Shown here piece by piece: positions 1 through 43,306 of a stretch of 43,306 bases of DNA (position 1 is its first letter; every line of letters starts with the position of its first letter). The stretch spans positions 1 through 43,306 of the forward strand of contig JBBTED010000038.1 of assembly GCA_038042445.1 (NCBI GenBank), in the 5' to 3' direction. This DNA is from Candidatus Firestoneibacteriota bacterium (lineage in GTDB: Bacteria > Oederibacteriota > D2-FULL-39-29 > JBBTED01). The notes below the pieces were generated by a model, which was not told the DNA's origin, made no database searches, and worked only from the letters and a program-made list of their open reading frames with translations. Position numbers and translations under genes: made by a program.

Positions 1-1
1 T

Positions 2-976
2 ACGCAAAATAATAAATATATTCCTGTTTTTCTTGCGCCAATGGCAGGTGTTACTGATATTGCTTTTCGCTCAATTTGCAAAAAAATGGGAGCAAGTTTT
101 GTATTCACTGAGATGGTGAGTGCTGCCGGAGTAATCAGACAAAATAAAAAAACATTAAAATTAATACAAATTACTGAAGAAGAAAGACCTGTTGGAATAC
201 AGATTTTTGGAAATGTTCCTAACATTATGGCAGAAGCTGTATCTATAATAGGTGAAAATGCGGATATAATTGATATAAACTTTGGATGTCCTGCAAAAAA
301 TATTGTACGAAATAATGGAGGAGCATCGCTTTTAAAAGAGCCACAACTTATAGGAGAAATAGTAAAAGCAGTTGTGCAAACAGCTAAAGTTCCTGTAACT
401 GCAAAAATCAGAATTGGATGGGATGATAACGCAATTAATGCAATTGAAATATCAAAAATTATAGAAGATGCAGGTGCAAAAGCAATAACTGTTCATGCAA
501 GAACTTATTCGCAGGGGTTCAGTGGGAAGGCAGACTGGAATGTTATAAAAAATGTAAAGTCTAATGTCAAAATTCCAGTTATAGGTAATGGGGATATTAA
601 AACTCCGGAAGATGCAAAAAGAATATTGGAAGAAACAGGTTGTGATGGTATAATGATAGGAAGAGCAAGTTTAGGTAACCCCTGGATATTTAAAAGAATA
701 ATTGAATATTTAAAAACAGGCGAAATATTACAAGAGCCTACATTAACTGAAATTGCAGAAATGATAATAGAACATTTTAATTACTTTGTAAAAATCAAAG
801 GAGAACTTGTTGCAACAAGAGAAATACGCAAGCATATAGGTTGGTATGTAAAAGGAATACCTGGTGCATCAGAGTTAAGGCAAAAAGTAAATGTATCTAA
901 AACCAAAGAAGAGACAATAGATGTTTTAAATAAATTTTTCTTTCCAAGAAAGTTGGTGTTAAATTATGCCCAATAA
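2..976 (+). CDS. dusB: tRNA-dihydrouridine synthase DusB (5' end outside window)
   Basis: The frame stays open upstream of the ATG at 41 (TQNNKYIPVFLAPMAGVTD), so the true start lies before base 1. Motifs LAPMAG, DINFGCP, GGASLL, VHART, GNGDI and MIGRA. Confidence 0.93.
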   Translation, partial: TQNNKYIPVFLAPMAGVTDIAFRSICKKMGASFVFTEMVSAAGVIRQNKKTLKLIQITEEERPVGIQIFGNVPNIMAEAVSIIGENADIIDINFGCPAKNIVRNNGGASLLKEPQLIGEIVKAVVQTAKVPVTAKIRIGWDDNAINAIEISKIIEDAGAKAITVHARTYSQGFSGKADWNVIKNVKSNVKIPVIGNGDIKTPEDAKRILEETGCDGIMIGRASLGNPWIFKRIIEYLKTGEILQEPTLTEIAEMIIEHFNYFVKIKGELVATREIRKHIGWYVKGIPGASELRQKVNVSKTKEETIDVLNKFFFPRKLVLNYAQ

Positions 977-1727
977 ACATTTTCATTTATCAGTAGAGGA
1001 ATTATTAAAGAAAGTTCAAGACGGTAAACTTGAAATAAAAGATGCTATTTATAAGTTAAAATGTCTGCCTTATGAGGATTTGGGTTTTGCAAAAACTGAT
1101 GGGCACAGAGTTTTAAGACAGGGTTTTCCAGAAGTTATCTTTTGCGAAAATAAGACTACAGAACATATTATTAAAATTATTGGCAGTTTGAGAAAATCAG
1201 GAAATGTTATTCTTGCTACAAGAGTGGAACCCCAAGTTTTTTTAAAGATAAAAAAGAAATATCTAAATGCAAAATACAATAAAGCAGCACGTGCAGTTTC
1301 CATTCAAAAAACAACAATAAAAAAAATCGGTAATATTCTTGTTGTTTCAGCAGGGACAGCAGATATTCCAGTTGCAGAAGAAGCTGCATTTACTGCAGAA
1401 TGTATGGGTGGTAATGTAGAAAGATTATACGATGTTGGTGTTGCAGGAATTCATAGACTACTTGGGGAAAAAGAAAAAATTTTTAAAGCCACAGCAATTA
1501 TAGTAGTAGCTGGTATGGAAGGAGCTCTTGCAAGTGTAGTTGGCGGGCTTGTAAGTGTGCCTGTTATTGCAGTTCCAACAAGTATAGGATATGGCGCAAG
1601 TTTTAAAGGTGTAGCTGCATTGCTTTCTATGCTAAACAGTTGTTCTCCAAATGTATCAGTTGTAAACATAGACAATGGTTTTGGTGCAGGTTTTATAGCT
1701 AGCCTTATAAATAAAAATAAACTATGA
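966..1727 (+). CDS. larB: Nickel pincer cofactor biosynthesis protein LarB (AIR carboxylase-like)
   Basis: Motifs DGHRVLRQGFPEVIF, AGTADIPVAEEA, DVGVAGIHRL, AGMEGAL, PTSIGYG, MLNSC and VVNIDNGFGA. Overlaps larC. Confidence 0.93.
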   Translation: MPNKHFHLSVEELLKKVQDGKLEIKDAIYKLKCLPYEDLGFAKTDGHRVLRQGFPEVIFCENKTTEHIIKIIGSLRKSGNVILATRVEPQVFLKIKKKYLNAKYNKAARAVSIQKTTIKKIGNILVVSAGTADIPVAEEAAFTAECMGGNVERLYDVGVAGIHRLLGEKEKIFKATAIIVVAGMEGALASVVGGLVSVPVIAVPTSIGYGASFKGVAALLSMLNSCSPNVSVVNIDNGFGAGFIASLINKNKL

Positions 1728-2881
1728 AGATTATATATTTTGATTGTTTCTCGGGTATTTCAGGTGATATGACTTTAGGTGCATTAATTGACGCTGGTTT
1801 AAAATTTAGCGATTTAAAATCTGAACTGTCAAAACTTAAAATTTCAGGATATAAATTGAGCGTGTCTAAAGTTAAAAGAGCGGGTATTACAGCAACAAAA
1901 TTCAATGTTGAAATTACCCAAAAAAGTAAATCGCATAGAGGTATAAATGATATTATAAAAATTATAAATAAAAGTTTGCTTTCTTCTAATGTAAAAGAAT
2001 TAAGCAAGAATATTTTTTTGAAATTAGCCCAAGCAGAAGCGAAAGTTCATAACAAAAAAATTTCTGATGTGCATTTTCATGAAGTTGGAGCAATTGATTC
2101 AATTATTGATATTGTAGGCACTGCTATTGCAATTGAAAAACTAAAAATTGATGAAATTTATTCTTCATCTGTTAATTTGGGTTATGGAACTATTAAGTGC
2201 GAGCACGGAATTTTGCCTGTTCCAGCTCCCGCAACAGCACATCTTATGCAGGGTATTCCTGCATATAGTTCAAAAATTTCAGATATTGATAATATAGAAT
2301 TAACTACACCTACAGGAGCAGTGATTCTTAAAACTTTAGGTAATGGATTTGGAAAAATGCCATTGATGCAAATTGAAAATATAGGATATGGTGCAGGGAA
2401 CAATGATTTTAAGAACTATCCAAATGTTTTAAGGGTTTTTATAAGCAAAGCAACAAAGGACTATGTAACAGATACTATTAATATAATAGAAGCGAACATA
2501 GATGATTTGAATCCATTGGTTTATGGGTATTTAATGGAGCAATTGTTTTCAAAAGGCGCTTTGGATGTAACACTTACACCTACAATAATGAAGAAAAACA
2601 GGCCTGGAATTATTTTATCTGTATTAACTGAAAAATATTATATGTCTGAAATTATTGATTTAATTTTTGCTGAGACAACAACTTTTGGTGTGCGCACTTA
2701 TGAAGTAGAGCGTTATAAACTTGAACGTGAGATAAAAGAAATAAAAACCAAGTTTGGAAAAATAAAATTCAAGATCGGAAAACTCAAAAATAAAATTCTA
2801 ACAATTTCACCAGAATATGAAGACTGCAAAAAAATAGCAATAAAAAACAAAATCCCGTTGAAGAATATTTTAAACATTTAA
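1724..2881 (+). CDS. larC: Nickel pincer cofactor nickel insertase LarC
   Basis: Motifs FDCFSGISGDMTLGAL, VHFHEVGAIDSIIDI, HGILPVPAPAT, ELTTPTGA, EANIDD, MKKNRPG, ETTTFGVR and PEYEDC. Confidence 0.95.
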   Translation: MKIIYFDCFSGISGDMTLGALIDAGLKFSDLKSELSKLKISGYKLSVSKVKRAGITATKFNVEITQKSKSHRGINDIIKIINKSLLSSNVKELSKNIFLKLAQAEAKVHNKKISDVHFHEVGAIDSIIDIVGTAIAIEKLKIDEIYSSSVNLGYGTIKCEHGILPVPAPATAHLMQGIPAYSSKISDIDNIELTTPTGAVILKTLGNGFGKMPLMQIENIGYGAGNNDFKNYPNVLRVFISKATKDYVTDTINIIEANIDDLNPLVYGYLMEQLFSKGALDVTLTPTIMKKNRPGIILSVLTEKYYMSEIIDLIFAETTTFGVRTYEVERYKLEREIKEIKTKFGKIKFKIGKLKNKILTISPEYEDCKKIAIKNKIPLKNILNI

Positions 2882-2889
2882 ATAAAAAA

Positions 2890-2953
2890 TGTCATTCTGA
2901 GGTGAAACCGAAGAATCTCGCTTTTGAGATGTTTCGCTTCGCTCAACATGACA
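2890..2953. repeat. TGTCAT-tagged palindromic element (full two-arm copy)
   Basis: TGTCATTCTGAGGTGAAACCGAAGAATCTC...GAGATGTTTCGCTTCGCTCAACATGACA. The ends are inverted repeats and it is closely similar to 6415-6494. Confidence 0.85.
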
Positions 2954-2967
2954 ATAGCGGATAATTT

Positions 2968-3621
2968 ATGGATACTAAAATCTTAGGTATAGATGAAGCA
3001 GGAAGGGGCTGTGTAATTGGCCCTATGGTTTTGTGCGGGGTTGTTATGAAAAAACATTTTGAGCCAGAGCTTAAAAAAATAGGTGTTAAGGATTCAAAAG
3101 AATTAACACCTAAAAAGAGAACCAATCTTATAAGTGTAATGAAAAATTTAGTGGATGAAGTAATAATAATTGAAGTTTCACCAGAGGAAATAGATAGTGT
3201 GTCTCTTACTACTCTTGAAATGTTAAAAATGGCAGAAATAATTAAAAAAGTAAGTGTAGATATTGTATATTTTGATGCGCCTGTTCCTCCTGGTGCTATT
3301 GGAAAATTTTCCAGAGCTCTTAAATGGAATATAGGTGTTAGTTTTGATAAAACTAAAATTATAGGTGAAAACAAAGCGGATAAAAATTATCCTGTAGTTG
3401 GAGCAGCATCAATATTTGCAAAAGTGCGAAGAGATGAAATTATAAATCAAATCAAAGAGGAATATGGAGATTTTGGCTCTGGTTATACTTCAGATAAAAA
3501 TACAATAATATTTCTGAAAGAATATTACAATAAACATAAAAATTTCCCAAAATCAATATTCAGGTCAAAATGGAGCACTTTACAAAGATTCTATAAAAAA
3601 GAACCCCAAGTTCTTGTGTGA
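2968..3621 (+). CDS. rnhB: Ribonuclease HII, archaeal-like type
   Basis: Motifs GIDEAGRG, GVKDSK, KADKNYPVVGAASIFAKVRRD, GDFGSGYTSD and RSKW. Confidence 0.92.
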   Translation: MDTKILGIDEAGRGCVIGPMVLCGVVMKKHFEPELKKIGVKDSKELTPKKRTNLISVMKNLVDEVIIIEVSPEEIDSVSLTTLEMLKMAEIIKKVSVDIVYFDAPVPPGAIGKFSRALKWNIGVSFDKTKIIGENKADKNYPVVGAASIFAKVRRDEIINQIKEEYGDFGSGYTSDKNTIIFLKEYYNKHKNFPKSIFRSKWSTLQRFYKKEPQVLV

Positions 3622-3675
3622 AAGTCCAATATTTACAAGCATTTTTGTTAAAGTAAAATATTTTCTAAATAAAAC

Positions 3676-3704
3676 TTGACATTTCTGTTTAAAAGTAGTA
3701 TACT
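3676..3704 (+). promoter_or_regulatory. Sigma70-type promoter
   Basis: TTGACA (3676-3681), 17-bp spacer, TATACT (3699-3704). An AGGAGG ribosome-binding site precedes the ATG at 3782. Confidence 0.7.
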
Positions 3705-3718
3705 TATATACATAAGTA
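3701..3718. promoter_or_regulatory. Candidate repressor operator overlapping the -10 box and transcription start
   Basis: Palindrome TACTTAT-ATAC-ATAAGTA. A GntR-type HTH regulator gene lies just downstream. Confidence 0.4.
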
Positions 3719-3781
3719 ACTAATAGCAAATTTATAACTGTTATTCTGTTACTGTAAAACATTACACAGGAGGGAAAAGAA

Positions 3782-4382
3782 ATGAAGAAAATCGTAGATT
3801 TAAGTGTGCGAATAGCAAAAGTATGTTTGGCAGTTTTTGTATTAGCAATGATTTTTGAAACAATAGGTGAAGCTGTAGTTAAACCAAATGAAGTATTAAT
3901 TCTTGTAGATGGTAATTCAGGTGTTTCAAAGAGGGTAGGGGAATATTATGCTTTAAAACGTGGAATTCCTGTAGAAAATATACTATATCTTAATCTATCT
4001 TCAAATGTTATTGTTACGTATTCTCTAACAGAGTATCAAACAACAATAGAACAACCTGTTGTAAATTATATACAGAATACAAATCCTTCAATAAAATGTA
4101 TTGTGTTATCCTGGGGTTTTGCAATTAAAGTTGATATAGATCCAAAAATAGACAGGGATGAATCTGCAAATAAAAGCGAAGCTTCTGTTTTAGCGAGCAT
4201 GCAATATGAAGAAGGTCGTATTGCGGGTAATGGGCGAATCGAGCTGGATGTGGCCGGAATGGCTGGAGAAGGGTGATAATGTCCAGTTGGCGATGAATAT
4301 TTTCAATTGGCTGGCTGGAAAGGAAATAGAAAAATTAAACAGAGACGAAATTAAAAAAAATATTGATCCCAATTTGGATTAA
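3782..4382 (+). pseudogene. Chimeric remnant: signal peptide and N-terminus of a TIGR03790-type protein fused to a frameshifted C-terminus of an unrelated gene
   Basis: PNEVLILVDGNSGVSKRVGEYYALKRGIP parallels PENVLVIVNDSSADSKTIGDYYKQKRNIP of the 6609 ORF but stops early. After GRIA, a +1 frame (4227-4382) reads VMGESSWMWPEWLEKGDNVQLAMNIFNWLAGKEIEKLNRDEIKKNIDPNLD*. Confidence 0.6.
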
Positions 4383-4434
4383 TTATAATATTGTGGTTGT
4401 AAAATATTATGGCGATGTGTTATATAAATAAATT

Positions 4435-5529
4435 ATGAATAATGACCTGAAATATCAAATAGTAAAAGATTTTATTATATCAAAAATCAGAAAACAAGAA
4501 CTCAAACCTACAGATTTAGTTCCTTCAGAAAGGGAATTAAGTCAAAAATTTGATATTAGTCAAAGCACAGTAGTGCGTGCTTTACGTGAATTGGTCCAAT
4601 CAGAAGTGTTGTACAGAATACAAGGTAAAGGTACATTTGTAGCAGATTATTCAAAGAATAAACCTAAAACCATAGGAATATTAATGCTTGATAAACCTAC
4701 TATGGTAACTACTTCAGCTCAGATATCACTTTTTGAAAAAATGAAATATCTAATGACTGAATTAAATATTTGTGGATATACATTAAGTTTTTTTACGGTT
4801 ACAGAAAGTATTATTCAGGAAAAGATATGCGATAAAATTTTAAAAGAAAATACTGTAGGCGGAATAATAATGTTTTCAAAAAAAGAATTAGAAAAAGCGA
4901 TAGATATTTTTAAAAAAGAAAATTATCCTTATGTGGTTTTATATGATAATGAATTAGATGAAAGTATTGAAGCAGTTACTATTGATGATGAATATGGGGC
5001 ATATGAAGCTACAAAATATTTAATTGGTCTTGGGCATAAAAAAATTGGAATAATATGTAGTCCACTTACTATATGCTGTTACAAACAACGAATGTTGGGT
5101 TATAAAAAAGCTCTACAGGAATCTGGTATTGAAATAGATGAAAATTTAATAAAAATTGCATCAGTTGGTGGAAGTGAAGGTGGATATATGGGAATGTTAG
5201 AATTGTTAAAATTAAAAAATCTACCGAGTGCTGTATTTTGTTGTAGTGATTTTAAAGCATCAGGAGCTATGGAAGCAATTAAAGAAAAAAATCTATCAAT
5301 ACCAAAAGATATATCAATTGTTGGGTTCGATGGTTTGGAATTTTCAAAACAATTACAACCTCCACTTACTACTGTGCAAATTCCTCATTCTGAAATTTCA
5401 AAAGAAGGAATAAAAATGTTGACTACATGGATAACAGATAAAAAGCCAAAAGTATATAAAAAAATTATAAAACCAAGTTTAGTGATAAGAGAATCCGCAA
5501 CAAAAAAATATAAAACAGAGCGTCAATAA
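4435..5529 (+). CDS. GntR-HTH plus LacI-type sugar-binding domain transcriptional regulator (AraR-like architecture)
   Basis: N-terminal PSERELSQKFDISQSTVVRAL...GKGTFV. C-terminal GHKKIGII, AVFCCSD, IPKDISIVGFDG, PPLTTV and LVIRES. Confidence 0.9.
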   Translation: MNNDLKYQIVKDFIISKIRKQELKPTDLVPSERELSQKFDISQSTVVRALRELVQSEVLYRIQGKGTFVADYSKNKPKTIGILMLDKPTMVTTSAQISLFEKMKYLMTELNICGYTLSFFTVTESIIQEKICDKILKENTVGGIIMFSKKELEKAIDIFKKENYPYVVLYDNELDESIEAVTIDDEYGAYEATKYLIGLGHKKIGIICSPLTICCYKQRMLGYKKALQESGIEIDENLIKIASVGGSEGGYMGMLELLKLKNLPSAVFCCSDFKASGAMEAIKEKNLSIPKDISIVGFDGLEFSKQLQPPLTTVQIPHSEISKEGIKMLTTWITDKKPKVYKKIIKPSLVIRESATKKYKTERQ

Positions 5530-5545
5530 AAAAAGGAGGTAAAGT

Positions 5546-6154
5546 ATGAGTTTAAGCAGAAAATGGTTTTTAGTAGTATTATCGGTTATTTTTGGGGTAG
5601 GCAATACAATTTTTGCTCAAAAAATTGAGGCGAAGAATTTAGTTCCAAATGCTGATTTTGAGGAAATGGGTGTAGGTTGGACTAATCAAGCAATGAAAGA
5701 TGGAAAAACTGTAAAAGTGGAAATAGGTGGATGGGTAACAGATGAGCTTCACTCAGGAAAATATTCTTTACAAGTAATTAACGCTGATCCAAATTTAAGG
5801 GCTGATTGGGCGTCGGATTACTTTTCTTGTGAGGCGGGGGAAAAAATACAATATTCATACTGGCTTAAAACATTTTCACTGAAAAAGTGTGAAGGCGGAT
5901 ATTTTGAGGTAAGATTATCGGTATATGATAAAGATAAAAACCGTTTGAAAGCTTATGGTAAATATCCAGGTTATGGTGCTATCTCACCAAAAGAATTAGC
6001 TGAATTATTAGAAGCAGTTAAGAGCGATTGGATAGAATATAAAGCTGAAATAACTTTACCTGCAGAAACTAAATATGTAAATATATCATTACTGATGGCT
6101 AATTTCACTGGTGTTGTATGGTTAGATGATGTAGAAGTAATTAATTTACCGTAG
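5546..6154 (+). CDS. Secreted protein with a carbohydrate-binding (CBM4/9-like) jelly-roll domain
   Basis: AGGAGGT ribosome-binding site and signal peptide ending IFA. Motifs NLVPNADFE, HSGKYSLQV and GVVWLDDVEV. Confidence 0.65.
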   Translation: MSLSRKWFLVVLSVIFGVGNTIFAQKIEAKNLVPNADFEEMGVGWTNQAMKDGKTVKVEIGGWVTDELHSGKYSLQVINADPNLRADWASDYFSCEAGEKIQYSYWLKTFSLKKCEGGYFEVRLSVYDKDKNRLKAYGKYPGYGAISPKELAELLEAVKSDWIEYKAEITLPAETKYVNISLLMANFTGVVWLDDVEVINLP

Positions 6155-6188
6155 AAGTAGAAAATAATTCTCCTTTAGTCCGAGCGAG

Positions 6189-6216
6189 GTAGAGACGCAT
6201 TGCAATGCGTCTCTAC
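6189..6216. repeat. GTAG-tagged REP-like perfect palindrome
   Basis: GTAGAGACGCATTGCAATGCGTCTCTAC, a 28-bp perfect palindrome with GTAG/CTAC ends. Confidence 0.85.
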
Positions 6217-6354
6217 GCAATACCATATTGTTCCCTTTAGAAAGGACGAAACATGAAAATACATAGCAAAGATGATGATTGCATATATTTTTGAGAATGT
6301 ATTAAAACAAATTAACCCGAAAAAGGAAGAACTTTAATTCTATTTTCTAATTTA

Positions 6355-6554
6355 ATAATGGGGTAATCTTAGGTGGTATTGGTAGCCGCAGGCTTTAGAG
6401 CTTGTGCCAAAAGGTGTCATTCTGAGGCGATAGCCGAAGAATCTCGTTTAAAAGTCTTTTAAAAACGAGATCCTTCACTTCGTTCAGGATGACAAAATGG
6501 AGTTTTGGCACAGGCTCTAAAGCCTGCGGCTACCACCAATAACTGACCCATTAT
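6355..6554. mobile_element. Non-autonomous MITE-like element with nested repeats
   Basis: Termini ATAATGGG/CCCATTAT, flanked by direct repeats CTAATTTA (6347-6354 and 6555-6562). Contains a 32-bp inverted repeat with one mismatch (6381-6412 / 6503-6534) and an inner TGTCAT element (6415-6494). Confidence 0.7.
6415..6494. repeat. TGTCAT-tagged palindromic element (innermost layer of the nested element)
   Basis: TGTCATTCTGAGGCGATAGCCGAAGAATCTC...GAGATCCTTCACTTCGTTCAGGATGACA. Confidence 0.85.
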
Positions 6555-6608
6555 CTAATTTATTAAAATGTGTTGTATATTTAAGGTAAAAAGCGGTAAT
6601 ATTAGGGT

Positions 6609-9395
6609 ATGAATAAAGTAATTCATTATTTCCTATTGATTTTCCTTATTACTTTTTTTGTAAAAATCAATTTATTATTTGCCATAGCAGGTCCTGAAAA
6701 TGTTCTCGTTATAGTTAATGATAGTAGTGCAGATTCAAAAACAATTGGAGACTACTACAAGCAAAAAAGAAATATTCCGGATATAAATGTCCTGCATTAT
6801 ACAGGCAGTACCACTGAAACAGTTAATGAAACAACTTATAATTCGTTAGTAACTTCCATAAGAAACTATATTTCTACTAATAATCTATCTAGTAAAATTG
6901 ATTATATTGTTCTTACAAAAGGAACACCATTAAGAGCCACTATAGGTGGCACTACATATTCTTCTTGTAATTGGCTTGTTGCTATGGATGCAGTCCCTTT
7001 AACGACAGATCATACGGACAATCCTTATAATGGCAGGTCCTGGTGGTATAGCAGTTCTCCATGGGGAACACAAATAGATGATACTTTTTTACACAGCAAA
7101 ACATATAATGGCTACACTAAACTTTATTTAGTTACACGATTGGATGGATATACAGTAGATCAGGTAAAAGTTTTAATTGATAATTCAGTTAATGCAGGTG
7201 GTCTTAAAGGAACATCCGGTAAATTTCTTTTTGATGCTAAAGTGAGTGGAGCAGGTTATATACAAGCAGATAATGCGATGACTAATACAAAAAATTCGAT
7301 GGTATCAAATGGATACAGCACGATTTATGATAATACGAGTACTTTTTTAACAGGGTATTCTAACTTGATGGGTTATGTTAGCTGGGGTAGTAATGCAGGT
7401 GCAGATTTCACATTGGCAAAATATCAAAATTTATCTTTTATGCCTGGTTCTATTGGTGAAACTTATGTTTCATCAGGTGGCAGAACTTTTAATTTACCAA
7501 CAGACTGGCCAAATTATTCAGGTCAGTCACTTATAGCGGATTTAGTAAAAAATGGTATAACAGGTGTATCTGGATATGTTGCAGAACCTTATTTAGATGC
7601 CTGTCTTGATGTAGAAAATTTATTTGCCAGATGGACCAAAGGATATAATTTAGCAGAAAGTTTTTATATGGCAGTTCCATATCTAAATTGGATGACAGTT
7701 ATAATAGGGGACCCTCTTTGTTCAGGTATAGGAACACCTAATATAACAGATGCAGGGGCAATTACAAACTCATCAACTGTTACATTTACCTGGAGCAAAG
7801 GAACAATAATAGATTCTTCTACTATTACCAGTTACTATTTACAGGTTGGCACAACAAAAGGTGGAAATGATAAATTTGATGGAGATGTAGGGAATGTATT
7901 AAGTAAAGTAATATCCGGTTGTGAAGAAGGGAAAATATACTATGCGCGTGTTTGTGCAAAAAACACAAATAGTTTATACAGTCCTTGGTCATACACTGAT
8001 GGAATCAATATAGATTTGACAGATTCGAATAAAGCAAGTGATTTTTCTGCTACACCATTAGTAGGCAGAAAGATTCAATTAAGATGGTTACGTTCTACTT
8101 CAAGTGATGCAAATTCATATAGGATTTATATGTCAACAGGTAATATTGATTATTCAACTCCTGTAGCTACTGTTTCTCATCCAACTGAATTATGGATAGC
8201 AGAGAATTTGCAGGATAACCAGCTATATTATTTTGCAATAAGAACAGTAGATTTAGCAGGTAATGAGGAACAAAATACATTTGTAATTAATGCAGTAGCA
8301 GTTGAAAATTTTGACAAAGCGAAAGTAGAAATAAAAGTTCCAAAAAATGAAGAAAAAGTTGGTGGAAAAATATTAACAGTAGTTGCAGATATCATATATG
8401 GAAATATTTTAGATATCAAAGCAGTTAAATTTGAATACAAAAGAGCTACTGAGAGCGTATGGGCGTTATTACCTGTAACGAATGTAAATGATTCAAATCC
8501 TGACACAAAATATCCATATTATATACATTGGGATATTAGTGGTCTGCAAGCATCATCATATAATTTACGTGCAGTAGGAACTGATAAGAACAATATACAG
8601 GATAATTCAGTGGGACATATAACATTTTCAATAGACACTACAGATTTGGATATTGAAGAAGATGGAAATGGTCAGAAAAAAGAAAGAATAGATAACAGGA
8701 AGAACAATTTAATACAATTTGGAGAATTTGGGTTTGACCAATTAACACAAATAATTATACCTTTAGGTTTATTGAGTGTAGAATCAACGAGAATTATTCT
8801 TACAGTAAATCCAAAAGATGCACCTGCTTATGATGGAACTCTGGGATTTGCCGGAGAAATAAGAAAGATTGAATTGGAGAACAATCAAAAAGATTTTGCA
8901 AGCGAAATTACGCTTACTATTCCATACAAAGATAATAATAATGATGGAGTAATAGATGGAACAAGGGTGAAAGAAAAAGAATTAGCTATGTATAGTTATA
9001 ATGATATTTTAAAGAAGTGGGAAAAATTAGTGAGTAATGTAATTGATAAAGAGAATAATGCAGTTACTTCTAAAACAACACATTTTTCGTACTTTGGATT
9101 ATTTGCACCTGTAATGACAGATTTAGTTGAGGCACATGTGTATCCTAATCCATTTAAGCCATCTTTAGGACACACTAATATATATTTTACGAAATTAACA
9201 GATAGGACACGGCTTAGAATTTTCAATGTAGCAGGCGAGTTAATATATGATGTAGAGAAAAGCACACCAAATGGAGAATTTGAATGGAATGCTAAAAATT
9301 CAGGCGGAGAAAATATTGCAAGTGGTGTATATATTTATATGATAACGAATGATAAAGGGCATATTAAAAAAGGCAAATTAGCAATAATACGATAA
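6609..9395 (+). CDS. Secreted TIGR03790-domain protein with FN3/Ig-like repeats and a T9SS/FlgD-Ig-like C-terminal sorting domain
   Basis: Signal peptide. TIGR03790-type motifs YYxxKRNIP, LVTRLDG, GYVAEPYL, GYNLAESFY and IIGDPL. FN3-like YYFAIRTVDLAGNE, a DNNNDG calcium-type motif, and C-terminal VYPNPF...IFNVAGELI...ASGVYIY. Confidence 0.75.
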   Translation: MNKVIHYFLLIFLITFFVKINLLFAIAGPENVLVIVNDSSADSKTIGDYYKQKRNIPDINVLHYTGSTTETVNETTYNSLVTSIRNYISTNNLSSKIDYIVLTKGTPLRATIGGTTYSSCNWLVAMDAVPLTTDHTDNPYNGRSWWYSSSPWGTQIDDTFLHSKTYNGYTKLYLVTRLDGYTVDQVKVLIDNSVNAGGLKGTSGKFLFDAKVSGAGYIQADNAMTNTKNSMVSNGYSTIYDNTSTFLTGYSNLMGYVSWGSNAGADFTLAKYQNLSFMPGSIGETYVSSGGRTFNLPTDWPNYSGQSLIADLVKNGITGVSGYVAEPYLDACLDVENLFARWTKGYNLAESFYMAVPYLNWMTVIIGDPLCSGIGTPNITDAGAITNSSTVTFTWSKGTIIDSSTITSYYLQVGTTKGGNDKFDGDVGNVLSKVISGCEEGKIYYARVCAKNTNSLYSPWSYTDGINIDLTDSNKASDFSATPLVGRKIQLRWLRSTSSDANSYRIYMSTGNIDYSTPVATVSHPTELWIAENLQDNQLYYFAIRTVDLAGNEEQNTFVINAVAVENFDKAKVEIKVPKNEEKVGGKILTVVADIIYGNILDIKAVKFEYKRATESVWALLPVTNVNDSNPDTKYPYYIHWDISGLQASSYNLRAVGTDKNNIQDNSVGHITFSIDTTDLDIEEDGNGQKKERIDNRKNNLIQFGEFGFDQLTQIIIPLGLLSVESTRIILTVNPKDAPAYDGTLGFAGEIRKIELENNQKDFASEITLTIPYKDNNNDGVIDGTRVKEKELAMYSYNDILKKWEKLVSNVIDKENNAVTSKTTHFSYFGLFAPVMTDLVEAHVYPNPFKPSLGHTNIYFTKLTDRTRLRIFNVAGELIYDVEKSTPNGEFEWNAKNSGGENIASGVYIYMITNDKGHIKKGKLAIIR

Positions 9396-9420
9396 AAAAG
9401 CTAAAAATTTAAAACAAAGA

Positions 9421-10500
9421 ATGAAAAACCATAATTTTAAAATTAAAACTTTACTAAGGAGTCAGTTATTGATGGTAGTCGCAGGCTTTAGCCTGCGAAA
9501 AATTATGCAACTTAAAGATTGCTACTATAAATCTTCGCTTTTAACTGACACATTACTTACTTTGCTTGTTTTATTCATTTTTGCATCTAATATTTTCGCA
9601 GTAGAAATTGATACAAAAGCAGGAACAACAGGTGCAGCATTTTTAAAAATGGGAGTTGGAGCAAGGCCAGTAGGGTTAGGAGAGAGTTTTGTTGCAGTAG
9701 CAGATGATGTAAATGCTTTGTATTGGAATCCAGCAGGAATATCTTTGCTTAAACAAAGCGAAGTGACTTTTATGCATAATGTATGGTTAGAAAAAATGAG
9801 TTATGAGTATTTAGGATTTGTATATCCTCTTGAAAGAAGTGCAATTGGAATAAGTGCAGGATATTTGAATATAGGTGAATTAGAAGGCAGAGATATGAAC
9901 GATAATATTACAAGTAATTTTACAGCGTATGATATGTTTGTTGGGGTAACATATAGTCAGAGAATAGAAATTGAAAATGAAGACGAAGGTAAACTATTAA
10001 TTGGAATTACAGTAAAAAATATACAGGAAAAAATAGAAGGGACAAATGCAATTGGATTTGGAGCAGATGCAGGGTGTTTATTTTTAGTAGATGAAAATTG
10101 GACAATAGGAGCAATGCTTCAGAATTTTGGGATAGGTTTAAAATTTATTGATGAAAGAAATAATCTGCCGATGAATATTAAAATAGGAACAGCATATAAA
10201 TTTTTGGAGGATAAAGATTTGTTGTTAAGTGTGGATTTAAACAAACCAATAGATAATAAATTTAGATTAAATGCTGGAGCGGAATATAAGTTGTATGATA
10301 AAAGCTTAGCTAACGGAATTATTGTATTTCGTGGAGGATATAAGTATCAATTAGGCGGCAATGACGATATTGGAGGATTAAGCGATTTATCAGCAGGTAT
10401 TGGATTTGTATATGAAGAAGCAATACAACTTGATTATGCATTTGTTCCTTATGGTCTTTTAGATTTTACCCACCGTATTTCTCTAACAATCCGGTTTTAA
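9421..10500 (+). CDS. PorV/PorQ (UPF0164) family outer-membrane beta-barrel
   Basis: GAAFLKMGVGARPVGLGESFVAVADDVNALYWNPAG, and DYAFVPYGLLDFTHRISLTIRF with a terminal Phe. Confidence 0.85.
   Translation: MKNHNFKIKTLLRSQLLMVVAGFSLRKIMQLKDCYYKSSLLTDTLLTLLVLFIFASNIFAVEIDTKAGTTGAAFLKMGVGARPVGLGESFVAVADDVNALYWNPAGISLLKQSEVTFMHNVWLEKMSYEYLGFVYPLERSAIGISAGYLNIGELEGRDMNDNITSNFTAYDMFVGVTYSQRIEIENEDEGKLLIGITVKNIQEKIEGTNAIGFGADAGCLFLVDENWTIGAMLQNFGIGLKFIDERNNLPMNIKIGTAYKFLEDKDLLLSVDLNKPIDNKFRLNAGAEYKLYDKSLANGIIVFRGGYKYQLGGNDDIGGLSDLSAGIGFVYEEAIQLDYAFVPYGLLDFTHRISLTIRF
9455..9555. mobile_element. Degenerate MITE/REP element inserted in frame in the PorV-like signal peptide
   Basis: Ends TAAGGAGTCAGTTA / TAACTGACACATTA form an inverted repeat with 2 mismatches. 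Internal GGTAGTCGCAGGCTTTAGCCTGCG. It matches the reverse complement of 6518-6553. Confidence 0.75.
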
Positions 10501-10572
10501 AAAATCATATTGAACTTGATAAAGTTTTTAAATATGTATAGTATATAATTATTAAAAAAGGAAAGATATTAA

Positions 10573-12087
10573 ATGAAAAAGACAAAACCTAATATTTTGC
10601 TTATAACCAGTGACCAGCAGCATTGGAATACATTAGGATATTTCAATAAAGAAATCAAAACACCTAATTTAGATAATTTGGCAAAACAAGGAACAGTATT
10701 TAACCGTGCTTATTGTCCGAATCCAACTTGTACACCAACAAGAGCTTCTATTATTACAGGTAAATATCCAAGCCAGCATGGGGCGTGGACATTAGGGACA
10801 AAACTTTCTGAGACCGAACATACTGTTGGCGAGGATTTTTCTAAAGTAAATTACAGAACTGCTTTGATTGGTAAAGCCCATTTTCAGCCTATAACAAGCA
10901 CAAAAGAATTTCCTTCTATTGAATCATACCCTATTATGCAAGATTTAAAATTCTGGAGAAAATTCAATGGTCCATTTTATGGTTTTGAAAGGGTAGAGCT
11001 TGCGCGAAATCATACAGATGAGGGACATATTGGACAGCATTATGCTATTTGGATGGAAGAAAAAGGGTGTCTAAATTGGAGGGATTATTTTCGTCCCCCA
11101 GGAGGAAATAATAATAATAAACAAAAACATAAATGGCTTATTCCTGAGAAATATCATTATAATACGTGGATTGCAGAGCGGACAAATGCATTATTAGAAA
11201 AATACCATAAGAATGATGAAAACTTTTTTTTATGGGCAAGTTTTTTTGACCCGCATCCACCATATTTAGTGCCTGAACCATGGGATACAATGTATGACCC
11301 AAAAAAAATAACAGTGCCATCTGCTATACAGGGAGAACATAAAAATAATCCGCCACATTTTAAATTAGTTCAGCAGAAAAATCCTGATTTTTCCGCATGG
11401 AAAGAAACTGGCTACTATATGCATGGTTTTCATTCGCATTTATACGATAAACCAGATCTTGCCAAAAATATTGCTATATATTATGCAATGGTTAGTATGA
11501 TGGATAAATATATAGGAGAGATTTTGAATAAATTAGATAAACTTGGATTAGCAGAAAATACAGTAGTTGTATTTACAACTGACCATGGCCATTTCTTTGG
11601 ACAACATGGTCTTACTGCAAAAGGTCCTTTTCTTTATGAAGATTTAATAAAAATTCCATTTATTGTTAGATATCCGGGTAGAGGTTCTGCTAAAAAAGAA
11701 TCTTCAGCATTACAGTCTTTAGTTGACCTTGCTCCAACATTTTTAAGCATATCTGGAATTAATATTCCAAGAAGTATGACAGGTTTAGACCAAAAAGATG
11801 TGTGGTCTGGAAAAAAAGATAAAGTGCGTGAACATATAATAGTGGAACATCATCATGAACCAACAACTATACATTTGAAAACTTATGTAAGTGATAGATA
11901 TAAAATTACAGTTTATTACAACCGCAGTTATGGCGAATTATTTGATTTAAAGAAAGACCCACAGGAAATAAACAATTTATGGAATAAAAAAGAATTTGCC
12001 AAGTTAAAAGCAGATTTAATTATGAAATTGTTGTTTGCAGAAATGGGAAAAGAGCCTTTATGGATGCCAAGAATTAATGGTGCATAA
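10573..12087 (+). CDS. Cys-type formylglycine-dependent sulfatase-like hydrolase
   Basis: Motifs PNILLITSDQQ, TPNLDNLA, CTPTRAS (CxPxR), GKAHF, DPHPP, TDHG and ELFDLKKDPQEINNL. Confidence 0.9.
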   Translation: MKKTKPNILLITSDQQHWNTLGYFNKEIKTPNLDNLAKQGTVFNRAYCPNPTCTPTRASIITGKYPSQHGAWTLGTKLSETEHTVGEDFSKVNYRTALIGKAHFQPITSTKEFPSIESYPIMQDLKFWRKFNGPFYGFERVELARNHTDEGHIGQHYAIWMEEKGCLNWRDYFRPPGGNNNNKQKHKWLIPEKYHYNTWIAERTNALLEKYHKNDENFFLWASFFDPHPPYLVPEPWDTMYDPKKITVPSAIQGEHKNNPPHFKLVQQKNPDFSAWKETGYYMHGFHSHLYDKPDLAKNIAIYYAMVSMMDKYIGEILNKLDKLGLAENTVVVFTTDHGHFFGQHGLTAKGPFLYEDLIKIPFIVRYPGRGSAKKESSALQSLVDLAPTFLSISGINIPRSMTGLDQKDVWSGKKDKVREHIIVEHHHEPTTIHLKTYVSDRYKITVYYNRSYGELFDLKKDPQEINNLWNKKEFAKLKADLIMKLLFAEMGKEPLWMPRINGA

Positions 12088-12532
12088 AAATCTCCAAAAG
12101 AAATATAAAATAATTGACCACATTGCGGATATTGGTATAAAAGTGCAGGGCAATTCTTTAAAAGATATATATGAAAATTCTGCGTATGCTTTATTTGATA
12201 TAATTTCTGATATAAAATCAATTCAGCCTTTAAATAGAAGGAAAATAATAGCAACAGGAGAAAATAAAGAATATTTGCTTGTATCCTGGCTTAGTGAACT
12301 TCTATATATTTTTGATACAAAGAAAATGTTGTTTAGCAAATTTGAAATCAAAAACTTAACCAAAAGCAATATTTCTGCAGACATTTTTGGTGAACCTTAT
12401 GTTAAAGGCAAGCATATTTTGAAATGTGAAATAAAAGCAATAACTTACCATCAGCTTGAAATAAAACAGAGTAAAGCAAAAAAGGTTTTATTAAAACCTT
12501 TTTGGGAGGCACAGGTTATTTTTGATGTATGA
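12077..12532 (+). CDS. Archease
   Basis: DHIADIGI (HTAD-like), LLVSWLSELLY, EIKAITYH and terminal FDV. The start at 12077 (overlapping the sulfatase stop) is preferred over 12035. Confidence 0.85.
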   Translation: MVHKNLQKKYKIIDHIADIGIKVQGNSLKDIYENSAYALFDIISDIKSIQPLNRRKIIATGENKEYLLVSWLSELLYIFDTKKMLFSKFEIKNLTKSNISADIFGEPYVKGKHILKCEIKAITYHQLEIKQSKAKKVLLKPFWEAQVIFDV

Positions 12533-13688
12533 CGAAAGAACTAAAATAATTAATTTCTCGATTTTTAGTTTTGCATATTTTTTTATACTTTCAAGTACTG
12601 GTGCATTTCAGCAATTTTTAATTCCATATTTAATTAATAATATTAAATTATCTGCAGAACAGGCGTCTTTAATTCTTGCAGTTGTTTACTTTTCTTTTTT
12701 TGCATTCAGAATTTTAATTAGTTATTTAATTTATTATCTTGGAGATTACTGGGCTTTATTTTTGGGGGGTCTTACATATTTTATTTTTACAGTTAGTTTA
12801 TTGTTTGTTGGAAATTTCTGGGGACTTATGTTTATGGCTATAATATGGGGTTTGGGTGCTGCATTAATGTGGACTACAAGCACAACATTACTTCTTGATA
12901 TGGGTGATTTAAAAAAAGAACATGGATTTCTTATGAGCTTGTTTTATGGAGCTGGAAGATTTGGTTTTGCGATAGGTATTATTTTTATAGGAATATTAAT
13001 TGCATATATAGGTATAAGAAAAACAATAGCTGTTAATAGTATTATTACAGGAATAGGAGTGTTATCATTTTTATTTTTGTCTAATACAGATAAGTCTCAG
13101 AGGGAGAAACCTGATATAAAGAAAATTTTTGAAATCATAATTTCACCCCAGGCTGTAACAGTTGGTTTGGTTTTATTCTTTTCATCTATAAGTTTTGGAT
13201 TATGTCTGGGATTTTTCAGCAAATATATATCAATAAAATATGGTATTGCGAATATTGCAGGTATTACGATATTTTTCCACTTAATGCGTGCATTTCTTAC
13301 AACATTCAGTAGTTTAATAGCAGATAGATTTAGGAAAAATACTATTTTATATGTAAGTTTTATATTTTCAGCAATCGGACTCATATTTTGTGTATTGTTG
13401 CAAGGAGTTATAGGATTGATAGTAGGACTTTTTCTTTTGAGTTTTACAGCAATAATTGAACCAATTTCAATAGCGATAATTGGAGAAATATCAGAGTCTA
13501 AAAACAGGCATTTGGCAATAGGTTCTATTTTTGCATGGAGGGATTTGGGTATAGCTTTATCAATAGTAATGGCGCAATTTTTCGAAAGTATTTTCAAAAA
13601 TATGGAAATTTCACTGTTGTTATTTTCAATGCTTTTTATTTTGTGCGCAATTTTAAGCCGTAGAGCAAAAGAATTTAAAAGGATATAA
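12522..13688 (+). CDS. MFS transporter
   Basis: About 12 hydrophobic segments. IWGLGAALMW and SLIADRFRK are MFS loop-like motifs. Confidence 0.8.
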   Translation: MMYDERTKIINFSIFSFAYFFILSSTGAFQQFLIPYLINNIKLSAEQASLILAVVYFSFFAFRILISYLIYYLGDYWALFLGGLTYFIFTVSLLFVGNFWGLMFMAIIWGLGAALMWTTSTTLLLDMGDLKKEHGFLMSLFYGAGRFGFAIGIIFIGILIAYIGIRKTIAVNSIITGIGVLSFLFLSNTDKSQREKPDIKKIFEIIISPQAVTVGLVLFFSSISFGLCLGFFSKYISIKYGIANIAGITIFFHLMRAFLTTFSSLIADRFRKNTILYVSFIFSAIGLIFCVLLQGVIGLIVGLFLLSFTAIIEPISIAIIGEISESKNRHLAIGSIFAWRDLGIALSIVMAQFFESIFKNMEISLLLFSMLFILCAILSRRAKEFKRI

Positions 13689-13703
13689 TTTTGCAAAAAA
13701 TAT

Positions 13704-13732
13704 TTGCAATTATGTTGTTTGCTAAATATAAT
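13704..13732 (+). promoter_or_regulatory. Sigma70-type promoter for queC-tyrS
   Basis: TTGCAA (13704-13709), 17-bp spacer, TATAAT (13727-13732). Confidence 0.6.
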
Positions 13733-13833
13733 ATAAGTGTATAGGTACATAAGTTCAAGGTGTATAAGTTTTAAAAACTAAGTACATAGAACCTATGTAC
13801 TTAGAACATAGGCACTTATTAGGCACATAAAAC
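13733..13833. repeat. Array of degenerate 7-8 bp units forming inverted arms in the queC leader
   Basis: ATAAGTGT ATAGGTAC ATAAGTTC AAGGTGT ATAAGTTT ... CTAAGTAC ATAGAAC CTATGTAC TTAGAAC ATAGGCAC. Perfect 12-bp hairpin at 13778-13804. Confidence 0.65.
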
Positions 13834-13834
13834 A

Positions 13835-14494
13835 ATGAAAGCAATAGTATTATTATCAGGAGGATTGGATTCAACTACTACTTTATATTGGGCAAAATAT
13901 AAAGGTTATAAATGTTCTTGTTTGATTTTTGATTATGGGCAGAGGCATAAAAGAGAAATAAATTCAGCTATAAAAATCGCGAAAATAGCAAAATGCAAAT
14001 ATGATATTGTGAAAATTAAATTGCCATGGTCAAAAAGTGCATTAACTAATAAAAGGATTAATATCCCTAAAAGAAAATCAGGTGTCCTTTCAAGTGAAAT
14101 TCCAATAACTTATGTGTCTGCAAGAAATACCATATTCTTGAGTTTTGCATTATCTTATGCAGAATCAATAAAAGCGAGTGTAGTTTTAATTGGAGCAAAT
14201 GCAATAGACTATAGCGGTTACCCTGATTGTAGGCCTGAATATTATAAAGCGTATGAGAAAGTTTATAAACTTGGAACAAAATGTGGAATTGAAGGCACTA
14301 AAATTAAAATTGTAACTCCACTTATCAATAAAACAAAATCGCAAATTATAAAATTAGCTTTGAAATTAAATGTTCCAATTAAATGGACATGGTCATGTTA
14401 TACAGGTGAAAAAATTCCTTGTGGCAAATGCGATAGTTGTTTATTGCGTATGAAAGGATTTAAAGAAGTAAATATTTTAGATGAAATTAATTGA
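13835..14494 (+). CDS. queC: 7-cyano-7-deazaguanine synthase QueC
   Basis: Motifs LSGGLDST, FDYGQRH, TYVSARN, DYSGYPDCRPE and TWSCY...CGKCDSC. Confidence 0.96.
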   Translation: MKAIVLLSGGLDSTTTLYWAKYKGYKCSCLIFDYGQRHKREINSAIKIAKIAKCKYDIVKIKLPWSKSALTNKRINIPKRKSGVLSSEIPITYVSARNTIFLSFALSYAESIKASVVLIGANAIDYSGYPDCRPEYYKAYEKVYKLGTKCGIEGTKIKIVTPLINKTKSQIIKLALKLNVPIKWTWSCYTGEKIPCGKCDSCLLRMKGFKEVNILDEIN

Positions 14495-14521
14495 TAAGAA
14501 TGATAAAATAAAAATGACTAT

Positions 14522-15727
14522 ATGGATGAACTGGAAATAATAAAAAGAGGTGTGGTTTCAATAACTACAGAAGAATTGCTTATTGGAAAACTAAAAAAAT
14601 CCAAAAGCGAGAAAAAACCTTTAAGAATTAAACTTGGAGTTGACCCAACTGCTCCTGATATTCATCTTGGATTTACTGTTGTTTTACGCAAATTAAGGCA
14701 ATTTCAGGAATTAGGGCATAGAATTGTGCTTATAATTGGTGATTATACAGCAATGATAGGTGACCCAAGTGGCAGGTCAGCAGCAAGACCACAACTTACT
14801 CATGAGCAGGTAATGGAAAATTCCAAAAAATATCAGCAGCAATTTTTTAAAATCGTTGGCAAAGAGAATGTTGAAATTGTCTATAATGGTTCATGGTTTT
14901 CCAAAATGAATTTTCAGGACATAATCAAATTAGTATCAAAAGTTACTATTGGCAGGCTTTTAAGCCATGATTATTTTGCTGATAGATATAAAGCTGGAAA
15001 CCCAATTTCTTTACACGAGCTAATGTATCCTGTGATGCAGGGATATGATTCAATTATGGTCCAAGCAGATATTGAGCTTGGAGCTACTGATCAGACTTTC
15101 AATGTATTGATTGGTAGGGATATGCAAAAAGATGCAGGTATGGAACCGCAAATCGGGATTTTTATGCCTGTTTTAATTGGAATGGATGGTAAGCAAAAAA
15201 TGAGCAAGAGTTTAGGTAATTACATAGGCATAGATGAAGAACCTCAGGAAATATTTGGGAAGTTAATGTCAATACCTGATGAAATAATGATTCAATATTA
15301 TGAATTAATAAGTGATTTATCTCTTACGGAAATAAATGAGATTAAGAAACAGTTAAAAGATGGTAGTTTTCATCCACGTGATGCAAAGAAAAAATTAGCT
15401 TATGAAATAACAAGAATGTATTCTACTTCTGAAAAAGCCAAAAATGCTGAAGAAGAATTTGAAAGAGTTTTTAAAGATAAACAAAACCCCGAAGATATGC
15501 AGGAAATAAAAATAGCATCTACTGAATTAAAAGATGGCAAAATATGGATTGTTAAACTTTTGACTTTAACAGGTATGGCTGAAAGTAAAGGTGAAGCTCA
15601 ACGTTTGATTTCTCAAGGTGCAGTAACATTAAACGGCGAAAAAATAACAACTCCTTCTGACTGTGTTTTGCAAGATGGTGCAATATTAAAAGTCGGCAAA
15701 CGAAAATTCGCAAAACTCAGACTATAA
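14522..15727 (+). CDS. tyrS: Tyrosine--tRNA ligase
   Basis: Motifs KLGVDPTAPDIHLGF, IGDPSGR, YPVMQGYD, GATDQTFN and KMSKSLGN, plus a C-terminal S4 domain ending VGKRKF. Confidence 0.96.
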   Translation: MDELEIIKRGVVSITTEELLIGKLKKSKSEKKPLRIKLGVDPTAPDIHLGFTVVLRKLRQFQELGHRIVLIIGDYTAMIGDPSGRSAARPQLTHEQVMENSKKYQQQFFKIVGKENVEIVYNGSWFSKMNFQDIIKLVSKVTIGRLLSHDYFADRYKAGNPISLHELMYPVMQGYDSIMVQADIELGATDQTFNVLIGRDMQKDAGMEPQIGIFMPVLIGMDGKQKMSKSLGNYIGIDEEPQEIFGKLMSIPDEIMIQYYELISDLSLTEINEIKKQLKDGSFHPRDAKKKLAYEITRMYSTSEKAKNAEEEFERVFKDKQNPEDMQEIKIASTELKDGKIWIVKLLTLTGMAESKGEAQRLISQGAVTLNGEKITTPSDCVLQDGAILKVGKRKFAKLRL

Positions 15728-15765
15728 AAATTTCATACCCAGACAAAATATAATTTTGAAATAAT

Positions 15766-15795
15766 TGAAACAAATCCTAATGAGTTTGTGTCATA
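15766..15795 (+). promoter_or_regulatory. Possible ECF-sigma promoter for the ABC module
   Basis: TGAAAC-N17-TGTCATA resembles ECF -35 AAC / -10 GTC promoters. Confidence 0.3.
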
Positions 15796-15831
15796 TAGTT
15801 AAAAGGTGAAATGTAACAAATTAATTGTATT

Positions 15832-15853
15832 GTAGTTGCTCAATTTATTGAGC
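15832..15853. repeat. GTAG-tagged REP-like half element
   Basis: GTAGTT followed by the hairpin GCTCAAT-TT-ATTGAGC. Confidence 0.5.
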
Positions 15854-15896
15854 TAATTAGAGCCAGTATATAAATTACATTGAATAGGAGGAAGTC

Positions 15897-16580
15897 GTGA
15901 ATATAATAGAAATCAGAGGGTTAAAAAAAGATTATCCATTGGGTGCAACTACTGTTCATGCTTTAAGGGGTGTTGATTTTGTTGTTAATGAAGGAGAGTT
16001 TTTAAGTGTTGTTGGTCCTTCAGGGAGTGGGAAGACTACGCTTCTTAATGTAATAGGGTGTATTGATTTTGCAACAGAAGGTTCTGTTAAAATAGGAGAA
16101 GTTGATATTACTTCAATGAATGACAGGCAGGTTACAGACTTGCGTCTTAATAAAATTGGATTTATATTTCAGACTTTCAATCTTATTGCTGTGCTTGATA
16201 CTGTTGAAAATGTAGAATTTCCACTTTTACTTATGAAAAAACATTCGAAGTCCGAAGTGAGAAAAAAAGCCCAAGAGATGCTCGAAAAAGTAGGGCTAAA
16301 AGAATATATAAAACACAGACCTGCTGAACTTTCTGGCGGACAAAGACAAAGAGTTGCAATTGCCAGAGCACTTGTGACAAATCCTGATATTGTTTTGGCG
16401 GATGAGCCCACTGCAAATCTGGATTCAGTTACAGGTGCTTCAATATTAGAGCTAATGAAAGAGATAAACAACACTGAAAAAACAACATTTATATTTTCCA
16501 CACATGATGCCAATGTATTAAAGTATGCACACAAAATAGTGAAACTTAAAGATGGAGCAATAGCTGACGGAGAAAATTAA
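15897..16580 (+). CDS. ABC transporter ATP-binding protein (LolD/MacB-like)
   Basis: AGGAGG site and GTG start. Motifs GPSGSGKTT, IGFIFQTFNL, LSGGQRQRVAIARAL and ADEPTANLD. Confidence 0.93.
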   Translation: MNIIEIRGLKKDYPLGATTVHALRGVDFVVNEGEFLSVVGPSGSGKTTLLNVIGCIDFATEGSVKIGEVDITSMNDRQVTDLRLNKIGFIFQTFNLIAVLDTVENVEFPLLLMKKHSKSEVRKKAQEMLEKVGLKEYIKHRPAELSGGQRQRVAIARALVTNPDIVLADEPTANLDSVTGASILELMKEINNTEKTTFIFSTHDANVLKYAHKIVKLKDGAIADGEN

Positions 16581-18109
16581 TGGAGCTCATATTTAAAATT
16601 GCCTGGCGAAATATACAGCGTCATAAAGGAAAAAGTATAGTAATAGGCGCGATACTTTTTATAGGTGCTTTGTTAATGACTGTAGGAAACGGAGTTATAT
16701 CTGGAATGGAAAAAGGACTTACACAGAATATAATAGAAAGTTTTACAGGTCATATAGTACTTATTTCAGATAAGAATGAATCAGATAGTGTGCTTCTTTC
16801 AATGATGGGGAAGGCTGTTGAGCCGATAAACAATTATCCTGCTATAAAGAAAATTTTGCTTGAGCAGAGTGATATAGAAAAATTCCTGCCTGTAGGTAAA
16901 AATATGGCTATAACATTATATGAAAGCGGAATGGCACCGGGATTTGCATTTCTTTTGGGTGTGGATATTGAAGAATATAAAAAAATGTTTCCGGATAATA
17001 TTACTGTTATTGAAGGAAGAATGCTTGAAAAGGGAGAAAAAGGAATTGTTATTCCTACAAGTGCACGTAAGGAATACTTTGATTATACAAATATTTGGCT
17101 TATTCCAGAGGGTGGTGTTGTGGTTAAAGAAAATCTACCAGAAGATGCCAAGAAAAATATGAATGAATTGATAACAAAAGACAATGCTGTTTTTATGGGT
17201 TCTACAGAAAGCAATACAACTACAGATATCAGGCTTGGAGTTAAGGGTGTAGTAAAATATAAAGCTTTGAATACAATATGGGGGCATTTTACAATTGGGG
17301 ATATTGAATCATACAGGGAATGTATGGGTTATTTTTCTGCACAGGATAAAGTTTCTGAATTGCCAAAAGAGAAGAAAGAGCTTCTGTCAATGAAAAATGA
17401 AAATCTGGATTCCTTATTTGGTTCAGAATCAATGTTTGTGTCAAGTGCAGGCAAAGTAGATGTTTCAGAAATTGATTTTAAGAAAAAGGAATCTGTAAAA
17501 AAAGAAAATATTAATCTTGAGACAGGAGTGTATAATCTTGTATTTGTAAAATTAAAAAATGGTGGAACGCTTAAATCTGAGGTCAAAAAATTAAATGATA
17601 TTTTTAAGGCAAATAAAATTGGGATTCGTGCTGTAACATGGAAAAAAGCAGCTGGAGCAATAGGAAGTATGACAACAATAATAAAAGGAGCACTTTTTCT
17701 TTTTGTGATGTTTTTGTTTCTTGTTGCGATTATAATAATAGTGAATACGCTTAGTATGGCAGCACTTGAGAGAACTTCTGAAATAGGTATGATGCGTGTA
17801 GTGGGAGCAAGAAAAGAATTCATAAGCAGAATGTTTTTTGGTGAGACTGCAATACTTTCAATAATATTTGGCTGTGCAGGTATACTATGCGGTATTATTA
17901 TCGTGAAACTACTTCCTTTTTTTAACATCACATCACAGAATGATATGATTCAGCTCTTGTTCGGAGGTAATAAATTTCAACCATTTTTGTCCATTACTGA
18001 TATAGGTTTGACTGTTGGACAGCTTGTTCTTGTAACTTTCATAGCCGTTATATATCCTATAAAAGTGGCAAAGAGCGTAACACCGCTTGATGCAATATCA
18101 AGGGAGTGA
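16580..18109 (+). CDS. FtsX/LolCE-like ABC permease
   Basis: IAWRNIQRHKGKS, a large periplasmic domain, ERTSEIGMMRVVGA, three C-terminal transmembrane helices, and TPLDAI. Confidence 0.88.
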   Translation: MELIFKIAWRNIQRHKGKSIVIGAILFIGALLMTVGNGVISGMEKGLTQNIIESFTGHIVLISDKNESDSVLLSMMGKAVEPINNYPAIKKILLEQSDIEKFLPVGKNMAITLYESGMAPGFAFLLGVDIEEYKKMFPDNITVIEGRMLEKGEKGIVIPTSARKEYFDYTNIWLIPEGGVVVKENLPEDAKKNMNELITKDNAVFMGSTESNTTTDIRLGVKGVVKYKALNTIWGHFTIGDIESYRECMGYFSAQDKVSELPKEKKELLSMKNENLDSLFGSESMFVSSAGKVDVSEIDFKKKESVKKENINLETGVYNLVFVKLKNGGTLKSEVKKLNDIFKANKIGIRAVTWKKAAGAIGSMTTIIKGALFLFVMFLFLVAIIIIVNTLSMAALERTSEIGMMRVVGARKEFISRMFFGETAILSIIFGCAGILCGIIIVKLLPFFNITSQNDMIQLLFGGNKFQPFLSITDIGLTVGQLVLVTFIAVIYPIKVAKSVTPLDAISRE

Positions 18110-18118
18110 AATAATCCA

Positions 18119-19921
18119 ATGAATATGATAATGATGATAAGTTTAAGAAATCTTTTCAGGCAAAAAAGACGGAATATACTTTTAGGTATTGCAATTGCAG
18201 TAGGTATAATGATACTTGTGATAGCCAATTCATTTTCAAGAGGAATATCTGATATTATATTCAATAAGATTGCAGCTTATGTTGCAGGACATGTGCAGAT
18301 ATCATTTAATGAAAAGGGACAGATGTATAGGACTATTTTTCGTGATAAGGACAGAATATTACCTATTGTGCAAAAAAATGTAGAAGGCTTGAGGTCATTA
18401 GATGAAGCAATAGGAGTATTTAGCCGGGCAATAGGAAATGGCAAAGCTGATAATGTGGTAATTGTGGGGATTGACCTTGAACAAAAAGTTGATGAAAAAC
18501 TTCAGAAAGAATACGAAGAGTCTTTTAAAATGATTGAAGGAGATTTTAATAATCTAAAAAAGAAGGATATAGAAAATCCAGTAATTATATCTGAAGAGAA
18601 AGCAAAATATCTTAATGTCCGACTTAATGATTCTATACGTGTGCGGTTTACGAATATGAATGGTCAGAATCAAGCGACAAAGCTAAGTGTTATAGGTATT
18701 ATGAAAAATGATAATATATTTATGAACGGAGTATTATTTTTGGATGTTCGGAATGTAAAAAAACTTATGGGTTTCAGACCGTATGAAACTTCAAGCTTAA
18801 ATCTTGTAATCTGGGATGCGAAAAAAAATGCAGTGGCAGTTGCAGACAAATTGCATAGTTTGTTAAAGCCGGGTTTGGCTGTTATTTATGCAGATGTTAA
18901 ATATAAAAATAAATTTGCTAATGCAACAGTGCTTGGTTATAAATCCGATAATGAATCAATAAAAACATTAAAAGACCAGATAAAAATTAAAATCCCCCTT
19001 AGTTTCACTTTAATAAAGGGGGCTGTTATGAAAGAAGAGGATTTTGGCACAAAAAGTGTTTTTATAAGTGAAACTCTGGCAAAAAAACTTGGGGTTAAAT
19101 CAGGCGATATATTTGAGATAGCATATAAAAATAAATTTGAAGGAAAAGGGACAACAGTTAAATATACATTAAAATCAATCATTGAGTTTAACAATAAAAA
19201 TCTGGCAGATAAAAATATTATATTTCTTAATGAAGAAAAATTCTATGATACATATTATGATAATTTGCCGGAAGATTACAAAAAAATTAAGGATGTTGTG
19301 TTACCTGAGGAAAACAGTGGTTTGTATCCAATTCTTGCAACTGAGTGGATATTGCTTGATAGAAGTAGTACTACTGATGAGTTACAGAAAAAGATGAAAG
19401 ATATGAGTAAGAAAAAATGGAAAGGAACTGTTGTGGATGTCCGGTCAATGTATGAAAGCGCAAGTGATGTGTTAAAACTTGAAAGCGCGCTTAATCTTAT
19501 TACTTTTAATGCGGTGATGATACTGTTTTTTATAATTCTTATAGGAGTAATAAATACACTTAGAATGACAATACGCGAGCGCACCAGAGAAATCGGGACG
19601 GTGCGGGCAATAGGTATGCAGAAAAACGATGTGCGAAACAGCTTTATATACGAGGCATTTTTTCTTGCTCTTTTTGCATCAATTGCAGGCATTATAATTG
19701 CGTTTATACTGATGCATATTCTTTCAGCGTTTACGATAAATATGCCAGATAATCCATTATCAATACTTTTAGTAAATGGACATTTATATTTTATGCCCTC
19801 ATTTTTAAGCATTATTTTAAATACATTGTTGATACTTGTTATAGTTGTTGTGACTGCATATTTCCCTGCCCGGAGGGCTGCAAATATGTCACCCACAACA
19901 GCATTAAGGCATTACGAATAA
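18119..19921 (+). CDS. FtsX/LolCE-like ABC permease with an enlarged periplasmic domain
   Basis: SLRNLFRQKRRN, ERTREIGTVRAIGM and PARRAANMSPTTALR. Confidence 0.88.
   Translation: MNMIMMISLRNLFRQKRRNILLGIAIAVGIMILVIANSFSRGISDIIFNKIAAYVAGHVQISFNEKGQMYRTIFRDKDRILPIVQKNVEGLRSLDEAIGVFSRAIGNGKADNVVIVGIDLEQKVDEKLQKEYEESFKMIEGDFNNLKKKDIENPVIISEEKAKYLNVRLNDSIRVRFTNMNGQNQATKLSVIGIMKNDNIFMNGVLFLDVRNVKKLMGFRPYETSSLNLVIWDAKKNAVAVADKLHSLLKPGLAVIYADVKYKNKFANATVLGYKSDNESIKTLKDQIKIKIPLSFTLIKGAVMKEEDFGTKSVFISETLAKKLGVKSGDIFEIAYKNKFEGKGTTVKYTLKSIIEFNNKNLADKNIIFLNEEKFYDTYYDNLPEDYKKIKDVVLPEENSGLYPILATEWILLDRSSTTDELQKKMKDMSKKKWKGTVVDVRSMYESASDVLKLESALNLITFNAVMILFFIILIGVINTLRMTIRERTREIGTVRAIGMQKNDVRNSFIYEAFFLALFASIAGIIIAFILMHILSAFTINMPDNPLSILLVNGHLYFMPSFLSIILNTLLILVIVVVTAYFPARRAANMSPTTALRHYE
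18989..19023. repeat. Degenerate CCCCCT/AGGGGG element inside the permease coding sequence
   Basis: AATCCCCCTTAGTTTCACTTTAATAAAGGGGG resembles the reverse complement of the intergenic arm TAAAGGGGGACTAAGGGGGAATT (29820-29842). Confidence 0.6.
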
Positions 19922-19943
19922 AATATAAAATAATAGAATGTAG

Positions 19944-20043
19944 TTTGTCATTCCCGCAGTGGTAAGCGGGAATCCAGTGTCTTTTTAAAATATTGCTAAA
20001 ACAAGACTCTGGATTCCCAATTAAAGAATTTGGGAATGACAAA
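19944..20043. repeat. TGTCATTCCC (dRS3-like) two-arm palindromic element
   Basis: TTTGTCATTCCCGCAGTGGTAAGCGGGAATCCAG ... CTGGATTCCCAATTAAAGAATTTGGGAATGACAAA. Each arm is an ATTCCC..GGGAAT hairpin. Confidence 0.85.
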
Positions 20044-20125
20044 GAAATAAACGGTGTTTAATGAATAATGGTTGGGAAAAAATCATTGTCTGGTGGAAAA
20101 AATATCAAACATAAGGGAGAAAATT

Positions 20126-20896
20126 ATGTTTAAAAATCTGATAATATCTTTAATTGCAGTTTTATCTTATTCAGGGTTGTTATATTCTGAAGTTCCAAAA
20201 ATTCATGATATTCTTGCTAAGGTTGAAGATATAATGGAAATGAAAACCGATGCAAAAGCTAAAGTAGTGCTTACTCAGCAGAAAGCTGAACAAGGCGTAA
20301 AAGTGATTGAGATGGTTTACTATCGTAGGGATAAAGATGATTCAATGTTAATAGTAATGGTTGCTCCTGAATCCGAGAAGGGGAATGGATATTTGCGTGT
20401 GGAAGACAATTTCTGGATGTATAGAAGAAACACCAGAATGTTTCAGCATATAAACAGAGATGAGAGTATTGGCGGGTCTGATGCGCAGGCTGATGATTTT
20501 GAAAAAAGAAAACTAACAGAGCTTTACGAAGGTGTGAAGAATGAAAATGGGCAGGAAAATATTTCTGAAGAAACACTCGGCAAAATTCCTGTTTATAAAT
20601 TTGAGCTAAAAGCAAAAGTAAATGATATTGATTATCCAAAAAAAATATATTGGGTCAGAAAAGATAATAATTTACCATTAAAGGAAGAAGCTTATTCTTT
20701 ATCTGGAACGTTAATGGCAACTGCATATTACATAAATTATGCAATTATTGATGGCAGGTATGTACCAGTTAAGCAAATACATATTGATGAATTTGAAAAA
20801 GGTAATAAGACAGTTGTAGAAATATCTGGTATATCAACTGCAAAATTAGACGATGCTATTTTTACAAAAGCATATCTTGAGAATTTGAGTAAATAA
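20126..20896 (+). CDS. Outer-membrane lipoprotein-sorting (LolA-like) periplasmic protein
   Basis: AAGGGAG site before the ATG at 20126, and a signal peptide. APESEKGNGYL..DNFWMY, IGGSD, YPKKIYWV and FTKAYLE. Confidence 0.75.
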   Translation: MFKNLIISLIAVLSYSGLLYSEVPKIHDILAKVEDIMEMKTDAKAKVVLTQQKAEQGVKVIEMVYYRRDKDDSMLIVMVAPESEKGNGYLRVEDNFWMYRRNTRMFQHINRDESIGGSDAQADDFEKRKLTELYEGVKNENGQENISEETLGKIPVYKFELKAKVNDIDYPKKIYWVRKDNNLPLKEEAYSLSGTLMATAYYINYAIIDGRYVPVKQIHIDEFEKGNKTVVEISGISTAKLDDAIFTKAYLENLSK

Positions 20897-20917
20897 TTTT
20901 TTGTTTCCCACATGCAA

Positions 20918-20940
20918 TAGGTCAGGCATCTTGCCTGACA
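20918..20940. repeat. GTAG-family-like hairpin
   Basis: TAG followed by GTCAGGCA-TCT-TGCCTGAC. Confidence 0.55.
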
Positions 20941-20954
20941 ATAATAAAAAGACA

Positions 20955-20983
20955 CTGGATTCCGTGTCAAGCACGGAATGACA
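20955..20983. repeat. Right arm of a TGTCATTCC element
   Basis: CTGGATTCCGTGTCAAGCACGGAATGACA, with the same CTGGATTCC..GGAATGACA frame as 20009-20041. Confidence 0.8.
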
Positions 20984-21002
20984 ACAGAAACAGGAATGAT
21001 AT

Positions 21003-22349
21003 ATGAATGAAAAAATGATTAAAAACACTTTATTTTTAATGGCTATTATTTGTTTCTTTACAGTCAATATTTTATCTGCCCAAGAAAAAATTGATGAAAA
21101 CGCACTTTTTTCAAATTCCGAGACTGTAGTAGAAAGTGCAGATATTGTAAATAATAAAGAAATACTGTTGCAGGGAGAGGAGAAAAAATCAGTTGGTATA
21201 TCCGGAGAACTTACAAATGTTGCTTCATATACAGGGACACGGGATTGGCTAAACAACGGGGACAAGAAAAATAATGTTCTTTCAACCTATATACTCGGCA
21301 ACTTGCTTTTTGATGCACGGCTTAAAAAAGGAACAAAAGGATTTTCAAATATAGAATCTCAATATGATGCGCAAACAGGAAAAACGGATTTTACTCTAAA
21401 AGAGCTATTCCTTGATTTCAATATAAAAAACAGTATATATTTTAGAACAGGTAAACAGGTTTTGCAGTGGGGCAGGTGCTATTTGTGGAATCCAGTTGAT
21501 TTGATAAATGTTGAAAAAAAGATATTTCTACAAAAAATAGGTTACAGAGATGGAGCATATGGTATAAAGTTACATATACCTTTTGGCACAAAATTTAATA
21601 TTTATGGATTTTTTGATACAGGCAGCGTATTAAATATAGATGAGGTGGGAGCTGCAGGAAAAATTGAGTTTCTCTTGGGTGGAACAGAAATGGCAGTTTC
21701 TGCTTGGGGTAAAAAAGGATTTACACCTGTATTCGGGTATGATTTTTCATCAAGAATCTCAGGTGTAGATATTTATGGAGAGGCTTCAGCATCTTATGGT
21801 GATAATTACGATAAAGTAAAACTTGAAAACGGATTTTTAATCAAGGAAAGAAGGCAGAATGAATGGTTTCCTAAAGCGAGTTTTGGATTCGGTAGGGCAA
21901 TTGATTTTGCAGATGTAAATGACAGGATAAATATAACAGGCGAATTATATTATAATTCTGCGGGATATTCAGAAAATATCTTCAATGATATTACAATATA
22001 TCAATATATGATGCAGTCAAATAACGGTAGTTGGGCAGCAGTTAATACTACAAAAAAAGAATTTTTGCTTATGCAGAATTTATATGAAGCCAACAATTTT
22101 TCAAGATATTATGCTGCGCTTTTTACCAGTTTTAGTAAATTTATGATAAGTGATATGATATTTAAGCTTAATCTTATTAGCAATATTGAACAGAAATCAT
22201 TTACTCTTACTACAGGTGTAAATTATGAGGATATGAATGATTTTTCATTTGGTTTTAACATTTATTCGTATTTAGGAGATTTGAATTCAGAATACACATT
22301 TTCCGGTAATGCTTTAACTTTACTGTTTACAGTAGGTATGGTATTTTAG
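21003..22349 (+). CDS. Hypothetical exported protein, probable outer-membrane beta-barrel
   Basis: Signal peptide, LKELFLD..FRTGKQVLQWG..WNPVDLIN, alternating aromatic-rich strands, and a terminal Phe. Confidence 0.65.
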   Translation: MNEKMIKNTLFLMAIICFFTVNILSAQEKIDENALFSNSETVVESADIVNNKEILLQGEEKKSVGISGELTNVASYTGTRDWLNNGDKKNNVLSTYILGNLLFDARLKKGTKGFSNIESQYDAQTGKTDFTLKELFLDFNIKNSIYFRTGKQVLQWGRCYLWNPVDLINVEKKIFLQKIGYRDGAYGIKLHIPFGTKFNIYGFFDTGSVLNIDEVGAAGKIEFLLGGTEMAVSAWGKKGFTPVFGYDFSSRISGVDIYGEASASYGDNYDKVKLENGFLIKERRQNEWFPKASFGFGRAIDFADVNDRINITGELYYNSAGYSENIFNDITIYQYMMQSNNGSWAAVNTTKKEFLLMQNLYEANNFSRYYAALFTSFSKFMISDMIFKLNLISNIEQKSFTLTTGVNYEDMNDFSFGFNIYSYLGDLNSEYTFSGNALTLLFTVGMVF

Positions 22350-22456
22350 TCAATAACCAAAGAATTTCACATCATTACCCAATACCCAAAATAATTATTG
22401 ACAAAAAGCTTTTTAAGTATTAGAAGGTTCATATTAACTAAAAAAAGGAGATAAAG

Positions 22457-24439
22457 TTGACTATTAAAAATAAGTTATTTACAGGATTAGGGATAATTTT
22501 AATAATAATTGGTTTTATAAGTACAATTACCTGGATAGTTAGTAATAAAATTAATAAATCCATAGTTTTAACGTCTGAAACCAGTAAATATTTAGCTGGA
22601 CTTCAGGAATTAGAAATAAAATTTCATCAGGTATTAATGCCTCCTAATGATTATCTTATTACAGGTGATATTAATGAAAAAGAACAATTTGAAAAATTAA
22701 TGAAAAGTTTTAAAGAACAATTTGCTATAACTTATGATGCATTCCAAAAACATAAAACAAAAAAAGAATTACCAGAAGAAACTTCAGAAAATGAGTTTTT
22801 TGAACATGCAAAAAAAGCTACACTTAAAATAGAAGAAATGGCAAATAAAATTTTTAGTTTTAAAATCCTAAGGAAAGATTCAAAAGAAGGTCAATTAATG
22901 GAAGAAATGGATCACGAGGCAGATGAAATTACTGCACAACTTAATTTAATTATAGAGAAATTTAAAAACGACATAGAATATATAGTTTCTGATAATGAAA
23001 AAACAAGAAAACTTTTATTAAAAGTTGTTGGAATACTTAGTATTTTATTGCTTGGCGGGTTTTTTATTAATACAATAATTCTAATCAAAGGAATTAATAC
23101 TCCATTAAAAGAATTGGTTCAGGTTACAAAAAAAATAATATCTGGTGATTTCACTTCTAAGGTAAAATCAATTACTAATGATGAAATTGGTGAGTTGGCA
23201 GTATCCTTTAATACATTAACTGATGAAATTCAACGAAACTATCATATTCAAACTACGCTTAACTCACTTTTATCATTATCATTGAAAGATATTCCTATTG
23301 ATGAAATATTGCAATACACACTTGACCAGTTATATTCAATTGAATGGCTTGATCTTAAAACAAAAGGAGCTGCAATATTTACTGTAGATAATGACACAGA
23401 TTTTTTAATAATGCGGGTTTCTAAGAACTTGTCTGAACCTATACAAAGAATGTGTCGCAAATTGCCATTTGGAAAATGTCTTTGTGGTTTGGCTGCAACT
23501 ACTCAAAAAGTGCAATTTGCAGATAAGATTGATGAACGACATAGTGTATCGTATGATGGTATTAAACCTCATGGGCATTATTGTATTCCAATTCTTCTTG
23601 ATAATAAGACATTGGGTGTAATAAATTTGTATATAAAAGAAGAGCATAAATACAATCAAAAGGAGGTGGAATTTCTAAATTCAATTGCTAATACATTAGC
23701 TGGAATTATAAAACGTAAAAATACAGAAGCTGAAAAAGAAAAACTACATATCCATCTTGTTCAGTCAGACAAAATGGCGGCAATAGGGCAATTAGCAGGT
23801 GGTGTAGCACATGAAATCAATAATCCTATGGGTGTAATTTTAGGTTTTGCACAAAGTGTAGTTAAAAGCATAAAAGAAGAGGACTCTTTATATATGCCTT
23901 TAAAGTCAATAGAACGTGAGGCAATAAGGTGTAAAAAATTAGTAGGAGATTTATTGACATTTTCAAGAGTATCAAAAACAGAGGCAGAAGAAATAGATGT
24001 AAATTCAACAATTGACGTTGCATTATCGCTTGTAGAAGCCCAGACAAAAGTTAAAAATATACAAATAATCAGACAATATGGTGTTGACTTACCCAAAATT
24101 ATGGCAAATAAAAATCAAATTCAGCAGTTAATAATAAACTTATGCAATAATGCAATAGATGCAATGCCTGAAACAGGAACAATAACAATTTCAACGGGAA
24201 ATGTCATTACGAGTGAAACAAAGCAATCTCACATTGAAATTTTAGTTAAAGATACAGGTAGTGGTATATCCAAAGAAATAAAAAATAAAATCTTTGAACC
24301 ATTTTTTACTACAAAAGAAACAGGAAAAGGCACAGGATTAGGATTGAGCTTGTGTTATGAAATTATAAAAAAACATAATGGTATTATTGAGGTTGATAGT
24401 GAAATAGGCAAGGGGACTACATTTAAAATAATCTTATAA
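22457..24439 (+). CDS. Membrane sensor histidine kinase (periplasmic helical sensor, HAMP, GAF, HisKA, HATPase)
   Basis: AGGAG site and TTG start. Two transmembrane helices, DEIGELAVSFN, GVAHEINNP, NLCNNAIDA, DTGSGI, FEPFFTTK and GTGLGL. Confidence 0.92.
   Translation: MTIKNKLFTGLGIILIIIGFISTITWIVSNKINKSIVLTSETSKYLAGLQELEIKFHQVLMPPNDYLITGDINEKEQFEKLMKSFKEQFAITYDAFQKHKTKKELPEETSENEFFEHAKKATLKIEEMANKIFSFKILRKDSKEGQLMEEMDHEADEITAQLNLIIEKFKNDIEYIVSDNEKTRKLLLKVVGILSILLLGGFFINTIILIKGINTPLKELVQVTKKIISGDFTSKVKSITNDEIGELAVSFNTLTDEIQRNYHIQTTLNSLLSLSLKDIPIDEILQYTLDQLYSIEWLDLKTKGAAIFTVDNDTDFLIMRVSKNLSEPIQRMCRKLPFGKCLCGLAATTQKVQFADKIDERHSVSYDGIKPHGHYCIPILLDNKTLGVINLYIKEEHKYNQKEVEFLNSIANTLAGIIKRKNTEAEKEKLHIHLVQSDKMAAIGQLAGGVAHEINNPMGVILGFAQSVVKSIKEEDSLYMPLKSIEREAIRCKKLVGDLLTFSRVSKTEAEEIDVNSTIDVALSLVEAQTKVKNIQIIRQYGVDLPKIMANKNQIQQLIINLCNNAIDAMPETGTITISTGNVITSETKQSHIEILVKDTGSGISKEIKNKIFEPFFTTKETGKGTGLGLSLCYEIIKKHNGIIEVDSEIGKGTTFKIIL
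24202..24230. repeat. TGTCATT-tagged half element inside the kinase coding sequence
   Basis: TGTCATTACGAGTGAAACAAAGCAATCTC has the same TGTCATT..GAG..GAAAC..AAG.AATCTC layout as 2890-2919. It encodes VITSETKQS. Confidence 0.65.
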
Positions 24440-24467
24440 GCTGGTAATAGACCAGTCTTTTACGGTT

Positions 24468-24495
24468 TGTCATTCCTGCGAAAACGGGAATCCAG
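24468..24495. repeat. Left arm of a TGTCATTCC (dRS3-like) element
   Basis: TGTCATTCCTGCGAAAACGGGAATCCAG, i.e. ATTCCT-N8-GGGAAT. Confidence 0.8.
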
Positions 24496-24548
24496 TGTTT
24501 TTAAAATAACAAATCCACCAAAGACTGATTACATTATCTTTATTATTC

Positions 24549-24577
24549 TTGAAATAGAATTTTAATAATGCTAAAAT
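24549..24577 (+). promoter_or_regulatory. Sigma70-type promoter for the secretin cluster
   Basis: TTGAAA, 17-bp spacer, then TGn-extended TAAAAT (24572-24577), ending 9 nt before the ATG. Confidence 0.5.
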
Positions 24578-24586
24578 ATAAGTACA

Positions 24587-25849
24587 ATGAAAATAAAAAT
24601 ATTGATTTTGCCAATTTTAATATTATTAGCTTTCAATATAGCATTTTCTCAGGATGAAGAATCAGAGCTGCAATTAAAATATAAAGAACTAATTACACTT
24701 CAGTTAAGTAATGCAGCATTAAAACAAATACTTTCCACATTTTCCCAGATTGGTAACGTAAGTATTTTATTTGATGAAACAGTTTCAGTAACTAAGATAA
24801 TTCCGAGTTTTTCAGTAAAAGATTTACCTTTTGAAAAAGCATTAACTATTTTACTTAAAACAAATAATTTGGCGGCAGTTTCTGTTGATGAAAAAACAAT
24901 AATAGTAGTACCACTTACCAAATATCAGCAATATATTAAAAGTTCCAAAAAATTGTATTACCTTTCGTATATAGAAGGTAATAAACTTATTCCATTAATC
25001 CAGTCTATAGTAGGTCCTCAGCCTGGAGAGCCTATTAAATTACCGTTAAAATTGATAATGGAAGATACGAGAAATTTACTTGTAGCAGTTAGCACAAAAG
25101 AAATAATAGAGGAAATAGATAAACTTGTCCAAGAGTTAGATCAAAAATTGGCACAGGTAGTGATTGAACTTAAAATTGTAGAAGCGAGCAAAGAGAGAAA
25201 AAGAGAATATGGTATAGAACTTAATGAATATCAAATTGCTTCAACAAAAGTTGTGAGGGAAAGTTTTGAAAAATTAACAGTTAATGATTTTCCATCGTTG
25301 ATAAAATATCTGCAGACAAATAGCGAAGTAAAAGTATTAGCAAGTCCAAATATCAGAGTTGTCAATAAGCAAAAGGCAAGTATAATGATAGCAGATCAGG
25401 TGCCTGTCCAGATTTCAACTACACAGATAAATACAACAACAACAACTGGAGGAACTCCATCGGCATTTACTACAACACAGGTGCAATTTTTTGATATTGG
25501 AATTAAATTAAATGTTACCCCACTTATACATTTGGATAATGAAATAACTATGGATTTAACTGCAGAGATAAGTTCGTTAGGTAAATTAACAGCATCTGGT
25601 ATTCCAGAAATAGGTAAAAGAACTGCACAGACTATAATAAGATTGAAAGATGGAGAAACAGCAATAATGGGTGGACTTAAGAAAGAAGAAGAAAGGGAAA
25701 CAATAAAAGGGTTGCCTTTTCTTTCAGATATACCACTTATAGGTATGCTTTTCAGGAGTACAACAACACAAATTATGGATACAGAGATTATACTTTCTAT
25801 AACACCGCATATCGTTCCTATAAATCAAGTTTCTACAGAAATTAAATAA
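24587..25849 (+). CDS. Secretin (GspD/PilQ family)
   Basis: Signal peptide, N0/N3-like regions, LDQKLAQVVIELKIVE, VLASPNI, IGIKLNVTP, LKDGETAIMGGL and GLPFLSDIPLIGMLF. Confidence 0.9.
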   Translation: MKIKILILPILILLAFNIAFSQDEESELQLKYKELITLQLSNAALKQILSTFSQIGNVSILFDETVSVTKIIPSFSVKDLPFEKALTILLKTNNLAAVSVDEKTIIVVPLTKYQQYIKSSKKLYYLSYIEGNKLIPLIQSIVGPQPGEPIKLPLKLIMEDTRNLLVAVSTKEIIEEIDKLVQELDQKLAQVVIELKIVEASKERKREYGIELNEYQIASTKVVRESFEKLTVNDFPSLIKYLQTNSEVKVLASPNIRVVNKQKASIMIADQVPVQISTTQINTTTTTGGTPSAFTTTQVQFFDIGIKLNVTPLIHLDNEITMDLTAEISSLGKLTASGIPEIGKRTAQTIIRLKDGETAIMGGLKKEEERETIKGLPFLSDIPLIGMLFRSTTTQIMDTEIILSITPHIVPINQVSTEIK

Positions 25850-25853
25850 ACAA

Positions 25854-26288
25854 ATGGTTGTTGTAAAATTAAATAAAAAAGGTTTAACTTTTATCGAATT
25901 AATTATTTCGCTTGTGATAATTGGCATTATGGCATCAGTTGCTTTGCCATTAGCAGAGGTTACATATAAAAGGACAAAAGAGATAGAATTAAGGAGAAAT
26001 TTAAGAGAAATCAGACTAGCAATTGACAAATATAAAGAATATTATGAAAAAGATTTAGCTGGTCCAAAGATTTTAGGTGGGTCTGGATACCCACAAGCTT
26101 TAGAAGAACTTCTTAAGAGAAAACTTTTAAGAAAAATACCAAAAGACTCTATGACAGGAAAAGAATGGGGCACACGTTCTTTTAGTGATGGTTATGATTC
26201 TCTGATTTCAAATAAATTAGATGTATATGATGTATTTACTTTATCAGATGATATTGCATTAGATGGGACAAAATATAACACATGGTAA
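25854..26288 (+). CDS. Type II secretion pseudopilin (GspG-like)
   Basis: KKG|LTFIEL prepilin motif, LREIRLAIDKY, GYPQALEEL and LRKIPKD. Confidence 0.85.
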   Translation: MVVVKLNKKGLTFIELIISLVIIGIMASVALPLAEVTYKRTKEIELRRNLREIRLAIDKYKEYYEKDLAGPKILGGSGYPQALEELLKRKLLRKIPKDSMTGKEWGTRSFSDGYDSLISNKLDVYDVFTLSDDIALDGTKYNTW

Positions 26289-26659
26289 AAATTAATAATA
26301 AAAAAGGATTTACACTTATAGAATTAATATTTGTTATTACCATATTAGGCGTATTGTATGCTGTAGCACAAGTTGTTATAACAGGTAAAATAACAAAGGC
26401 AAAAGAAACTGCTTTAAAGGAAAATCTTTATGTGATGAGAAAATCAATTGATGATTACTATGCAGATAAAGGAAAGTATCCGGATACTTTGCAGGATTTG
26501 GTTGAAGAAAAATATATAAGAAAAATTCCAGATGACCCATTTACAAAATCAGACCAAACTTGGGTTATAATTTCATCTGATAAGGGAAATGATGTGTTTG
26601 ACATACATACTTCAAATGAGGGTATAGGAAGTGATGGAAAAAAATATAATGAATGGTAA
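26282..26659 (+). CDS. Type II secretion pseudopilin (GspG-like)
   Basis: KKG|FTLIEL prepilin motif and KSIDDYYADKGKYPDTLQDLVEEKYIRKIPDDP. Confidence 0.88.
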   Translation: MVKINNKKGFTLIELIFVITILGVLYAVAQVVITGKITKAKETALKENLYVMRKSIDDYYADKGKYPDTLQDLVEEKYIRKIPDDPFTKSDQTWVIISSDKGNDVFDIHTSNEGIGSDGKKYNEW

Positions 26660-27035
26660 AAAAGGGTTTACTTTTGTAGCTACTATATTTGCAGTGATTA
26701 TATTAGGAATTGTTGCTACTTCAGTGATTACAATTACAAGTACATTTGTAAAAAGAGAAAAAGAAGAAGAGCTTATATACAGGCTTACTGTAGTAAGAGA
26801 AGCGTTAAAAACTTATAGAACAAAAACAAAAAGATATCCATCGCATTTAGATGAGCTTGTTACTAATAAGCACATAAGAAATTTTTGTTTAATTGATCCA
26901 ATAACTAATAAAGAATGGGAAGTTGTTAATGCGGATTTCAAAGAAGGTTTGGGTATAAAAGATATTCATACCAAAAATGATGACTCTGCGATAAAATTAA
27001 AAGATGGCAGAAAAGTTAAACTTAATGAATGGTGA
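26649..27035 (+). CDS. Minor pseudopilin lacking Glu5
   Basis: MNGKKG|FTFVA, REKEEELI, YPSHLDELV and DPITNKEW. The start at 26649 is preferred over 26631. Confidence 0.75.
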   Translation: MNGKKGFTFVATIFAVIILGIVATSVITITSTFVKREKEEELIYRLTVVREALKTYRTKTKRYPSHLDELVTNKHIRNFCLIDPITNKEWEVVNADFKEGLGIKDIHTKNDDSAIKLKDGRKVKLNEW

Positions 27036-28078
27036 AAACATTTAAAAGAATTAAACAGCCGAATTTAATGTTGTTTTCAAAAGAGCTTACTATACTTATA
27101 AAATCAGGTTTGCCAATAGTATCTTGTTTGAAAATATTAACAGAGCATACTGCAGACAGTAACTTTAAAAAAGTTATATTTGATATTAAGACAAAAGTAG
27201 AGGCTGGAAGTTCATTGTCAGATGCTTTTGCTTGTCATCCAAATATATTTTCTCGATTCTATACTACCTCAATTAGAGCAGGTGAATCAGGGGATACAGT
27301 AACTGAGGTTTTAATGTATCTATATGAGCACTTGAATTTTGTGAAGAATTTGCGGAAAAAAGTATTATCTGCATTAATTTATCCTGCATTTCTTTTTCTT
27401 ATAACAGGATGTGCAGTATTTTATTTGCTTATTTTTGTTATTCCTGTATTTTCCAAACTTTATGCTGAGATAGGTCAGAATTTGCCATATCTTACCAGAT
27501 TACTTATAGAAATAAGTAATGCAATAAAATCAAATATTATATGGATAATATGTGCTATAATAGTTTTAAAAATTATATGGCACTACTGGATTAATGTTAA
27601 AAAAAATAGACAGATTGTTGATAAAATCAAATTGAAAATTCCTATGTTAGGAGATTTAGCTAAAAAATATATGCTCACGCATTTTTTTCTAACACTTAAA
27701 AATTTACTTAAAAGTGGAGTGCCTTTACCTAAAGCTCTTGAAGTTAGTATGATAAATATAGATAATATGTTTCTTTTTTTAAAAATGAAAGGTTCCATAG
27801 AATCAGTGAATGCCGGTTTGGGTTTAGCAACTGCTTTAAATAATACAGGAATAGTGCCTGGTATGGCTATAGAAATGATTCATACAGGTGAAGAAACAGG
27901 TTCTTTAGAAGATATGTTAAATAGTATTTCAGATATTTACGAGGAAGAAGTTAGTACAGCTGTAAGTTCTTTATTGGTGATATTAGAACCGTTGCTTATG
28001 CTTGTAATGGGAGCTATTATAGCTTCTATATTGCTGGCTATGTATCTTCCAATATTTGAAATGTCAGCGAGGTTTTAA
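27029..28078 (+). CDS. GspF/PilC inner-membrane platform protein
   Basis: LIKSGLPI, AGESG, ALIYP, LKSGVPL, GEETGSLEDML, LEPLL and AMYLPIF. Confidence 0.92.
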   Translation: MVKTFKRIKQPNLMLFSKELTILIKSGLPIVSCLKILTEHTADSNFKKVIFDIKTKVEAGSSLSDAFACHPNIFSRFYTTSIRAGESGDTVTEVLMYLYEHLNFVKNLRKKVLSALIYPAFLFLITGCAVFYLLIFVIPVFSKLYAEIGQNLPYLTRLLIEISNAIKSNIIWIICAIIVLKIIWHYWINVKKNRQIVDKIKLKIPMLGDLAKKYMLTHFFLTLKNLLKSGVPLPKALEVSMINIDNMFLFLKMKGSIESVNAGLGLATALNNTGIVPGMAIEMIHTGEETGSLEDMLNSISDIYEEEVSTAVSSLLVILEPLLMLVMGAIIASILLAMYLPIFEMSARF

Positions 28079-28082
28079 AAAA

Positions 28083-29792
28083 ATGGATATATTAAATTTA
28101 CTCAAGAGGAAAAATTTAAAAGAAATCATCTTAAAAACTAAAAAAATACCGGAAGAAAAACTTGCAGTTTTTGATTTTCCGGAAAATATCCTACCTGAAA
28201 AATTATTAAAAGAAGATATTGTAACAGAAGAAGAATTAGCAAAAGCACTTGCCCAGCAATACGAATATAAATATGTGGATATTTCAAAAACACTTATTGA
28301 TTTGCAATTTATTGCAGGATTTTCCTTGGAACTAATTAATAAATACGAATTTGTGCCGTACAAAATAGAAGAGGGTAAACTTTTAATTATTATTTCGGAT
28401 CCTGGCAATATAGAAAAAATAGACAGATTAAAAGTATTAATTGATTTTAAAATTGAAATAGAAATAGCAGGCAAAAGTTCAATAAGAAAAATTCTTGATA
28501 TAATTAATTGTATGCCTGCAGAAGTTGAAAAAATTACAGAAAATTTTGAAATAGAAATATCTGAAAATGAAATCGAAGATGTTAGTTTGGAAAAAGTTAG
28601 TGTAGATGAGACTCAGCCAATCATAAAATTTGTGAATTCTTTTATTCACAATGCAATACGAAGAAAAGCAAGTGATATACATATAGTTTTAGATGACAAA
28701 GAACTAACTGTAAAATATCGTGTAGATGGTGTTTTGCAGAAAGCTATGGATAAGATAGACAAGAAATTTCATGCAAGTATTATATCAAGAATAAAAGTTA
28801 TGTCAGAATTAAATATTGCGGAAAAAAGAATACCTCAGGATGGACGGTTTAAATTGAAATTTCAGGGTAGGAATATTGATTTTAGAGTATCAATACTTCC
28901 TACTATGTATGGAGAAGCAGCGGTTATAAGGATACTTGATAAAAGTGCAATAAGTTTAGAATTAAATAAACTTGGTTTTGAAAAGGAAACTCTCGAAAAG
29001 TTTGATAGGCTAATAAGAGAACCATATGGTATGGTTTTAGTTACAGGGCCAACAGGTTCAGGTAAAACAACAACACTTTATGGTGTTATAAATACTATAA
29101 ATACTCATGAAGACAAGATAATAACTATAGAAGATCCTATAGAATATCTTTTGCCTGATGTTGTTCAAGTTCCTGTAAATGAAAAAAAAGGAGTAACATT
29201 TGCAAAAGGATTAAGGTCAATTTTAAGACATGATCCAGATAAAATAATGGTTGGAGAAATACGTGATCCGGAAACTGCGCAAATTGCAGTTCAATCTGCT
29301 TTAACAGGGCATTTGGTGTTTTCTACAATACATGCAAATAATGTAATAGATGTTATAGGAAGGTTAATAAATATGGGGGTTGAACCATACGAATTTATAG
29401 TGTCTTTAAATTGTATTTTGGCTCAGCGTCTTATAAGAGTTATTTGCCCTGATTGTAAAAAACAAGTCAAATATTCAAAAGAGTATATAGAATATTCTGG
29501 GTTAGAATATGCAAAATATAAAGATACAGTATTTTTTGAGACTAAAGGTTGCAAAAATTGCAATAACACAGGTTATCATGGAAGAACTGGAATATTTGAA
29601 TTGCTTTTACTTTCAGATAGAATAAAAGAAATGATTTTGAATAAAACATCATTTATTGAAATTAGAAGAATAGCAAAAAATGAAGGAATGAAAGAGTTGA
29701 GAGCCGTAGGTATAGAAAAAGCTATTAAAGGAATAACAACATTAAAAGAAGTCAACAGAGTTACATTTATAGAACAAGAAGAAAAAGGTTAA
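28083..29792 (+). CDS. GspE/PilB assembly ATPase
   Basis: ASDIH, EKRIPQDGR, GPTGSGKTTTLY, EDPIEY, LRHDPD, GEIRD, TGHLVFSTIHAN, and CPDC...CKNC. The start at 28083 is preferred over 28056. Confidence 0.94.
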   Translation: MDILNLLKRKNLKEIILKTKKIPEEKLAVFDFPENILPEKLLKEDIVTEEELAKALAQQYEYKYVDISKTLIDLQFIAGFSLELINKYEFVPYKIEEGKLLIIISDPGNIEKIDRLKVLIDFKIEIEIAGKSSIRKILDIINCMPAEVEKITENFEIEISENEIEDVSLEKVSVDETQPIIKFVNSFIHNAIRRKASDIHIVLDDKELTVKYRVDGVLQKAMDKIDKKFHASIISRIKVMSELNIAEKRIPQDGRFKLKFQGRNIDFRVSILPTMYGEAAVIRILDKSAISLELNKLGFEKETLEKFDRLIREPYGMVLVTGPTGSGKTTTLYGVINTINTHEDKIITIEDPIEYLLPDVVQVPVNEKKGVTFAKGLRSILRHDPDKIMVGEIRDPETAQIAVQSALTGHLVFSTIHANNVIDVIGRLINMGVEPYEFIVSLNCILAQRLIRVICPDCKKQVKYSKEYIEYSGLEYAKYKDTVFFETKGCKNCNNTGYHGRTGIFELLLLSDRIKEMILNKTSFIEIRRIAKNEGMKELRAVGIEKAIKGITTLKEVNRVTFIEQEEKG

Positions 29793-29798
29793 ATTAAA

Positions 29799-29842
29799 AA
29801 TCTCCCCTACCCCTCTTAATAAAGGGGGACTAAGGGGGAATT
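29799..29842. repeat. CCCCCT/AGGGGG palindromic element
   Basis: AATCTCCCCTACCCCTCTTAATAAAGGGGGACTAAGGGGGAATT. The last 23 bp are identical to 33380-33402. Confidence 0.8.
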
Positions 29843-29853
29843 GGGAAAAAATT

Positions 29854-30705
29854 ATGTTTGGTGTAAATATAGGTTTGGATAGTATACAATTAGCCCAAGT
29901 GAGTAAAATCCGGGATAAATTTTATCTGGAAAAATATGAAATAATTGATGCAGCCAAAGCATTAAAAAATGGATTTAATATTAAAATAAAAGAAGCAGTC
30001 ATTACAATACCGGACGAAAAAAATAATTTTTTTACATATTCAATTGAGAATCCAAAAAAGTATTCCATAGATGCTATAAAAAAAATTATTACAGAAAAAA
30101 GCAAAGATTTTTTAAAAACGCCTATTGAAAAATTAAATACTGAATTTCAGGTTTTAAGACAATATCCAAAAAATGGAATTTCCTATTTGGATATTTTTGC
30201 AGAAATTATAAATATTGATACTTTAAATAATTATAGAAGTATTTTAGAAAAACTAAAAATAAAACCAATAGCAATAGATTCATCAACTTACAGATTATTA
30301 AATTTATGTGATGCACAAAATTTTGCATTGGTTAATATTACAAAAAATGAGGTCATAATATTTTGTTGCCTTGATGGGAAGCCCAAATATACAAGAAGAG
30401 TAACAAAAGAAGAATTAAAATTTCCAGATAATATGCTTAAACTTATAGACATCAAATATCTATTTAGATTTATAAAAGACACACTGGACTATCATATTGG
30501 CAATAATAATGCAAAAATAGAAAAACTATTTATGGCAGGAGAATTTGGGAATTCCAATGAGTTTATTCAGGTTTTATCTCAGTTTTTGGAGATTCCAGTA
30601 GAAGTTGTTTCTAAAACAAAACGTATAAATTTAAAAAGTACTATAGATGAAGAAACATTATTAAAAATTGCACCATGTATAGGTGCAGTATTAGGAGAAT
30701 TATGA
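29854..30705 (+). CDS. PilM-like (actin-fold) accessory protein
   Basis: Starts GVNIGLDSIQLAQV, contains IEKLFMAGE, ends APCIGAVL. Lies before pilN and pilO. Confidence 0.6.
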   Translation: MFGVNIGLDSIQLAQVSKIRDKFYLEKYEIIDAAKALKNGFNIKIKEAVITIPDEKNNFFTYSIENPKKYSIDAIKKIITEKSKDFLKTPIEKLNTEFQVLRQYPKNGISYLDIFAEIINIDTLNNYRSILEKLKIKPIAIDSSTYRLLNLCDAQNFALVNITKNEVIIFCCLDGKPKYTRRVTKEELKFPDNMLKLIDIKYLFRFIKDTLDYHIGNNNAKIEKLFMAGEFGNSNEFIQVLSQFLEIPVEVVSKTKRINLKSTIDEETLLKIAPCIGAVLGEL

Positions 30706-30709
30706 ATTT

Positions 30710-30736
30710 TGTCATGCTGAATTTATTTCAGCATCT
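30710..30736. repeat. TGTCAT-tagged half element
   Basis: TGTC-ATGCTGAA-TTTAT-TTCAGCAT-CT hairpin. Confidence 0.7.
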
Positions 30737-30747
30737 CTTTTAGAGCT

Positions 30748-31272
30748 ATGGATAAATTTAGAATTAATCTGCTTGGGAATAAAAACACAAGGTTTGAAAG
30801 TATGGTATTTCTTATATCTTTTTTTATTCTTGCCATATCTATGTGTTTTAATGCCAAGTCTTATATAGAGTTAAATAATAAAAAAAATGCGTACAAATCT
30901 GAATTAGAAAAGATTGAACCGCAGTATAAACAAAAAGTAAGCTTGGATAATTTTAAAAACGAAGTTACTCATATTAATAATCTTCTTAATATCAGAAGTT
31001 TCTTGTGGAGTAATTTTTTGAGTAACTTAGAAAAAGTAACACCATCAGGCATAAGTATTTCTACTGTAACACCGGCATTTGTGACAAGAGAAGTAAGAAT
31101 AGAGGGCACAGCTTTATCAACTAACATTTTAGTAGGTTTTATGAAAAATTTACAAAACTCCTCTTTTTTTGCTAACATATTTATTGAAGAACAAAGAGAA
31201 GTGGAACTAAAAGAAGTAAATCAAAAATTAATAGGTTTTAGCTTAACATTTAAATACAATGAAAAAAAATAA
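30748..31272 (+). CDS. pilN: PilN-domain protein
   Basis: RINLL motif, one transmembrane helix, coiled coil, WSNFLSNLEKVTPSGISI and FMKNLQNSSFFAN. Confidence 0.8.
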   Translation: MDKFRINLLGNKNTRFESMVFLISFFILAISMCFNAKSYIELNNKKNAYKSELEKIEPQYKQKVSLDNFKNEVTHINNLLNIRSFLWSNFLSNLEKVTPSGISISTVTPAFVTREVRIEGTALSTNILVGFMKNLQNSSFFANIFIEEQREVELKEVNQKLIGFSLTFKYNEKK

Positions 31273-31720
31273 AACGTTTATTTTTTTTATATTTGGTTTT
31301 TGTATTCTGAATTTTCTTTTGATTTCTTTGAATCAAAAGAATAATAAATTAGTTATTGAATATGCCAAAGAAATAGAAATGTCGAAGCATATTAAAAACA
31401 TAATGGGTTTTTACAGTATTATTCCAAAAGAAAAAGAGATGATAAGGCTTGTATCAGAATTACCGAATTTAGCAAAAAACAGTAATCTCAAAATTTCGAG
31501 TATTAAATATCAACCATTTAAAAAAGAAGAGCAAAGTTCTTTTAAAAAACTTTCATTTTCAATTCCTGTTGAAGGAAATTATAATAACATTAGAAAATTT
31601 GTATACAAGATAGAGAATTTAAGAAAATTGATAAAAATAGAGAGTATTAGTTTAAAAAAGGAAAAAGAAGGTTCTGACATTATAGGGGTGGAATTATATG
31701 TTTCAACGTACTTTAGATAA
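31259..31720 (+). CDS. pilO: PilO-like protein
   Basis: One transmembrane helix, LAKNSNLKISSIKY and PVEGNYNNIRKFVYKIENLRKLIKI. Confidence 0.8.
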   Translation: MKKNKTFIFFIFGFCILNFLLISLNQKNNKLVIEYAKEIEMSKHIKNIMGFYSIIPKEKEMIRLVSELPNLAKNSNLKISSIKYQPFKKEEQSSFKKLSFSIPVEGNYNNIRKFVYKIENLRKLIKIESISLKKEKEGSDIIGVELYVSTYFR

Positions 31721-32210
31721 AAATATATTGATTGTATTGGCTGTTTCATTGTCTGTAGCTATTGCTACTATTACCAGCCAAATTAAAATCAGAAAATTTT
31801 CTTATACTAAAATATCAGAAGAGGTAAAAAATGTTTTTACGATAAATGAGGATATGTTAAAAGAATACAAATATCCAATGGTATCAACACAAATTTTTTC
31901 TTCAATTATACAGGCGCCGCCTAAGATAGAACAACCTAAAGTAGTATTTTCTCCTCCTGTGATAGATGAACCTCCAAGGGATCCTTATGAAAATTATAAA
32001 AATGAATTAAGAACGTATGTTATTCTTGGCTTAATGAGAGATGGCGAAAAATTGAAAGTTTTTCTGGCAAAAGGAGATAATACATTTATATTAGGTATTG
32101 GAGATAAAATAACAGACAAGCTTTTTGTGAAAGAAATAGCAGAAGAATGCATTACAGTTGGACTTGTTGATGACCCTGAATTTCAAATGGATATACGAAT
32201 AAATAAGTAG
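31698..32210 (+). CDS. Hypothetical bitopic protein (PilP/GspC-like position)
   Basis: N-terminal transmembrane helix, Pro-rich linker, and C-terminal beta domain (ILGLM..KVFL..ILGIGDKI). Last gene of the cluster. Confidence 0.5.
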   Translation: MFQRTLDKNILIVLAVSLSVAIATITSQIKIRKFSYTKISEEVKNVFTINEDMLKEYKYPMVSTQIFSSIIQAPPKIEQPKVVFSPPVIDEPPRDPYENYKNELRTYVILGLMRDGEKLKVFLAKGDNTFILGIGDKITDKLFVKEIAEECITVGLVDDPEFQMDIRINK

Positions 32211-32254
32211 GCAATTAATTGTCAAAACGCATTTTCCTATACTCAAACTTTCAC

Positions 32255-32283
32255 TTTACAAGTAAGATTACATATTTTATACT
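32255..32283 (+). promoter_or_regulatory. Sigma70-type promoter upstream of acsD
   Basis: TTTACA, 17-bp spacer, TATACT. Confidence 0.5.
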
Positions 32284-32319
32284 ATGACCAAAGGGAATGT
32301 TGTAATAATATTGCAAGTC

Positions 32320-32370
32320 GTAGGGGCGAATTTACTCGCCCAATAAATGGACAGGTAAACCTGTCCCTAC
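32320..32370. repeat. GTAG-tagged REP doublet (REPIN-like), copy 1
   Basis: GTAGGGGCGAATTTACTCGCCCAATAAATGGACAGGTAAACCTGTCCCTAC, with 3 differences from 33419-33469. Confidence 0.9.
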
Positions 32371-32398
32371 TAAAAATTAGGGATACAAAGGGGGAGAT

Positions 32399-33364
32399 AT
32401 GGCTGTAGAACTCGTAAAAGAAAAATGGACAGGCAAAATAAATGAAGTAACAATTGGGGCCACAAAAGAGCAAGGTGGAACTAGAACATCTGTTGTTACA
32501 ATTGGTGGGGAAACAGCGATGTCATTTATGCATTTTGAAGGTGAAATGCCTCGTAAACCTGTTATATCAATAGAAGTTTTAGATATGGTGCCGGATGATT
32601 GGGCTAAGGTTTTAACAAAACCGTATGAAGGTGTTTTAGATAAACCCGGGCAATGGGCAAAAAAATGTGTAGAGGAATTTAAAGCAGACATAATTTTTCT
32701 AAGGCTGCAAAGTATACATCCGGATTTTGGAAATACTACTGCAGATAAAGCAGTAGCTGCTGTTAAAGATGTTATTTCTTCAGTTGGGGTTCCAGTTATA
32801 ATTTATGGTTCTGGCAATGCGGATAAAGATAACGATATATTACCCAAGTGTTCCAATGCAGTCCATGGAGAAAATTGTTTATTTGGTAAGGCATCACAGG
32901 ATAATTACAGAACATTAGCTGCTACTTGTCTTGCAGATGGGCATACTATACTTGCAGAAGCTCCAATAGATGTAAATATTCAAAAGCAAGTAAATATATT
33001 AGTAACTGAAATGGGATTTCCTTCTACTAAGATTATAATGGATCCAACTACAGGTGCATTAGGATATGGTTTGGAATATACTTATTCAGTTATGGAAAGA
33101 ATCAGGCTTGCTGCATTGTCTGGAGATAAAATGCTTTCAATGCCATTTTTGTGTTTAATTGGACAGGAAGCATGGAAATCAAAAGAAGCAAAAGCTCTGC
33201 AATTAGATCAACCTGTATGGGGTGATGAAAATAAAAGAGGACCTGCATGGGAAATAGTAACAGGAACAGCATTATTATTAGCAGGTGCTGATATACTTGT
33301 AGCCAGACATCCAGAATCTGTATTTGCACTAAAAAACGCAATCGATAAATTTATGAAGAAATAA
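32399..33364 (+). CDS. acsD: Corrinoid iron-sulfur protein small subunit (ACDS delta / CdhD)
   Basis: TIGATKEQGGTR, APIDVNIQKQVNIL, MDPTTGALGYGLEYTYSVMERIRLAALSGD, EAWKSKEA and AGADILVARHP. Confidence 0.93.
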   Translation: MAVELVKEKWTGKINEVTIGATKEQGGTRTSVVTIGGETAMSFMHFEGEMPRKPVISIEVLDMVPDDWAKVLTKPYEGVLDKPGQWAKKCVEEFKADIIFLRLQSIHPDFGNTTADKAVAAVKDVISSVGVPVIIYGSGNADKDNDILPKCSNAVHGENCLFGKASQDNYRTLAATCLADGHTILAEAPIDVNIQKQVNILVTEMGFPSTKIIMDPTTGALGYGLEYTYSVMERIRLAALSGDKMLSMPFLCLIGQEAWKSKEAKALQLDQPVWGDENKRGPAWEIVTGTALLLAGADILVARHPESVFALKNAIDKFMKK

Positions 33365-33369
33365 AATAA

Positions 33370-33402
33370 CCTCATTTATTAAAGGGGGACTAAGGGGGAA
33401 TT
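33370..33402. repeat. CCCCCT/AGGGGG element (right part)
   Basis: CCTCATTTATTAAAGGGGGACTAAGGGGGAATT. Confidence 0.75.
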
Positions 33403-33418
33403 TGTAGTACTTGTAGTC

Positions 33419-33469
33419 GTAGGGGCGAGTTTACTCGCCCAATAAATGGGCAGGTAAACCTGCCCCTAC
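33419..33469. repeat. GTAG-tagged REP doublet (REPIN-like), copy 2
   Basis: GTAGGGGCGAGTTTACTCGCCCAATAAATGGGCAGGTAAACCTGCCCCTAC, with two perfect hairpins. Confidence 0.9.
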
Positions 33470-33494
33470 TAAAAATTAAGGTGAGGGGGAAAAT

Positions 33495-34295
33495 ATGTTT
33501 GTAATAGGAGAAAGAATAAATGGAATGTTCAAAGCTGTAAAAGAAGCTATAATTAATAAAGACAAAAAAATAATTCATGAAATTGCGCTAAGGCAATTGG
33601 AAGGTGGAGCAAATGCTTTAGATGTAAATGTTGGTCCTTCAACAGCAGATGCTGTTGGTGCAATGAAATGGTTGGTTGAAACAATTCAGGAAATTACGGA
33701 TGTGACACTTGTAATTGATAGCCCAAAAGTTGCTGTTTTAGAAGCGGGCTTAAGTTTATGTAAGAAAAAAGCAATAATTAATTCTACAACTGCTGAAAAA
33801 GAAAAATTAGATAAAATTTTGCCATTAGCACAAAAATATAATGCAGGTATAGTGGGTTTAACTATTAGCGAAAAAGGAATTCCTGCAACAGCAAGTGAAC
33901 GTGTGGAAATTGCTGCAAATATAATTGCACAAGCAATGGAACTTGGAATTTCTCCTGATGATGTTTATATAGACCCTGTAGTTTTGCCTGTGAATGTTGC
34001 GCAAGCTCAATGCCCTGAATTGCTTTATGCTCTAAGAGATTGCAAGCTTATATGTAGCCCGTCTCCTAAAACTGTAGTAGGACTGAGCAATGTTTCACAG
34101 GGGACAAAAAACAGGGAATTAATCAACAGGACATATTTAGTAATGGCACAAGCGTATGGTTTAGACGCTGCAATTGTGGACCCAACAGATAAAGAACTTA
34201 TGGATGCTATGATTACAGCAGATTTATTACTTAATAAAAATATTTATTGCGATTCATATTTAGACGCATATCGCAAAAGTCTATCAGGAAAATGA
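33495..34295 (+). CDS. acsE: Methyltetrahydrofolate:corrinoid iron-sulfur protein methyltransferase
   Basis: MFVIGERINGMF, LDVNVGP, IINST, IDPVVLPVNVAQ, GLSNVSQG, GLDAAIVD and IYCDSYL. Adjacent to acsD. Confidence 0.92.
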   Translation: MFVIGERINGMFKAVKEAIINKDKKIIHEIALRQLEGGANALDVNVGPSTADAVGAMKWLVETIQEITDVTLVIDSPKVAVLEAGLSLCKKKAIINSTTAEKEKLDKILPLAQKYNAGIVGLTISEKGIPATASERVEIAANIIAQAMELGISPDDVYIDPVVLPVNVAQAQCPELLYALRDCKLICSPSPKTVVGLSNVSQGTKNRELINRTYLVMAQAYGLDAAIVDPTDKELMDAMITADLLLNKNIYCDSYLDAYRKSLSGK

Positions 34296-34303
34296 CCTGA
34301 AAG

Positions 34304-34333
34304 GTCATCCTGAGGCAAAAGCCGAAGGATCTC
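34304..34333. repeat. Left arm of a TGTCAT element
   Basis: GTCATCCTGAGGCAAAAGCCGAAGGATCTC, similar to 6416-6445. Confidence 0.8.
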
Positions 34334-34339
34334 AAAAAA

Positions 34340-34750
34340 ATGACAGATAAAATATCATTTAAAACAAAAGGCAATGTTGACATTGTTGATATAACTTCTG
34401 ATGTGAATAAAATTTTACAGGAGCAATCTGTTTCTGAGGGTATAGCTTTTTTATTTGTGCCGGGTGCAACAGGTGCGATTACAACTGTGGAATATGAACC
34501 TGGTTTAGTAGCAGATTTGAAAAAACTATTTGAAGATTTAATTCCGACAAATAAAGTTTATCAGCACAATCTTTCTCATTCTGATTCAAATGGACATTCG
34601 CATTTAAGAGCTTCTTTGGTTGGTTCATCTTTGAATGTTCCATTTGCAGATAAAAAACTTGAGCTTGGTGTATGGCAAAACATAATATTTATAGAATTTG
34701 ATAATAGACCACGTTCTCGTGAAATAATAGTAAAAATATTAAAAATATGA
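34340..34750 (+). CDS. yjbQ: YjbQ (UPF0047) family protein
   Basis: DITSDV, GATGAITTVEYEPGL, NGHSHLRASL, LGVWQNIIFIEFD and RSRE. Confidence 0.9.
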   Translation: MTDKISFKTKGNVDIVDITSDVNKILQEQSVSEGIAFLFVPGATGAITTVEYEPGLVADLKKLFEDLIPTNKVYQHNLSHSDSNGHSHLRASLVGSSLNVPFADKKLELGVWQNIIFIEFDNRPRSREIIVKILKI

Positions 34751-36033
34751 AACCAATATTGCAATTAGCATTGGATTTTGTTGATTTGTCACGTGCTGTT
34801 AAAGTAGCAGAAGAGGCAGTAGGTGTTGGTGTTGATTGGATTGAAATTGGAACACCGCTTATTAAAAGTGAAGGCTTGAATGCTGTTAGAAAAATGCGGG
34901 AGCTTTTTCCAAAACATAAAATAATTGCGGATATGAAAATTATGGATACAGGAAGAGCAGAAGTAGAAATTGCAGCAAAAGCAGGTGCAAATATTATAGA
35001 TGTTTTAGGTGCTGCATCTGATTCTACTATTGCCGAGTGTGTTGAAGCATGTAAAAATTATGGAGCAGAGGTAATTGTAGATATGATAGATGTTGCGGAT
35101 CCTGTAAAACGAGCAAAGCAGGTTGAAGCATTAGGAGTTCATTATATTAGTGTGCATACATCAATTGACCAGCAAATGAAAGGTAAAGTACCATTTGATA
35201 TATTAAAACAGGTGTGTAGACAGGTCAAAATTCCAGTAGCAGTTGCTGGTGGAATAAATTCCGAAAATGTGGTAGATGCAATTTCCTGTGGAGCATCTAT
35301 AATAATAGTAGGTGGAGCTATATCTAAAGCTGAAAATGTCCAAAAGGCAACATTAAATATAAAAAAGGCAATGTCATCAGGCAAAAAAGTAAAAACAGAT
35401 TTATATAAACGTGTAACCGATAAAGATGTAAAAGATATTTTCTTGAAAGTTTCATCTTCAAATATTTCAGATGCTATGCACAGAAAAGGAGAACTTAAAG
35501 AAATATTTCCAATTTGCTATGGTGTAAAAATGATAGGCCCTGCAGTTACAGTAAGAACATATCCGGGAGATTGGGCAAAACCTGTTGAAGCTATAGATAT
35601 TGCCCAAAAAGGTGATGTGATTGTAATAGATGCAGGTGGAGTTTCTCCTGCTATATGGGGAGAGCTTGCAACACATAGTTCAATTGTAAAAAAAATATCA
35701 GGTGTTGTCATAAATGGTGCAATTCGTGATACAAAGGAAATACGTGATTTGAAATTCCCTGCTTTTGCAAAACTTGTAACTCCAACAGCAGGAGAACCAC
35801 GGGGTTTTGGAGAAATCAATATTCCCATAACTATTTCAGGAGTCCAAATTAATCCGGGTGATTGGATTATTGGTGATGATGATGGTGTTGTTGTTGTGCC
35901 AAAATCAAAATTAGCTGAAATTGCAAATCGCTCAATGGATGTTCTTGAGCGTGAAAACCGTATAAGAGCAGAAATAAAACAAGGTGGAACATTAGCATCA
36001 GTTACCCAGCTTCTTCGTTGGGAAAAGCATTAA
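34747..36033 (+). CDS. hxlA: Bifunctional 3-hexulose-6-phosphate synthase / RraA-like (HMG aldolase family) fusion
   Basis: N-terminal LQLALD, EIGTPLIKSEG, ADMKIMDTG, VHTSIDQQ and AVAGGI. C-terminal SNISDAM, GPAVTV, IWGEL, GAIRD and PGDWIIGDDDGVVVVP. Confidence 0.88.
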   Translation: MKPILQLALDFVDLSRAVKVAEEAVGVGVDWIEIGTPLIKSEGLNAVRKMRELFPKHKIIADMKIMDTGRAEVEIAAKAGANIIDVLGAASDSTIAECVEACKNYGAEVIVDMIDVADPVKRAKQVEALGVHYISVHTSIDQQMKGKVPFDILKQVCRQVKIPVAVAGGINSENVVDAISCGASIIIVGGAISKAENVQKATLNIKKAMSSGKKVKTDLYKRVTDKDVKDIFLKVSSSNISDAMHRKGELKEIFPICYGVKMIGPAVTVRTYPGDWAKPVEAIDIAQKGDVIVIDAGGVSPAIWGELATHSSIVKKISGVVINGAIRDTKEIRDLKFPAFAKLVTPTAGEPRGFGEINIPITISGVQINPGDWIIGDDDGVVVVPKSKLAEIANRSMDVLERENRIRAEIKQGGTLASVTQLLRWEKH

Positions 36034-36045
36034 TTTAAAAACTAT

Positions 36046-36074
36046 TTGACAAAATATGTGATAATAAATACAAT
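36046..36074 (+). promoter_or_regulatory. Sigma70-type promoter for gap-pgk-tpiA-secG
   Basis: TTGACA, 17-bp spacer, TACAAT. Confidence 0.7.
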
Positions 36075-36135
36075 ACTAAATAATCTGTAATAAAAAATAA
36101 TTGTTCAATATAATATATTGAAAGGGGGAGTTTAA

Positions 36136-37155
<1,020 letters not shown>

Positions 37156-37167
37156 TATATTTTTTTG

Positions 37168-37199
37168 TTTCCCCTCTGATAAGAGGGGTTAGGGGAGTT
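37168..37199. repeat. CCCCT/AGGGG element directly before the pgk start
   Basis: TTTCCCCTCTGATAAGAGGGGTTAGGGGAGTT. Confidence 0.7.
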
Positions 37200-38387
37200 A
37201 TGCCAAAACTTGGTATTGAAGATTTAGATTTAAAAGGAAAGAAAGTTTTAGTAAGAGTGGATTTTAACGTTCCTATTGATGACAACTTAAATATAACTGA
37301 CGATATACGAATTCGCGAGTCGCTTCCTACAATTAAATATATCCTAAGTAATGGCGGAAAAGCTATTTTGGTTTCTCATTTAGGTAGACCTGACGGAAAA
37401 GTTGTTGAAAAATTAAGAATGGCGCCAGTTGCCAAAAGATTGGAAGAATTACTGGGTAAAAAAATATTCTATGTAAAAGGTTGTATTGGAGAAGAGGTTA
37501 AAAAGACAATATCTTTAATGAAAGATGGAGATTGTGTTTTATTAGAGAATGTCAGATTTTATAAAGAAGAGGAAGAGAATGATCTGAATTTTGCAAAGTC
37601 ACTTGCCCAACTTGCAGATATTTATGTGAATGATGCGTTTGGAACTGCACACAGAGCGCATGCATCTACTGTGGGTGTTACAAAATATGTTCCAAAATCT
37701 GTTGCTGGTTATCTAATGCTAAAAGAAATAAAATATTTGGGAGACGTACTTGCTAATCCAAAAAGGCCATTTCTTGCAATACTCGGCGGAGCAAAAATAT
37801 CATCTAAGATAGACCTTATAAAAAATTTACTTGAAAAAGTAGATATGCTGATAATAGGCCCTGCTATGGCGTATACTTTTTTTCTTGCAAGAGGAATAGA
37901 AGTTGGAAAATCACTTGTTGAAAAGGATAAAGTATTAGTTGCAAAAGAAATATTTAAAAGAGCAATAGATAAAAATGTACCTCTAATGTTACCAATTGAT
38001 CATATAGTTGCTAAGTCTAAAAGTGAAGATTCGGAGTCAAAGCTTGTAACTCGTGTAGGAATACCGTCTGATTGGGAAGCAGTAGATATAGGTCCTAAAA
38101 CAGTTGAAAAATATAGCCATGCTATAAAAAAAGCAAAAACAATTTTATGGAATGGGCCACTTGGTGTATTTGAAATAAAAAAATTTTCAGAGGGAACTTT
38201 TGCAATTGCAAAATTAGTTGCCGAAAGCGATGCTGTGACTATAGTCGGTGGTGGAGATTCTGCATCAGCAATTCAACAAAGTGGATATGCAGATAAGATA
38301 GCTCATATTTCAACAGGCGGTGGAGCTTCGTTGGAATTTATGGAAGGCAAAGAATTGCCCGGTATATCTGCGTTAACAAACAAATAA
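37200..38387 (+). CDS. pgk: Phosphoglycerate kinase
   Basis: MPKLGIEDLDLKGKKVLVRVDFNVP, SHLGRP, LLENVRF, DAFGTAHRAHAS and STGGGASLE. The ORF-track start at 37098 is a spurious extension. Confidence 0.96.
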   Translation: MPKLGIEDLDLKGKKVLVRVDFNVPIDDNLNITDDIRIRESLPTIKYILSNGGKAILVSHLGRPDGKVVEKLRMAPVAKRLEELLGKKIFYVKGCIGEEVKKTISLMKDGDCVLLENVRFYKEEEENDLNFAKSLAQLADIYVNDAFGTAHRAHASTVGVTKYVPKSVAGYLMLKEIKYLGDVLANPKRPFLAILGGAKISSKIDLIKNLLEKVDMLIIGPAMAYTFFLARGIEVGKSLVEKDKVLVAKEIFKRAIDKNVPLMLPIDHIVAKSKSEDSESKLVTRVGIPSDWEAVDIGPKTVEKYSHAIKKAKTILWNGPLGVFEIKKFSEGTFAIAKLVAESDAVTIVGGGDSASAIQQSGYADKIAHISTGGGASLEFMEGKELPGISALTNK

Positions 38388-38408
38388 GAATTTTCAGAGA
38401 ATTTAATG

Positions 38409-38446
38409 AATTTCCCCCTTTGAAAAAGGGGGATTAAGGAGGATTT
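38409..38446. repeat. CCCCCT/AGGGGG element containing the tpiA Shine-Dalgarno site
   Basis: AATTTCCCCCTTTGAAAAAGGGGGATTAAGGAGGATTT. Confidence 0.75.
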
Positions 38447-38454
38447 TTTAAATT

Positions 38455-39222
38455 ATGCGTAAACCATTTATTGCAGGAAATTGGAAAATGTATAAATTAA
38501 CTAAAGAAGCAATTCAATTAGTAAATGGAATTAAATCTGGTATTTCTGATGTTAATGGTGTAGATGTAGCAGTTTGTCCACCATATACATCTTTATCAGT
38601 GATTAGTGAAGCAATAAAATCAAGCAAAATAATGCTTGGTGCCCAAAATGTCCATTGGGAAACCAAAGGTGCTTTTACGGGTGAAGTCAGCCCACAAATG
38701 CTACTTGATATTGGCTGCACGTTGGTTATAATAGGTCATTCTGAAAGACGTACATATTTTGGAGAAACAGATGAGACTATAAATAAAAAAATAAAATCTG
38801 TACTTTTAGTTGGTTTAAATCCGATATTTTGTGTAGGAGAAACACTTTCTGAAAGAGAAAAAGGAATAACTGAGGAAATAATTAAACGGCAGATAACAGA
38901 AGGTTTGAAAGATATTAAGCTTGAGTCTATGAGTAAAATTACTATTGCTTATGAACCTGTATGGGCAATAGGAACAGGAAAAACAGCAACACCTAAACAG
39001 GCAAATGATGTCCATATATTTATACGGGGAATTATTAAACAATTGTATGGCAATGAAATTGCTCAAAATGTTAGAATACAGTATGGTGGAAGTGTTAAAT
39101 CTGAAAATATTGCAGAACTTATGAAGGAATCAGATATAGATGGTGCTTTGGTTGGCGGAGCCAGTCTTGAAGCAGATACATTTATAAAACTTATCAAAAA
39201 TTCGGTGACTCATGGAGTTTAG
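38455..39222 (+). CDS. tpiA: Triosephosphate isomerase
   Basis: AGNWKM, GAFTGE, IGHSERR, AYEPVWAIGTGK, YGGSV and DGALVGGASL. Confidence 0.97.
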   Translation: MRKPFIAGNWKMYKLTKEAIQLVNGIKSGISDVNGVDVAVCPPYTSLSVISEAIKSSKIMLGAQNVHWETKGAFTGEVSPQMLLDIGCTLVIIGHSERRTYFGETDETINKKIKSVLLVGLNPIFCVGETLSEREKGITEEIIKRQITEGLKDIKLESMSKITIAYEPVWAIGTGKTATPKQANDVHIFIRGIIKQLYGNEIAQNVRIQYGGSVKSENIAELMKESDIDGALVGGASLEADTFIKLIKNSVTHGV

Positions 39223-39239
39223 TAAATTAGATAAGTGGT

Positions 39240-39274
39240 TTTCCCCGCCTAGGCGGAGGGATTAAGGGGGATTT
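39240..39274. repeat. CCCC/AGGGGG element variant before secG
   Basis: TTTCCCCGCCTAGGCGGAGGGATTAAGGGGGATTT, with central palindrome CCGCCTAGGCGG. Confidence 0.7.
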
Positions 39275-39279
39275 TTAAA

Positions 39280-39696
39280 ATGATTACAGTACTTACTATA
39301 TTACATATAATTATAAGTATTACTCTAATACTTGTTGTTCTTTTACAGTCCGGTAAAGGTTCGGATCTCGGAGCTATGTTTGGTGGTGGTGCAAGCCAAA
39401 CTGTATTTGGGGCAGGTGGTGGCAAGACATTTATGATAAAGCTTACCACAGGGCTTTTTATAACCTTTATAATAACTTCATTTATGCTTGCAAATTTGCA
39501 TCCTTCAAAAACAAAAAGCAGTGATTTGCAAAAAGAAATGCAAAAAGAAGCAGAGTCAGGCATACCTACACAAACGCAACAACCTATGCAAATTCCAATA
39601 ACAACAGCACCAGATGCAACAACAGCAGATAAAGCGACTCCATCTAAATCAATACCAGTTAAAACAACACCAGCTCCTGAAGAAAAAAAACCATAA
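39280..39696 (+). CDS. secG: Preprotein translocase subunit SecG
   Basis: VLLQSGKGSDLGAMFGGGASQTVFG, two transmembrane helices, and a Pro/Thr-rich tail. Canonical position after tpiA. Confidence 0.93.
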   Translation: MITVLTILHIIISITLILVVLLQSGKGSDLGAMFGGGASQTVFGAGGGKTFMIKLTTGLFITFIITSFMLANLHPSKTKSSDLQKEMQKEAESGIPTQTQQPMQIPITTAPDATTADKATPSKSIPVKTTPAPEEKKP

Positions 39697-39744
39697 TATA
39701 TAAAGTAGTGATGAATTTACGCGTCACTTCGATGAGGAACTAAA

Positions 39745-40395
39745 ATGACAAAAAATTCTGATAATAAAAAGCCTAATATCGTTTTTATTATGGATGACCA
39801 GCACCATGCATCTTTGTTAGGTTGTGCAGGACATCCTTTAATTCAAACACCAAATTTGGATAAGTTAGCAAAAAGAGGAGTAAGATTTGAACGAGCATTT
39901 TGCCAGAATGGACTATGTACACCGTCCAGAGTTTCTTTTTTAACAGGGCAATATGCTCACACTCATGGAATTTATTCTAATTCAAAAAAAATTTCAAATG
40001 ATTTAATTTCATTGCCATTTTATTTAAAACAATTTGGTTATCAGACATTTGTTTCTGGAAAAATACATCTGCCTGGTTGGGAAACAGTAGGATTTGATCG
40101 TAGAATTACTAGCGCTTTTTGTGATACTAAGCATCTACCAGCAGAAGAGAATGACTATTTTAGATATTTAATAGAGCTTGGACTAGAACAATATTTAGAT
40201 ATTGGTATGTGCAAAACAGCAGCAGATGAAAAATATCCTAATAATGCAGCAATGTGTACAATTTCTAAACAAGAGAGCGAAGACCATAAGAAACTTTATC
40301 CAAATAGTAAATTTAATATAGTGGATGGATACTGGAAAGGAAAAGCTATTAATTCTGACCCTATTGTTACTTTTTATAAAAGAAATAGGATGTAA
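39745..40395 (+). pseudogene. Truncated sulfatase-like hydrolase
   Basis: PNIVFIMDDQH, TPNLDKLA, CTPSRVS and GKIH are present. Only 216 aa; lacks the PH and DHG motifs seen in the 504-aa paralog at 10573. Confidence 0.7.
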
Positions 40396-40463
40396 TAAGA
40401 TATGTATGTAAGTATTAGATACACAATTTTTAAATATTTCTGATTAGAGTGAACTCTTACGAT

Positions 40464-42077
40464 ATGCCTAAATTAATACTGATAATAATAAGTTTATTTA
40501 TTTTTACAGGATGCACAAGAAACAAAACATCTGAAATCATAAATGTTTCTGATACTTCTCCTGCTTATGGTGGTAATCTTATTGATTCATCTATAGGAGA
40601 TGCCAGTGTTTTAAATCCTGTTCTTTCAACTGATTCAGCATCAAGTGATATAATTGGTTGGGTTTTTAATGGGCTTGTTAAATATGATAAGGATATAAAA
40701 TTAATTGGAGATTTAGCAGAAAAATGGGAAGTAAGCAAAAATGGACTGACTATTACTTTTTATTTAAGAAAAAATGTGAAATGGCATGATGGAATTGAAT
40801 TTACAGCAGAAGATGTCCAGTTTACTTATGATAAATTAGTTGCTCCTACTACAAAAACTCCGTATAGCAGTGATTTTATGTTGGTTCAAAAAGCCCAAGT
40901 TGTAGATAAATATACCTTTAGAGTTACTTATAAAAAGCCGTTTGCACCAGCTCTTGAAAGCTGGGGTATGGGTATAATTCCAAAGCATTTACTTTGGGAT
41001 AAAGATATAAATACTGCATCGTTTAACAGGCAACCTATAGGAACAGGTCCATATAAATTTAAAGAGTGGAAAACTGCTGAAAAAATAGTTTTGGAATACA
41101 ATCCGGATTATTTTGAAGGTAGGCCATATATAGACAGATACATCTATAGAATAATTCCAGATCAGTCAGTGCAGTTACTTGAATTAAAATCCGGTGGCGT
41201 AGATATGATGGGATTAACTCCTGATATGTTTAAAAAACAGGCAAGCACTCAGGAATTCAACGAAAAATTTAATAAGTATAGATACCCGGCATTTCAATAT
41301 ACATATATGGGATTTAATCTTTTAAATCCTATTTTTAAAGATAAAAAGATAAGGCAGGCTATAGCTTATGCTATAAATAAAAAAGAGATAATAGATGGTG
41401 TGATGTTAGGATTTGGTAAAGAGGCAACAGGTCCTTTTCCACATAGTTCATGGGCATATAATCCTGAAGTTAAAAGCTCATCTTATGATCCTGATATGGC
41501 AAAAAAAATATTGGCAGAGTGTGGTTGGAAAGACAATAATAAAGACGGTATTTTGGAAAAACAAAACAAACAATTTGAATTTACACTTGTTACAAATCAG
41601 GGTAATAAGCAAAGAGAACTTGTTGCAACTATAATTCAGGAGCATCTCAAAAAAATCGGAATAAAAGTAAATATACGTATTGTTGCATGGAATGCTTTTC
41701 TTGCCGAGTATGTGGATAAAAAAAAGTTTGATGCTGTAATTTTAGGTTGGTCGCTTAGTCGCGACCCGGATTTATATAGTATGTGGCATTCAAGTATGAC
41801 AGGAGAGAAGCAGTATAATTTTGTTTCCTATAAAAGTCCACTTGTAGATAAATTAATAATAGAAGCAAGAGAAACTTTTGATATGGAGAAAAGAAAAATT
41901 TTATATCATAAGATTCATGCAATACTTGCAGATGACCAACCTTATGTTTTTCTATATGTTCCGGAAAGCTTAGTAGCAATCAACAAAAAAATTTACGGCG
42001 TTTCTGTTGCTCCTATTGGAATATCCCATAACTTTATCAAATGGTACATTCCCAAACAACTCCAGAGATATAAATAA
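40464..42077 (+). CDS. Peptide ABC transporter substrate-binding lipoprotein (OppA/AppA, family 5)
   Basis: Lipobox FTG|C after MPKLILIIISLFI. DLAEKWEVS..LRKNVKWHDG..FTAEDV, PIGTGPYKF and KIRQAIAYAIN. A GTG start at 40449 is possible. Confidence 0.9.
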   Translation: MPKLILIIISLFIFTGCTRNKTSEIINVSDTSPAYGGNLIDSSIGDASVLNPVLSTDSASSDIIGWVFNGLVKYDKDIKLIGDLAEKWEVSKNGLTITFYLRKNVKWHDGIEFTAEDVQFTYDKLVAPTTKTPYSSDFMLVQKAQVVDKYTFRVTYKKPFAPALESWGMGIIPKHLLWDKDINTASFNRQPIGTGPYKFKEWKTAEKIVLEYNPDYFEGRPYIDRYIYRIIPDQSVQLLELKSGGVDMMGLTPDMFKKQASTQEFNEKFNKYRYPAFQYTYMGFNLLNPIFKDKKIRQAIAYAINKKEIIDGVMLGFGKEATGPFPHSSWAYNPEVKSSSYDPDMAKKILAECGWKDNNKDGILEKQNKQFEFTLVTNQGNKQRELVATIIQEHLKKIGIKVNIRIVAWNAFLAEYVDKKKFDAVILGWSLSRDPDLYSMWHSSMTGEKQYNFVSYKSPLVDKLIIEARETFDMEKRKILYHKIHAILADDQPYVFLYVPESLVAINKKIYGVSVAPIGISHNFIKWYIPKQLQRYK

Positions 42078-42127
42078 AATTCCCCCTGCCCCCCCTTTAT
42101 TAAAGGGGGGCAGGGGGAATTTTATTT
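42072..42127. terminator. CCCCCT/AGGGGG palindrome between convergent genes, probable bidirectional terminator
   Basis: AAATAAAATTCCCCCTGCCCCCCCTTTA-T-TAAAGGGGGGCAGGGGGAATTTTATTT. A near-perfect inverted repeat with one extra C and T-rich tails on both strands; spans both stop codons. Confidence 0.7.
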
Positions 42128-43306
42128 TTTGTCGTCTTCTACTTTGTATTCGGCATCTACTACGTTTTCATCTTTTTTCGGTTCTTCTGTGCCAGCTTGT
42201 GGATTGCCATTTGAATTTGGTTCTTGCTGTGGTTGTCCCTGTTGGCCTTGTTGTCCTTTTGTGCTTTGTGCATAAACCATTTCACCGAGTTTCATAGAAA
42301 CTTTGCTTAAGCTTTCTGAAGCAGTTTTTATTTTGTCTGCATCATCGCTTTTCATAGCTGTTTTTAAGTCAGTGATGGCATCTGTTATGCTCTTGCGTGT
42401 TGCTTCATCAAGTTTGCTACCGTGTTCTGAAAGCGCTTTTTCTGTAGAATAAATTAAAGTATCTGCTTGATTTACTACTTCAGCTTTTTCCTTTTTCTTT
42501 TTGTCATCCTCAGAAAATTGTTCAGCTTGTTTTACCATCTTATCAATATCTTCTTTTGAAAGTTTTGTTGGAGCAGTAATTTTCATAGACTGTTCTTTTC
42601 CTGTGCCAAGGTCTTTTGCAGATACATGCAAAATTCCATTTGCGTCAATATCAAATGTGACTTCTATTTGTGGAAATCCTCTTGGAGCAGGTGGTATACC
42701 TACAAGCTGGAATCTGCCAAGACTTGTATTATCAGGTGCCATTTGTCTTTCACCCTGGAGTATATGAATTTCAACACTTGGCTGGCTATCTGCAGCAGTT
42801 GAAAATATTTGGCTTTTCTTTGTAGGTATAGTTGTGTTTCTTTCAATTAATTTTGTAAATACGTTTCCTAAAGTTTCAATTCCAAGTGAAAGTGGAGTTA
42901 CATCAAGTAATAAAACATCTTTTATGTCACCTGTTAAAACAGCTGCTTGTATTCCAGCACCCATTGCAACACATTCCATTGGGTCTACGCCATGCTCAAC
43001 TTTTTTACCAACTAAATTTTCAACAAATTCCTGAACAGCTGGCATTCTTGTGGGTCCGCCAACCATAATTATTTTGTCTATATTTTTCGGCTCTAATTTT
43101 GCATCGGATAAAGCGTTATTTACAGGGCCCCTGCATCTTTCAACTATAGAATGCACAAGGGTTTCTAATTTTGCTCTTGTAAATTTCATTACTAAATGTT
43201 TTGGTCCACTTGCGTCTCCGGAAATAAAAGGAAGATTTATATCTGTGTCAAGTGTAGTTGATAATTCAATTTTTGCTTTTTCTGCGGCTTCTCTTAATCT
43301 TTGAAT
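42122..43306 (-). CDS. dnaK: Molecular chaperone DnaK, C-terminal part (5' end outside window)
   Basis: The frame is open to the window end ([16 protein letters not shown]). [45 protein letters not shown] and VVDAEY. Confidence 0.97.

Follow-up and report, generated by a model that had tools for sequence, protein, structure and literature searches.

Genomic setting of the PorV/PorQ family gene

The window, that is the whole stretch of DNA analysed (43,306 nucleotides), is ordinary chromosomal DNA from a genome of 32% G+C, with housekeeping, type II/IV secretion-pilus and glycolysis genes; a tRNA/tmRNA scan of its whole length found neither. The gene under study and the gene that precedes it are located as follows:

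6609..9395, + strand: upstream gene, whose 928-aa product carries TIGR03790 at the N-terminus and a type-IX C-terminal sorting domain (domain searches)
9421..10500, + strand: gene for an outer-membrane beta-barrel protein of the PorV/PorQ family, 359 codons counted from the ancestral ATG

The stop codon of the upstream gene and the ATG at 9421 are separated by 25 nt. The product of 9421-10500 matched the NCBIfam model of the PorV/PorQ family (NF033709) with 191.1 bits, the cutoff being 90, and covered profile positions 1-326 of 326; with Pfam PF19572 (PorV) it scored 42.1 bits. The equivalog models all remained below their cutoffs (PorQ 112.9 against 220, PorV 83.1 against 250 and PorV2 78.3 against 325), and the safe name of the gene is therefore "PorV/PorQ family" and not PorV. 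A search with the protein found 1147 homologues. The nearest one, P0002 (325 aa), is 79% identical; the nearest named relative belongs to a Candidatus Firestonebacteria MAG and shows 61% identity. The database gene call for the same locus, P0001, is 331 aa long and starts at 9505.

An in-frame insertion in the signal peptide coding region

Comparison of the window protein with P0002 showed that the leader of the PorV/PorQ family gene has acquired the segment 9454-9556 by insertion. P0002 has the same MKNHN start as the reading frame that begins at 9421 and lacks a segment of 33 amino acids: its N-terminus, MKNHNLKFKILFLFLFFYISTPEITAAEFDTK, passes from MKNHN directly to the hydrophobic core and the I-x-A site. 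This agrees with the preliminary description of the locus, which had proposed that a mobile element entered the signal peptide in frame. The same gene is found on both flanks of the insert, which rules out an assembly join.

The preliminary description had also asked whether relatives carry the same 33 residues. None of 119 homologues showed an N-terminal match: BLASTP of the inserted residues against these proteins gave two matches at E<=10, at residues 280 and 138, which are unrelated positions. Leader lengths were counted after the window protein and the 119 homologues had been aligned with MAFFT. In the window protein the distance from the initial methionine to the conserved AGTTG motif is 66 residues, while the median among the homologues is 30; it is 45 residues or less in 113 of the 119, and 63 in the longest. 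The possibility that the 33 residues are ancestral and were lost elsewhere was rejected, given the leader lengths and the lack of the segment in P0002 and in the 119 homologues.

Two models for the exact boundaries had been put forward, with deletions of 99 bp (9457-9555) and of 111 bp (9454-9564, which assumes an 8-bp duplication). Both were confirmed to be in frame and to leave short, ordinary leaders, the length of the insert being a multiple of three under either one. The absence of stop codons from the diverged insert was likewise reproduced over all 33 codons. Only one of its six frames is open, the frame in use, and the other five all contain stops; among shuffled 99-mers, 7.7% of 20000 trials had no stop. 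Downstream of the insert the native leader and the remainder of the gene are intact.

Structure of the inserted element and of a sibling copy

The window contains a second, intergenic element with which the insert was compared. The features of the two copies are:

9454..9556, + strand: inserted palindromic element, 103 bp, delimited by homology to the termini of the sibling (alternative of 99 bp, 9457-9555, bounded by TA)
9456..9461, + strand: SD-like AAGGAG in the left terminus of the element, 10 nt upstream of the ATG at 9472; at this place the sibling has TAATGGG
9474..9497, + strand: REP unit 1, with GTAG tag, GC-rich stem of 7-8 bp and TTTA loop, as read from the sequence; GGTAGTCGCAGGCTTTAGCCTGCG
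9498..9505, + strand: 8-nt spacer between the REP units, placed by alignment with REP pairs of other genomes
9506..9525, + strand: REP unit 2, inverted and partly decayed, collinear with the second units of loci L008, L108, L054 and others
9526..9556, + strand: right outer arm, the terminal 12-15 nt of which match the right terminus of the sibling
6355..6554, no strand assigned: sibling element, 200 bp, intergenic, with the same outer arms, a REP pair and a spacer palindrome (6416-6498)
6347..6354, no strand assigned: 8-bp direct repeat CTAATTTA on the left flank of the sibling; its counterpart on the right, 6555-6562, is identical at 8/8 positions

The core of the insert (9474-9525) consists of two GTAG-tagged REP hairpins that form a nearly complete inverted pair. 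The tags are found as GGTAG at 9474-9478, before the stem of unit 1, and as CTAC at 9522-9525, after unit 2. The second unit has one stem mismatch, one G-T pair and 2 nt missing before its CTAC tag. In the fold it is represented by a 4-bp hairpin, and unit 1 by an 8-bp stem with a TTTA loop; an outer stem pairs 9461-9468 with 9542-9549. As single-stranded DNA, the region 9446-9564 folded with -15.1 kcal/mol (z -3.21), which was equalled by 1 of 200 shuffles. The DNA fold of the sibling (6343-6566) reached -63.2 kcal/mol (z -13.3), and none of 200 shuffles was as good. Rfam gave no match at gathering thresholds in the window, and on twenty loci with clean REP pairs it returned just sub-threshold microRNA-precursor look-alikes and one unrelated tRNA.

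The two copies are related through their outer parts and their first REP unit. Segments 9455-9491 and 6517-6553 form an inverted repeat of 37 nt with 89% complementarity, and the local alignment of 9440-9575 with the reverse complement of 6330-6580 has 37 identical columns in 43, with 4 mismatches and one 2-nt gap. The 18-nt core of the hairpin, at up to 3 mismatches, occurs three times in the window (6381 plus, 6517 minus and 9474 plus; 0.02 expected from shuffles) in a search which does not pick up the decayed inverted unit at 9506-9525. The 21-nt outer arm is present at two places (6533-6553 minus and 9455-9475 plus; 0.00 expected), and the right terminus, 9545-9556, also matches a terminus of the sibling. 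These sequence comparisons show that the inserted segment, within the signal-peptide coding region of the PorV/PorQ family gene, is derived from such an element.

The insert had been described as a decayed copy of layers 1+2 of the element at 6355. The similarity was confirmed; the middle of the insert, 9498-9541, could not be aligned to the 6355 element, and this part of the description was revised. Since the middle consists of the spacer and the second, inverted REP hairpin, the insert is better regarded as a fairly complete element that belongs to a sub-type of its own. An origin of the middle by random decay was considered and rejected, the second REP unit being collinear with pairs elsewhere.

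Both window copies have terminal inverted repeats and, at 103 and 200 bp, no ORF. A direct repeat identical at 8/8 positions occurs, at the spacing of the sibling, at 3 of 43090 window positions. The corresponding repeat around the copy in the gene is identical at 5/8 positions (P(>=5/8) = 0.07). The 8-bp repeat of the sibling looks like a target-site duplication, and in this the element looks more like a MITE than like a REPIN moved by a RAYT.

The REP hairpin in other genomes

Species-representative genomes were scanned with an 18-mer of the hairpin containing one degenerate position. At least 120 loci were found, with 128 instances listed; uniform-composition arithmetic gives about 35 chance matches in 596 Gb. 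Among the matches listed, the six bases that close the hairpin follow in 110 of the 128 instances and at 105 of the 120 loci. The listed loci, under the taxon labels of their records, belong to Nitrospirota, Desulfobacterota and other "delta" groups, Caldimicrobium, Omnitrophota, Aerophobetes, Planctomycetota, Patescibacteria, Acidobacteria, Cloacimonadota, Ignavibacteria, Firestonebacteria and others. Their G+C content ranges from 31 to 73%, and several MAGs have many listed loci, for example 12 labelled Caldimicrobium. The outer arms of about 20 nt are, among the matches listed, common only to the insert, its sibling and, on one side, locus L031.

An inverted partner was present at a distance of up to 110 nt in 45 of the 128 listed instances. 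The stem of the partner is often unlike that of the first unit, yet self-complementary. In the 45 partner units, 31 cells were changed on both sides of the stem, compared with 11.2 +/- 3.5 in shuffles, none of 500 of which reached 31; this count includes all 45 partner rows, about 8 of which are not REPs. Paired cells made up 77.7% of the partner units, against 22-43% when the partner was slid, and two of the stem pairs alternate between G-C, A-U and C-G. In alignment A1, columns 1-4 show either no variation or a conservation of 90% or more. The window sequence 9474-9528 aligns column for column with the REP pairs found elsewhere.

Among the listed loci, the motif is contained in 56 open frames with 100 codons or more, and 12 of these have a Pfam match. 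In 8 of the 12 the motif precedes the domain and sits at the frame's 5' edge, and in 1 it is in the C-terminal tail; of the remaining three, 2 are bare 18-mer chance matches and 1 is internal (L013). In this sample the motif is, as in GTAG-tagged REPs, mainly outside genes and near their ends. Two of the motif-bearing frames, L014 and L013, were checked by eye.

At L013, in a MAG labelled Nitrospira japonica, the REP and adjacent heptamer repeats lie in frame between two 4Fe-4S domains. The site varies among related proteins:

P0121 (the record's own call), P0122 (85% identity) and P0123 (about 55-57% identity): related repeat-derived residues in varying numbers
P0124: heptamer-like remnant only
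P0128, P0132, P0136 and P0140: nothing present

Taken together, the linker copy of L013 and the copy in the window show that members of the REP family do become part of coding sequences, at permissive linkers and in more than one lineage.

The hairpin was also searched for as text in the literature: its 16-mers were unmatched, and 12-mers were found only in an unrelated biosensor paper. It is absent from the text and four supplements of PMC3733652, a paper whose list of REP consensus sequences is given in Figure 1, outside the reach of a text search.

Candidate translation starts and the altered leader

The insert adds two in-frame ATG codons downstream of the ancestral start. The relevant positions are:

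9421..9453, + strand: ancestral start and first 11 codons, upstream of the insertion; MKNHN start as in P0002
9472..9474, + strand: element-derived in-frame ATG, codon 18 (translation)
9505..9507, + strand: element-derived in-frame ATG, codon 29, the start of P0001 (database gene call)
9553..9600, + strand: native hydrophobic core and c-region, with predicted cleavage after codon 60 (I-F-A, then V-E)

Because the insertion begins at +34, the initiation region at 9421 is as it was before. The calculated cost of opening the region -18 to +12 is 3.7 kcal/mol at 9421, 16.4 kcal/mol at 9472, where the ATG lies against the REP hairpin, and 14.7 kcal/mol at 9505. The SD-like pairing is -1.1 at 9421 and +0.1 at 9505, that is, none at either site, and -7.7 at 9472. 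The value of -7.7 kcal/mol, obtained at AAGGAG with a generic anti-SD sequence, is mid-range among 33 window genes. A clear SD is absent in about half of the 33 window genes checked, so that its lack at 9421 is not disqualifying; many of the genes do use one.

The first 62 residues read from 9421 are MKNHNFKIKTLLRSQLLMVVAGFSLRKIMQLKDCYYKSSLLTDTLLTLLVLFIFASNIFAVE. Signal-peptide features were judged by inspection and hydropathy, a Sec (type I) signal peptide being expected to have a positively charged n-region and a hydrophobic core of 7-15 residues. Read from 9421, the n-region would comprise 44 residues, including a hydrophobic patch of 10 residues encoded by the REP stem, and the element adds two acidic residues before the true core. 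The net charge of the n-region is +6 from 9421, +2 from 9472 and 0 from 9505. The Kyte-Doolittle maximum over 9 residues is 3.31 for the native core (residues 45-53) versus 2.37 for the element-encoded patch. The cleavage site I-F-A was read by the -3/-1 rule, which expects small residues at -1 and -3, and the same I-x-A pattern is found at the aligned place in P0002.

The stretch 9457-9504, which would be untranslated if the protein were made from 9505, is stop-free as are 30% of its shuffles, and its register with 9421 has one chance in three. If 9505 alone mattered, the product of the two, register and openness, would put the coincidence at about 0.1. The mRNA region 9396-9620 folded with a z of -0.65, and 46 of 200 shuffles were at least as good.

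Comparison with known repeat systems

The hairpins of the insert resemble the GTAG-tagged REPs of Di Nocera, De Gregorio and Rocco 2013 (PMC3733652), which have a terminal GTAG, a GC-rich stem of 6-9 bp and a short loop. Head-to-head heterodimers in the same text have inverted units with the tags outside and unlike stems, as does the pair in the window. Those REPs are mostly intergenic and some lie in genes, often at NH2 termini, where they encode 20-30 residues; the paper describes intragenic REPs in several species, more than half of which form dimers or groups that encode 20-30 residues and a considerable proportion of which are NH2-terminal, and it reports that proteins with rickettsial RPE-1 elements at their NH2 termini are expressed (PMC3733652). 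The window dimer differs in being wrapped in extra outer inverted arms and in that one copy has 8-bp direct repeats.

The REPINs moved by RAYT (Bertels and Rainey 2011, PMC3116915; PMC3337134) are alike in consisting, as described, of two inverted REPs and a spacer, about 100 bp in all, and in being non-autonomous and folding as a single long hairpin. In the same sources (PMC3116915, PMC3337134) the REPIN-RAYT systems are vertically inherited within lineages, whereas the REP of the window is found under many phylum labels. The genome of a REPIN is expected to hold a cognate RAYT, an HUH/Y1 transposase, as a rule with REPs on its flanks. No RAYT (Pfam Y1_Tnp) was found among the 41 ORFs of the window, nor was Y1_Tnp found in 296 open frames no more than 300-600 nt away from the motif at 120 listed loci. 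No transposase of RAYT or MITE kind was found either in the window or in the surroundings of the 120 listed loci. RAYT, with single-strand transposition of the IS200/IS605 type, is not known to produce a target-site duplication. The perfect 8-bp direct repeats of the 6355 copy are unexpected of such a mechanism.

Rickettsia palindromic elements (RPEs) were reportedly described by Ogata et al. in 2000. They too are palindromic repeats of about 100 bp that lie in frame in protein-coding genes and are tolerated there, including at the NH2 termini of expressed proteins. Their sequence family and host lineage are unrelated to those of the window element, and they are numerous in genes, whereas one intragenic copy is seen here. 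In the known case of a repeat in a signal peptide, a small mobile repeat likewise gives residues to a predicted N-terminal signal peptide. There the repeat is itself the signal sequence of a small hypothetical protein, whereas here the native core and cleavage site are kept, the element does no more than extend the n-region, its host is a well-conserved member of its family, and an empty-site orthologue exists.

Probable translation through the insert and alternative readings

The insert is probably read through: translation would still begin at 9421, pass through the element and give a 60-residue leader and an unchanged mature protein, with the insert as tolerated, near-neutral baggage. A small non-autonomous palindromic element, composed of an inverted pair of GTAG-tagged REP hairpins within outer inverted arms of about 20 nt, has inserted 33 nt downstream of the start codon, in the n-region of a predicted Sec signal peptide. 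The ancestral initiation region having been spared, ribosomes would start at 9421 and read through the element. The leader would then be made up of the old n-region, 33 element-encoded residues with their hydrophobic patch, the native core and the I-F-A site. Signal peptidase would remove all the residues added by the element, leaving the mature barrel the same as before; export would presumably still work, and the event would be neutral rather than regulatory.

Initiation at 9421 is favoured because the region is intact and is the most accessible of the three, and because register and openness of the frame would otherwise be the coincidence estimated above. It is further supported by the n-region charge of +6 and by a native core stronger than the element patch, and there is precedent for it in the intragenic GTAG REPs at NH2 termini and in the expressed RPE-1 proteins (PMC3733652).

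A second possibility is that the start has moved, the protein being made from 9505 or 9472 and the old 12 codons, with the left part of the element, serving as 5' leader RNA. The database call begins at 9505, and from there the leader would be 32 residues long with a methionine-to-motif distance of 38, typical of the family, while the 66 residues counted from 9421 exceed the value of every one of the 119 homologues (maximum 63). The start at 9421 has no SD, and an AAGGAG with an anti-SD pairing of -7.7 kcal/mol precedes the ATG at 9472. At L014, in a Firestonebacteria MAG, the REP lies in an open frame upstream of a lipoprotein gene, but the SD and ATG that belong to this gene are found downstream of the REP. 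PMC3733652 states that many intragenic REPs at 5' ends in fact precede the true start, and that in several species most REPs in the 5' ends of ORFs are probably non-coding. Against relocation, nothing has disabled the start at 9421, both internal ATGs lie in or beside the REP hairpin with the opening costs given above, 9505 lacks SD-like pairing and would give an n-region without net charge, and the match of register and openness with 9421 would have to be fortuitous. Relocation of the start is, on balance, somewhat unlikely. The preliminary description had offered an extended n-region or a restart at an element-derived ATG; both are possible, and we lean to the extended n-region.

That the element has been kept for regulation, its hairpin and SD-like motif modulating translation or giving two leader isoforms, appears quite improbable; the preliminary description had suggested that the hairpin may tune expression. 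It is true that two substitutions with respect to the sibling have produced an AAGGAG suitably spaced from an in-frame ATG, that a stable local hairpin stands between the candidate starts, and that REPs have been proposed as post-transcriptional control elements (PMC3733652). The case is a single instance, however, the mRNA region overall is not unusually structured, and the closest homologue, P0002, manages without the element. A promoter and terminator scan of 9000-9900 showed nothing above background: the promoter-like sites numbered 7, compared with 4.3 +/- 1.7 expected, and the insert has no terminator-like site. In favour of a damaged export, with the gene on its way to becoming a pseudogene, are a leader longer than those of all 119 homologues and the second hydrophobic patch and acidic residues ahead of the true core, which could impair targeting and also weaken the case for translation from 9421. 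The 359-codon frame is intact, however, its product matches the family model over the full length and is 79% identical to P0002, and the element copy has diverged from its sibling and from the family consensus, yet has gained no stop; we regard this outcome as very improbable.

In a wider reading, one GTAG-REP family, its 24-nt hairpin nearly unchanged under labels of more than a dozen phyla and over 31-73% G+C, would either spread horizontally or serve a host function common to all the genomes. It would have been taken repeatedly into coding sequence at permissive sites, such as the n-region here and the 4Fe-4S linker in Nitrospirota, and the copy in the PorV/PorQ family gene, being more than baggage, would provide with its SD-ATG pair and hairpin a second, regulated start. 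Taken as a whole this reading is unlikely.

Significance

Intragenic REPs, RPEs and a repeat element in a predicted signal peptide are already in print, and the present event is of the same kind. What the present case adds is that it can be compared cleanly with an orthologue, that the host gene is a conserved member of its family and that the place is strictly within the n-region. It offers a natural experiment on the tolerance of signal peptides, with 33 foreign residues between an intact start and an intact core, for which P0002, the 79%-identical orthologue with an empty site, is at hand as comparator. It also concerns annotation: the database calls this PorV/PorQ family gene from an element-derived ATG, and where a repeat has inserted close to the 5' end of a gene, the called start can be displaced in the same manner and the insertion into coding sequence is then overlooked. 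The finding that one REP hairpin is near-identical across many phyla, with compensatory variants in its stem, may merit more attention than the insertion itself.

Distribution of the GTAG-tagged hairpin

The 24-nt GTAG-tagged hairpin (REP) is represented in the window by three copies, with the positions of the 18-nt core given here:

6381-6398, first copy in the 6355 element (the 200-bp intergenic palindromic element)
6517-6534, second copy in the 6355 element
9474-9491, copy in the insert of the PorV/PorQ-family gene

Among the matches listed for loci L001-L120 in other genomes, the hairpin was found nearly identical in MAGs and genomes labelled as belonging to more than 12 phyla, at loci with G+C contents of 31-73%. 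It is often accompanied in these matches by an inverted partner, the stem of which differs through compensatory changes. Searches did not find the hairpin in Rfam, nor its sequence as a text string in the papers covered.

Sequences adjoining the hairpin

At many loci among the matches listed the REP is directly adjoined by short tandem heptamer repeats, such as CAGTGGC-like, AGTGAAT, GTGAAAG and GTAGGGA, which resemble the cyanobacterial heptamer STRR repeats. Example loci are:

L015, L029, L120, L017, L048, L043 and L013, heptamer repeats just upstream of the motif

The 6355 element also contains an inner palindrome:

6416-6498, inner palindrome, starting GTCATTCTGAGG

Look-alikes of this palindrome adjoin the REP in other phyla (L056, L064 and L118), which suggests that a further hairpin module, besides the REP, is widely shared and that these spacers have a mosaic, BIME-like construction. 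A relative of the inner palindrome is located at 30706-30741 of the window.

Other repeats and ORFs in the window

A second GTAG-tagged inverted hairpin pair occurs in two copies of 67 nt each, 94% identical:

32316-32382, first copy
33415-33481, second copy

These copies flank a CdhD-like gene (32399-33364); hence the genome has at least two REP families. The intergenic spacers also hold a family of C5/G5-rich palindromes:

18989-19027, 29791-29842, 33365-33403, 38413-38446 and 42067-42133

Several of these lie directly 5' of start codons, where the G-rich arm is also an SD-like sequence.

A 216-codon ORF (39745-40395) matched the sulfatase profile over the first 121 of 301 positions only. 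A complete sulfatase lies at 10573-12087, and the ORF may be a truncated paralogue of it.

Repeats within coding sequences

In a Nitrospirota protein with two 4Fe-4S domains, the linker between these contains, in frame, the REP that the 6355 element and the insert share, together with heptamer repeats:

L013:2-1144, minus strand, REP-bearing 4Fe-4S protein gene (P0121 is the protein of this record, P0122-P0124 are relatives)

Related repeat-derived residues, in varying numbers, are present in relatives that are 85% and about 55% identical; more distant relatives are without them.

The public protein set holds the product of the PorV/PorQ-family gene (9421-10500) as P0001, a protein of 331 residues starting at the element-derived ATG at 9505: a case of an automatic start call moved by repeat insertion.
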